A DNA stretch of 50,386 bases, from positions 1 to 50,386 of the forward strand of contig JARFRD010000012.1 of the NCBI GenBank assembly GCA_029287435.1, written 5' to 3'. A program made the position numbers and the translations under genes. Numbering within the stretch: position 1 is the first letter of the stretch; each line of letters opens with the position of its first letter. Positions 1 to 50,386 of the stretch are shown here, piece after piece. The notes beneath the pieces were generated by a model, which was not told the DNA's origin, did not search any database, and saw only the letters and a program-made list of their open reading frames with translations. Source of the stretch: Gammaproteobacteria bacterium (GTDB lineage Bacteria; Pseudomonadota; Gammaproteobacteria; SZUA-229).

Positions 1-998
<998 letters not shown>

Positions 999-1021
999 CT
1001 ATGTATTGTGGAGCACTTGCC

Positions 1022-1312
1022 TCAGGCAGCCAGTACACCCAGGATGTCTTCTTCTTTCATGATCAGGACATCTTCACCGTCGACCTTGATCTCAGTACCT
1101 GAGTACTTGCCGAACAGAATCTGATCGCCTACTTTGACATCCAGTGCGCGAACTTCGCCGCTGTCAGTTACCTTGCCATTGCCAACTGCAACAACTTCAC
1201 CTTTCTGTGGCTTTTCAGCTGCAGAATCAGGAATGACGATGCCACCGGCGCTGGTGCGCTCTTCTTCCATACGTTTGACCACAACACGGTCGTGTAACGG
1301 ACGTATATTCAT
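1022..1312 (-). CDS. groES: Co-chaperonin GroES
   Basis: [14 protein letters not shown] start, mobile loop [25 protein letters not shown]; directly upstream of groEL. Confidence 0.99.
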
Positions 1313-1333
1313 TGATTTTAATCCTCTTGATGA

Positions 1334-1360
1334 TTAGCACTCTAACTAAGTGAGTGCTAA
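1334..1360. promoter_or_regulatory. CIRCE operator (HrcA site) in the groES leader
   Basis: Exact consensus TTAGCACTC (1334-1342), 9-nt spacer, GAGTGCTAA (1352-1360), between promoter and groES RBS. Confidence 0.95.
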
Positions 1361-1424
1361 TAATAATGACGAAAGTACCAGAGTCAAGGCATTCTCGGGC
1401 CTATTCTCCTGAGTGTTGCTAAAA

Positions 1425-1450
1425 ATGGGGACAGGTTTCGGGTTTACAAG
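1425..1450 (-). promoter_or_regulatory. sigma32 (RpoH)-type promoter of groESL
   Basis: Minus strand reads CTTGTA-N14-CCCCAT versus consensus CTTGAA-N13-17-CCCCAT. Confidence 0.8.
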
Positions 1451-1506
1451 GGCCAGCAGCGAAAAATATCTGGCGAGACAATCACTCCGGTCATTACAAG
1501 CATGGA

Positions 1507-1986
1507 TCAGTACTTGTCTTTGCGTTGAAATTCACCCTCGATGGTGCGCCCACCGGAGCGGGAGCCACCTTGCGAAGGCCCGCCCTGGTGCGGGTGGTGG
1601 CGATAATTCTGGCTGTTATAGGTCGACCCAACCATGACCGAGCGCGCCATCAGGTATCGAATCATGGCCCGGCGTGTAGCCGGAATCAGGCACAAAAAAC
1701 CAAGCGTATCGGTGATGAATCCGGGTGTGATCAACAGGGCTCCGCCGACAGCAAGTGCCATGCCTTCCATCATCTCCATCGCTGGCATGGTACCCATTGC
1801 CATGCTGTTACGCGCCCGGTTCAGCGTGCTCAAACCCTGAATTCGCAGCAGGCTCACGCCGATAACCGCGGTGAGTACAACCAGCAATACGGTCCACAGG
1901 GCGCCGATCATGCTGCCAATTTCGATAATCAGGTACAACTCAACCAGAGGTACCACGATAAAAAGAATGGGCCAATTTCGTAACAT
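1507..1986 (-). CDS. fxsA: FxsA family membrane protein
   Basis: PLVELYLIIEIG, GALLITPGFITDTLG and C-terminal TIEGEF motifs; conserved position upstream of groES. Confidence 0.93.
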   Translation of the reverse strand: MLRNWPILFIVVPLVELYLIIEIGSMIGALWTVLLVVLTAVIGVSLLRIQGLSTLNRARNSMAMGTMPAMEMMEGMALAVGGALLITPGFITDTLGFLCLIPATRRAMIRYLMARSVMVGSTYNSQNYRHHPHQGGPSQGGSRSGGRTIEGEFQRKDKY

Positions 1987-2127
1987 TATGATTTCACTTT
2001 AATAATTCAGTTGTTAATATTCGCGTTCTGATGCCGACGGTTACAGAATCACTGACTGTCTGAACCGTACAGCATAATTGAGTCTAATGATCCATAATAT
2101 CTGTCACGATCACACAAAACGAATCCT

Positions 2128-3960
2128 ATGTCTAAAAAACTGCTGGCTTTACTCCTTGCCTTTCTTACTCTTGCGGCGCTACCCGCTGCGCACGCTGCCG
2201 ATGATCTGTTCAGCGACCTGGGCCTGGGAGGCGATGATGACATCCTGGAAGTCGATGATGCTTTCAAACTTGAAACCGGTATCGAGGACGACCGTTTTGT
2301 CGCGCGTTGGGTTATTGCCGATGGCCATTACCTCTACCGTAACAAGATGGATATTATCTCTGACGACAAGTCACTGAATACGTTCCCGCTTCAGCTGACT
2401 CCGGGTGAAGAAAAATACGATCCCATCTTTAACAAGATGCTATTCGTGTATCATCATGATGCCGAAGTTGCATTGCCCTTCTCTAATGAAGATGGGGGCA
2501 AACAGGTTACTTTCAAGGTCAAATACCAGGGTTGCTCAGAAATCTCCGGCATCTGTTATCCACCGCAATCGCGCGATATCAGCGTGCGCCTGCCGGTAGT
2601 GATTGCATCGGCAGCAGCTGACAGTGGCGATACAGCAACGCAGCAAACGGTTTCCGAGCAGGACCAGATTGCCAACACGCTGAAACAGGGTGATACATGG
2701 ATTACCTTGCTGGTGTTTTTCGGCGCCGGCTTGCTGCTTGCGCTTACCCCCTGCGTATTCCCGATGATACCGATCCTCATGGGCATCATTGTTGGTCAGG
2801 GTGAAAACCAGACTGTAAGAAGCTCTTTCATGCTGTCGCTGGTTTATGTCCTCGCCATGGCACTGACCTATACCGTGGTCGGTATCCTGGTCGGCCTGTC
2901 TGGTGAGAATATACAGGCATGGTTCCAGAATCCGTGGATCATCAGTGCCTTTGTTGCCATTTTCATTGCGCTTTCTTTCTCCATGTTCGGTTTCTATGAA
3001 CTGCAGATGCCCGCTTCAATCCAGAGCAAGCTAACCGAAATCAGCAACAGCCAGCAAGGCGGTACACTTGCGGGTGTGGCGATCATGGGACTGCTCTCGG
3101 CACTCATCGTCGGTCCCTGTGTTACTGCCCCCCTGGTCGGTGCGTTGATATATATCGCCGAAACCGGTGATGCAGTCCTCGGTGGACTGGCCCTGTTCTC
3201 GCTGAGTATGGGCATGGGCGCACCGCTGCTCGCCATTGGCGCATCGGCCGGCAAGGTATTACCAAAAGCCGGTCCCTGGATGGATGCAGTTAAAGCCGTG
3301 TTTGGCGTGCTGTTGCTGGCACTGGGTATCTGGATGCTCGAGCGTGTAGCACCGGCGGCGTTGACCATGGCGCTGTGGGCAGCACTGCTTATCGTTTCGG
3401 CTGTTTATATGGGCGCTATCGACAGCTTAGCCGAAGGCGCATCTGGCTGGCGCAAACTCTGGAAAGGTACGGGCCTGTTATTACTGGTCTACGGCATCGT
3501 GTTAATCATCGGACTGGCTGCCGGTGGTCGCGATGTCTTCAATCCACTCAAGGGGCTTTCGCTAGGTGGTGGCACACAGCATGAACAGACCTCGCATTTG
3601 CCGTTCAAGCAAATCAAGGGTGTTGAAGGTCTCGATGCTGCACTGGCAGAAGCCAAAGCCAGGGGTAAAACCGTAATGCTGGATTTCTATGCCGACTGGT
3701 GTATTTCCTGCAAGGAAATGGAGGCCTTTACTTTTACTGATCCTGCGGTTCAGGCCGCGCTTGCAGACACGGTCCTGTTGCAGGCTGATGTCACCCCTAA
3801 TGATGAAAAAGACAAGGCACTTTACAAGCGCTTCGGTATTATCGGCCCACCTTCAATTATGTTCTTTGACACTGACGGAAAAGAGCGCAAGAATTTTCGT
3901 GTTGTCGGATTTGTGCCTGCTGATGAATTTGCACAGCAAGTTAGGCGCGCTTTGAAATAA
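2128..3960 (+). CDS. dsbD: Protein-disulfide reductase DsbD (DipZ)
   Basis: Signal peptide; N-domain QGC...ICYPP; membrane-domain LTPCVFPM and VGPCVTAP; C-terminal thioredoxin WCISCK. Confidence 0.97.
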   Translation: MSKKLLALLLAFLTLAALPAAHAADDLFSDLGLGGDDDILEVDDAFKLETGIEDDRFVARWVIADGHYLYRNKMDIISDDKSLNTFPLQLTPGEEKYDPIFNKMLFVYHHDAEVALPFSNEDGGKQVTFKVKYQGCSEISGICYPPQSRDISVRLPVVIASAAADSGDTATQQTVSEQDQIANTLKQGDTWITLLVFFGAGLLLALTPCVFPMIPILMGIIVGQGENQTVRSSFMLSLVYVLAMALTYTVVGILVGLSGENIQAWFQNPWIISAFVAIFIALSFSMFGFYELQMPASIQSKLTEISNSQQGGTLAGVAIMGLLSALIVGPCVTAPLVGALIYIAETGDAVLGGLALFSLSMGMGAPLLAIGASAGKVLPKAGPWMDAVKAVFGVLLLALGIWMLERVAPAALTMALWAALLIVSAVYMGAIDSLAEGASGWRKLWKGTGLLLLVYGIVLIIGLAAGGRDVFNPLKGLSLGGGTQHEQTSHLPFKQIKGVEGLDAALAEAKARGKTVMLDFYADWCISCKEMEAFTFTDPAVQAALADTVLLQADVTPNDEKDKALYKRFGIIGPPSIMFFDTDGKERKNFRVVGFVPADEFAQQVRRALK

Positions 3961-3985
3961 TCACTCCGTTATCACCCAAAGCCCA

Positions 3986-4528
3986 ATGAAAAACACAGCT
4001 ATTTTCATCATTGCGATGGTTGTGGCCGCCGCAGCTGGTTATGGCCTGCAGCAAATGATCTCGTCTGATACACCCATGCCACGACAACAACAGTCGGAGG
4101 TGATCGGCACCAAGCGACCGGAATTCGCCATGATCGATATCCATGGTCAGCTGCGTAATATCAAGGACTTTGATGGCCAGGTAATCCTGCTGAATTTCTG
4201 GGCCACCTGGTGCCCACCCTGTCTCAAGGAAATACCGGACTTTATCGAAGTGCAGGAAGAATTCGCCGACAACGGATTCCAGATTGTCGGCGTTGCTGTT
4301 GAAAACGAGGAAGATGTAAAACACTTTGCCGAAGAGATGGGCATGAACTACCCGGTGATGGCTGGTGAAATGGAAGCCATCGAACTGGCAAGACGCTATG
4401 GTAATAGCATGGGAGCCCTCCCGTTCAGCGCAATTATCGACCAATCCGGCACAATTACCCACACGTTTACCGGTGAACTCAGTAAATCCCGCCTGAAAGC
4501 CATACTTAAAGACCTGGATATAGGTTAA
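3986..4528 (+). CDS. TlpA/ResA-family membrane-anchored thiol-disulfide oxidoreductase
   Basis: N-terminal hydrophobic anchor; LLNFWATWCPPCLKEIP; follows dsbD. Confidence 0.92.
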   Translation: MKNTAIFIIAMVVAAAAGYGLQQMISSDTPMPRQQQSEVIGTKRPEFAMIDIHGQLRNIKDFDGQVILLNFWATWCPPCLKEIPDFIEVQEEFADNGFQIVGVAVENEEDVKHFAEEMGMNYPVMAGEMEAIELARRYGNSMGALPFSAIIDQSGTITHTFTGELSKSRLKAILKDLDIG

Positions 4529-4582
4529 TAAATCAGACGCTTATCGAAATATTGCATTTTCGCTACCATTTCACCGAAGAAG

Positions 4583-4611
4583 TAGACAAATACTCCGATT
4601 TTATGCACAAT
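4583..4611 (+). promoter_or_regulatory. Putative sigma70 promoter of aroQ-accB-accC
   Basis: TAGACA-N17-CACAAT, 39 nt upstream of the aroQ ATG. Confidence 0.4.
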
Positions 4612-4650
4612 CGCATGTATAACTTCTGCAGCTGAATAAAAATATTATAA

Positions 4651-5094
4651 ATGGCTGATCTGCTCATAATTAATGGCCCAAACCTGAACTTGCTTGGCAC
4701 CCGGGAACCGGAGCATTACGGTACCGACACCCTGGACAGCATTAATCAGCGCCTCGCAGACCAGGCCAGGGATGCCGGTTTCAGTCTTGAATCGGTACAA
4801 AGCAATGCCGAAGTTGAACTGATTGAATATGTTCACAAAGCCGGAAAAGACGGAGTTCGCTTCATCATCATTAACCCGGCGGCATTTACCCACACCAGTG
4901 TCGCGCTTCGCGATGCCATCAGTGGCGTCAATATTCCGTTTATAGAAGTGCATTTATCCAACGTACATGCACGTGAAGCATTTCGTGAACATTCTTATTT
5001 TTCTGATATTGCAATGGGCACCATTTCAGGTCTCGGTGCTCTCGGGTATGAGCTTGCGCTGCAAGCCGCCTTACAACATTTACAAAAAGGTTGA
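4651..5094 (+). CDS. aroQ: Type II 3-dehydroquinate dehydratase
   Basis: [28 protein letters not shown] and [11 protein letters not shown] motifs; aroQ-accB-accC synteny. Confidence 0.98.
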
Positions 5095-5099
5095 TCCTG

Positions 5100-5564
5100 A
5101 TGGATATACGCAAAGTAAAAAAATTAATCGAACTGCTGGAAGAATCCGGCATTTCAGAACTTGAAATCAACGAGGGTGAAGAATCGGTGCGCATCTCGAA
5201 GCATCCGACCGGCAGCGCTGCTCCGATAAGTTACATGCCAGCACCAGCGGCTGCACCTGCACCAGCTGCTGCTCCAGCCGCCCCGGCGGATGCAGCTGCC
5301 GAAGAAGGCGGAGGCGACAACGTACCAAGTGGTCATGCCGTGACTTCTCCAATGGTCGGCACTTACTACAGCGCACCTTCTCCGGGTGCAAAACCCTTCG
5401 TCAGCGTTGGCGACAGCGTTAATGAAGGCGATACTGTGTGTATTATTGAGGCCATGAAAATTCTTAACCAGATTGAAGCCGATGCCTCCGGTACCGTTAA
5501 AGCTGTACTGGTCGACAATGCGCAACCCGTTGAATTCGGTCAGCCCCTGATTATCATCGAGTAA
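5100..5564 (+). CDS. accB: Acetyl-CoA carboxylase biotin carboxyl carrier protein
   Basis: [13 protein letters not shown] start (ATG at 5100 preferred over TTG at 5091), Ala/Pro linker, EAMK biotinylation motif. Confidence 0.98.
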
Positions 5565-5575
5565 CTGGTCCAGTT

Positions 5576-6916
5576 ATGTTAGATAAAGTCGTTATCGCAA
5601 ATCGTGGCGAAATTGCGCTACGAATCCTGCGGGCCTGTCGTGAACTCGGTATCAAAACCGTTGCCGTTCATTCCGAAGCAGACCGTGAGCTTAAACATGT
5701 GCGCCTGGCTGATGAATCTGTCTGCATAGGACCTGCACCTTCCGATCAAAGTTACCTGAACGTACCTGCGATTATCAGCGCTGCCGAATTAACTGATGCT
5801 GTAGGCATTCATCCAGGATATGGATTTCTCTCCGAGAATGCTGATTTTGCTGAACGCGTTGAAGACAGCGGCTTTGTATTTATTGGCCCTACGCCTGAAT
5901 CAATTCGCACCATGGGTGACAAGGTAGAAGCTATCCGGGCGATGAAAAAAGCCGGCGTACCCTGTGTACCAGGATCTGACGGCCCACTCGGTGATGACAG
6001 CGAAACCAATATCAAGCTGGCTGAAAAAATTGGTTACCCGATTATTATCAAGGCCGCAGGCGGTGGCGGTGGTCGCGGTATGCGCGTCGTACACTCCGAG
6101 GCTACCTTGCTTAACTCAATTGCATTAACCAAGCAGGAAGCTGGCGCCAATTTTGGTAATGATATGGTGTACATGGAGAAATTCCTCGAGACACCTCGCC
6201 ATATTGAAATCCAGATACTATCTGATGGCCAGGGTAATGCCATACACCTGGGTGAACGCGATTGCTCGATGCAGCGTCGCCATCAGAAAGTTGTTGAAGA
6301 AGCACCCGCGCCTGGCATTACTGAAGAAATGCGCGCTCAAATTGGTCAACGCTGTGTCGATGCCTGCATCCAGCTGAACTACCGTGGTGCTGGCACCTTT
6401 GAATTCCTGTTCCAGGACGGTGAGTTTTACTTCATCGAAATGAATACCCGTGTACAGGTAGAGCACCCCGTCACAGAAATGATAACGGGTGTTGACATCA
6501 TTAAAGAACAATTGCGTATCGCCTCGGGCGAACCACTTAACATTAAACAAAGTGATATCGAAATCCGCGGACATGCCATTGAGTGTCGTATCAATGCAGA
6601 AGATGCCAAAACCTTCATGCCCTCACCCGGCAAGATTGATCGTTACCACCCACCCGGTGGCCCCGGCATTCGTATCGATACACACATTTACGGCGGCTAT
6701 ACCGTACCACCGCATTATGACTCAATGATCGGCAAGCTGATTGCGTATGGCTGTAACCGTGAAGTTGCGATTGCACGTATGCAGGGTGCGTTGTCAGAGA
6801 TCGATATCAAGGGCATTCGCACCAATATTGATTTACATCGCGATATTCTTGCCGACTCGGCATTCCAGGCAGGTGGTACCAACATTCACTACCTGGAAAA
6901 GAAACTGGGTCTTTAG
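5576..6916 (+). CDS. accC: Acetyl-CoA carboxylase biotin carboxylase subunit
   Basis: [29 protein letters not shown] and [10 protein letters not shown] motifs. Confidence 0.99.
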
Positions 6917-6962
6917 CGCATTACAGCTAAATGCATAAAATCCATAGCTTTGTATATTTGAT

Positions 6963-6990
6963 TGCCCCCTGTTAACAGGGGGCATTTTCT
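6963..6990 (+). terminator. Intrinsic terminator after accC
   Basis: Perfect 22-bp palindrome TGCCCCCTGTTAACAGGGGGCA followed by TTTTCT. Confidence 0.8.
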
Positions 6991-7017
6991 TTATGACTGA
7001 TTAGTCAGCTAACAGAA

Positions 7018-7302
7018 CTAGGCATTCGGCTTCTGTTTATCAGAATTCCACTCATCAATGCTGACGTTTCCAGACTCTTCCTTCAGCGTAAAATCCAGCC
7101 CAACACACATGTCCGGGTATTTAGAACGTATCTCCCGGCAGATTTCTTTGGCTTCTTCGCTGGATTGCATCATTGCGAGATTACGCACCAGTTTGCGCAT
7201 CTTCAATTCTGTCGAACTCTGGCTTCTGGCTAACAGAATCACAACAACAATAATGACCACAACCACAGCTATTGCTGCAACAGTTAAATTGTCATAAGAC
7301 AT
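7018..7302 (-). CDS. Small membrane-anchored protein with an XkdW-like C-terminal domain
   Basis: 94 aa; hydrophobic helix at about residues 7-25; C-terminal KYP-x6-DF-x-L-x8-I-x2-WN-x5-P matches the recalled B. subtilis XkdW pattern without gaps. Confidence 0.7.
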   Translation of the reverse strand: MSYDNLTVAAIAVVVVIIVVVILLARSQSSTELKMRKLVRNLAMMQSSEEAKEICREIRSKYPDMCVGLDFTLKEESGNVSIDEWNSDKQKPNA

Positions 7303-7418
7303 GGTACAAATCCTTACCTATAATTATTCATAGTCGTTATTTTTACTGATACTGGCATCGCACGGTAAGCCTGATTGAAATCAGGTGAGCGAATCTGTTC
7401 TCGATATACCATCAGGTA

Positions 7419-8291
7419 TCACAGGCGTTTAACGTCATAACCGGAATCTTCCAGCAAACGGAGTATGCCTTTTTCCCCAACAAAATGTCCGGCACCAATG
7501 ACAACAAAATAGCTGCCTTTTTCCTGCAGTAATTCCCTGATGCGCTGACTCATATTTTCATTACGTTCGTAGAATAGACGATCGTAAATATCTTCATATG
7601 AAGGATATTGGCTCAAGGTATCCTCGAACAGTATCTTCTCGAGCAGTACCATGTCACCAAGTTTCCAGCTGCGCACAATATCAGCCATGAGTATATCCGC
7701 CTGCTCAAGCGAATGTAGCGTTTCCCGCAACAGCAGGTCGCCGTCAGGAATGCTCAAAAAAATATCTATCTGCTGTTCGATGGTTTCCAGTTCTATAATA
7801 TCTTTGTTCTGACGCGCGCGTTTCAGAAAATAAAGATCGATACCCATCTCGGGCATAAAGCCCATTTTCAGCAACTGCACCGAAGTCAGGGTGAGTACAA
7901 TAATGCCGGGTTTATGACGGTTTACATATTCCAGTGGTAGCCCCAGCAATTCCAGGTGATGAAGCAGGCTTTGATAGGTTTCGGCAGACACGTGTTGTTC
8001 AATAGTTTCTTTACCCGGATACGTACCTTGTTCATTAATCAGATCCTGGTAGGTTTTTGCCATGGCTTCATCAATTGCGATCTCTACCACAAGCTTATCT
8101 GATGCTTCGAATGCCTTCTCAATCGCCGGTCTCAAAGGATAAAAGCCGGGGTCCGCATAATGAATTGAACCAAGCAGGTAAACCGTGGCCGATTCCGACT
8201 CCACTTGCCAGAAAAACGCTTTATCGTTTTCTGCATAACTGAGCGGTGTTAGCAGTAGATAGAAACTAACGATTAAAATCCATCTACTCAT
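7419..8291 (-). CDS. TraB/GumN family exported protein
   Basis: Signal peptide ending LSYA; YLLGSIHY, GIDLYF, LETIEQQ, ERN and VIGAGH motifs; ATGA overlap with the rsmI stop. Confidence 0.92.
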   Translation of the reverse strand: MSRWILIVSFYLLLTPLSYAENDKAFFWQVESESATVYLLGSIHYADPGFYPLRPAIEKAFEASDKLVVEIAIDEAMAKTYQDLINEQGTYPGKETIEQHVSAETYQSLLHHLELLGLPLEYVNRHKPGIIVLTLTSVQLLKMGFMPEMGIDLYFLKRARQNKDIIELETIEQQIDIFLSIPDGDLLLRETLHSLEQADILMADIVRSWKLGDMVLLEKILFEDTLSQYPSYEDIYDRLFYERNENMSQRIRELLQEKGSYFVVIGAGHFVGEKGILRLLEDSGYDVKRL

Positions 8292-9148
8292 TTACTGTTA
8301 CTCTTTAGCTTCAATGCCTGTTTATACAGTTTATTCTTGTTTACACCCGTTACCTGTGATGCGATCTTTGCTGCCTGTTTTACGGGCAATTCTTTTACCA
8401 GGGCCGGCAGCAATTTTGCCAGCAACATTGCATCGCCTTCATTCGATGTTTCTGCGCCTTCAACCAGCAACACAATTTCGCCTTTTTGCTGATTACTGTC
8501 CTGCTCAACCCAGTCAGCGAGTTCACCAAGACTATATTTCCTGATGGTTTCAAATGTTTTAGTTAACTCTCGAGCCAACACCGCCTGTCGTTCGCTACCA
8601 AATACAGAAACCATATCTTTCAGGCTCAAAACAATACGATGACAGGATTCATAGAACACCAGGGTACGTTGTTCATCTTTAAGTGAATCCAGGTGTCGCA
8701 CTCTTGCTCCCTGCTTTGCCGGTAAAAAACCTTCAAATACAAAGCGGTCTGTGGGCAACCCTGATGCACTCAATGCCGCAATTGCTGCACAGGCACCGGG
8801 TATCGGTATCACGCGAACACCACGCTCCAGGGCCGCGCTCACCAGGCGGTAGCCCGGATCACTAACCAGGGGTGTACCTGCATCTGAAACCAGCGCGATT
8901 GATTCTCCTTCAGCCAGCATCTTGAGTAAAACCGGCGTCTGTTGCTCTTCGTTATGCTCATGGTAAGCGATCAGGCGTGTGTTGATTGCAAAATGCTGCA
9001 ACAGGTGTCGGCTGTGCCGTGTATCTTCAGCGGCGACGACATTCACCGACTGCAAAACATCCAGGGCGCGGGAACTTATATCCCCAAGATTGCCTATAGG
9101 TGTAGCGACCAGGTAAAGCGCTGATGAGTTATCTGCTTGAGTTGACAC
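8288..9148 (-). CDS. rsmI: 16S rRNA (cytidine1402-2'-O)-methyltransferase
   Basis: LYLVATPIGNLGDIS, AAEDTRH and SDAGTPLVSDPG motifs. GTG at 9148 is the likelier start; the ORF track extends to 9208. Confidence 0.97.
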   Translation of the reverse strand: MSTQADNSSALYLVATPIGNLGDISSRALDVLQSVNVVAAEDTRHSRHLLQHFAINTRLIAYHEHNEEQQTPVLLKMLAEGESIALVSDAGTPLVSDPGYRLVSAALERGVRVIPIPGACAAIAALSASGLPTDRFVFEGFLPAKQGARVRHLDSLKDEQRTLVFYESCHRIVLSLKDMVSVFGSERQAVLARELTKTFETIRKYSLGELADWVEQDSNQQKGEIVLLVEGAETSNEGDAMLLAKLLPALVKELPVKQAAKIASQVTGVNKNKLYKQALKLKSNSK

Positions 9149-9263
9149 ATTTTGTCCCGAGAATTGTACTTTCTGCCCGTAAGGCAGGCGGGCTGTTGTA
9201 GAATACACGCAGGCCGAGGCCCATATACTCTAACTTATTGATTAATTTGTCCAGACTGAAATT

Positions 9264-11127
9264 TTGAATTCTTCAAGGCCCCTCTTTTTTCTTAGCTGTT
9301 TGATCCTGATTAGCGCCTGTACCACACCCGGTCAGGACAAGAGCGTCGACGATATGATCACCGATGCCGTGCGCAATCAGCCAACGGATCCGGTGGATGC
9401 CGGGGACGAATTAACCGCCGAACATTACATCGGCCTTGCCACCGAAAGCACAGGTAAACAGCGCGAACAATACCTGCTGAAGGCTGCCGAGCTTCTGTAT
9501 CAACGCGGCGACCTCAGCCAGGCCCAAAGCCAGTTGCAAAACCTGGATTCTGCTTCACTCGCCAGAAGCCGCCAGAACCAGATCAACCTGCTTGCTGCCA
9601 AGATCGCGCTTGCCAACGAAAACCCGAGGCAGGCTCTCGAACTGCTACCCGAACTGAACGAGCTTCCGCTTGATCAGTATATTGACGCTCGCGAAATTGA
9701 TGCAGATGCCAGGCTTGCACTGGGTCGCCCCCTCGAGGCTGTACGCATCAGAGATACACTAGACCGGCATCTGGAAACACAAGAGGCACGAGAACAAAAC
9801 CATGAAGCCATCTGGGCAGCTCTGCAACGCACCCCGACCGTGAGCATGCATAAGCAGCCGGATGACAGCCAGTCAGTCAAAGGCTGGATTGAGCTCGCCG
9901 GCATTCTCAGAAATGCACAGATCAACATGAGCCGCATGCAGGACCAGATTCTTGACTGGGGTATGCGTTATCCAGAACACCCGGTCAGCAATGCATTCAT
10001 CGATACACTGTTAAACGAGTACCAGAGCAATTACATCCCTTCTGCAAGCATTGCGATCCTGTTGCCCATGCAGGGCACCTACAAAAATGTAGCTGACGCG
10101 ATCCAGGGTGGCATACTCAGCGCCTGGTACGCTGACTCACGCGTCGACAAGCCATCGTTGCGCTTTTATGACACCAGCGCAGCTGATTCCACTGTCGATG
10201 ACCTGTACCAGAAAGCCTCTCTCGATGGCGCCAACTTCATCATCGGCCCGCTCGATAAAGACAGCATTAACCAGCTTGCCGACAAAAGCATCATAGATAT
10301 ACCCATGCTCACGCTGAACTATGCCGAGAATCCGCGGATTCGCACTGACAACCTGTACCAGTTTGGTCTGCTACCGGAAGATGAAGCCGCACAGGCTGCC
10401 GAACTCGCTATTCGTGATAACCATATGAACGCGGCCGTACTTGTGCCTAACAGTGACTGGGGACGTCGCTTGCATGATGCTTTCAAGAAACGCTATGAAG
10501 AACTGGGCGGCCGTGTACTAACCGTGCAGCAATACCCGACCAATGTGGATGACTATTCACGCCCATTAAGGCTGTTACTGAATCTCGACGAAAGCCAGGC
10601 CCGTCATCAGGACCTGCAACGCATTCTTGGCACGAAACTCGAGTTTGAACCTCACCGACGCCAGGATATAGACATGATTTTTCTCGCAGCAACCCACCGC
10701 TCAGCACGCGGTATCGTGCCTGCACTGAAGTTCTATCGTGCCGGCGAACTCCCGGTATATGCCACTTCTCATGTATATAGCGGGCACATTGATAAAGCCG
10801 CTGACCGCGATCTGAACGGGGTAACTTTCTGTGATTTACCGTGGACATTGACAACAAACAGCCCGTTGAAAGCAGGCTTCAACACCACCTGGAAAGACCA
10901 GCGTGCTTACACACGTCTGTTCGCCCTGGGTATTGATGCCTATCAACTGATTCAAAACCTTTCCTATCTCGAGTCGTATGATTACGCCCGTTTCCCGGGA
11001 GAAACCGGAAATATCTCGCTGGATGAGAACAACCGCCTTCACCGTGAATTACTCTGGGCAAAATTCAAAAAAGGCATCCCTGTTTACATCGACCTCAGCC
11101 TCAGACCTGCACCAACACCCGGGAACC

Positions 11128-11144
<17 letters not shown>
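9264..11144 (+). CDS. lpoA: Penicillin-binding protein activator LpoA (lipoprotein)
   Basis: Lipobox ISAC, TPR-like N-terminal half, IAILLP...G, GPLDK and LFALGIDAY; divergent from rsmI and followed by yraN. Confidence 0.93.
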
Positions 11145-12092
<948 letters not shown>

Positions 12093-12174
12093 AGTTATCA
12101 GTTTCAAGTTGAAAGTTTTAAGTTGAAAATAATTCTGGTGTGCAAGGCGCACAAATAACTTTTAACTTATAACT
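12093..12174. repeat. Heptamer-periodic imperfect palindrome (AGTTnnn x5 / nnnAACT x3)
   Basis: agttatc agtttca agttgaa agtttta agttgaa (12093-12127), central hairpin gtgtgc-aag-gcgcac, then aataact tttaact tataact (12154-12174); between convergent gmhA and sspB. Confidence 0.8.
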
Positions 12175-12179
12175 CGCTG

Positions 12180-12587
12180 TTATTTGACGACACGCAGCGT
12201 TGGACGCGGTTTATCCGGATCCGGCTCGAGATCCGGGTCTTCGCCACCACTCGCTGCACCGGGCGAAGCCTCAGCCTGATCATCTTCCGAGAACATCATG
12301 CCCTGGCCATTTTCACGCGCATATACTGCAAGTATGGCATTAACCGGCACCATGATCGCTTCAGCCTTACCACCGAAGCGCGCACTGAAAGTGACCTCTT
12401 CATCACCCAGCATCAGGCTCTGTACAGCCATCGGTGCAATATTAAGCACGATCTTGCCATCATTAATATGGCCCGCAGGCACCATGCAGCCTTCTGCTTC
12501 CGCATTAACGAGTAAGTGGGGGGTCATGCCGTTATCAACAATCCATTGATACATGGCACGCACAAGATAAGGTCGACTGGAAGTCAT
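12180..12587 (-). CDS. sspB: ClpXP protease specificity-enhancing factor SspB
   Basis: MTSSRPYLVRAMYQWIVDNGMTPHLLV start; C-terminal ClpX-binding LRVVK. Confidence 0.98.
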   Translation of the reverse strand: MTSSRPYLVRAMYQWIVDNGMTPHLLVNAEAEGCMVPAGHINDGKIVLNIAPMAVQSLMLGDEEVTFSARFGGKAEAIMVPVNAILAVYARENGQGMMFSEDDQAEASPGAASGGEDPDLEPDPDKPRPTLRVVK

Positions 12588-12679
12588 AGTGAATATTCTA
12601 GCCTAAGAAGCAGAATTACGCAGAGCTCTGCTTTTCGGCTAAATTTTCTGAGTGTTTTATCTGACCACACAATATCAAG

Positions 12680-12810
12680 AGAAGAATCCCAGTGTTTTCA
12701 GTCAAGGCGGAAATTATCGAGAAAGCGGAGCGTACACGCAGTTTGCCGCTTCACGGCCCCGCATTTTGAGATAATTTCCAACGCAGGATGAAAGCGCTGG
12801 GTTCTTTTCT
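12680..12810. repeat. About 130-bp imperfect palindromic element between sspA and sspB
   Basis: Nested inverted pairs: cccagtgttttca (12688-12700) with tgaaagcgctggg (12789-12801), and GGAAATTATC (12709-12718) with GATAATTTCC (12770-12779). Confidence 0.7.
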
Positions 12811-12811
12811 G

Positions 12812-13408
12812 CTAAAGGCGTAGTTCGCGTTCGCCTTCGGTCAGGCTTAATTGAAACCCTTCCCTTTCGAAAACACGGTCCGCATAAGTCAGCACAGACT
12901 TGGCCGCCTTGGGCAATTCGATACCGTAATGCGGCAAGCGCCACAGTACTGGTGCGATACTTGCATCGACGAGAGTAAACTCTTCGCTAAGAAAATATGG
13001 CAGCGCCGAGAACACATCGGCTGATGCAGCAATACTTTCCATGAGTTCCTTGCGTGCAGTAGCAGCTGCTTTTTCGCCTTTTGTCTCGATGATATCGACC
13101 AGTGGATACCAGTCATTTTCTACACGGAACAGAGCGAGCCTTGTTTGTGCTCTTGCTACAGGACCGACCGGCATTAACGGCGGATGCGGAAAACGCTCTT
13201 CCAGGTACTCCATGATGACACGTGAGTTATAAAGAACAAGATCACGGTCAACAAGTGTTGGCAGGCTGCTATACGGATTCAGATCAATGAGATCTTCAGG
13301 AAGTTTCTTCGGATCAACAATGATTGCTTCGTGAGCAATGTCCTTTTCGGCCAGAACGATCCTTGTTCTGTGGCAATAGATAGATGTAGCTGTTGAATAT
13401 AGATTCAT
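12812..13408 (-). CDS. sspA: Stringent starvation protein A (GST fold)
   Basis: HRTRIVLAEK, LNPY...PTLVDRDLVLY.S..IMEYL.ERFPHPPL; petC-sspA-sspB synteny. Confidence 0.96.
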   Translation of the reverse strand: MNLYSTATSIYCHRTRIVLAEKDIAHEAIIVDPKKLPEDLIDLNPYSSLPTLVDRDLVLYNSRVIMEYLEERFPHPPLMPVGPVARAQTRLALFRVENDWYPLVDIIETKGEKAAATARKELMESIAASADVFSALPYFLSEEFTLVDASIAPVLWRLPHYGIELPKAAKSVLTYADRVFEREGFQLSLTEGERELRL

Positions 13409-13463
13409 ATATACGCACTCACTGCGGTTGGTTACATTCAGTCTGTTACTAACTTACAGTGAA

Positions 13464-14234
13464 TTAATGAACGTCCTTCCAGTATTCTTTCTTAAGCAAA
13501 TATGCAAAGACAAAGAATATGGCAAGGAAGATAAGAACCTTGAAGCCCAGGCTACGGCGCTCATTCTGTACCGGCTCGGCCAGGTAAACCATGAAGTTGA
13601 CCAGGTCGGTTACAAACGCGTCATATTCTTCGGTTGTCATGCTGCCCGGCTGTGCAATCTCAAGGCCTTCAATCACCTCAACTTCGACACCCTGTCGAGT
13701 TTCAGTCTTGAAAATCGCCTTTTGTGTACCCTGCAGCGACTGCAGTACATGTGGCATACCAACATCCGGGAACACCAGGTTGTTCATTCCTGTCGGACGG
13801 TATGGATCTGCATAGAATGTACGCAGGTATGTATACAGCCAGTCAGCACCACGTGCACGCGCGACCAGTGTCAGGTCTGGCACTTCGATACCGAATGCCT
13901 GCTTTGCATATTCATCTGACATGGAAGCCTTCATCAGCTCACCAACCTTGGTTGGCTCACCCTTTTCATTGGTTGTATGAATCAGGTTTTCACGCAGTTC
14001 AGCTTCGCTCATGCCCGTGTCACGTGCGATACGATTGTAACGCATGTACTCGGCGCTGTGACAGCTGAAACAGTAATCAACAAAGTGCTTGGCACCGCGC
14101 TTGATTGACTCCGTATCTGAAATATCAATCGGAGCATGGTCAATTTTTGCACCACCACCCACTGCAAAAGCAAAGGCAGGCAAAAACGCTAGCACTAAAG
14201 TCAGGAAATGTTTTTTCATGATTTTATAATTCAT
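13464..14234 (-). CDS. petC: Cytochrome c1 of the bc1 complex
   Basis: Signal peptide, CFSCH heme motif, PDLTL, VGMPHVL (axial Met), C-terminal TM helix ending KKEYWKDVH. Alternative start at 14219. Confidence 0.97.
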   Translation of the reverse strand: MNYKIMKKHFLTLVLAFLPAFAFAVGGGAKIDHAPIDISDTESIKRGAKHFVDYCFSCHSAEYMRYNRIARDTGMSEAELRENLIHTTNEKGEPTKVGELMKASMSDEYAKQAFGIEVPDLTLVARARGADWLYTYLRTFYADPYRPTGMNNLVFPDVGMPHVLQSLQGTQKAIFKTETRQGVEVEVIEGLEIAQPGSMTTEEYDAFVTDLVNFMVYLAEPVQNERRSLGFKVLIFLAIFFVFAYLLKKEYWKDVH

Positions 14235-15442
14235 GTCGTAACCCTATCCGGAACCGGTTTCGTTTCTTCATTCTTGGAGGTGATAAACAGCACCACGAAG
14301 AAGCCGAAATACAGTAAAGAGAATACCTGTGACAGCAATGTGATCGTAGCGGTCACATGCTGCATCGCCAGCCAGCCAAGCACAACGAAGCTGACAATGA
14401 ACACAGCCAGGTTGATCTTGTAGATGTTTGAGCGATAACGGATTGATCTCACCTTGCAACGGTCAATCCAGGGCATAAAGAACAGCAATACAATCGCTGC
14501 ACCCATGGCACCTACACCCAGCAGCTTGTCAGGGACTGCGCGCAGGATTGCGTAGAACGGTGTGAAATACCACACCGGTGCAATATGCTCAGGTGTCTTC
14601 AATGGATCAGATGCGACGAAGTTAGCATGCTCGAGCAGGTAACCACCGCCATCCGGGAAGAAGAACATTACGGTTGCGAAGAAGAACAGGAACACAACCA
14701 CACCAACAATATCTTTTACGGTGTAGTAAGGATGGAAAGGAATGCCGTCCAGCGGAATACCGTTCTCATCCTTGTTCTTCTTGATGTCAACGCCATCCGG
14801 GTTATTCGAACCAACCTCGTGCAGCGCAAGAATGTGCGCAACCACCAGGAAGATAAGTACCAGCGGTAGTGCAATTACGTGCAATGAGAAGAAACGGTTA
14901 AGCGTTGCATCCGAGATCACGAAATCACCGCGAATCCACAGTGTCAGGTCATCGCCAATTACCGGAATCGCACCGAACAGTGAAATAATTACCTGTGCAC
15001 CCCAGTATGACATCTGGCCCCATGGCAGCAGGTAGCCCATGAAGGCTTCAGCCATCAGCGCCAGGTAAATGAACATACCAAACAGCCAGATCAGTTCACG
15101 TGGCTTCTTGTACGAACCGTACATCAGACCACGCAGCATGTGCAGGTAAACCACGACGAAGAACGCGGTAGCACCTGTTGAGTGGATATAACGGATCAAC
15201 CAGCCATAAGGCACGTCTCGCATGATGTACTCAACAGAAGCAAATGCCAGTTCAGCATCAGGCTTGTAGTGCATCACCAGGAAAATACCCGAGATGATCT
15301 GTATCACCAGCACCAGCAGTGCAAGTGAACCAAAGAAATACCAGAAATTGAAATTTTTCGGTGCGTAGTATTCAGCCAGATGCTCGTTCCACATTTTCAT
15401 CAGCGGGAAACGATCATCAATCCATCCGATTAACTTACCCAT
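14231..15442 (-). CDS. petB: Cytochrome b of the bc1 complex
   Basis: NFWYFFGS, YLLPWGQMSYWG, heme-ligand histidines and the PVWY variant of the Qo motif. Confidence 0.99.
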   Translation of the reverse strand: MGKLIGWIDDRFPLMKMWNEHLAEYYAPKNFNFWYFFGSLALLVLVIQIISGIFLVMHYKPDAELAFASVEYIMRDVPYGWLIRYIHSTGATAFFVVVYLHMLRGLMYGSYKKPRELIWLFGMFIYLALMAEAFMGYLLPWGQMSYWGAQVIISLFGAIPVIGDDLTLWIRGDFVISDATLNRFFSLHVIALPLVLIFLVVAHILALHEVGSNNPDGVDIKKNKDENGIPLDGIPFHPYYTVKDIVGVVVFLFFFATVMFFFPDGGGYLLEHANFVASDPLKTPEHIAPVWYFTPFYAILRAVPDKLLGVGAMGAAIVLLFFMPWIDRCKVRSIRYRSNIYKINLAVFIVSFVVLGWLAMQHVTATITLLSQVFSLLYFGFFVVLFITSKNEETKPVPDRVTT

Positions 15443-16038
15443 TATGCGGCACCTCCATCTTCACCTACCAGGATGGTTGTATCAGTCAGATAATAATGCG
15501 GAGGTACTACCAGGTTTGTTGGTGCAGGCACGCCAGTGTAAACACGGCCGGCCATGTCGAACCTTGAACTGTGGCAAGGACAGAAGAAACCACCGAGCCA
15601 GTCATCACCCAGGTCAGCAGGTGCAATGTCGGGACGATAAGTCGGTGAACAGCCCAGGTGAGTACAGATACCGATAAGTACCAGGATCTCCGGCTTACGA
15701 GAACGCTCTGCATTCTGTGCATACCCCGGCTGCTGGTCAGTATTCTCAGAAGCAGGGTCGCGCAGGTTTTCATCGAGCTTGGGCAGGTTATCCAGCGTCT
15801 GTTGTGAACGGCGTACTATCCACACAGGCTTGCTCTGCCATTCAACGATCATCATGCGACCTTCTTCCAGCTTGCTAATATCAGCTTCGACAGGAGCACC
15901 TGCGTTTTTGGCACGCTCACTCGGCATCCATGAAGCAACGAAAGGAACAGCAACAAAACCAGCACCAACAGCACCAACAACAGAGGTTGCGGCTGTCAGA
16001 AAGCGGCGTTTGCCCTGATCTACAACGTCAGTAGACAT
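15442..16038 (-). CDS. petA: Ubiquinol-cytochrome c reductase Rieske iron-sulfur subunit
   Basis: Tat-like KRRFL, CTHLGC box I, CPCHSS box [10 protein letters not shown]. Confidence 0.98.
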
Positions 16039-16247
16039 TTATTGATCTCCGCGTAAATAAATTCGGGGACTGCAACCATGGAACAACGACTTCTAAAACC
16101 ATGCCCATGTGCTTACAATCAACGTTTGCCCGCTATAGAAAGTAGCGGACCAAAAAAAGCGCGCGTAGTTTATCCCAATATCAAACAATAACCAAATTTA
16201 TTATAATTTATTTAATTAATACATAGAGTTACGGTACTTTTACTGAT

Positions 16248-17378
16248 ATGCAAAATAAGGCAATTCAATTCATTCTTAAATGGGTAATGATTGGCATTAT
16301 CGTTGGTACCGCTATTCTGTATTACCAGGGGTACATTTCTTTTCATTTCAACGGCTCGAGTTCGCAATTAGCTTTAATTGGCAAAGGTCGCGACAGTTTC
16401 GCCGATGCTGTTAACATGACAGCGCCCGCAGTGGTCAGCCTGCAGGTCGAGAGTATTGTTGAGGTCCCGATACAGGACAGCGAACGCAAAGAGCTGGAAC
16501 AGATCTTTGGCAAACACCTGCCTAACCTGACCCAGGCAAAACCGCTCAGCAGTTCGGGCTCCGGTGTCATAATCAACACCGACGGTTATGTCATCACCAA
16601 CCACCATGTAATCGCAAAGGCCGAACGAATTTCCGTCATACTCAATGATGGTCGCTCTGCTGTGGCTGAAATGGTGGGCACTGATCCTGATACCGACATT
16701 GCCGTACTCAAGATTGCACTCGACAATTTGCCCGAAGTAAAAATTGCAGACATCAATACACTCAATATCGGAGATGTCGTACTCGCAATCGGCTATCCCT
16801 TCAGAATTGGTCAGACCGTTACCCAGGGCATCATCAGCGCGACCGGTCGATCTCAGGTCAGCCAGAACACATACGAAAACTTCCTGCAAACAGACGCGGC
16901 AATTAATCCCGGCAACTCGGGTGGTGCATTGATCAATACACGTGGTGAGATTATTGGTATCAACTCATTGATTTACACGGAATCAGGCAACTTTGCCGGC
17001 ATAGGTTTTGCCATACCGATAAACCTCGTCACCGATGTAATGCAACAAATCATTAAGAATGGCTATGTCATTCGCGGCTGGCTCGGTGTGGAAGGTCAGA
17101 GTGTTTCACCACAAATGCTGAGCAGTATTGGTATCGAAAATACCAAGGGAGTGCTGATTACCGGTGTTGATATCGGCGGACCCGGTCAGAAAGCCGGCCT
17201 GCTACCCGGTGATATCATCACCCATGTCAACAACAAGGAAATCGTTGGCACCACGGATATTCTGGATATGATTGCTGCGGGTAGACCCGGTGACCAGCTG
17301 CGCATCGATGGTCTGCGTCAACGCCAGAGCTTTACTGCTGTTGCTACCCTGGGACAACGACCACTCATGAGCCAATAA
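16248..17378 (+). CDS. degS: DegS/AlgW-like membrane-anchored serine protease with one PDZ domain
   Basis: N-terminal TM; triad motifs TNHHV, DIAVLKI and GNSGG; single C-terminal PDZ domain; position next to hisC. Confidence 0.85.
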   Translation: MQNKAIQFILKWVMIGIIVGTAILYYQGYISFHFNGSSSQLALIGKGRDSFADAVNMTAPAVVSLQVESIVEVPIQDSERKELEQIFGKHLPNLTQAKPLSSSGSGVIINTDGYVITNHHVIAKAERISVILNDGRSAVAEMVGTDPDTDIAVLKIALDNLPEVKIADINTLNIGDVVLAIGYPFRIGQTVTQGIISATGRSQVSQNTYENFLQTDAAINPGNSGGALINTRGEIIGINSLIYTESGNFAGIGFAIPINLVTDVMQQIIKNGYVIRGWLGVEGQSVSPQMLSSIGIENTKGVLITGVDIGGPGQKAGLLPGDIITHVNNKEIVGTTDILDMIAAGRPGDQLRIDGLRQRQSFTAVATLGQRPLMSQ

Positions 17379-17381
17379 AAA

Positions 17382-17442
17382 AGTCGTTCGTCATTGGTCT
17401 TTCGTCGTTCGCCAAAAGACGAATAACTAATGATTAGCGACT
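17382..17442. repeat. Heptamer-periodic imperfect palindrome (nGTCnTT x4 / AAnGACn-like x4)
   Basis: agtcgtt cgtcatt ggtcttt cgtcgtt (17382-17409), then aaagacg aataact aatgatt agcgact (17415-17442); between convergent degS and hisC, overlapping the hisC stop. Confidence 0.7.
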
Positions 17443-18513
17443 TAATGCTTTTGTAAGTGCTGACATAAAGGCCTGGTTTTCTTCAGACGTACCAATCGTC
17501 ACCCTGAGACAGTTGCTGAGCACACCACCGGCAGGGCTCATGTTTTTAATCAGCACACCGGCGTCACGCAGCCTGTTGAAGACGTCGGTAGCATCGCCCT
17601 GCTTGAGTTTAAACAGGATGAAATTAGCCTGACTCGGATAAACCTCGAGCTCATCAAATAATGACAGCTGTTTCAGCATGTGATCCCGGTCACTGCGAAT
17701 CATTTCTGCCTGACCCTCGAGGAAGCCGGCATTATCCAGGATAAAACTGGCCGTGTACTGGGTCAGCACATTGATGTTGTACGGCAATCGAATCTTGTTG
17801 ACCTCCTCGATCAGCTCCGGATTACCGCAAAGCAAACCCAGGCGCAAACCCGCCAGACCCATCTTCGATACCGTGCGCATTACCAGTAGTTGATCATACT
17901 CTGCCAGCTTCGGCATGAAGCTGGTTTGTGCAAATGGATGATAGGCCTCATCAACCACCACGAGCCCGGGGGCCAGCGCAATAATCTCTTCGACTGCTTC
18001 TGCATCAAACAGGTTTGCCGTTGGATTGTTTGGATAGGCAATGAAAATTAACGCTGGCTGGTGCTGCTCAATCGCTGCACGCGTGGCGTCCATATCGATG
18101 GAAAAGTCTGCTGCGAGTGGAATACCCACATAGTCGAGCCCGACAAAACGCGCGATCATGTCGTACATCACGAAACCGGGCTCAAACGACATAATCGAGC
18201 GCCCTTCCCCGGCAATCGCCATTGCCAGCATCTGGATCAGCTCATCGGAACCATTGCCAAGTACCAGTGATTGCCCCTCGGGCACCTGCATGACTTCGGC
18301 CAGTCTCTGCGTCAATTCACTCGCAGCCGGGTCCGGGTAGCGGTTGATGTCTGCAGTCGCCAGCCCTTGCTGCCATTGTTGCAAAAGTTCAGCCGGCAGA
18401 TGATAGGGGTTTTCCATCGCATCCAGCTTCACCATACCTGTAGCGTCGGCCACGTGGTAAGCCTTGAGCTCACGAATTTCCGGGCGAATCCATTTCAGTA
18501 TATTTTCGGACAT
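17434..18513 (-). CDS. hisC: Histidinol-phosphate aminotransferase
   Basis: VKLDAMENP, NRYPD, GNGSDELI, PNNPT, DEAY and RTVSK(PLP Lys)MGLAGLRLG. Confidence 0.98.
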   Translation of the reverse strand: MSENILKWIRPEIRELKAYHVADATGMVKLDAMENPYHLPAELLQQWQQGLATADINRYPDPAASELTQRLAEVMQVPEGQSLVLGNGSDELIQMLAMAIAGEGRSIMSFEPGFVMYDMIARFVGLDYVGIPLAADFSIDMDATRAAIEQHQPALIFIAYPNNPTANLFDAEAVEEIIALAPGLVVVDEAYHPFAQTSFMPKLAEYDQLLVMRTVSKMGLAGLRLGLLCGNPELIEEVNKIRLPYNINVLTQYTASFILDNAGFLEGQAEMIRSDRDHMLKQLSLFDELEVYPSQANFILFKLKQGDATDVFNRLRDAGVLIKNMSPAGGVLSNCLRVTIGTSEENQAFMSALTKALSR

Positions 18514-18530
18514 AAACCAGTTTTGACCTG

Positions 18531-18559
18531 CTTGAAAGCCTTTAAATCAGGCCCCACAT
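18531..18559 (+). promoter_or_regulatory. Putative distal sigma32 promoter of hsp20 (P1)
   Basis: CTTGAA (18531-18536)-N15-CCCCACAT. Confidence 0.55.
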
Positions 18560-18586
18560 AGTAGCAGAGACACCGTGGGGTGTTGA
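18558..18586 (-). promoter_or_regulatory. Putative sigma70 promoter of hisC
   Basis: Minus strand TCAACA-N17-TACTAT with TGn extended -10; the upstream operon is cut off by the bidirectional terminator at 19143. Confidence 0.45.
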
Positions 18587-18617
18587 ACTCCACTTTTGTC
18601 ACAGCTTTCAATGAAAC

Positions 18618-18645
18618 CTTGAAAATGAAGATAGCGTCCACACAT
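18618..18645 (+). promoter_or_regulatory. Putative proximal sigma32 promoter of hsp20 (P2)
   Basis: CTTGAA (18618-18623) followed 14 nt later by CCACACAT, about 37 nt before the ATG. Confidence 0.55.
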
Positions 18646-18681
18646 TCAGGACAAGAGACACAATTCTACAGGAGAGATACG

Positions 18682-19119
18682 ATGAGCTTAACTCGATACA
18701 ATCCGTGGAGCCTATTTGATCAGCTCCAGCGTGAACTTAATCAGCCGTTATCGAAGTTTGATACAGACGAGAACGGCAATATTGCGACTGCCAACTGGGC
18801 GCCTGCTGTCGACATCAAAGAAGACGACAAGGCATTTACCCTGATGGCTGATATTCCCGGTGTTAACCCGGATGACATTGAAGTCAGCATGGACAAAGGT
18901 GTACTCACCATCAAGGGTGAACGTAAATCTGAAAAGAAAACTGAGGAAGAGAACTACAAACGCGTAGAGCGTCAGTATGGTGTTTTCTACCGTCGCTTCA
19001 GCTTACCGGATACAGCAAATGCCGATGCGATCGAAGCACATTCAGAACATGGTGTGCTCAAGATTACAATTCCTAAACAGGAAGTTGCTCAGGCAAGACG
19101 CATTTCTGTGAAGAGCTGA
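18682..19119 (+). CDS. Hsp20/alpha-crystallin family small heat shock protein
   Basis: MSLTRYNPWSLF start after AGGAGA RBS; WAPAVDIKE, ERQYGVFYRRFSLP and GVLKITIPK motifs. Confidence 0.97.
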   Translation: MSLTRYNPWSLFDQLQRELNQPLSKFDTDENGNIATANWAPAVDIKEDDKAFTLMADIPGVNPDDIEVSMDKGVLTIKGERKSEKKTEEENYKRVERQYGVFYRRFSLPDTANADAIEAHSEHGVLKITIPKQEVAQARRISVKS

Positions 19120-19142
19120 TTCGGACGCAAGTCTGCAAAGAT

Positions 19143-19171
19143 AAAAAGCCCGCGATCGCGGGCTTTTTTTT
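19143..19171. terminator. Bidirectional intrinsic terminator between hsp20 and hisD
   Basis: Perfect palindrome AAAAAGCCCGCGATCGCGGGCTTTTT with A/T tracts on both sides. Confidence 0.9.
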
Positions 19172-19172
19172 G

Positions 19173-19379
19173 TTCACCGCAAAGGCGCAGAGAGCGTAAA
19201 GCTGTTTTATTGTCGGTTGTAAATTAACAACAACGAAGACCCTTCTACAGAGTGCCTTTAATTTTGTTTAAATGATAGCCAAATGTATCAAGCAGTCTTG
19301 ATCTGGAAGCTGACCACCCACTCTGGCAGCAATAAAGAAAAGAAAAAGAACTTTGCGCTCTCTGCGCCTTCGCGGTGAA
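19173..19379. mobile_element. 207-bp MITE-like element with 29-bp terminal inverted repeats
   Basis: ttcaccgcaaaggcgcagagagcgtaaag (19173-19201) versus the reverse complement of 19351-19379: 27/29 identical; non-coding interior of 149 bp. Confidence 0.7.
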
Positions 19380-19383
19380 AAAA

Positions 19384-20688
19384 TCAGTCTCTAATCCGGT
19401 ACTCTGCCGAGCGCGCATGCGCTACCAGGCCCTCACCTTCAGCAAGTACTGACGCACATTTACCCAGATCAGACGCCCCCTGTGCAGATGCACCAATCAG
19501 GCTCGAGCGTTTCTGGAAATCATACACACCTAGCGGTGATGAGAAACGCGCGGTGCCGGATGTTGGCAACACGTGGTTAGGTCCCGCGCAGTAATCGCCC
19601 AAAGCTTCAGCCGTATAGCGACCCATGAAAATTGCACCTGCATGACGAATCTGTTGTGCCCATTGATCGGCATCATCCATCGACAGCTCAAGATGTTCCG
19701 GTGCTATCAGGTTTGCAACACGAATAGCGTCATCCATATCAGTCGCACTGATTAACGCTGCACGATTTTCCAGTGATGTTTTTATAATGTCCGCCCGAGG
19801 CATTTCGGTTATCAGCTTATCGATACTGGCTTTTACCTGCACAAGAAAAGCGGCATCCGGGCTGACCAGAATTGATTGTGCATCCTCATCATGCTCAGCC
19901 TGAGAAAACAGGTCCATTGCAATCCAGTCAGGATCGGTCTTGCCATCACACACGACCAGAATTTCTGACGGGCCGGCAATCATGTCGATACCAACGACAC
20001 CGTAAACCATGCGTTTTGCGGTGGCGACATAAGCATTACCAGGACCGGTGATGATATCAACCCTGGGAATAGTATCCGTACCGTAGGCCAGCGCACCAAC
20101 AGCCTGCGCACCGCCAATGGTAAACACACGATCGACACCCGAGATTGCAGCTGCGGCCAGCACCAGGTCATTGCGTTCACCACCCGGTGTTGGCACGACC
20201 ATGATCAGCTCAGGCACACCGGCAACTTTCGCCGGTATCGCATTCATTAACACGGAAGACGGGTAGGCTGCTTTGCCACCCGGCACATACAGGCCTGCCC
20301 TGTCCATTGGTGTAACCTTTTGCCCCAGCACGGTGCCATCTTCTTCGGTGTAGGACCAGGACTCCATCTTCTGGTGTTCAGCGTAGGCACGCACCCGACT
20401 GGCGGCATGTTCGAGCGCTTCGCGGTGACTGCTGTCGATTGCATCAAGCGCACCCTGCAGATCATCCTTTGACAGTTCAAGTTCAGCCGCGGATGACACA
20501 TCAACACGGTCGAACTTCTGCGTATACTCAAGCAGCGCCGCATCACCACGCTTGCGTATATCGTCGAGAATTTCTGTAACGGTGATAACAACTGCATTAT
20601 CCGTAGACTGCTCCCAGGCAAGCAGCTGATCCAGTTGCTGCTGGAAATCAGTCTCACGGGTATCCAGTTGCGTGATGTTTATACTCAT
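19384..20688 (-). CDS. hisD: Histidinol dehydrogenase
   Basis: [36 protein letters not shown] and [13 protein letters not shown]. Confidence 0.99.
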
Positions 20689-21305
20689 GCGACCGCCTTG
20701 CTCACCTGGTCAATCAAAGATTGAATGCGCTGGTGTTTCATTTTCATTGCCGCCTTGTTCACGATTAAACGCGAGCTGATATCCGCGATATGATCAATCG
20801 GCACCAGGCCGTTGGCCTTGAGCGTGTTACCGGTATCAACCACGTCAACGATCAGGTCTGCGAGTCCGACAATAGGGCCGAGCTCCATCGAACCGTAAAG
20901 CTTGATCACTTCGACCTGCTCACCGCGTGACTCAAAAAAGCGTTTCGCTACGTTAACGAATTTGGTCGCAATGCGTTTACGTCCGTTAATTGCCTTGGCA
21001 TCAGCCAGCCCAGCTGTCATCAGCTTGCACCTGGCGATCTTTAAATCGACCGGCTCATACAAACCTTCGCCGCCATGCTCCATCAATACATCTTTACCTG
21101 CGACGCCGACATCGGCTGCTCCGAACTGCACGTAGGTGGGTACATCAGTAGCACGAATAATGACAAGTTTTACATCGTCATGATTCGTATCGAGAATCAG
21201 TTTACGGCTGGTTTCGGGATCATCGACAGGCACAATGTCAGCGGCGGCCAATAATGGCAACGTTTCCTTGAAGATGCGTCCTTTTGATAAAGCTATTCTG
21301 ATCAT
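20685..21305 (-). CDS. hisG: ATP phosphoribosyltransferase, short form (HisZ-dependent)
   Basis: [26 protein letters not shown] and [14 protein letters not shown]; 206 aa without the C-terminal regulatory domain. Confidence 0.98.
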
Positions 21306-21313
21306 GATAGCTG

Positions 21314-21348
21314 AATGAATAGTGAAGAATGAAAAATGAACAATGAAG
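21314..21348. repeat. Heptamer array A(A/G)TGAAn x5, one arm of the four-helix-bundle cassette
   Basis: aatgaat agtgaag aatgaaa aatgaac aatgaag. Confidence 0.85.
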
Positions 21349-21351
21349 TAA

Positions 21352-21714
21352 TCACATGTTTGCCTTTATATTTGATTTTGCAGTTTTAATGCTTGATACC
21401 AATAACTTAATTAATTCATCAATATCAGGCAGTAAACTTTTATACATTTTTTCAGTTAGATAATCACCACAATGTAGCAACTTTAACCAATATCTGGTTT
21501 CGTTTGCCTCTTTAAGCGCAATACTTAACTTGTGAACAAAATCAGATTTCGACTGCGCAAACTCAGCTTCGCTGATCAATGCACCAATAGACGTTCCAGA
21601 TCTAAGTAATTGCTTGTTTAAAACATATTCCTTTCTGTTAGAGCTTAAAAACCGGGCTAACCTAACTATACGAAGCGCAAATCTAAAGCTTTTATCCTTA
21701 AGAACATTCCCCAT
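21352..21714 (-). CDS. Four helix bundle protein (TIGR02436 / 23S rRNA IVS-protein-like)
   Basis: [21 protein letters not shown]...EA...QS..DF..KL.IALKEA.ET.YWL motifs; visibly AT-rich relative to murA and hisG. Confidence 0.92.
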
Positions 21715-21740
21715 TTCACATTCCTTATGAATTCCTTGTT

Positions 21741-21782
21741 ACTAATTATTCACTTTTCACTACTCAATATTAGTTATTCATT
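21741..21782. repeat. Inverted heptamer array x6, other arm of the four-helix-bundle cassette
   Basis: actaatt attcact tttcact actcaat attagtt attcatt; the reverse complement includes aatgaat, agtgaaa and agtgaat. Confidence 0.75.
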
Positions 21783-21784
21783 GA

Positions 21785-23393
<1,609 letters not shown>

Positions 23394-23397
<4 letters not shown>

Positions 23398-24050
23398 GAC
23401 GCAACCCTGGTGGCTTCAATTTTACTGTTCTTATCTTTGAGCAACTTGAGCAGACCTTCCATACCGCCCTTGCGAATTTCCTGGGCAAAGGTGCCGCGAT
23501 AGCTGGTTACCAGGCTGACTCCATCGATACTTAGATCGTAAACCTTCCACTCATTGTCCTTGATACGCATACGATAGGAAACCGGGATTGACGGTCCGCC
23601 CGACTGTAGCACTTCGGATTTAACCACCACCTTGTCCTCGCCATCGACGCGTTTGACCGGGAAATAGTTAATGGTCTGATCACTGAATTCACTCAGTGAT
23701 TTACCGTAAGTACGAATCAACAGGTCGCGGAATTCATTGATGAATTCGATTTTCTGTTCTCGACTGGCTTTACGCCAGTTTTTACCCAGCGCCAGTTTGG
23801 CAATGGTGACCTCGTCAAGATGAGGCAGGATATATTCATGCACCAGGTCATAGACAAGCTGGGGATCATCTTTCAGCTCCTCTTTCCTGTCTTTCAGAAT
23901 CGCTATGACTTCATCCGATGTCTGCTTCAACATCTCATGCGGCGGAATTATCTCATCGGCCGCGGCCTGGCTGGCATACAGGGCCTGCATACCAAGTAAT
24001 AAACCGGCAAAAACACTCGCTATCCTGATTGTTACTTTTACTGCACTCAT
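23394..24050 (-). CDS. mlaC: Periplasmic phospholipid-binding protein MlaC (Ttg2D)
   Basis: Signal peptide; LALGKNWR, F..LLIRTY and WKVYDL.IDGVSLV..YR..F motifs. Confidence 0.95.
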
Positions 24051-24106
24051 GTTTTCATTCCCATCGTTCAGTTACCGAATAAACTCAGCAGAATAAAAAG
24101 ATATTT

Positions 24107-24565
24107 TTATTCCTCTGCCTGACTATAGAGAAACTGTCCGATGATTTGTTCCAGAACCAGTGCAGATTGCGTGATCTCGATTTCATTGCCTGGCTTCAAA
24201 AATTCTTCCTCCGCGCCTGGCTCAAGACTGACGAACTGTTCACCCAGCAGACCTGAGGTCATGATGCTGGCTGCGGTATCGGTCGGGAATTTATCATACT
24301 GCGGCTCTATCGACATGGTGACCCGCGCCTCGTAACCACCCGAGTCATAGCTAATATCAGTCACCTGTCCCACGCGCACACCACTGGCAGAAACCGGTGA
24401 GCGTACCTTGAGACCGCCTATATTGTCGAAGCGGGCTGAAATCAGGTAGCCATCATCACCCCCATAGGTCGCCAGGTTACTGACTTTCATTGCCAGCATG
24501 AACAAAGCCGCAAGGCCTGCTGCTACAAAAATTCCAACAGCTATCTCTATCGTACGTGTATTCAT
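24107..24565 (-). CDS. mlaD: MCE-domain protein MlaD
   Basis: EIAVGIFV, FDNIGGLKVRSPV..SGV.VG.V and TSGLLGEQF. Confidence 0.97.
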   Translation of the reverse strand: MNTRTIEIAVGIFVAAGLAALFMLAMKVSNLATYGGDDGYLISARFDNIGGLKVRSPVSASGVRVGQVTDISYDSGGYEARVTMSIEPQYDKFPTDTAASIMTSGLLGEQFVSLEPGAEEEFLKPGNEIEITQSALVLEQIIGQFLYSQAEE

Positions 24566-24595
24566 CGAATCACCTGCCCTTTCATCTTAATACGA

Positions 24596-25381
24596 TCAGT
24601 CATCACCGAACATTAATGCCGTCAATACAAAATCCAGACCGAGCACGGCCAGCGAGCTGTGTACCACCGTTCTCGTTGTTGCGCGACCCAGTCCATCTGA
24701 TGTCGGCACACAGTCATAACCTTCGAACACCGCAATCCAGACGACGACAAAACCAAAAACCGCGCTCTTGATCATGCCGTTGAAAAGATCATGGTAAAGA
24801 TCAACCTTCGCCTTGGCCTGTGACCAGAATGCGCCCGCATCCAGCCCCAGTAATTCGACCGCTACCAGGTATGCGCCCACCACACCGACAGCACTGAAAA
24901 TCGCGGTCAGTAAAGGCAATGAGATAAATCCAGCCAGGAACCGCGGCGCGATAACGCGCTCGATCGGATTAACCGCCATCATTTCCATGCCTGAGAGTTG
25001 TTCAGTTGCTTTCATCAGGCCAATCTCAGCCGTTAGCGCAGAGCCGGCTCGTCCTGCAAACAGCAATGCTGTCACTACCGGACTCAGTTCACGGAACAGG
25101 GAGAGCACCACCATCACACTGACCGAATCCTCGGCACCAAAATCGACCAGCGCATAATAAGACTGCAGTGCAATCACCATCCCAACGAACAAGCCGGCAA
25201 CGACAATAATTAGCAGGGTCTGCACACCCACCGAAAACATTTGCCGAATCAACAGGCCCGGGCGAAACAGCATGCCACGCATAGCCGGAATGGTCTGCAA
25301 CAGAAACAGGTTGCCCCGCCCAAGGCGCTGCAAGGCTGACAGGGCCTGACGACCGAGCGATTGAATATAATCCAGCAGCAT
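24596..25381 (-). CDS. mlaE: Lipid asymmetry ABC transporter permease MlaE
   Basis: GLFVGMV, RELSPVVTALLFAGRAGSALTAEIGLMK and GRATT.TVV. Confidence 0.98.
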   Translation of the reverse strand: MLLDYIQSLGRQALSALQRLGRGNLFLLQTIPAMRGMLFRPGLLIRQMFSVGVQTLLIIVVAGLFVGMVIALQSYYALVDFGAEDSVSVMVVLSLFRELSPVVTALLFAGRAGSALTAEIGLMKATEQLSGMEMMAVNPIERVIAPRFLAGFISLPLLTAIFSAVGVVGAYLVAVELLGLDAGAFWSQAKAKVDLYHDLFNGMIKSAVFGFVVVWIAVFEGYDCVPTSDGLGRATTRTVVHSSLAVLGLDFVLTALMFGDD

Positions 25382-26193
25382 CAGCGTCGCTTCCCGTTGC
25401 CTGTAACCAGGTCTTCCACGACTGCTTCCGCCGGGTAATGGAACGGCACCGGGCCATCCGCTTCACCATCAACAAACTGCTTGATCCATTCAGAAGTACT
25501 GGCCTTGAGTTCGTCTGGATGTCCCTGGCCGATGACCTTGCCATCAGATATCACGTAGACGTAATCGGCAATCGAAAGCGTTTCACGCACATCATGCGAC
25601 ACAACAATGCTACAGATGTCCAGCACATCGTTGAGCTCCCGGATCAGCTTAACCAGCACACCCATCGAGATCGGGTCCTGCCCGGTGAACGGCTCGTCGT
25701 ACATAATCATCATGGGATCCAGTGCAATCGCCCTGGCCATCGCTACACGTCGGGCCATACCACCAGACAATTCGGCGGGCATCAGGTCGGCTGCGCCTCG
25801 CAGACCAACTGCGTGCAGTTTGAGCAAGACCAGCTGGCGGATCATGCTTTGGTTCAGTTTTGTATGTTCACGCAAGGGGTAAGCGACATTGTCGAACACA
25901 CTCAAATCTGTCAGCAAGGCACCCGACTGAAACAGCATACCCATGCGTTTACGCAGGGCGTAGAGCTGGGCCGTTTTGAGTTGATGCACATTCTGGCCGT
26001 CAACCTCGATACTGCCACTATCCGGAAACAGCTGGCCACCGATCAGTTTCAGCAAGGTTGTCTTGCCAGTACCGCTTGGGCCCATAATCGCAGTAATGCC
26101 CTTTCGCGGGATAGCCATGTCGATACCATCAAATATCACACGCTCGCCACGATTGAAATGCATGTCGCGAATGTTGATTAAAGTATCGGTCAA
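25381..26193 (-). CDS. mlaF: Lipid asymmetry ABC transporter ATP-binding protein MlaF
   Basis: Walker A GPSGTGKT, LSGGMARR signature, YDEPFTGQDP; TTG start. Confidence 0.97.
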   Translation of the reverse strand: MTDTLINIRDMHFNRGERVIFDGIDMAIPRKGITAIMGPSGTGKTTLLKLIGGQLFPDSGSIEVDGQNVHQLKTAQLYALRKRMGMLFQSGALLTDLSVFDNVAYPLREHTKLNQSMIRQLVLLKLHAVGLRGAADLMPAELSGGMARRVAMARAIALDPMMIMYDEPFTGQDPISMGVLVKLIRELNDVLDICSIVVSHDVRETLSIADYVYVISDGKVIGQGHPDELKASTSEWIKQFVDGEADGPVPFHYPAEAVVEDLVTGNGKRR

Positions 26194-26215
26194 GTGATGC
26201 CCCTGCTGGGAAGTG

Positions 26216-26234
26216 AATGATGATTATTGTTATT
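26216..26234. promoter_or_regulatory. Possible Fur box upstream of mlaF
   Basis: Minus strand AATAACAATAATCATCATT matches GATAATGATAATCATTATC at 14/19 by manual count. Confidence 0.35.
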
Positions 26235-26384
26235 GGGCAGGTATTCTATTCTTTTGAGTCTCCAGCTACCAGCCGCATTACTGCTGACATCACATAAGCG
26301 GGATATTTCCCTGCAATTGCCATGAATCTGTGGGTCAGGGCTTGTTAGATGTTAATATGCTGAAAAAATCACGATGCTTACTCA

Positions 26385-27353
26385 ATGCTGTATAACATAC
26401 TTGCCATTGTGGGTGGCTTTGTACTTCTGGTCTGGAGCGCAGACAGGTTCATCATTGGCGCTGCTGCCACTGCCCGCAACCTCAATATCTCCCCCCTTAT
26501 TATCGGTTTGACCATCGTCGGCTTTGGTACATCTGCGCCCGAAATGCTGGTATCGAGTATCGCCGCCATCAACGAAAGCCCGGGGCTGGCGATTGGCAAT
26601 GCGCTGGGATCGAATATCGCAAATATTACCCTGGTGCTCGGCATGGCAGCACTGATCAAGCCCCTGGACGTGCATTCGCGCATCCTGAAAAAGGAACTGC
26701 CACTGCTGATGATGGCCACGGTGTTGTTGCTGATGCTGCTACAGGATGGCCAACTTGGTAGAACTGACGGCGTGATCCTGCTGAGCTCACTGCTCCTGTT
26801 ACTTTGGTGGGTTGCACGCCAGGCCGTGACCAATCGCGAAGCAGATGCCATGTACGATGAATTCGACCAGGAAATGCCTGCACCCATGCCGATGCAACGC
26901 TCCCTGTTCTGGCTTGTTATCGGCCTTATCCTGCTGGTTGGTGCTTCAAGGATACTGGTTTGGGGTGCCGTTGAGATGGCTACAACTTTTGGTGTCAGCG
27001 ACCTGTTGATTGGCCTGACCATCATCGCTGTCGGTACCAGCCTGCCCGAACTTGCAGCATCGATAGCCGGCGCCCTTAAAAACGAACATGATATCGCTAT
27101 CGGTAACGTGGTCGGATCCAATATGTTCAACACGCTGGCCGTAATGGGTATACCCGGTCTAATATACCCATCAACGCTGGATAGCATTGTGCTTGATCGC
27201 GACATGCCGATTGTCTTTATCCTGACCATCTCGCTGTTTATCATGGCCTATGGTTTCAAGGGTTTCGGTCGTGTTAACCGTCTCGAGGGTGCGGTTCTGT
27301 TAAGCTGCTTTTTGGGATACCAGGCGCTGCTCTATATAACCGAGATACTTTAA
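26385..27353 (+). CDS. yrbG: Calcium/sodium antiporter (YrbG, CaCA family)
   Basis: Alpha repeats GTSAPE and GTSLPE, GSNIAN/GSNMFN; about 10 TM helices; upstream of kdsD. Confidence 0.93.
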   Translation: MLYNILAIVGGFVLLVWSADRFIIGAAATARNLNISPLIIGLTIVGFGTSAPEMLVSSIAAINESPGLAIGNALGSNIANITLVLGMAALIKPLDVHSRILKKELPLLMMATVLLLMLLQDGQLGRTDGVILLSSLLLLLWWVARQAVTNREADAMYDEFDQEMPAPMPMQRSLFWLVIGLILLVGASRILVWGAVEMATTFGVSDLLIGLTIIAVGTSLPELAASIAGALKNEHDIAIGNVVGSNMFNTLAVMGIPGLIYPSTLDSIVLDRDMPIVFILTISLFIMAYGFKGFGRVNRLEGAVLLSCFLGYQALLYITEIL

Positions 27354-27374
27354 AACGTTGAGCCGTAATCAATA

Positions 27375-28346
27375 ATGACAACAACAGATTTCAAAAAACT
27401 CGGACTCGCTGTTATTAAAAATGAGCTGGCTTCAGTTGAGAAGCTGAAACACAGGATTGATGACAGCTTTGCCAGCGCCTGTCAGTTAATGCTGGAATGC
27501 GAAGGTCGTATCGTTGTCACCGGCATGGGTAAATCCGGTCACATCGCCGGCAAGATAGCCGCCACCCTCGCCAGTACCGGCAGTCCCGCATTTTTCGTGC
27601 ACCCCGGTGAAGCCAGTCACGGCGACCTCGGCATGATTACCAGCAAGGATGTCGTACTCGCCTTATCCAATTCGGGAAACACGGCCGAGATACTGACCAT
27701 TGTGCCTATTATCAGGCGTCTCGGGGTGCCTTTGATCAGTATGACCGGTAACGCCGGTTCACCGCTCGCGGCTGAAGCCACGATCAATCTCGACGTTGGC
27801 GTTGAAAACGAGGCCTGCCCGCTTGGACTGGCACCGACATCGAGCACCACGGTAGCGCTGGTCATGGGTGATGCTCTCGCCGTTGCCCTGCTTGAGGCGC
27901 GCGGATTCACTGAAGAAGATTTTGCACTGTCACATCCGGGTGGCAGCCTGGGTCGCCGCCTGTTGCTCCACGTTTCCGATGTCATGCATACCGGTGACGA
28001 CATGCCACGCGTTACAACTTCTGCAACCATATCCGAGGCACTGCTGGAGATGAGCAGTAAAGGTATGGGCATGACAGCGATTATTGATCACAACAGCAAG
28101 GTGCTTGGCATCTTTACCGATGGTGACCTGCGCCGCACACTGGACAAGGATATCGACCTTAAGCAAACAACTATTGACGAGGTGATGACCAGTGGATGTC
28201 GAACGGTCAATGCACATGACCTCGCAGCAGAAGCATTGAAGTTGATGGATGATTACAGGATCAATGCTGTGCTTGTGACCAACGAAGATAACCTGTTGAT
28301 TGGTGCGTTAAATATGCACGACCTGTTAGAAGCCGGCGTCGTTTGA
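27375..28346 (+). CDS. kdsD: Arabinose-5-phosphate isomerase (KpsF/GutQ family)
   Basis: GMGKSGH, HPGEASHGDLG, APTSST and HPGG; C-terminal CBS pair. Confidence 0.97.
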   Translation: MTTTDFKKLGLAVIKNELASVEKLKHRIDDSFASACQLMLECEGRIVVTGMGKSGHIAGKIAATLASTGSPAFFVHPGEASHGDLGMITSKDVVLALSNSGNTAEILTIVPIIRRLGVPLISMTGNAGSPLAAEATINLDVGVENEACPLGLAPTSSTTVALVMGDALAVALLEARGFTEEDFALSHPGGSLGRRLLLHVSDVMHTGDDMPRVTTSATISEALLEMSSKGMGMTAIIDHNSKVLGIFTDGDLRRTLDKDIDLKQTTIDEVMTSGCRTVNAHDLAAEALKLMDDYRINAVLVTNEDNLLIGALNMHDLLEAGVV

Positions 28347-28400
28347 CCATAATTAAGCGGACTGTTTACATCGATACAACTACGGACAAATAACTGAATC

Positions 28401-28934
28401 ATGCAAGACGTACTGGATAAAGCAAAAAACATTGAACTCGTGATTTTTGATGTTGACGGTGTCATGACCGACGGCAGCCTGTTCATGGGTGACGACGGCC
28501 AGGAATACAAGGCGTTCAACTCACTCGACGGGCATGGTATGCGCATGCTGCAGGAAGGCGGCGTCAACGCCGCAATTATCACAGGTCGCAAATCCAACGT
28601 GGTTGAGCATCGCATGAATGACCTTGGCATCACCCGTGTATACCAGGGCTATCGTGACAAGATTCCAGCGTATGAAGCTCTGCTAAAAGATGTCGGCCTC
28701 GAAAAGGACCAGATCGCCTATGTCGGTGATGATGTGGTTGATTTGCCTATCATGACACGTGTAGGCTTTGCTATTGCGGTACAGAGTGCACATCCTTATG
28801 TAAAAAAACATGCACACTGGATTACACAGAGCAATGGTGGCCGCGGCGCTGTACGTGATGTCTGTGAACTTATACTTGAAGCCAAAGGTCTATTACAGCA
28901 GGCCTTGGAATCCTATCTTTATACCAAACAATAA
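28401..28934 (+). CDS. kdsC: 3-deoxy-D-manno-octulosonate 8-phosphate phosphatase
   Basis: DVDGVMTDG, ITGR, GDDVVD and GGRGAVR. Confidence 0.98.
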   Translation: MQDVLDKAKNIELVIFDVDGVMTDGSLFMGDDGQEYKAFNSLDGHGMRMLQEGGVNAAIITGRKSNVVEHRMNDLGITRVYQGYRDKIPAYEALLKDVGLEKDQIAYVGDDVVDLPIMTRVGFAIAVQSAHPYVKKHAHWITQSNGGRGAVRDVCELILEAKGLLQQALESYLYTKQ

Positions 28935-28945
28935 CAGGGTTAATC

Positions 28946-29491
28946 GTGAAAAAAAGATCCACATTTGTAACCGTTAGCATCATTGCTGCCATTGGCATAT
29001 GGAGCGCGATGATACCCGAAGAAAAGGTATTAATCACAGAAAAGGAACCGCATTTTGTAGATGCCTACATCAGGGATTTCACCATGACAGCGATGAATGA
29101 AGATGGCAAACCCGACTACACGCTGAAAGCCGAACTGATGGAACATTACAATGACACCGGTAATTCAGATATCAAGCAGCCCGTGTTTAACTTCATCCAG
29201 GAAGATGGCAGCTGGCTAGTGAGCGCAAAGCGCGGCAATATCGACCAGACCAGCACCTGGGTTGTACTCAAGGAAGATGTTGTCATGCTGCAACAGGATG
29301 CAGAAAACCCTGTCAGGATCAGAACCAGTCAGTTACGCTTTAATACCAAAACACAGATAGCCGATACCGACAAACCAGTAGATATCGACCAGGGAAATTC
29401 TGTACTTAAATCCAACGGCATGATCTTCAACAACACAACCGGTAAGCTCGAACTTCTTGCAGGTGTAAATGGTACCTATGTTGCACCTTAA
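28946..29491 (+). CDS. lptC: LPS export protein LptC
   Basis: N-terminal TM, W...A..G, T..L......Q...TD.PV.I and G......G.LELL..V.G.Y; kdsC-lptC-lptA order. Confidence 0.92.
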   Translation: MKKRSTFVTVSIIAAIGIWSAMIPEEKVLITEKEPHFVDAYIRDFTMTAMNEDGKPDYTLKAELMEHYNDTGNSDIKQPVFNFIQEDGSWLVSAKRGNIDQTSTWVVLKEDVVMLQQDAENPVRIRTSQLRFNTKTQIADTDKPVDIDQGNSVLKSNGMIFNNTTGKLELLAGVNGTYVAP

Positions 29492-29990
29492 ACTGGCAGC
29501 TGCCATTGCACTCATCTGCAGCATTGCATTACCGGCATCGGCAGACCGCCTGTTTGCAAAACCTTCAAATGCACCCGTTAATATCTATGCTGACCAGATG
29601 TCCTACAACATTAAGACGGGCATCAGCGAATACATCGGCAATGTCCGCGTTACCCAGGAAAAAATCGAGCTTACTGGCGACAAAGTGGTTGCAAACACCA
29701 ACGAGAGCTCACTGAAAACCATCAAGGTAACCGGTGCACCCGCGATTTATCGTCAGCAAGCTGAAGATGGCAGCTTCATTAACGCCAAGAGCGAGGTCAT
29801 GGAGTACCTGGCTGATGAGAACATGCTGGTGCTGACGATAAACGCTCGCCTTGAACAGGCAGGGCACGTGGTCGAAAGCCAGCGAATCGTTTACGACACC
29901 GTGAAAGAAGTCGTGATAGCAGGCGACAAGCAGCCCGGTAAGCGCGTTAATATCACCATTACACCAGACAACGTCAAGAAGACAGATTAA
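29469..29990 (+). CDS. lptA: LPS transport periplasmic protein LptA
   Basis: Signal peptide, P..I.AD, Y.GNV.VTQ, G.PA.Y.Q and RV.I.I.P. Alternative start at 29478. Confidence 0.92.
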
Positions 29991-29992
29991 CC

Positions 29993-30715
29993 ATGGCCAA
30001 GCTGCATGCAGAACATCTTGTAAAACGCTACAAGACCCGTACTGTCGTCGATGATGTTTCAATTAATGTAAAAAGCGGTGAAGTTGTCGGCCTGCTGGGT
30101 CCGAATGGGGCAGGCAAGACAACCAGCTTTTACATGATGGTCGGCCTGGTCAGGGCCGATGAAGGAAAAATCTTCATTGATGACCGGGATATCACCCGCA
30201 TGCCGGTTCATGCTCGCGCACAAAACGGTATCGGCTACCTGCCACAGGAAGCCTCGGTATTCAGGAAACTGTCCGTTGAAGACAACATCATGGCCATCCT
30301 GGAAACCCAGAAACTTACCCGTGAAGAGCGTGAAGAGCAGTTACAGATGCTACTGGAGGAACTCCAGATCGAACATATCCGTGAGGGCACCGGCATGAGC
30401 CTGTCTGGCGGTGAACGCAGGCGCGTCGAAATCGCGCGCGCACTGGCCTCGAAACCCGCCTTTATCCTGCTTGACGAGCCTTTTGCGGGCGTTGATCCGA
30501 TCTCCGTGATCGATATCCAGAAAAGCATAAAACATTTGACCCGCCTCAATATCGGTGTCCTGATAACCGACCATAATGTCCGGGAAACCTTGGGAATATG
30601 CCATCGTGCTTACATTCTGAGCGATGGTAAAATCATTGCCCAGGGTCAACCAGACGAAATCCTTGAAAATGATCAAGTACGAGAAGTCTATCTTGGCCAT
30701 GATTTTCGACTATAA
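29993..30715 (+). CDS. lptB: LPS export ABC transporter ATP-binding protein LptB
   Basis: [38 protein letters not shown] and VREVYLG. Confidence 0.99.
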
Positions 30716-30877
30716 ATACTGTTAACAGCTTGAATTAATAGCCAGAAATACAGTAAAAGGAGAAGAATTCGATTAAGGACAGGGGCAGCAGCAGGTCTGA
30801 CGTTACCAACGCTTCAGATGACAGATCATGATCTGGGATCTTGGCTGTAGTTACTTCGCCCTCCCATAAAGCCACAT

Positions 30878-32344
30878 ATGAAGCCATCACTTCAGCTAAA
30901 ACTTGGTCAGCATCTCACGATGACGCCCCAGCTACAGCAGGCCATTCGCCTGTTGCAGTTGTCTACGCTCGACCTGCAGACAGAAATCCAGCAGACGCTG
31001 GAAGAAAATCCCATGCTGGAGCTGGATGAAGATAACCAGGCAAGCACCACAGAAAACCAGGAAAACACACGCGAGAACGAAGACAGCACCCAGGACGCAC
31101 AACTGGACATGGAAAAAAACCAGGAGCTACCTGACGAACTGCCGGTCGATAGTGAATGGGAAGATATTTATGATATCGCCACTGCCAGCATCAGCAATGC
31201 CAGTTCGTCGTCTGATGATAATGCCAGCGATTATCTCGAAAACCAGAGTCTTGAGGGCGACACCCTGGCCGAGCACCTGCTCTGGCAGCTCAGGGCCACG
31301 CATGCCAGCGATACCGACTTTGCGATCGCCATTGCAATCATCGATGCCATCAATGATGACGGCTATCTTACTGAATCTATAGAAGATATTCACGCCGGAC
31401 TGGTAGATGAGCTCGAAATCGAGCTCGATGAAGTTGAAGCTGTACTGCACCTGGTACAGCACTTCGACCCAATCGGTGTCGGCGCCCGTGACCTGCGCGA
31501 ATGCCTGCTGCTGCAGCTGGAGCAATTCGACCCCGACACCAAGGGCCTCAGGGATGTTCGCATGTTGATCAGGGATCATCTGGAGCAGCTCGGCAACCGG
31601 GATTATGCCCGTTTGATGAAAACCACGCGCTTATCCGAAGCCGAACTGAAAGAGCTGATCGACGTCATTCAGACCCTGAATCCGAAGCCCGGCGCCCTGA
31701 TTTCACCTAACCGTGCCGAATACATAATTCCAGACATTTTTGTGCGCAAGGTCAATGGCGAGTGGCGCGTGGACCTGAATCCGGAAGCCGCCCCGAAGCT
31801 GCGCATCAATCCACTCTATGCCGGTTACGTTAAAAAGTCCGGCCGCGACAAGGACAGCAGCTACCTGAGGAATAGCATGCAGGAAGCACGCTGGTTCCTG
31901 AAAAGCCTGCAGAGTCGCAGCGACACCCTGCTGCGTGTCGGTCGCGCCATCGTGCAACGTCAGCGCCTGTTCCTTGAATACGGTGATGAAGGCATGAAAC
32001 CGATGGTACTGCGCGATATCGCGGAAGAACTCGATATGCACGAATCCACGATTTCACGCGTGACCACGCAAAAATACATGCACACACCCAGGGGTGTGTT
32101 TGAATTCAAGTTCTTCTTTTCCAGTCACGTCAGCACAGCTGATGGCGGCGAATGTTCGGCAACAGCCATTCGCGCCATGGTGAAAAAGCTCATTGAGAAC
32201 GAAAATCCGAAAAAACCCATGAGCGATAACAAGATTTCTGCCTTTCTGGTCAAGGAAGGCATTAATGTTGCCCGAAGAACTGTGGCAAAATACAGAGAAG
32301 CAATGTCAATTCCACCCTCAAATGAGCGAAAACGTCTTTCTTGA
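30878..32344 (+). CDS. rpoN: RNA polymerase sigma-54 factor
   Basis: LTMTPQLQQAIRLLQL, MHESTISRVT and RpoN box ARRTVAKYRE. Confidence 0.99.
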   Translation: MKPSLQLKLGQHLTMTPQLQQAIRLLQLSTLDLQTEIQQTLEENPMLELDEDNQASTTENQENTRENEDSTQDAQLDMEKNQELPDELPVDSEWEDIYDIATASISNASSSSDDNASDYLENQSLEGDTLAEHLLWQLRATHASDTDFAIAIAIIDAINDDGYLTESIEDIHAGLVDELEIELDEVEAVLHLVQHFDPIGVGARDLRECLLLQLEQFDPDTKGLRDVRMLIRDHLEQLGNRDYARLMKTTRLSEAELKELIDVIQTLNPKPGALISPNRAEYIIPDIFVRKVNGEWRVDLNPEAAPKLRINPLYAGYVKKSGRDKDSSYLRNSMQEARWFLKSLQSRSDTLLRVGRAIVQRQRLFLEYGDEGMKPMVLRDIAEELDMHESTISRVTTQKYMHTPRGVFEFKFFFSSHVSTADGGECSATAIRAMVKKLIENENPKKPMSDNKISAFLVKEGINVARRTVAKYREAMSIPPSNERKRLS

Positions 32345-32366
32345 AGAAAAAAATGCGGAGAATATT

Positions 32367-32687
32367 ATGCAAATCAATCTGACTGGTCACCACGTCGACA
32401 TCACTGACTCTCTGAGAAACTACGTCAATGAAAAAATGGCAAAGCTGGAGAGACATTTCGACAAAGTCAGTAACACACACGTAATCCTGAGCGTAGAAAA
32501 CGTTACTCATAAAGCTGAAGCAACTGTTCACATGAGTGGCAATGACATCTTCGCTGAATCACACGAAGATGATATGTACGCAGCCATCGACGGCCTCGTT
32601 GACAAACTGGACCGCCAGGTCAAGAAGCACAAGGAAAAACTGAAAAACCATCTTCACCACAAGCACAACGAGATCCCCCAGACCTGA
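32367..32687 (+). CDS. hpf: Ribosome hibernation promoting factor
   Basis: MQINLTGHHVDIT start (ATG 32367) and DMYAAID.L..KL.RQ..KHKEK. Confidence 0.96.
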   Translation: MQINLTGHHVDITDSLRNYVNEKMAKLERHFDKVSNTHVILSVENVTHKAEATVHMSGNDIFAESHEDDMYAAIDGLVDKLDRQVKKHKEKLKNHLHHKHNEIPQT

Positions 32688-33157
32688 TGAAACTTGATCA
32701 ACTGATCAGTGAAAGCTCGGTCATTTGTGATGCTGAAGTAAGTAGTAAGAAGAAGGCGCTGGAACAGCTTGCCGAGCTGCTAGCCGCACAAACTACCGAC
32801 AAGGATGCTGTCGAAATCTTTCAGCACCTGACCGAACGTGAAAAACTCGGGTCCACCGGGCTGGGTCACGGCGTGGCCCTGCCGCATGCGCGCACGGCCA
32901 AATGTGACCATGCCATCGGTGCCTTTATCAAGCTCGATCAGGGCATCGATTTTGATAGCCCGGATAATGAGCCAACAGACCTGCTGTTCGCATTGATGGT
33001 GCCTGAAGAGCACACCAGCGAACACCTTGAAATACTGGCCAGCCTTGCCAGTCGCTTCAGCGATAAGAACCTCTGTCATAGCCTGAGATCGGCCAGCACG
33101 TCAAAAGAACTGTTTAACCGGCTCACCAGCTGGGAAATCGCAAGTCAGGCATCATGA
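32687..33157 (+). CDS. ptsN: PTS EIIA(Ntr)
   Basis: SKKKALE, EREKLGSTGLGHGVALPHAR and D.PD..P.DL.F.L.VP. Confidence 0.95.
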   Translation: MKLDQLISESSVICDAEVSSKKKALEQLAELLAAQTTDKDAVEIFQHLTEREKLGSTGLGHGVALPHARTAKCDHAIGAFIKLDQGIDFDSPDNEPTDLLFALMVPEEHTSEHLEILASLASRFSDKNLCHSLRSASTSKELFNRLTSWEIASQAS

Positions 33158-34098
33158 CCGAACTGCTTTCTGCCGAATCAATCATCGTCAATCTTTCCGA
33201 GCAGATTGAACTGAAATGGGCGGCAGGACAGGAAGACCCGAAACGCCCCTTACACGAAATCGATATCAGCCAGCATGCAACCCTGATTGGCCATCTCAAC
33301 CTGATCCATAAAAACCTGATCCAGGTGATTGGCGAAACAGAGTGCGCCTATCTGCAAGGACTGGAAGATGACTTCAGGGCCAATGTGCTGCAACAGATAT
33401 TTGACGGCCCCACGGTTGCCATCATCATGGCTGATGGTATTGATGTCCCGGATATTCTGATTGGCTTTGCCAACAAATCGCATATCCCGGTACTGAGTTG
33501 CAAGACCCAAAGTAACGAAGTTGTCGACCTCGCACGTTACTACCTGCACGATATATTCTCCGATAAAGAAGTCGTGCATGGCGTTTTCATGGAAGTACTC
33601 GGCACTGGCGTGCTGATCACCGGTCAAAGCAGCGTCGGTAAAAGCGAACTGGCGCTGGAACTCATCTCTCGCGGCCACCGCCTGATCGCTGATGACGCAC
33701 CCGAGTTCACCTGTACAGGTCCTGAGATCCTTGATGGCAGAAGTCCGGGCATCTTGAAAGACTTCATGGAAGTACGCGGTCTTGGCGTTTTGAATATACG
33801 CGAAATGTACGGCGATAATGCGCTGAAACAAAATAAATACCTGCGCCTGATTGTTCACCTGCAACGGCTCACTGCGAAAGAGCGTGCCTCTCTCGACCGT
33901 CTCAGGGGAACCCGCGAAACACGCACAATTCTCGGCGTAGAAATTCCACAGATTCTTATACCGGTCGCACCCGGCAGAAATATTGCTGTTCTGGTAGAGG
34001 CTGCTGTTCGCAACCATATCCTGCGTATTAATGGACACGATGCAACCGACCAACTCATCGAGATCCAGCAACAAGCCATCACTAACAAGAAATCGTAA
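33154..34098 (+). CDS. hprK: HPr(Ser) kinase/phosphorylase
   Basis: VHGVFMEV, Walker A GQSSVGKS, GHRLIADD, EVRGLG and PVAPGRN. Confidence 0.97.
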   Translation: MTELLSAESIIVNLSEQIELKWAAGQEDPKRPLHEIDISQHATLIGHLNLIHKNLIQVIGETECAYLQGLEDDFRANVLQQIFDGPTVAIIMADGIDVPDILIGFANKSHIPVLSCKTQSNEVVDLARYYLHDIFSDKEVVHGVFMEVLGTGVLITGQSSVGKSELALELISRGHRLIADDAPEFTCTGPEILDGRSPGILKDFMEVRGLGVLNIREMYGDNALKQNKYLRLIVHLQRLTAKERASLDRLRGTRETRTILGVEIPQILIPVAPGRNIAVLVEAAVRNHILRINGHDATDQLIEIQQQAITNKKS

Positions 34099-34112
34099 AG
34101 GTCTTGTGCAAC

Positions 34113-34970
34113 ATGCATCTTGTTATCGTTAGCGGTTTATCCGGATCAGGTAAGACAGTTGCACTAAACACCCTCGAAGATGAAGACTATTACTGCATCG
34201 ATAATCTACCGCTCGGCCTGCTACCCGATTTCGTCAGGCGCATCATGGAACGAACCATCCAGCCGTATGAACACATTGGCATTGGCATTGATGCCCGCAG
34301 TGATTCCAGCGACCTGCGCCGGTTTGTCGATATCATCAAGCCCTTGCGTGAACAGGATATTGATATCGAAATCATCTACCTGCAGGCTGACCTCCCTACC
34401 CTGATTAAACGTTTCAGTGATACACGCCGCAAACACCCGTTAACCAATAAAGGCTTACCGCTTACCGAAGCGATAGAAGTTGAACGTAACTTGCTTAGTG
34501 AAATCGCAGAGCATGCAGATCTTTATATCGACACCACTTATACCAACATCTATCAATTGCGTGACCAGATCAAGAATCAGGTTATCAAGCGCGAGCAGAA
34601 AGGTCTGTCAGTACTGTTTCAGTCCTTCGGCTTCAAACATGGTACGCCAACGGATTCGGACTTTGTGTTCGATGTCCGCTGCCTGCCTAATCCACACTGG
34701 GAACCAAAACTCAGGCCTTTAACCGGACTCGATCGTGAAGTGGTGGATTTTCTCCAGGAAAGCGATGATGTCGATGAAATGCTGAAATATATTCGTGGTT
34801 TTTTACATAACTGGATACCCAGGTTTGAACAGCAAAACAGATGTTATTTAACAATATCCATTGGCTGCACCGGTGGTCAGCACCGGTCTGTATATATCAC
34901 CGAGCAATTGTGCGATGATTTCAGGGACAAGATAGAACATATTTCATTACGGCATCGTGAGCTCGATTAG
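34113..34970 (+). CDS. rapZ: RNase adapter RapZ
   Basis: SGLSGSGKT, DNLP, SFGFKHG, FDVRCLPNPHW and GCTGGQHRS. Confidence 0.98.
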   Translation: MHLVIVSGLSGSGKTVALNTLEDEDYYCIDNLPLGLLPDFVRRIMERTIQPYEHIGIGIDARSDSSDLRRFVDIIKPLREQDIDIEIIYLQADLPTLIKRFSDTRRKHPLTNKGLPLTEAIEVERNLLSEIAEHADLYIDTTYTNIYQLRDQIKNQVIKREQKGLSVLFQSFGFKHGTPTDSDFVFDVRCLPNPHWEPKLRPLTGLDREVVDFLQESDDVDEMLKYIRGFLHNWIPRFEQQNRCYLTISIGCTGGQHRSVYITEQLCDDFRDKIEHISLRHRELD

Positions 34971-35012
34971 TCACCAACAAGAAGAAAATAAGTCCTTTAC
35001 CGGTACCCTGCT

Positions 35013-35402
35013 ATGAGTGTCGCTTTACTGCTAGTAACCCACGAAGCTATCGGCAATAACATGCTGGCAATAACACGAGCCATCATAAACGATGAGCTGG
35101 ACAATAGTGCCTGTATTGAAGTACCCATGGACTCAGAAACAGACATCATTCAACAACATGCTAATAAAGTTATTGATGACCTCGATACAGAACAGGGATT
35201 ATTAATTATCACTGACAGCTATGGCAGTACGCCATTTAATATTGCGATGAGATTACAGCATAACATCAAGAGCACACTGGTCAGTGGGCTCAACCTGCCA
35301 ATGTTGCTGCGCATCATGAACTACCGGGACCGCCCACTTGAAGAACTGACTCGCACAGCTATTGAGGGTGGTAACAAGGGCATACAAACAAGAAGTCAAT
35401 AA
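35013..35402 (+). CDS. PTS EIIA, mannose/fructose-type stand-alone domain
   Basis: LLLVTH (phospho-His), LIITD.YG.TP.N and SGLNLPMLLR. Confidence 0.9.
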   Translation: MSVALLLVTHEAIGNNMLAITRAIINDELDNSACIEVPMDSETDIIQQHANKVIDDLDTEQGLLIITDSYGSTPFNIAMRLQHNIKSTLVSGLNLPMLLRIMNYRDRPLEELTRTAIEGGNKGIQTRSQ

Positions 35403-35405
35403 AAA

Positions 35406-35678
35406 ATGGAACAGTGTCGAGAAGTTGAAATCATCAATAAACTGGGGTTGCATGCACGTGCAGCCGCAAAATTCGTCAAGCTCGCTTCCAGTTTCAACAG
35501 TGATATTGACATCGAAGGTAATTCACAACGCGTCAACGGCAAGAGTATCATGGGAGTGATGATGCTGGCCGCGAGCAAGGGTACCAGGGTAATTATTCAC
35601 GCAAAGGGCAGCGATGCTGCCGAAAGCATTGACCAGCTCGAACAACTTATTAATAACCGCTTTGATGAAGACGAGTAA
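35406..35678 (+). CDS. ptsH: Phosphocarrier protein HPr/NPr
   Basis: INKLGLHARAAAK (His15) and GKSIMGVMMLAA (Ser46). Confidence 0.95.
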   Translation: MEQCREVEIINKLGLHARAAAKFVKLASSFNSDIDIEGNSQRVNGKSIMGVMMLAASKGTRVIIHAKGSDAAESIDQLEQLINNRFDEDE

Positions 35679-35692
35679 ATAACAGAAGCAAT

Positions 35693-37423
35693 ATGAGTAT
35701 TCTTCTAAATGGAGTTGGTGTTTCGCGAGGCATAGCCATCGGTCCGGCATATGTATACGTGCGCGCAACTATCAAGGTTACAGAATACAATGTACCGGTT
35801 AAACATCAGGAAAAAGAAATCAAGCGCCTGCACAGGGCGGTTGAGGCAGCCAGTGCGCAACTGCATGAAATAAGAGACAAGATAATCAGGGATACGCCTG
35901 AAGATATCCTGGCCTTCATCGATTCACACCTGCTCATGCTTGAGGACCCTGCTTTCGATGAGGGCGCTGCATCCATTATCGAAGAGTACTCCTGTAATGC
36001 CGAGTGGGCACTACAGGTTCAGTGTGACCGCCTGGTGCAGGTATTCGATGACATGAAAGATCCTTACCTGCGCACACGCAAGGATGATGTTCTGCATGTT
36101 GCCCAACGCATTCAACATTGCCTTGCCGAGGTACAGGCAGGCGAGTTCGAAGACGTCAATCTCAAAGGCAAAATCATTATCGCTGATGACCTGACGCCTG
36201 CGGATACATTGATGATGCAACACCAGAAAGTCGGCGCACTGGTAACAGAGTTCGGTGGCCCGCTTTCACATACTGCCATTCTTGCCAGAAATCTCGGCAT
36301 ACCTGCCGTGGTCGGCGCTCATAATGCGCGCATGCTGATCCATCCGGGTGAACAACTAATCGTTGATGGCAACTATGGCGTCATCATTGGCGAACCTGAC
36401 AGGCGCTCCTTAAAACATTACCGTGGTTTACGTCGGGAACTGCGTGCGCGCAAAAAAGAGTTAAACGAGCTAAGAAACACCCCTACGATCACCCAGGACG
36501 GTGTCACCATTACACTGCAGGGAAACATCGACCGACCGGAAGACATCAAGAAACTGAAACTGCAGGACGATGCCGGGGTTGGTCTTTATCGCACCGAAAT
36601 GCTGTTTCTTGAAAACAATGAGATCGTTGACGAGGAAACCCAGTTTAAAAATTACAAGCGCGCACTGTTCCGTCTCAAGGGCAAACCACTGACCATTCGC
36701 ACGCTGGATCTGGGTGCCGACAAGGAAATTAATGAAGCCTTTGGCCAGGGCCCTATGGCACATAACCCGGCGATGGGTTTGCGCGCTATCCGTCGCTGTC
36801 TGAAAGAACCCGAAACCTTTATCAACCAGCTCTGTGCAATTCTACGCGTAGCAGCGTATGGCGATGTCAAAATGATGATACCGATGATGACAAGCATTGG
36901 TGAACTGGAGCAAATTTCAGGCCTGATTGAGCAGGCAAAAGCACAGCTGCGACAACGCAAGGTTCGCTTCAATGAGAATCTCGACATTGGTGCCATGATC
37001 GAAGTACCGGCGGCCGCTTTATCATCAGAGATCTTTGCGCATCGCATGGACTTCCTGTCTATCGGCACCAATGACCTGATTCAATACACGCTCGCCATCG
37101 ACCGCATTGATGACGAAGTCAACTATCTCTATAACCCGCTACATCATGCTGTACTACAGCTGATCCAGATTATTATTGATGCCAGCAAAAAAACCGGCAC
37201 ACCGATTTCAATGTGTGGCGAAATGGCCAGCGATCCCAGGTATACACGCCTGTTACTCGGCATGGGGCTGGAATACTTCAGTGTGCAGGCAAACGTACTG
37301 CTGGAAATAAAAGATATCATCAATAACAGTGACATCTCCAAGCTACGCCCCAAGGTGCGCAAGATCCTCAATTGTCACGATCTACATGACATCGAGATCA
37401 GGGTTGCCAAACTGAACAAATAG
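35693..37423 (+). CDS. ptsI: PEP-protein phosphotransferase (Enzyme I, no GAF domain)
   Basis: GG.LSHTAILAR (phospho-His), GLYRTE, NPAMGLRAIR, IGTNDLIQY and CGEMA. Confidence 0.96.
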   Translation: MSILLNGVGVSRGIAIGPAYVYVRATIKVTEYNVPVKHQEKEIKRLHRAVEAASAQLHEIRDKIIRDTPEDILAFIDSHLLMLEDPAFDEGAASIIEEYSCNAEWALQVQCDRLVQVFDDMKDPYLRTRKDDVLHVAQRIQHCLAEVQAGEFEDVNLKGKIIIADDLTPADTLMMQHQKVGALVTEFGGPLSHTAILARNLGIPAVVGAHNARMLIHPGEQLIVDGNYGVIIGEPDRRSLKHYRGLRRELRARKKELNELRNTPTITQDGVTITLQGNIDRPEDIKKLKLQDDAGVGLYRTEMLFLENNEIVDEETQFKNYKRALFRLKGKPLTIRTLDLGADKEINEAFGQGPMAHNPAMGLRAIRRCLKEPETFINQLCAILRVAAYGDVKMMIPMMTSIGELEQISGLIEQAKAQLRQRKVRFNENLDIGAMIEVPAAALSSEIFAHRMDFLSIGTNDLIQYTLAIDRIDDEVNYLYNPLHHAVLQLIQIIIDASKKTGTPISMCGEMASDPRYTRLLLGMGLEYFSVQANVLLEIKDIINNSDISKLRPKVRKILNCHDLHDIEIRVAKLNK

Positions 37424-37564
37424 CTCAGCCCTGACTCAGCGTGCAATCTGCAGCTCGGCAGATTTAAACAATGACATTCTGCACTGAATCACCAAATCGC
37501 GTGCTACACTTCAGCCCGATATTATCCATATGGGCATGACGGTATTTTTAGACCTTGATTCATC

Positions 37565-38923
37565 ATGACAGATACTGATCACATTGAGAAAACGGAATCC
37601 CAGATCCAGGCCCTGTCACAGGCACTGGAAAACGGGGCGATGCAAAACGCCCGCCGCATGCTCAATGAACTCCATCCGGCTGAAATCGCCGACTTGCTCG
37701 AGTCCCTGCCCTATAGCCAGCGAAACCTGATCTGGGACCTGGTAGACCCCGACAAGGATGGTGATGTACTGCTCGAGGTTGGTGATGAAGTACGCGCCAC
37801 CCTGATACATAACATGCCATTACAGGACCTGGTGAATGCAACTGAAGGCATGGATGTGGATGATCTTGCCGACTTCATTCAGGCTCTGCCAGACAGGGTA
37901 ACCGGGCAGGTACTGACCTCGCTTGATACACAGCGACGCCGACGGGTAGAAGCCGTGCTTTCATACCCGGAAGACAGTGCCGGCGGTTTGATGAATACCG
38001 ACACCATCACGGTGCGCCACAGTGTTACTCTCGAGGTCGTGCTGCGTTACCTGCAACGGCTGGGTGAAATACCAAATAATACTGACAACCTGATCGTCAC
38101 TACAAGGAACAATCGTTACCTCGGCGTGTTGCCCTTATCAACTTTGCTGACAACAGATCCGCAGATGTATGTCATCGATGTAATGAACAGAGACATCGAA
38201 GCTATTCCGGCAGAAACAGAAGATGACGATGTTGCCCGCATCTTCGAGGACCAGAATTTGCTATCGGCCCCTGTTGTGGACGATGACATGCGACTGTTGG
38301 GCCGTATCACGATTGATGACGTGGTTGACGTAATACGAGATGAAGCTGACCACTCGGTCATGGGCAGGGCCGGTCTGTCTGAAGAAGAAGATCTGTTTGC
38401 GCCTGTCGTACCCAGCTCGCGACGCCGTGCACTGTGGCTAGGCATCAACCTGATTACCGCGTTCATGGCCTCATGGGTGGTATCCAACTTTGAAGGAACA
38501 CTGGAAAAAGTTGTCGCCATTGCAGTGTTGATGAACGTGGTAGCAAGCATGGGTGGCATTGCCGGCACACAGACACTCACACTGGTAACGCGCGGGATTG
38601 CACTCGGTCAGGTGAGTCGTAACAACCGCTCGTGGTTGATATCGAAAGAACTGATTGTCGGACTGTTCAACGGCGCGATCTGGGCAGGAGTAGTCGGCGC
38701 GATTGCCTGGCTCTGGTTTGATGATACAAATATTGGCCTGGTCATCGCTGCCGCCATGATCATCAATCTCGTGGTTGCTGCCTTCTCGGGTGCCGCCATC
38801 CCATTAATGCTGAAAAAAATGGGTATCGATCCGGCGATTGCAGGCAGCGTGGTGCTCACCACGATTACGGATATCGTAGGCTTGTTTGTATTCCTCGGAC
38901 TCGCGACCCTGTTCCTGCTCTAG
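37565..38923 (+). CDS. mgtE: Magnesium transporter MgtE
   Basis: HPAEIADLLE, YPEDSAGGLM, CBS pair, GGIAGTQ and DPAIA..V.LTT.TD. Confidence 0.97.
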   Translation: MTDTDHIEKTESQIQALSQALENGAMQNARRMLNELHPAEIADLLESLPYSQRNLIWDLVDPDKDGDVLLEVGDEVRATLIHNMPLQDLVNATEGMDVDDLADFIQALPDRVTGQVLTSLDTQRRRRVEAVLSYPEDSAGGLMNTDTITVRHSVTLEVVLRYLQRLGEIPNNTDNLIVTTRNNRYLGVLPLSTLLTTDPQMYVIDVMNRDIEAIPAETEDDDVARIFEDQNLLSAPVVDDDMRLLGRITIDDVVDVIRDEADHSVMGRAGLSEEEDLFAPVVPSSRRRALWLGINLITAFMASWVVSNFEGTLEKVVAIAVLMNVVASMGGIAGTQTLTLVTRGIALGQVSRNNRSWLISKELIVGLFNGAIWAGVVGAIAWLWFDDTNIGLVIAAAMIINLVVAAFSGAAIPLMLKKMGIDPAIAGSVVLTTITDIVGLFVFLGLATLFLL

Positions 38924-38938
38924 GTTAGCCTCTCCAGA

Positions 38939-41317
38939 CTACGATTTAATCTTTTTCTCGACTTCAAGTACTTCCTGTACCATCGTGTACACACTGTCAG
39001 GATTCAACGATAGTGAAGATATACCATTCTCAACCAGCCAGCGGGTTATCTCGGGAAAATCTGATGGTGCCTGTCCACAAATACCAACATACTTGCCTTG
39101 CTCGTGACAGGCATCAATTGCCATCTTCATCAGTATCTTCACAGATTCATCACGCTCATCAAAACCTTCGAGCAGCCCCGAGTCACGATCGACACCCAGT
39201 GTTAATTGCGTCAGGTCATTCGATCCGATAGAGAATCCGTCAAAGGATTTCAGAAAATCTTTTGCCAGCAATGCATTCGCAGGTACTTCACACATCAGGT
39301 AGATTTTCATACCGCCTTCCCTGCGACCCAGGCCATTTTTCGCCATCAGCTCGAGTACGCGCTTGCCTTCATCGACGGTTCTGACAAACGGCACCATGAT
39401 GTCAATATTTTTAAAACCGAGATGACGACGAACACGTGCAATCGCATCACATTCAAGCGCAAAGCATTCTTTGAACATATCTGATGGATAACGTGAAGCA
39501 CCACGTAAACCAAGCATCGGATTTTCTTCCTTGGGCTCGAACAGTTCACCACCAATCAACGATGCATACTCGTTCGACTTGAAGTCTGAGAGACGAACGA
39601 TTACCTGCCGCGGATAAAACGAAGCCGCAATCATACCGACACCTTCAGCCAGTCGTTTCACGTAATAACTGACAGGATCCGGGTAACCGCCAATCTCGGC
39701 ATCGATACGATGCTTCAGGTAATCATCCAGGTTGTCATAGTTCAGACATGCCCATGGATGTATACGAATCGTGTTACCGATAATAAATTCAAGGCGAGCC
39801 AGGCCAACACCATCCACCGGCAGGTTCGAGTGCTCGAATGCCATATCGGGATTGGCCAGGTTCAACATAATCCGCGTCCTGGGCTTCGCCAGCCTGGAAT
39901 AATCCAGGGTATCGCGTGTGTACGCCAGCTCACCGCGGTAAATATAACCGGTATCCCCTTCAGCACATGAAACCGTAACATGCTGATTGTTACTGATCTC
40001 TGTCGTTGCATTACTGCAGCCGACAATCGCAGGAATACCCAGTTCTCGAGCAATGATAGCGGCATGGCAGGTACGGCCACCTCGATTGGTAACAATAGCC
40101 GATGCGATCTTCATCACCGGCTCCCAGTCCGGGTCAGTCATATCGGTGACTAACACTTCACCGGCTTCCAGCTCATCCATGCGCGAGGCATCAGGAATAA
40201 TACGTGCTTTTCCTGTGGCGATGCGCTTGCCAATACTCTTGCCTACTGCAAGCACATCGCTGTGTTCCTTCAGAGAAAACACATCAACAGTGGTACCCAA
40301 CTCGCGTGCCTGAACTGTTTCCGGACGCGCCTGCAATATATACAGCTTACCGTCGTGACCATCACGCGCCCACTCGATATCCATTGGTTTGCCATAATGT
40401 TGCTCGATGGTGACAGCGGTGCGCGCTAGCTCCAGCACCTCATCATCATTAATGGAAAACCGGTTTCTGTCTTCGAGGTTGACATCGACGTTACGTGTAG
40501 AGAATCCGGTACTGGAGTCCTTACCGTAAATCATCTTGATCGCCTTGTTACCAAGCTGGCGGCGAATGATCGGCCGGTGATCACCATCAAGTGTATTTTT
40601 ATAGACGTAGAATTCATCAGGATTGACTGCACCCTGCACAACATTCTCACCAAGACCATAAGCCGAAGTAATTAACACTACGTCACGAAATCCGGTCTCA
40701 GTATCAAGCGTAAACATCACGCCAGACGACCCAATGTCGGAACGGATCATCTTTTGCACACCGATAGACAAGGCCACATCACGATGCGAGAAACCCTTGT
40801 CAACCCGGTATGAAATTGCACGATCTGTGTAGAGCGATGCAATCACGCGTTTGCAGGCGATCAACAGGTTCTCCAGGTTACGAATATTGAGCAGCGTTTC
40901 CTGTTGCCCTGCAAATGAGGCATCCGGTAGATCTTCGGCCGTGGCAGAACTTCGCACCGCAACATCCGGATTATCACCGTATTCTTCAGCCAGAATGTTA
41001 TAGCCTTCAGCTATCTCGGACGCGAACCTGGCTGGCAACTCGGCATGATGAATCCAGTTACGTATCTTTTTGCCGGTTGCAGCTAACGCTATGACATCAC
41101 TGGTATCCAGCTCGTCCAGCTCCTTGTTGATCTTTTTTGTGAGCTTGTTGTAATCGAGGAATTTGTGAAACGCTTCGGAGGTACTCGCATAACCATTCGG
41201 TATGCGTACACCACGTTCGGTCAACTGGGTATACATCTCGCCAAGCGAAGCGTTCTTACCCCCGACTTCGGGGACATCTGTCATTCTTATTTCTGAGAAA
41301 CTTTTTATATAGCGCAT
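38939..41317 (-). CDS. ppsA: Phosphoenolpyruvate synthase
   Basis: VGGKNASLGEM, AVRSSATAED, GGRTCHAAI (phospho-His) and SIGSNDLTQ. Confidence 0.99.
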   Translation of the reverse strand: MRYIKSFSEIRMTDVPEVGGKNASLGEMYTQLTERGVRIPNGYASTSEAFHKFLDYNKLTKKINKELDELDTSDVIALAATGKKIRNWIHHAELPARFASEIAEGYNILAEEYGDNPDVAVRSSATAEDLPDASFAGQQETLLNIRNLENLLIACKRVIASLYTDRAISYRVDKGFSHRDVALSIGVQKMIRSDIGSSGVMFTLDTETGFRDVVLITSAYGLGENVVQGAVNPDEFYVYKNTLDGDHRPIIRRQLGNKAIKMIYGKDSSTGFSTRNVDVNLEDRNRFSINDDEVLELARTAVTIEQHYGKPMDIEWARDGHDGKLYILQARPETVQARELGTTVDVFSLKEHSDVLAVGKSIGKRIATGKARIIPDASRMDELEAGEVLVTDMTDPDWEPVMKIASAIVTNRGGRTCHAAIIARELGIPAIVGCSNATTEISNNQHVTVSCAEGDTGYIYRGELAYTRDTLDYSRLAKPRTRIMLNLANPDMAFEHSNLPVDGVGLARLEFIIGNTIRIHPWACLNYDNLDDYLKHRIDAEIGGYPDPVSYYVKRLAEGVGMIAASFYPRQVIVRLSDFKSNEYASLIGGELFEPKEENPMLGLRGASRYPSDMFKECFALECDAIARVRRHLGFKNIDIMVPFVRTVDEGKRVLELMAKNGLGRREGGMKIYLMCEVPANALLAKDFLKSFDGFSIGSNDLTQLTLGVDRDSGLLEGFDERDESVKILMKMAIDACHEQGKYVGICGQAPSDFPEITRWLVENGISSLSLNPDSVYTMVQEVLEVEKKIKS

Positions 41318-41384
41318 GTTTAATCCTTATACCTTGACAACAATCTTACACAGAATGGTGAACTTAGACCTGAAAGAAATTGAC

Positions 41385-41440
41385 CTGTAATAACTTTGTC
41401 ATAACTCGTGCATAGTTTCGTCATATTTCGCCCATAAAGT
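41385..41440 (+). promoter_or_regulatory. Pho-box-like array (11-bp period) with -10 element
   Basis: CTGTAAT aact TTGTCAT aact CGTGCAT agtt TCGTCAT, then N10 and TAAAGT; same spacing as the E. coli phoA promoter (TTGTCAC-N10-TATAGT). Confidence 0.7.
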
Positions 41441-41480
41441 TTGCTGTCTAAATACACAAATAAATCTCGAGGAATACATC

Positions 41481-42047
41481 ATGTTGAGCCGTTTTCTTAG
41501 ACTGACCATACTACTGAGCACCCTGATCTCGATCGCTGCCTGTGAAAACTATGGCGGATCCAGAAAGACTGATGACGCCGCTAATGAAGCCACGCCAGCC
41601 GCTGCTACACAGTTTTTTATCGTTGAAGAAGAGGGTCGCCTGTACAAATTCGATGATATGGCCACATTCAGATCTTTCCAGCAGGTCGGTGAGACCACTT
41701 TTCGCCTGACTCGTATAGGTGCTGGTCCGAAAGGTGAAACCATCGTTTACGGCTTGCCCAAGGCACAGAAGAAACTCGGCGCGGATGCCTCAGTCGTTAA
41801 AATCGATGAGGGCCGCCAGGCGATAGAAGGTGACTTCTATGGAGAACTGCATCGTCATGGCCGTATCTATGTATTCGACAAGTTCGAGGATATCGCGCCT
41901 GTACTGCAGCTGGGACACCCATCATATATGTTTACCCAAATCGGCTATGGTCCGAAAGGTGAAACGGTTGTTTTCGTATTGCGCAAGGAAAACAAGAAGA
42001 AACAACCAACTGCTTTGATCGAAGCTTTCGACAAGGTTAACAGTTAG
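41481..42047 (+). CDS. Uncharacterised lipoprotein with a two-fold internal repeat
   Basis: Lipobox IAAC (Cys21), GAGG RBS; two gapless repeats 75 aa apart with GR[LI]YxFD...IGxGPKGET. Confidence 0.85.
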   Translation: MLSRFLRLTILLSTLISIAACENYGGSRKTDDAANEATPAAATQFFIVEEEGRLYKFDDMATFRSFQQVGETTFRLTRIGAGPKGETIVYGLPKAQKKLGADASVVKIDEGRQAIEGDFYGELHRHGRIYVFDKFEDIAPVLQLGHPSYMFTQIGYGPKGETVVFVLRKENKKKQPTALIEAFDKVNS

Positions 42048-42060
42048 CAGGGAAAGACAA

Positions 42061-42086
42061 GCCACAGGGACGTGGCCTTTTTATTT
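42061..42086 (+). terminator. Intrinsic terminator after the lipoprotein gene
   Basis: GCCAC-agggac-GTGGC hairpin followed by CTTTTTATTT. Confidence 0.65.
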
Positions 42087-42114
42087 AAAAACACTCTTAA
42101 CGCAAAGACGCTAA

Positions 42115-42191
42115 GTCATTGCGAGCGAAGCGAAGCAATCTCTTACAAGACTTGACAAGATTGCCGCGTCGCTGTCGCTCCTCGCAATGAC
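42115..42191. mobile_element. 77-bp GTCATTGCGAG...CTCGCAATGAC palindromic element
   Basis: Perfect 11-bp terminal inverted repeat and inner GCAATCT/AGATTGC pair; lies between degenerate arms related to the 19173 element. Confidence 0.75.
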
Positions 42192-42245
42192 GATAAATGA
42201 TTTATACAAATAAATACTCAGCGTTCTCAGCGCCTATACGGCCAA

Positions 42246-43463
42246 TTATTTCTTACCCGCTGCAATGCGCAAGCGAAGTGCATTCAGCTTGATAAAACCT
42301 TCCGCATCTTTCTGATCGTAAGCACCCGCATCATCTTCAAAGGTTGCGATGTCTTCGTCGAACAGTGAGTTGTCTGAACGGCGGCCCACAACTTCAACGT
42401 TACCCTTGTACAGTTTCAGGCGTACATCACCGTTAACATTAACCTGTGATGCGTCAATCATCTGCTGCATCATTTCACGCTCCGGGCTCCACCAGTAGCC
42501 GTTATAAACCAGCTTGGCATAGCGTGGCATCAGCTCATCCTTTAAATGGGCAACTTCACGATCGAGCGTCAAAGACTCAATCGCACGGTGCGCTTTCAGC
42601 ATGATGGTACCGCCGGGTGTTTCGTAGCAGCCGCGTGACTTCATGCCAACATAACGGTTCTCAACGATATCATCACGACCAATACCGTTGTCACCCGCGA
42701 GCTGGTTCAGTTTCGTCAGTACCTGTGCCGGCGTCATGTCTTCACCATCGATAGAGACAATGTCGCCTTTACGGTAACCCAGTTCTATGTAAGTCGGTGT
42801 GTCCGGTGCTTTCTCCGGTGACACTGTCCAGCGCCACATCTCTTCTTCCGGTTCAGCCCATGGATCTTCGAGCACGCCACCTTCGTAGGAAATATGCAGC
42901 AGGTTGGCATCCATCGAGTACGGTGATTTCTTACCCTTGTTGAAATCGACAGGAATATTATGCTGCTCGGCATAAGCCATCAGCTTCTCGCGTGACAGCA
43001 AATCCCATTCACGCCAGGGCGCAATGATGTGGACATCGGGTTTTAACGCATAGGCGCCCAGTTCGAAACGCACCTGGTCATTACCTTTTCCGGTTGCGCC
43101 ATGCGAGATTGCATCAGCACCGGTTTCATTCGCAATTTCAACCAGACGCTTGGCAATCAGCGGACGTGCTATAGATGTACCAAGCAGGTACTCGCCCTCG
43201 TAGATCGTGTTGGCACGAAACATCGGATAAACGTAATCACGTACGAACTCTTCGCGCAGATCTTCAATGTAGATTTCCTTTACACCCAGCGCTTCGGCCT
43301 TGGCACGTGCTGGCTCAACTTCCTCACCCTGCCCGATATCTGCAGTGAACGTCACTATTTCGCAACCGTAGGTATCTTCCAGCCATTTCAGAATAACTGA
43401 TGTATCCAGACCACCCGAGTAGGCAAGTACCGCTTTATTGATGGAAGATTTATTCGCAGACAT
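42246..43463 (-). CDS. argG: Argininosuccinate synthase
   Basis: [34 protein letters not shown] and [11 protein letters not shown]. Confidence 0.99.
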
Positions 43464-43601
43464 CCGCGCGCTCCGTGAGTTGGTGAATCAGGGGCGGAAT
43501 TATACAGCCTTGTCATCATTTCGTGCGAACTGTGGGTGAAAATCATCCTGCTAAGCTGCCCAAAGCTCAGCCGATAGGTCAGCCGTTTAAAGGCATTCGG
43601 T

Positions 43602-43635
43602 TCGACTAAAGTACAATTAACTTCTATAATTCCGC
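43602..43635 (+). promoter_or_regulatory. Putative sigma70 promoter of aceE-aceF-lpdA
   Basis: TCGACT-N17-TATAAT followed by a GC-rich TCCGC discriminator. Confidence 0.6.
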
Positions 43636-43782
43636 TTTCTGGCGGCACAGGGCCACCGCTGAGCCTCCGCTAACAGCAATGGGACTGCATCCCGTTACAA
43701 TAATAAGCTCAAATAATTTCGCAGAAAACGCAGGCATATTTCACGATTTTGCAGCGTTCTGCATTGAACGTGTGAGAGATAG

Positions 43783-46443
43783 ATGACAGATCAACACGAT
43801 ATCGACCCTCAGGAAACCCGGGAGTGGCTCGACGCCCTCGACGCGGTTATCGAAAACGAGGGTCTGGAACGCGCGCATTACCTGCTGGAAAAGCTGATCG
43901 ACGACGCTCGTCGCTCAGGCGCGAATTTGCCGTTCACCAATAACACGGCTTACCTGAATACTATCCCGGTCCATATGCAGGAACGCCACCCGGGTGATAC
44001 CGCCATCGAGCGCCGTATCAAGTCACTGGTACGCTGGAATGCGATGGCCATGGTGGTTCGCGCCAACAAGGAAAGCTCCGAGCTTGGCGGCCATATCGCC
44101 AGCTTTGCCTCGGCGGCAACCCTGTATGATGTTGGCCTCAACCATTTCTTCCGTGCACCCAGTCATGAACACGGCGGTGACCTCGTCTTTATGCAGGGAC
44201 ACTCTGCCCCTGGCATCTACGCACGCGCTTACCTCGAAGGCCGCCTGAACGAAGATCAACTGGATAAATTCCGCCAGGAAGTCGATGGTGACGGGCTGTC
44301 TTCCTACCCTCACCCCTGGCTGATGCCTGACTTCTGGCAATTCCCGACGGTTTCCATGGGCCTTGGCCCGATCATGGCGATTTACCAGGCGCGCTTCATG
44401 AAGTACCTGCAGGATCGTGGCCTCGCACATACAGCTGGACGCAAGGTATGGGCCTTTTGCGGTGATGGTGAAATGGACGAGCCGGAATCACTTGGTGCTA
44501 TTTCGCTGGCTGGCAGGGAGAAACTCGACAACCTGGTCTTCGTCATCAACTGCAACCTGCAACGTCTGGATGGCCCGGTCCGTGGTAACGGCAAGATTAT
44601 CCAGGAACTGGAATCTGTTTTCCGCGGCGCAGGCTGGAATGTCATCAAGGTTGTCTGGGGCAGCTACTGGGACAAGTTGCTGGCCAGGGATAAAGACGGC
44701 CTGCTGCGTAAACGCATGGAAGAAGTAGTTGATGGTGATTACCAGAACTACAAGGCCAAAGACGGCGCCTATGTGCGCGAACACTTCTTCGGTAAATACC
44801 CCGAATTGAAAGACATGGTAGCTACCATGTCTGATGACGACATCTGGCGTCTGAACCGTGGTGGCCACGATCCACACAAGGTATTCGCCGCCTATGCATC
44901 GGCTGTGAAGCACGAGGGCCAGCCTACCGTGATCCTGACCAAGACCGTGAAAGGCTATGGTATGGGTGAAGCCGGTGAAGGCCAGAACATTACGCATTCA
45001 CAGAAGAAGATGAATATCGAAGCCCTGAAACAGTTCCGCGATCGCTTCGATATCCCGCTGACCGAAGAACAGGTCGAGAACGCCGAATACTTCCGCCCCG
45101 CTGATGACAGCGAGGAAATGAAATACCTGCAGGAACGCCGCAAGGCACTGGGTGGCTACCTGCCGTCACGCCAACACCTGGCAGCGCCGCTTGAAATACC
45201 TGGCCTCGACATCTTCAGTGCCATGCTGGAAGGCTCCGGCGATCGCGAAATGTCGACTACCATGGCTTTTGTACGCATGCTGACTGCACTCGCGCGCGAC
45301 AAGAAGATTGGCAAAAACGTCGTACCTATCGTACCGGATGAAGCCCGCACCTTTGGCATGGAAGGCATGTTCCGCCAGCTCGGTATCTACTCTTCCGTTG
45401 GCCAGCTTTACAAGCCGCAGGATGCAGACCAGGTTATGTTCTACAAGGAAGACCAGAGCGGCCAGATCCTGGAAGAAGGTATTAACGAAGCCGGCGCCAT
45501 GTCTTCGTGGATTGCTGCTGCTACAGCATACAGCTCACACGGCGTGAACATGATCCCGTTCTACATTTATTACTCCATGTTTGGCTTCCAGCGTATCGGT
45601 GATCTTGCCTGGGCAGCTGGCGACATGCAGGCCCGCGGCTTCCTCATCGGCGGCACTGCCGGCCGCACCACGCTTGCCGGTGAAGGCCTGCAACACCAGG
45701 ATGGTCATGGCCTGCTGATGGCATCCACCATTCCTAACTGTGTTGCCTATGATCCCTGCTGGGCCTATGAAATGGCCGTTATCATTCATGACGGTATGCG
45801 TCGCATGGCGCAGGAACAGGAGAGCATCTACTACTATGTCACCGCAATGAATGAGAATTACGTTCAGCCCGCCATGCCTAAAGGTGTCGAACAGGGCATC
45901 GTCAAAGGCATGTACCGCTACAGTGAAGACAAGGCAAAGAAAGGCGAGCACAAGGCACAGTTATTCGGCAGTGGCACCATTCTGCGTGAAGTCATCGCCG
46001 CTGCAGAGCAGCTCAAGAACGACTGGGGTGTTAGTGCCGATGTCTGGAGCGTCACCAGTTATAACGAACTGGCCCGTGAAGCCCGTGACTGCGAACGCTG
46101 GAACATGCTGAATCCTGAGAAGAAAGCGCGCATCAGTTATGTCGAAGACCAGTTAAAAGACTGCGAAGGCCCCGTCATTTCCTCATCCGACTATGTACGC
46201 AACGTCGCCGAGCAGATCCGTAACTATGTACCCGCTACCTATACCGTTCTCGGTACTGATGGTTTCGGTCGTTCCGATACACGCAAGCAGTTGCGCAAGC
46301 ATTTTGAAGTCAACAGTGATTACGTCACCCTGGCGACACTTAAAACACTCGCTGATGAAGGCACTATCCCGGCATCCAAAGTCAAGGAAGCCATCAAGAA
46401 ATATGGCATCAGCGTTAGAAAACCTAACCCGCTCACGGCGTAA
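43783..46443 (+). CDS. aceE: Pyruvate dehydrogenase E1 component, homodimeric type
   Basis: DIDPQETREWLDAL, TPP motif GDGEMDEPES...NCNLQRLDG and GLQHQDGH. Confidence 0.99.
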   Translation: MTDQHDIDPQETREWLDALDAVIENEGLERAHYLLEKLIDDARRSGANLPFTNNTAYLNTIPVHMQERHPGDTAIERRIKSLVRWNAMAMVVRANKESSELGGHIASFASAATLYDVGLNHFFRAPSHEHGGDLVFMQGHSAPGIYARAYLEGRLNEDQLDKFRQEVDGDGLSSYPHPWLMPDFWQFPTVSMGLGPIMAIYQARFMKYLQDRGLAHTAGRKVWAFCGDGEMDEPESLGAISLAGREKLDNLVFVINCNLQRLDGPVRGNGKIIQELESVFRGAGWNVIKVVWGSYWDKLLARDKDGLLRKRMEEVVDGDYQNYKAKDGAYVREHFFGKYPELKDMVATMSDDDIWRLNRGGHDPHKVFAAYASAVKHEGQPTVILTKTVKGYGMGEAGEGQNITHSQKKMNIEALKQFRDRFDIPLTEEQVENAEYFRPADDSEEMKYLQERRKALGGYLPSRQHLAAPLEIPGLDIFSAMLEGSGDREMSTTMAFVRMLTALARDKKIGKNVVPIVPDEARTFGMEGMFRQLGIYSSVGQLYKPQDADQVMFYKEDQSGQILEEGINEAGAMSSWIAAATAYSSHGVNMIPFYIYYSMFGFQRIGDLAWAAGDMQARGFLIGGTAGRTTLAGEGLQHQDGHGLLMASTIPNCVAYDPCWAYEMAVIIHDGMRRMAQEQESIYYYVTAMNENYVQPAMPKGVEQGIVKGMYRYSEDKAKKGEHKAQLFGSGTILREVIAAAEQLKNDWGVSADVWSVTSYNELAREARDCERWNMLNPEKKARISYVEDQLKDCEGPVISSSDYVRNVAEQIRNYVPATYTVLGTDGFGRSDTRKQLRKHFEVNSDYVTLATLKTLADEGTIPASKVKEAIKKYGISVRKPNPLTA

Positions 46444-46455
46444 CAGGAATCAGAT

Positions 46456-47769
46456 ATGGCAGATGTAAAAGACATACTTGTTCCTGACATAGGCGACTTC
46501 GAGGGCGTTGAAGTCATCGAGATCATTGTCTCACCCGGCGACAGCATCAACGTTGAAGATCCACTGGTCTCACTGGAGTCTGACAAGGCCGCGATGGAAA
46601 TCCCGTCGCCGGAAGCAGGCACAGTCAAAGATGTAAAAGTAAACATCGGTGATAAGGTATCACAGGGCGACCTGCTGATTACCATGGAAGTTTCTGCATC
46701 TGCGGCCGCAGCACCGGAAGCAGAAGAGACTGAAGCCGCACCGGCATCTGCACCCGAGGCAACAAAACCTGCAGCCGCACAGGAAAAACCGGCCGCACCA
46801 GCACCGGCCCCTGCATCTACACCTGCAAACAGGCCACCGCCAGTCACACCCTCACCGGTTGATGAAGCCGGCTTCCGTAAAGCCCACGCCAGCCCATCCG
46901 TGCGCAAGTTTGCGCGTGAGCTCGGTGCTGACCTGGGGCAGATTACCGGTTCCGGTAACAAGGGACGAATCCTTAAAGAGGACGTCAAGGCATTTGTTAA
47001 AAAGGTACTCACTTCGGGCACTTCTGGCGGGCTGGGTGTTGCACCAATGCCTGAAATCGATTTCAGCCAGTTCGGTGATATCGAAACCCAGCCGTTAACC
47101 AAGATCAACAAGCTGACCGGTCAGTTCCTGCACCGTAACTGGGTCACGGTTCCGCATGTCACCCAGTTTGATGAAGCTGATATCACGGAGCTGGAAGCCT
47201 TCCGTAAAAAGCTCAACGAAGAACATAAAGCCGAAGGTGTGCGCGTTACCGTGCTCGCCTTCCTGATGAAAGCGCTGGTTTCTGCTCTCAAGGAATTTCC
47301 TCGCTTCAATTCATCACTGGATGCAACCGGTGAGAACCTGGTGCTGAAGAAGTACATTCATATTGGTGTCGCTGTCGATACACCCGATGGACTGGTTGTC
47401 CCGGTAATACGTGACTGTGATCGCAAGTCGTTAACAGATCTTGCCAGTGAACTGATTGAAGTCAGCGGCAAAGCGCGTGACAAGAAACTGTCGCCCGCAG
47501 ATATGTCCGGTGGCTGTATCAGCATTTCCAGCCTTGGAGGTATTGGTGGTACTGCATTCACACCAATTGTAAATGCACCCGAGGTTGCAATACTCGGCGT
47601 ATCACGTGCACAAATGAAACCGGTCTATAAAGATGGCGAATTTGAACCACGGCTGATATTGCCACTGTCACTATCCTATGATCATCGCGTAATCGATGGC
47701 GCTGATGGCGCGCGCTTTACCTCATTCCTGAGTAAAGTGTTATCTGATACCCGTCGCCTGCTACTCTAG
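46456..47769 (+). CDS. aceF: Dihydrolipoyllysine-residue acetyltransferase E2 (single lipoyl domain)
   Basis: One LESDKA lipoyl motif, E3-binding HASPSVRKFARE...GRI and catalytic DHRVIDG. Confidence 0.98.
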   Translation: MADVKDILVPDIGDFEGVEVIEIIVSPGDSINVEDPLVSLESDKAAMEIPSPEAGTVKDVKVNIGDKVSQGDLLITMEVSASAAAAPEAEETEAAPASAPEATKPAAAQEKPAAPAPAPASTPANRPPPVTPSPVDEAGFRKAHASPSVRKFARELGADLGQITGSGNKGRILKEDVKAFVKKVLTSGTSGGLGVAPMPEIDFSQFGDIETQPLTKINKLTGQFLHRNWVTVPHVTQFDEADITELEAFRKKLNEEHKAEGVRVTVLAFLMKALVSALKEFPRFNSSLDATGENLVLKKYIHIGVAVDTPDGLVVPVIRDCDRKSLTDLASELIEVSGKARDKKLSPADMSGGCISISSLGGIGGTAFTPIVNAPEVAILGVSRAQMKPVYKDGEFEPRLILPLSLSYDHRVIDGADGARFTSFLSKVLSDTRRLLL

Positions 47770-47778
47770 GATTTCGTC

Positions 47779-49542
47779 ATGTCAAAGATTGTTAAGGTAG
47801 AAGTTCCTGACATCGGTGATTTTTCTGACGTCGATATCATCGAAGTCCTGGTTAATCCCGGTGACTCAATTGCCGCGGAAGATGCACTGATCACGCTCGA
47901 GTCTGACAAGGCAACGATCGAAATACCTTCACCACAGGCCGGTACGGTTAAAGAAGTACTGGTCAAGGTGAATGACAAGGTCTCTCAGGGTGATCTGATA
48001 CTGACCATGGAGCTAACTGATACAGCTGCACCTTCGACCGAAAAAGTGCAAGAGAAAGAAACTACTGAAGAAACACCGGCCACGAGTGCAGCCACTTCTG
48101 CACCAGAAGCAAAAGCAGTACCTGCCGGTGACAGCGACATGCATGCCGAAGTCGTAGTACTTGGCTCAGGCCCTGGTGGTTATACCGCGGCATTCCGCGC
48201 TGCCGATCTCGGCAAGAAAGTCATCCTGATCGAACGTTACTCGAACATCGGCGGTGTCTGCCTCAATGTCGGCTGCATTCCATCAAAAGCACTGTTGCAC
48301 ACTGCACAGATCATCAACGAAACCGACGAGATGGCCGAACACGGTGTTACTTTCGGTAAACCAAAAATAGATTTACCCAGGCTGGCCGACTTCAAGAACA
48401 AGGTCATTGGCCAGCTCACCGGCGGACTCGCGCAGCTAGCCAAAAAACGCAAGGTTGAAATCGTTACCGGTTATGGTCGTTTCACTTCACCGAAAACAAT
48501 CGAAGTCGAAAACGAAGGCAAGAAGGCAACCGTATCTTTTGATGACTGTATTATTGCTGCCGGCTCCAAGGTGATGCGTATACCGGGATTCCCGTATGAA
48601 GACGAACGCCTGATGGATTCAACTGGCGCACTGGAGCTTGCAGATGTTCCCAAGCGTTTACTCGTCATCGGTGGTGGCATCATCGGTCTTGAAATGGCAA
48701 CGGTATACGACGCGCTGGGCTCAAAAGTATCAATCGTCGAACTCTCGCCGGGGCTGATCCCGGGCTGTGATCGTGACCTGGTACGCCCGCTGGAAAAACG
48801 CGTGAAGAAGCGTTATGAAAACATCTGGCTGAATGCGAAAGTCACCGACATCAAGGCACTTAAAGGCGGACTTAAAGTCACCTTCGAGGGCAAAAAAGTG
48901 CCGGAAACCGATACCTTCGATCGCGTACTGCTCGCAGTAGGTCGTAGCCCGAACGGTAACGATATCGCTGCGGATAACGCTGGCGTTGCTGTTGACGAAC
49001 GCGGCTTCATCCCAGTAGACAAACAGCAGAAAACCAATGTACCGAATATCTATGCCATCGGCGATATCGTTGGCCAGCCCATGCTGGCTCACAAAGCCAC
49101 GCATGAGGGCAAAGTCGCAGCCGAAGTTATCTCCGGCATGAAGTCATTCTTTGATGCCAAAACCATTCCTTCCGTTGCCTATACTGATCCCGAAGTTGCC
49201 TGGATGGGTTTAACAGAAGAACAGGCTAAAGCCGATGGCATCGAATACGAGAAAGGTGTCTTCCCTTGGGCCGCCAGCGGTCGCTCGCTGAGCATAGGCC
49301 GCAATGAGGGCATAACCAAGATACTGTTTGAAAAAGGCAGCCATCGTATCATCGGAGCCGGTATGACAGGACCTAATGCAGGCGAACTGATTGCAGAAGC
49401 GGTACTTGCACTGGAAATGGGGGCTGATGTTGAAGACATTGCACTGACTGTACACCCCCATCCGACACTATCAGAAACATTCAACTTTGCTGCCGAGGTT
49501 GCTGAAGGCACATGTACGGATATATACGCACCCAAGAGCTAG
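47779..49542 (+). CDS. lpdA: Dihydrolipoamide dehydrogenase with N-terminal lipoyl domain
   Basis: N-terminal LESDKA lipoyl domain and linker; GSGPGG, GGVCLNVGCIPSK and HPHPTLSE. Confidence 0.98.
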   Translation: MSKIVKVEVPDIGDFSDVDIIEVLVNPGDSIAAEDALITLESDKATIEIPSPQAGTVKEVLVKVNDKVSQGDLILTMELTDTAAPSTEKVQEKETTEETPATSAATSAPEAKAVPAGDSDMHAEVVVLGSGPGGYTAAFRAADLGKKVILIERYSNIGGVCLNVGCIPSKALLHTAQIINETDEMAEHGVTFGKPKIDLPRLADFKNKVIGQLTGGLAQLAKKRKVEIVTGYGRFTSPKTIEVENEGKKATVSFDDCIIAAGSKVMRIPGFPYEDERLMDSTGALELADVPKRLLVIGGGIIGLEMATVYDALGSKVSIVELSPGLIPGCDRDLVRPLEKRVKKRYENIWLNAKVTDIKALKGGLKVTFEGKKVPETDTFDRVLLAVGRSPNGNDIAADNAGVAVDERGFIPVDKQQKTNVPNIYAIGDIVGQPMLAHKATHEGKVAAEVISGMKSFFDAKTIPSVAYTDPEVAWMGLTEEQAKADGIEYEKGVFPWAASGRSLSIGRNEGITKILFEKGSHRIIGAGMTGPNAGELIAEAVLALEMGADVEDIALTVHPHPTLSETFNFAAEVAEGTCTDIYAPKS

Positions 49543-49562
49543 CACATCATAGAGTTAATTGA

Positions 49563-50186
49563 ATGGGTAAGAAAAAAGACAAGACAGAAAAGGAAAAGAC
49601 AAAGAAAAAAAAGAAATCAAAACCCAAATCCGTGACACCAGCAGAGCCGCTTGAAATTCAGCCTGCTCTCGAGCCTGAATTCGAACCCGAGCCCAAGATT
49701 ATCGAGTCAGTTGAAAGCACCTCAGTCGACGGCCTGATAGAGCTTGTAAAAATACTCGATCAGAACATCGAACTGATCAATCAATCCAACCATGAATTAC
49801 GGCAAGAAATTGCACAGAATCAACAGAAACTACAAAGACAAAACACCATTTACAAATACGTATGTATTGCTCTAACCGTAGGTATTATTATAACCGGATA
49901 CAACACTGCGACACTCAATTCACGCATCACTGACAACAGGGAAAAGCTCTCTAACCAGATGACAGCACAAATAGGCGCCATAGACGCTTCGATTAAATCC
50001 ATATCAGCCGATATAAATCAGTTGAATTCCAGTGTAGAAACGCTTACCAGTCAGCTCTTAACAATCAAGCAAGATATCAACACATTACAAGTTGAGAATA
50101 ACGACAAAAACACAGAACAGACAGGCAAGCCCTACAATCCATGGAACACTACGCGCCCCCGGCAAAATAGATCTTATTGGCGGTAA
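49563..50186 (+). CDS. Hypothetical bitopic coiled-coil protein
   Basis: 207-aa ATG-started ORF 20 nt after lpdA; Lys-rich head, Pro/Glu linker, heptad segments on both sides of a hydrophobic stretch. No family recognised. Confidence 0.7.
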   Translation: MGKKKDKTEKEKTKKKKKSKPKSVTPAEPLEIQPALEPEFEPEPKIIESVESTSVDGLIELVKILDQNIELINQSNHELRQEIAQNQQKLQRQNTIYKYVCIALTVGIIITGYNTATLNSRITDNREKLSNQMTAQIGAIDASIKSISADINQLNSSVETLTSQLLTIKQDINTLQVENNDKNTEQTGKPYNPWNTTRPRQNRSYWR

Positions 50187-50205
50187 ATACTGAATGCCTG
50201 CTTTC

Positions 50206-50380
50206 GGCTGCGGTTTCAACCGGTCGATGCAACACATGCATTAAAACGTTCTGCCGGAGTTTCAAATTCTAACGTCTCACGAGGACGCTCATTTAACTCA
50301 CGTGCAACCCGATTTAACGTTGCCTGAGAGTGTACTGATAAGTCTGTACCTTTGGGGAAATACTGTCTTAGCAGACGCTC
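50206..50380 (-). mobile_element. IS30-family transposase C-terminal remnant with right end
   Basis: Manual minus-strand translation of 50380-50216: [54 protein letters not shown]. In-frame TAG at 50381-50383. The end sequence TGTTGCATCGACCGGTTGAAACCGCAGCC looks like an IS30 inverted repeat. Confidence 0.85.
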
Positions 50381-50386
50381 CTAGAT

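Follow-up and report, generated by a model that had tools for sequence, protein, structure and literature searches.

A four-helix-bundle gene enclosed by inverted heptamer arrays in the murA-hisG junction of a gammaproteobacterium resembles the intervening sequences of 23S rRNA

In helix 45 of its 23S rRNA, Coxiella burnetii carries an intervening sequence (IVS) of 428 nt that is closed by a 28-bp terminal stem and contains an open reading frame (ORF) for an S23p protein (PF05635) (PMC4990558, Warrier et al. 2016). Three to four tandem heptamers (GACAGAT x3), variable in number between strains, lie just 5′ of the ORF, and the stem is cleaved by RNase III (PMC4990558). The ORF was described as decaying and seemingly not translated, and ORF-bearing 23S IVSs are also cited for Leptospira and others (PMC4990558). 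Heptamer repeats are known from intergenic regions as well: TAACTGA repeats in Beggiatoaceae, Cyanobacteria and Bacteroidetes (PMC4679880), GGGNATC repeats in Xanthomonas and Nostoc, including 70-75 inverted pairs (PMC4692102), and paired heptanucleotide sites in Geobacter metallireducens (PMC2700814). Proposed roles range from translational regulators and G-quadruplexes to sites of global regulators (PMC4679880, PMC4692102, PMC2700814). Finally, PF05635 is listed in the context of Avd, a protein of diversity-generating retroelements (DGRs) (PMC10053308).

The window analysed here is a stretch of 50,386 nucleotides, one contig (C208) of a genome assembly of 2.62 Mb in 218 contigs that is 77% complete, has a G+C content of 49.6% and finds its nearest relatives among MAGs labelled at NCBI as Gammaproteobacteria or Thiotrichaceae. 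In the neighbourhood of the murA-hisG junction, the genes called are STAS, murA, hisG, hisD and HSP20. On the minus strand, murA (UDP-N-acetylglucosamine 1-carboxyvinyltransferase, 21785..23047; PF00275, 421 bits) is the upstream and hisG (ATP phosphoribosyltransferase, 20685..21305; PF01634) the downstream host gene, followed by hisD (19384..20688; PF00815), and the adjacency of murA and hisG is kept in relatives. As an earlier note on this DNA had pointed out, the two are split by a gene for a protein of 120 amino acids (21352..21714, minus strand), a four-helix-bundle protein of the type called '23S rRNA intervening-sequence protein'. It scores 95.2 bits against PF05635 (cut-off 33.8; residues 7-106) and 107 bits against TIGR02436 (cut-off 24; residues 6-113), and its residues 3-115 match the sequence of PDB entry 2RLD, chain A, with E=5.3e-38. 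This closest solved relative was deposited with five chains. At 77% completeness, the source genome contains this single TIGR02436 gene. The protein matched none of the PADLOC defence-system families at E<=0.01. Pairwise dN/dS values of 0.05-0.14 between orthologous murA-hisG copies, taken at pS values of 0.56-0.92, i.e. at synonymous saturation, indicate that the protein is kept by purifying selection.

Together with its flanks, the gene forms a cassette of 479 bp (21306-21784, minus strand) that fills the whole murA-hisG spacer and is apparently promoterless, no promoter-like or terminator-like site having been found inside it on the minus strand. A search of 21100-22000 against Rfam matched no family. 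The 3′ arm of the mRNA (21303..21354, minus strand), delimited by TRF, pattern test and fold, extends from the stop codon of the cassette gene to the hisG ATG (21303-21305) and consists of five nTTCAYT units. Read on the plus strand, this is the fivefold A(A/G)TGAAn array of the earlier note, which proved exact: ARTGAAN x5 occupies 21314-21348 (TRF: period 7, 5.1 copies), and an ARTGAAN x4 pattern has its sole match there and none in 100 shuffles. With at least three head-to-tail 7-nt units in an intergenic position, the arm qualifies as a tandem heptamer array. The 5′ arm (21737..21789, minus strand) starts at the murA stop codon (UGA, 21785-21787) with degenerate purine-rich heptamers (AATGAAT, AACTAAT, ATTGAGT, AGTGAAA, AGTGAAT, AATTAGT) and reaches a period-7 score of 15/21. 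An inverse array thus exists on the murA side, but the six inverse heptamers that had been counted there are more degenerate than this number implies, with merely two to three good TTCACT/TTCATT units at about 21737-21784.

MFE and centroid folds of the minus-strand RNA agree in predicting 43 long-range pairs between 21737-21789 and 21303-21354, with a mean pair probability of 0.46. In the predicted stem the murA UGA, at its base, lies opposite the hisG AUG, and the ORF together with a Shine-Dalgarno-like AAGGAA, read off the sequence at 21721..21726 (minus strand) 6 nt 5′ of the cassette-gene ATG, is placed in the loop, as had been suggested. The fold of the whole cassette (505-nt segment) has a z-score of -1.49 against shuffles, which is not significant. 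A T/C polymorphism within the species, in the 3′ arm, faces a G and switches a G.U to a G-C pair, although this is a single anecdote. Taken alone, these predictions make closure of the cassette by pairing of its arms plausible, not compelling.

The inverted-heptamer layout is a trait of the PF05635/TIGR02436 family. We collected the 80 closest homologues of the protein (56-72% identity), spread over at least five phyla with members in Gammaproteobacteria, Campylobacterota, Bacteroidota, Chloroflexota, Patescibacteria and other groups, and scored 78 of their loci, with 190 ORFs of the same loci as controls. An ungapped flank-to-flank stem score of >=12, our definition of an armed gene, was reached by 64/78 homologues and 7/190 controls (p=1e-27). 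Of the 156 flanks, 134 scored best at period 7, and both flanks were periodic at 36/78 homologues as against 0/190 controls. In an independent, even set of about 400 Pseudomonadota genomes, 70 carry a TIGR02436 gene, and at the same threshold 46 of these genes are armed (20/30 and 26/40). By this score the armed share is thus 66-82% in the two samples, a value that varies strongly with criterion and clade. The enrichment around family members supports the earlier view of a discrete cassette composed of arm, gene and arm. Such a gene-inside-stem layout, with an intact and selected gene, is thereby found in ordinary operon junctions across phyla.

The heptamers themselves vary from locus to locus (AGTGAAA, GAGGAGT, AATTAGA, AGTTAAA, AGTGATA and others), and the two arms of a locus match each other better than those of other loci (median 18 vs 12, p=2e-10). 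An apparent ARTKARR consensus arises because the 80 close homologues are related. Array length is typically 4-6 units. The polarity of the arms is near constant, the purine-rich arm lying 5′ of the gene with C at 2-9% of 5′-arm positions. The genes next to the cassette gene run in its direction in about 90% of cases, namely 71/77 upstream, 62/69 downstream and 59/67 on both sides, where the baseline of the source genome is 68% on a single side and 49% on both. The median gaps to these neighbours are just 63 and 46 nt, and hence the arms fill the spacers. The orientation bias and the apparent lack of a promoter or terminator inside the cassette suggest that it rides on host transcripts. At a few junctions the last codons of the upstream gene form a palindrome, strikingly so at the loci L172 (16 bp) and L095 (18 bp) and at a site next to rpsI (11 bp). 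As a mark of the junction such palindromes were rejected, since they occur at 3/71 loci and 6/283 controls.

The 5′ array usually stops a few nucleotides short of the start codon or Shine-Dalgarno sequence, a position that would suit a protein reading its own heptamers. Arms of this kind could be binding sites, in RNA or DNA, through which an oligomeric protein autoregulates like the TRAP ring protein, with arm pairing as the competing state. In favour of this possibility we count the typical array length, the five chains of 2RLD and the nature of the related Avd, a basic protein that forms pentamers and binds nucleic acid. What makes it very improbable in our eyes is the diversity of the arrays. 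One clade of the protein is found with such different heptamers as GCAGTAA (L113), AGTCGTT (L114), AAGTTAT (L118) and AGTCTTA (L121), and the arrays range from 2 to 14 units. Moreover, no trinucleotide is common to the heptamer types: the candidate AGT at a fixed phase occurs in 14/50 consensus heptamers, against 10.2 +/- 2.6 after shuffling of letters. Our best guess for the cassette protein, by analogy with its relative, is a nucleic-acid-binding oligomer resembling Avd.

Whether the complementarity of the arms matters in RNA or in DNA was addressed by their mismatches. Symmetric scoring of 92 stems gave 73 mismatches of the G.U type and 68 of the A.C type (p=0.74). Comparison of duplex energies for sense and antisense arms gave a weak sense bias (48 vs 28 loci, p=0.03), and for the arms of the window the antisense duplex was the stronger one. 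Given equal G.U and A.C classes, the weak energy effect and its opposite sign in the window, we rejected a wobble signature of sense RNA. The equality of the two classes is what would be expected if the arms were kept complementary at the DNA level by replication slippage and template switching (quasipalindrome correction), with no role in RNA and a gene that merely persists. Further observations point the same way. Three orthologues (L032, L035 and L037) contain perfect inverted repeats of 50-70 nt nested symmetrically in both arms, with a sequence that differs in each genome, around a CCATCCATGG core. Such nesting could stem from one arm being copied onto the other in DNA, or from insertions nested in the loops of hairpins, and looks more like DNA-level homogenisation than like selection on RNA. 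In a further orthologue (L036) the arms are near-perfect, while other copies at this orthologous site have degenerate ones, as ongoing slippage predicts.

Such a purely DNA-based origin nevertheless leaves unexplained why this one family is enclosed (64/78 vs 7/190), why the purine-rich arm is the 5′ one and why the gene is co-oriented with both neighbours. In addition, the homologous rRNA elements act as RNA stems (PMC4990558). We therefore consider it improbable. In the time that saturated the synonymous sites of the orthologues, neutral non-coding arms would have become random; since they are periodic and complementary instead, the arms must be maintained, by selection or by continuing homogenisation. 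The case for RNA is made by the orientation bias, the constant purine-5′ polarity and the studied rRNA relatives, not by covariation statistics. Processing of the cassette RNA, putatively by RNase III, would be the most likely mechanism.

The history of the insert can be followed at the murA-hisG junction itself. A homologue occupies the same junction in nine further genomes, whose MurA proteins are 84-89% identical to that of the window, and the ten murA-hisG proteins, the window's included, form one group in the family protein tree. On the MurA tree, the filled state requires 3-4 changes within the bacterial family. The gene is absent from the junction in seven sampled species of the same genus, where the spacers measure 43-236 nt. 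The 236-nt spacer (G001) was inspected as a candidate gene remnant and rejected, as it shares merely 13-14 nt of the hisG-side arm. The insert at murA-hisG is thus old, patchy and vertically inherited in this gammaproteobacterial family, and has been lost several times.

Filled and empty alleles coexist even within the species. A look-up of the exact HisG protein returned 20 contigs; of ten listed, nine are filled and one, L161, is empty. The nine filled cassettes differ from that of the window at 0-3 of 479 positions, and the exact 120-aa protein occurs in the murA-hisG context only (8 contigs). In L161, which encodes an identical HisG, 36 nt without heptamers separate the murA stop from the hisG start. 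Farther out, L161 and the filled allele are 99.5-99.7% identical, with 4 differences in the roughly 1500 nt upstream and 11 in the roughly 2000 nt downstream. Next to the junction the differences are dense and all synonymous, and affect 7 of the final 22 nt of murA and 11 of the initial 63 nt of hisG. At its murA end, L161 is separated by 2-3 nt from the empty alleles found in other species of the genus, as against 7 nt from the filled one. This patch of synonymous differences indicates allelic replacement by homologous recombination rather than precise excision or insertion, or transposition. Another contig (L163) is a recombinant. Sequence comparison hence points to homologous recombination in the flanking genes, not transposition, as the way in which relatives exchange the cassette.

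A second site agrees with this. In five relatives, another family member with arms of the GGCGAGG type lies between rpsI and a tRNA gene, one copy having three in-frame stops and one being truncated, and the source genome has a 32-nt, arm-free spacer at this position. As empty spacers at both murA-hisG and rpsI-tRNA carry no arms, the arms belong to the cassette. The murA-hisG junction has also received more than one lineage. In one species of the genus (G008, and the longer contig L172), it is filled by a second family member with AGTGAAC/AGTTAAC arms, which is 55% identical to the protein of the window and as near to Bacteroidota copies as to the murA-hisG group. Two separate colonisations of the junction would account for this, as would the replacement of one cassette by another. 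Two contigs of G008 (C148 and C141) carry different cassette ends, and tandem cassettes were considered; the longer contig has one cassette per junction, and hence the two of G008 are alleles or reflect a mixed bin.

Several of these observations are also what a mobile hairpin element would produce, and the earlier note had proposed one. In that case, the arm-gene-arm unit would transpose into gene boundaries, the gene-free hairpins described below would be its emptied or non-autonomous, MITE-like copies and the protein would be a mobility or maintenance factor. The recurrence of one design at numerous unrelated sites, in no fewer than five phyla, arms that come and go with the gene at murA-hisG and rpsI-tRNA, the symmetric nested inserts in arms and two unrelated cassette lineages at one junction all agree with this. 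So do loci with the order A - A′ - gene - A′, in which deletion of the gene through the direct repeats might leave a hairpin behind. However, no transposase, integrase or reverse transcriptase was found in or near the cassette and no recombinase was seen near it, and neither of the two empty alleles examined for this (L161 and G000:C114) has a target duplication or scar. The confinement of the exact protein to one context, single-copy in the source genome, likewise speaks against transposition. On this evidence we could not uphold the claim of mobility, and regard a transposing element as unlikely.

The gene-free hairpins bear on the same question. Two were known in the window and had been described as sharing the architecture of the cassette. 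The first (12093..12174) consists of AGTTnnn x5 and nnnAACT x3 around a small central hairpin, belongs to an AAGTTnn class and has a fold z-score of -2.96; it lies between a SIS-domain gene and sspB, which are convergent. The second (17382..17442) combines GTCnTTn x4 with its inverse (GACGAAn/TTCGTCn class) between the convergent genes for a trypsin-PDZ protease and a hisC-type aminotransferase. Its folding energy is -29.7 kcal/mol on the plus strand (z-score -7.69) and -19.5 kcal/mol on the minus strand. Both are thus real heptamer hairpins, but they use other heptamers and occupy convergent sites. Genome-wide, we counted 34 arrays of period 7 compared with 1, 2, 6 and 8 for periods 5, 8, 10 and 11. 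Paired gene-free hairpins number 13 in the source genome (types AAGTTnn, GACGAAn and GGCAAGn), 8 of them at convergent gene ends, and no gene-free ARTGAAN-type array of at least three units was found there. The idea that the two elements are empty copies of the cassette is not supported: their heptamers differ, they sit at convergent ends whereas cassettes are co-directional, and true empty alleles are arm-free.

AAGTTnn arrays occur in this bacterial family only, in hugely variable numbers. There are 204 matches in one genome (G020), and 72 (G014) and 18 (G012) in two complete genomes without the gene, so that a requirement of the four-helix-bundle gene for heptamer arrays could be dismissed. 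Being plentiful without the gene, the gene-free hairpins make up an independent repeat class of the lineage; this, their mostly convergent position and the missing ARTGAAN hairpins in the source genome all weigh against mobile copies. In favour of a connection, cassettes in the same bacterial family use AAGTTnn, GACGAAn-type and GGCRAGG heptamers as the gene-free hairpins of the lineage do, and in one genome (G015) an empty hairpin and the arms of the gene are both of the AGTCTTA type. Since cassettes of relatives reuse the heptamer types of the hairpins, one clade having several, a historical link is possible, in which the hairpins are gene-less derivatives or the arms were drawn from host hairpins.

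Taken together, we think it probable, though well short of assured, that the murA-hisG insert is a stem-closed, promoterless cassette similar to an rRNA IVS and carried on operon transcripts. It would be transcribed as part of the murA-hisGD operon, and the predicted stem of paired arms, spanning from the murA stop to the hisG start, would loop the cassette out. To judge from the ORF-bearing IVSs of 23S rRNA, this long duplex is probably a site for RNase III, whose cut would free the insert from the host messages. The insert may be tolerated in an essential operon because such a cut would separate these messages. The arms would travel with the gene, which would be gained and lost by homologous recombination in the flanking genes.

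A more far-reaching proposal, which we put forward as a speculation with little chance of holding in full, would unite PF05635 genes with heptamer arms in one widespread stem-closed class found at any transcribed site that tolerates a hairpin. The 23S IVSs would then be the special case of rRNA and some heptamer hairpins gene-less derivatives. The oligomeric protein would act on the arms, and the arms, being alike in different hosts, would also serve as recombination handles that let unrelated cassettes swap at one junction, as is suggested by the two divergent lineages sharing murA-hisG in one genus. The findings bear on the nature of rRNA IVSs and their ORF, a question since about 1990, and on the intergenic heptamer repeats of cyanobacteria, Beggiatoaceae, Xanthomonas and Geobacter. 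What was an rRNA curiosity becomes a general design by which a gene is placed in an essential transcript without breaking it, and on visible timescales such cassettes spread via recombination in flanking genes, not by transposition. The window offers a natural pair of filled and empty alleles within one species, and the junction provides eleven orthologous filled alleles and a second allele lineage as further resources.

In agreement with the earlier note, which knew of no formal description, full-text literature searches by family names returned no paper on armed PF05635 cassettes in operons. We thus found no description of a stem-closed PF05635 cassette outside rRNA, the part that appears to be new, whereas rRNA IVSs and gene-free intergenic heptamers are known. 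Among other described elements, MITEs and REP/BIME sequences resemble the gene-free hairpins, which likewise are short, multi-copy intergenic palindromes clustering at convergent ends. They differ from the cassette, which is single-copy, has arms of unconserved tandem heptamers and shows no target-site duplication. Like an integron cassette, the insert is a promoterless single gene bounded by imperfect, hairpin-forming inverted repeats, and its expression would depend on host transcription. Unlike integron cassettes, it has two flanking arms instead of one attC, such cassettes occur as single scattered copies in operon junctions and not in arrays, and no integrase or attI platform is present among the called genes around murA-hisG. 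With Avd the protein shares, according to the literature, a related small four-helix-bundle fold, but the surroundings of the cassette lack a reverse transcriptase, a template repeat and a variable repeat. A role as DGR partner was rejected: the source genome has no match to reverse transcriptase (RVT_1, PF00078), and such an enzyme occurs in just 2 of the 12 related genomes with the four-helix-bundle gene, i.e. there is no association.

The intergenic heptamer repeats share with the arrays studied here the period of 7, a frequent position 5′ of start codons or between co-directional genes, a variable copy number and, for some convergent pairs, the ability to form stem-loops. The hairpins at 12093 and 17382 are of their kind. 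They differ in that PMC4679880, PMC4692102 and PMC2700814 make no link to PF05635. In contrast to the Coxiella IVS, the murA-hisG cassette lies between protein-coding genes of an operon and not in the tip of an rRNA helix, both its arms are heptamer arrays and its ORF is intact and under purifying selection; cutting by RNase III was demonstrated in Coxiella, whereas it is deduced here from likeness. In other respects the kinship with 23S rRNA IVSs that had been suspected for this gene is borne out (PMC4990558). Both elements contain a PF05635 ORF with heptamers in the 5′ arm next to it, are of similar size (428 vs 479 nt) and have inverted repeats forming a long stem, predicted in the case of the cassette, within a transcribed host unit that must stay functional.

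The murA-hisG junction is polymorphic for the cassette, occurring in filled and empty states within a single species. This emerged from comparing contig L161 (JGI 3300049098, Ga0499545_0001189) with the set of contigs encoding a HisG identical to that of the window (L157-L166); the counterpart in the window lies at 21283-21806. In the empty allele of L161, murA and hisG are separated by an arm-free spacer of 36 nt. Empty and filled alleles differ synonymously at 7 positions within the terminal 22 nt of murA and at 11 positions within the initial 63 nt of hisG. This synonymous patch is sharply delimited, and the flanks beyond it are 99.5-99.7% identical. Another contig of the set, L163, is a recombinant.

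Within the same genus, murA-hisG also houses another cassette lineage (L172:1905-2420; L115 and L004 of genome G008), with arms of the AGTGAAC/AGTTAAC type and a protein of 116 aa that shares only 55% identity with the protein of the window. In the metagenome-assembled genome G008, the ends of both alleles are present, distributed over two contigs. Four species of this genus (L003, L005, L006 and L007) have an empty spacer containing the array (G)nACGAG x4 immediately 3′ of the murA stop codon. The array is one-sided, i.e. it has no inverse partner, and is similar to the 5′ arm of the cassette that these genomes carry between rpsI and a tRNA gene.

The rpsI-tRNA gene junction is another conserved cassette site (L117, L119, L120, L122 and L123), occupied by a different family member with arms of the GGCGAGG type. 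The cassette gene at this site contains three in-frame stops in G009 and is truncated in G004. In G000, the source genome of the window, the rpsI-tRNA spacer measures 32 nt and is arm-free (contig C114, about position 11770, reverse strand).

Heptamer hairpins lacking a family gene were found as well. The one at 17376-17446 of the window is located where a protease gene and a hisC-type gene end convergently, and overlaps the stop codon of the latter. As RNA, its plus strand folds with −29.7 kcal/mol (z −7.7) compared to −19.5 kcal/mol for the minus strand. Because the plus-strand RNA is thus 10 kcal/mol more stable, the modelled energies suggest that the hairpin acts at the 3′ end of the protease transcript. 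A gene-free GGCAAGG/CCTTGCC hairpin with a loop of 36 nt is present in G000 (contig C204:11034-11143), 3′ of a tgt-like gene within a co-directional junction; its polarity, with the G-rich arm 5′, matches that of the cassettes. AAGTTnn heptamer arrays are strongly expanded in some relatives from the bacterial family of G000, with 204 four-unit matches in G020 and 72 in G014 as against 0-18 elsewhere. Many of the arrays lie at contig ends, and therefore they break assemblies.

Three orthologous murA-hisG cassettes (L032, L035 and L037) contain perfect inverted repeats of 50-70 nt nested symmetrically within both heptamer arms. Their sequence differs from genome to genome, but the inner edge always shows a (T)CCATCCATGG(A) core; the repeats could represent nested hairpin insertions or arm-to-arm copying. 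At a few loci, a perfect palindrome formed from the terminal codons of the host gene upstream opens the cassette (16 bp at L172:1915-1950, 18 bp upstream of the gene in L095 and 11 bp at the rpsI end in L119). As a general cassette feature, such a palindrome was not borne out (3 of 71 loci versus 6 of 283 controls). The arrays flanking the L046 gene have the same sense on both sides. L049, L050, L113 and L118 have the alternative arrangement A - A′ - gene - A′, i.e. the whole hairpin precedes the gene and its 3′ arm is directly repeated 3′ of the gene; in L050 this direct repeat is exact over 44 nt and includes the stop codon. If the direct repeats of such loci recombined by deletion, a gene-free hairpin would remain.

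Follow-up and report, generated by a model that had tools for sequence, protein, structure and literature searches.

A two-module lipoprotein preceded by Pho boxes as a probable accessory component of the long-form Pst phosphate system

A small lipoprotein encoded in a 50,386-nt window of DNA from a gammaproteobacterium (the window being the whole stretch analysed; the protein is hereafter called X) is probably an extra, structurally undescribed periplasmic component of the Pst/Pho system. PstSCAB with PhoBR and PhoU is among the best-studied bacterial nutrient systems and is normally depicted with four transport proteins plus PhoU. Three links tie the X family to this system: its genes share a conserved Pho box, many uncultured lineages have them inside pst operons, and they co-occur strictly with a long form of the permease PstC. 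On balance we favour the view that X is a periplasm-facing lipoprotein under PhoB-dependent control which acts as an accessory component of the long-form PstSCAB uptake system.

The coding sequence of X occupies positions 41481-42047 (+) including the stop codon and encodes 188 residues; a ribosome-binding site, GAGGAA (41469-41474, +), stands about 6-7 nt upstream of the ATG. The N-terminus, MLSRFLR-LTILLSTLIS-IAAC (41481-41543, +), has the n-region with two Arg residues and the hydrophobic core of a bacterial lipoprotein signal peptide, and its lipobox, I-A-A-C, fits the pattern [LVI][ASTVI][GAS]C; Cys21, predicted to be the lipidated first residue of the mature protein, is nearly invariant in an alignment of 40 homologues. 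It is followed by a flexible, low-complexity tether of residues 22-42 (41544-41606, +), for which the structural model gives a pLDDT of 46-58 and whose length and sequence vary among homologues. The remainder is made up of two repeats delimited by half-against-half BLASTP, alignment and modelling, namely residues 43-117 (41607-41831, +) and residues 118-188 (41832-42044, +). With a pI of about 6.4-7.8, the mature protein as a whole is not strongly basic. X is flanked by the divergent ppsA (38939-41317, -) and the convergent argG (42246-43463, -), and since a hairpin resembling an intrinsic terminator, GCCACAGGGACGTGGC, followed by the T-run CTTTTTATTT (42061-42086, +; terminator scan), comes directly after it, X forms a single-gene unit. 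A second terminator-like hairpin (42096-42115, -) lies after argG, within the palindrome-rich spacer between X and argG (42097-42245).

The two halves of X share 23 identities in 63 positions (37%) with no gap (BLASTP, E=1e-13); residue 52 is the first of GRLYKF and residue 127 the first of GRIYVF. The original prediction of a lipoprotein with two gapless repeats at an offset of 75 is borne out by the reading frame, the lipobox at Cys21 and this self-alignment. The prediction had also noted 17 identical nucleotides in the repeats, and by exact string count the string GGTCCGAAAGGTGAAAC, which encodes GPKGET, indeed occurs exactly twice in the 50-kb window (41724-41740 and 41949-41965, both +), with none expected in shuffled sequence. 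Since the repeats are otherwise diverged at the DNA level, the duplication is old and does not represent a recent tandem copy. Repeat 1 runs in the order beta-hairpin with a GR turn, helix, GE, beta-hairpin with the IGAGPKGET loop, KK-rich segment and short helix; repeat 2 has the same topology, with an IGYGPKGET loop, an NKKKQP segment and a C-terminal helix. Across the 40 aligned homologues, both repeats keep the motif I-G-x-G-P-x-G-E-T with little or no variation, so that it is conserved well beyond the window protein. Residues invariant in this alignment are G52, R53, F57, G70, E71, R75, I79, G80, G82, P83, G85 and T87 in repeat 1 and R128, I129, Y130, G145, G157, P158, G160, E161 and T162 in repeat 2; two Lys pairs (K97-K98 and K172-K173) are conserved as well. 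X is established as a real, conserved, secreted and lipid-anchored two-module protein.

AlphaFold2, run on the alignment of 40 sequences, gave a model of X with a mean pLDDT of 88, reaching 95-98 in the core blocks and being low only in the signal peptide and residues 22-42. The model consists of two equivalent beta-beta-alpha-beta-beta(+alpha) units packed as one confident body, each repeat forming a hairpin, a helix and a second hairpin followed by a short helix, which agrees with the pseudo-symmetric beta-rich module that had been anticipated from the sequence. When repeat 1 was modelled alone, its secondary structure was unchanged and its pLDDT was 94.9. The earlier remark that no family was recognised also stands: nothing in Pfam-A or NCBIfam scores above threshold, and searches of the PDB with the protein and with the 40-sequence profile found no sequence relative. 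Foldseek returned no neighbour with E<0.1 when the two-repeat model was compared with the PDB and BFVD and the single-repeat model with the PDB; the best PDB E values for the two models were 0.76 and 1.6, with TM scores of at most 0.33, and as the method has little power on small domains this result shows that no relative can be recognised but does not prove the fold to be new.

Several apparent kinships were considered and set aside. Sub-threshold Pfam and NCBIfam matches of X and seven multi-repeat relatives, to PilX, acylphosphatase and, through the DGRLWVF hairpin, propeller-type families, were regarded as noise. The paired beta-alpha-beta modules of VOC/glyoxalase proteins and the beta-grasp units of the protein G/L B1 type are, like X, small mixed alpha/beta modules in tandem, and a few of them are among the weak Foldseek matches; yet all of these matches have E>=0.76, probability <=0.08, TM <=0.33 and a large rmsd, the best VOC matches falling at E 0.76-3.5 with probability <=0.08 and TM <=0.30, so that the resemblance is topological at most and kinship is unsupported. 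The glycine-rich motif is not a Walker A P-loop either: a P-loop has G-x(4)-G-K-[ST] in a strand-loop-helix, whereas the G-x-G-P-K-G-E-T of X lies in the beta-hairpin loop that joins strands 3 and 4. Membership in the PstS/PBP_like_2 group was rejected because X has no such Pfam or NCBIfam match and its predicted fold differs from the two-lobed binding-protein fold.

Upstream of X, four heptamers, CTGTAAT, TTGTCAT, CGTGCAT and TCGTCAT, form an array with an exact 11-bp period (41385-41428, +; heptamer starts at 41385, 41396, 41407 and 41418) and AT-rich 4-nt spacers, followed by a weak fifth heptamer, CGCCCAT (41429-41435, +). A Pho box consists of at least two 7-bp direct repeats near CTGTCAT with a period of 11 bp and AT-rich spacers, the consensus being CTGTCAT-N4-CTGTCAY. 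PhoB-dependent promoters have no -35 hexamer, the Pho boxes standing in its place, and their -10 hexamer lies about 10-12 nt downstream of the last box. A candidate -10 hexamer, TAAAGT (41435-41440, +), is found 10 nt past the fourth heptamer and 40 nt before the ATG of X, oriented toward X, and a consensus scan detected no ordinary sigma-70 -35/-10 pair on the plus strand of this region.

When every position of the source genome, a 2.62-Mb draft that is 77% complete, was scored for a four-heptamer array, the one before X ranked first, with a score of 21.25 against a mean of 8.0 and a standard deviation of 2.16 over 5.2 million positions. The same genome encodes a PhoB orthologue (310 bits; curated cut-off 296), whose gene is part of the cluster pstC-pstA-pstB-phoU-phoB-phoR. 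Its pstS gene, on another contig (C147), is preceded at about positions 313-356 by an array of the same architecture, TTGTAAC, ATGTAAC, CATACAT and TATTCAT separated by ATAA, ATTT and ATTT. This pstS array directly follows the 3′ end of a histidine-kinase gene, which seems to continue the phoR of contig C97.

Pho boxes also recur before the orthologues of X. Among 79 orthologue loci with enough upstream sequence, drawn from several gammaproteobacterial orders, 81% carry a Pho-box score of at least 11.5 at -150 to -25, as compared with 0.58% of 13,733 background windows. In a control restricted to intergenic regions the figures were 72% and 9.7%, and the high-scoring background regions belonged mostly to neighbouring pstS, PAP2 and CHAD genes. 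Many of the orthologue sites are perfect, for example CTGTCATAAATCTGTCAT, and many match CTGTCAT-N4-CTGTCAT exactly. The scoring scheme had been relaxed to allow A at position 5 after the window and pstS sites had been seen and is therefore mildly circular, which is immaterial given the size of the effect. One could suppose that the heptamers are a product of chance or serve the divergent ppsA, X being an ordinary envelope lipoprotein unrelated to phosphate, since they lie within the 163-bp intergenic region that ppsA and X share and two of the four deviate from consensus. This is very improbable, as the array is the best in the genome, has an orientation and spacing that fit X, and is matched by boxes before orthologues with unrelated neighbours, and as relatives of X are embedded in pst operons. 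As far as sequence can tell, it is strongly supported that X belongs to the Pho regulon, and the family reads as one that is switched on under phosphate starvation.

The family comprises 218 homologues at E<=1e-3 in a set of 5.8 billion proteins, all annotated as "hypothetical" or "lipoprotein" and those with a named source coming from Thiomicrorhabdus and Thiomicrospira; there are 206 representatives at 50% identity, and a scan of one genome per species yielded 172 relatives. Modules are 60-70 residues long, and the family falls into three sequence classes: the gamma class, to which the window protein belongs (GETxYRLTRIG), the "HLPYT" class and the "GEPAK" class (DGRLWVF...GEPAKRVT..G.GP.G.T). 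The presence of two repeats describes the window protein correctly but is not a property of the family, since a repeat HMM counted 1 to 6 or more modules in 150 representatives, with a mode of 2. A lipobox-like start was found in 95 of these 150, and some orthologues from Methylococcales have a plain signal peptide with no lipobox. No known domain is fused to the modules, including in the eight relatives with long non-repeat regions.

The decisive evidence for the proposed phosphate link is the operon context of the relatives. A GEPAK-class protein with six modules (P0141) is encoded in the order pstC-pstA-pstB-X-phoB-phoR-phoU-OprO/P porin, while pstB-X-phoU is found both for another relative with six modules by the repeat HMM (P0228) and for an HLPYT-class protein with four (P0131); a further relative follows an ABC ATPase gene. 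In metagenomes scanned with a repeat-only query (a repeat alignment of 6 rows), X touches pst genes in 26 of 45 loci, many of the other 19 being contigs shorter than 2 kb. The usual order there is pstC-pstA-pstB-X followed by phoU or phoB, and pstS-X-pstC, X-pstS-pstC and pstA-X-pstB also occur. The permease genes beside X in these loci are of the long form (stop-to-stop frames of about 600-900 codons), and the permeases are 45-68% identical to the long PstC and the PstA of the source genome. In one complete gammaproteobacterial genome the order pstS-X-pstC-pstA-pstB-phoU runs along a single strand, and in Methylococcales pstS and X are divergent. In the gamma class X lies within 6 kb of pst genes in only 7 of 80 loci, the window X not being beside pst, so that for this class the phosphate link rests on the Pho box and co-occurrence. 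Gene order strongly supports a physical link to pst, phoU or phoB genes in all three sequence classes.

Other neighbourhoods of X raise the question of whether it belongs instead to a phosphate-starvation module for envelope or lipid remodelling. There X would support a PAP2 phosphatase and a glycosyltransferase, together with an outer-membrane phospholipase A, in replacing phospholipids; one conceivable task would be to handle the head groups of lipids in the periplasm. In loci of the Marinomonas type, PldA, X, PAP2 and glycosyltransferase genes follow one another on one strand, and in Methylococcales X is next to a glycosyltransferase-PAP2 pair; together these make up about 19 of 80 loci in two orders. 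Still, the PAP2-glycosyltransferase pairs have Pho boxes of their own and are convergent with X in Methylococcales, so that they may stand beside X simply because genes of the Pho regulon cluster; most lineages, including that of the window, lack such a neighbourhood, and the other two sequence classes are found inside pst operons. A role in lipid remodelling is accordingly improbable for X.

These neighbourhoods have some features of their own. The pair of PAP2 phosphatase and Glyco_trans_1_3 genes with its own Pho box was seen beside X in 12 Marinomonas-type and seven Methylococcales loci, and looks like a phosphate-starvation lipid-remodelling cluster distinct from the described PlcP-Agt pair. 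In Marinomonas, a gene for outer-membrane phospholipase A1 is located just upstream of X. In seven Methylococcales loci, X is preceded on the same strand by genes for a CHAD-domain protein of about 510 residues and a ParA-like ATPase, the CHAD gene having its own Pho box; CHAD is a domain associated with polyphosphate granules.

The third link is to the transporter itself. Ahead of its permease core, long-form PstC carries a large extra domain, about 370 residues in length, whose predicted location is the periplasm. With the first 385 residues of the PstC reading frame at positions 183-2240 of contig C97 in the source genome as query, that is, the part ahead of the canonical permease core, long-form PstC was found in 14 of 14 genomes that have X and in 11 of 29 genomes that lack it (Fisher p=5.7e-5). 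The segment of these 385 residues that follows the N-terminal membrane helix has faint beta-propeller-like matches. The 11 genomes with long-form PstC and no X imply that the transporter does not need X. None of ten other species of the genus has X, and the four that were tested also lack long-form PstC; the presence of both in the source genome and their absence from the tested congeners suggest a joint gain or loss. A functional tie between X and the long-form Pst transporter is strongly supported by these co-occurrence patterns. The phosphate connection first proposed for the boxes upstream of X has been upheld by the genome-best array, the boxes at orthologue loci, the relatives in pst operons and this co-occurrence. 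As a separate observation, the long pstC of the source genome contains an in-frame TAG (contig C97, positions 167-169), between LLIFFYFL and VVIPMFES, which separates the N-terminal membrane helix from the large domain. It may reflect a pseudogene, read-through or an error of the draft assembly, and the partner of X may be defective in this genome.

How X would act beside this transporter can be outlined from its parts. A lipid anchor, a flexible tether of about 20 residues and a compact body of two beta-beta-alpha-beta-beta modules would make up the mature protein. When phosphate becomes scarce, X would be transcribed from a PhoB-dependent promoter in which the four Pho-box heptamers replace the -35 hexamer, and would serve in the periplasm as an accessory component beside long-form PstSCAB. 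In the preferred version, which agrees with the original guess that X itself could bind phosphate or a phospho-ligand, one of the two conserved ends of each module would bind phosphate or a different small phospho-anion, and the tethered, often multivalent protein would hold phosphate or pass it to PstS or PstC near the membrane; we give this version a chance of about one in three. By topological reasoning, from how long the strands and helices are and in what order they come, the GR turn, the GE-x-x-x-R segment and the Lys pair that follows strand 4 should be together at one end of the module, and the glycine-rich G-x-G-P-x-G-E-T loop should be at the other, together with the N-terminus of the helix. 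The conserved basic end of the modelled module suits a small-anion site. In the GEPAK class, which has K and R directly after GE in place of the Lys pair, the basic cluster would be kept by different residues.

That the modules dock to PstS, or to PstC through its periplasmic domain, and bind no phosphate is almost as likely as this version. In the fuller form of this reading, X would have no contact with phosphate and would act as an adaptor between proteins: at the membrane it would tether or organise PstS, or else the large periplasmic domain found in long-form PstC, the number of modules setting the number of partners. The strict co-occurrence with the long-form PstC domain is what such an adaptor would lead one to expect, as are the direct adjacency of X to long-form pstB or pstC in operons and the constant presence of PstS, for which X is no substitute; moreover, the most conserved residues are turn glycines and hydrophobics, which may be purely structural. 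Against these points, most gamma-class genes for X stand apart from pst genes, and the conserved Arg, Lys and Thr at both ends of the module would suit an anion site as well. The adaptor is entertained as a tentative alternative. To return to phosphate binding, its most far-reaching form takes the module as a new phosphate-binding or relay fold and X as a fifth, periplasmic component of long-form Pst that would feed PstS or the PstC domain, a proposal that is for the present rather unlikely.

Comparison with known proteins of the system places X among its additions. If X binds Pi, PstS is its natural functional analogue: it is periplasmic, under Pho-box control, encoded in or beside pst operons and itself a lipoprotein in some bacteria. 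There is no sequence similarity between the two, however, and the predicted tandem beta-beta-alpha-beta-beta modules of 60-70 residues differ from the two-lobed alpha/beta structure of PstS; PstS is always present alongside X, and hence X is an addition and not a substitute. With PhoU and other accessory pst products X shares the operon slot after pstB, next to phoU or phoB, and the position outside the core transport subunits. PhoU, in contrast, is cytoplasmic and helical and is not homologous to X, which is extracytoplasmic with a signal peptide and lipobox. PsiF of Escherichia coli is a small phosphate-starvation-inducible periplasmic protein of unknown function with two internal repeats (Pfam PsiF_repeat). 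X resembles it as a small secreted Pho-regulon protein with two internal repeats, but motifs, repeat length and predicted structure are unrelated, and a Pfam scan gave no PsiF_repeat match to X even at E<=10.

If X captures or relays phosphate, the purpose of the large periplasmic domain of the little-studied long-form PstC would be explained, and the known repertoire would gain a new module for docking or for binding small anions. It could also serve as a marker gene of phosphate stress in marine sulfur-oxidising, methanotrophic and heterotrophic Gammaproteobacteria. Accumulation of phosphate in the periplasm as a "buffer" has been reported in marine bacteria, in a study whose abstract names no protein basis for it (PMC7250820); were the modules a phosphate-binding fold, X would be a molecular candidate for this buffer. 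The family appears to be undescribed: a full-text search of the literature found neither a description of it nor published expression data for its members, which is absence from the texts searched and not proof of absence, and papers on phosphate limitation in Desulfovibrio and Pseudomonas deal with other proteins.

The distribution of X is sparse and patchy, with X in 15 of 400 genomes of the class, four of 41 relatives and none of the 10 species of its own genus. A tblastn search of plasmid and phage collections gave no match, and a paralogue search with the repeat HMM showed X to be single-copy in its own genome. Four congeners show no synteny with the window downstream of argG; with sister species that lack X and differ in this region, no simple "empty site" is demonstrable. 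Carriers in the per-species scan include Thiomicrorhabdus, Hydrogenovibrio, Methylococcales, Marinomonas, Motiliproteus, Oceanospirillum, Psychromonas, Oleiphilaceae, Endozoicomonas and others. In some Thiomicrorhabdus and Thiotrichales, a four-module version of 355-381 residues, seen at four loci, corresponds to a tandem duplication of the whole two-module gamma-class protein.
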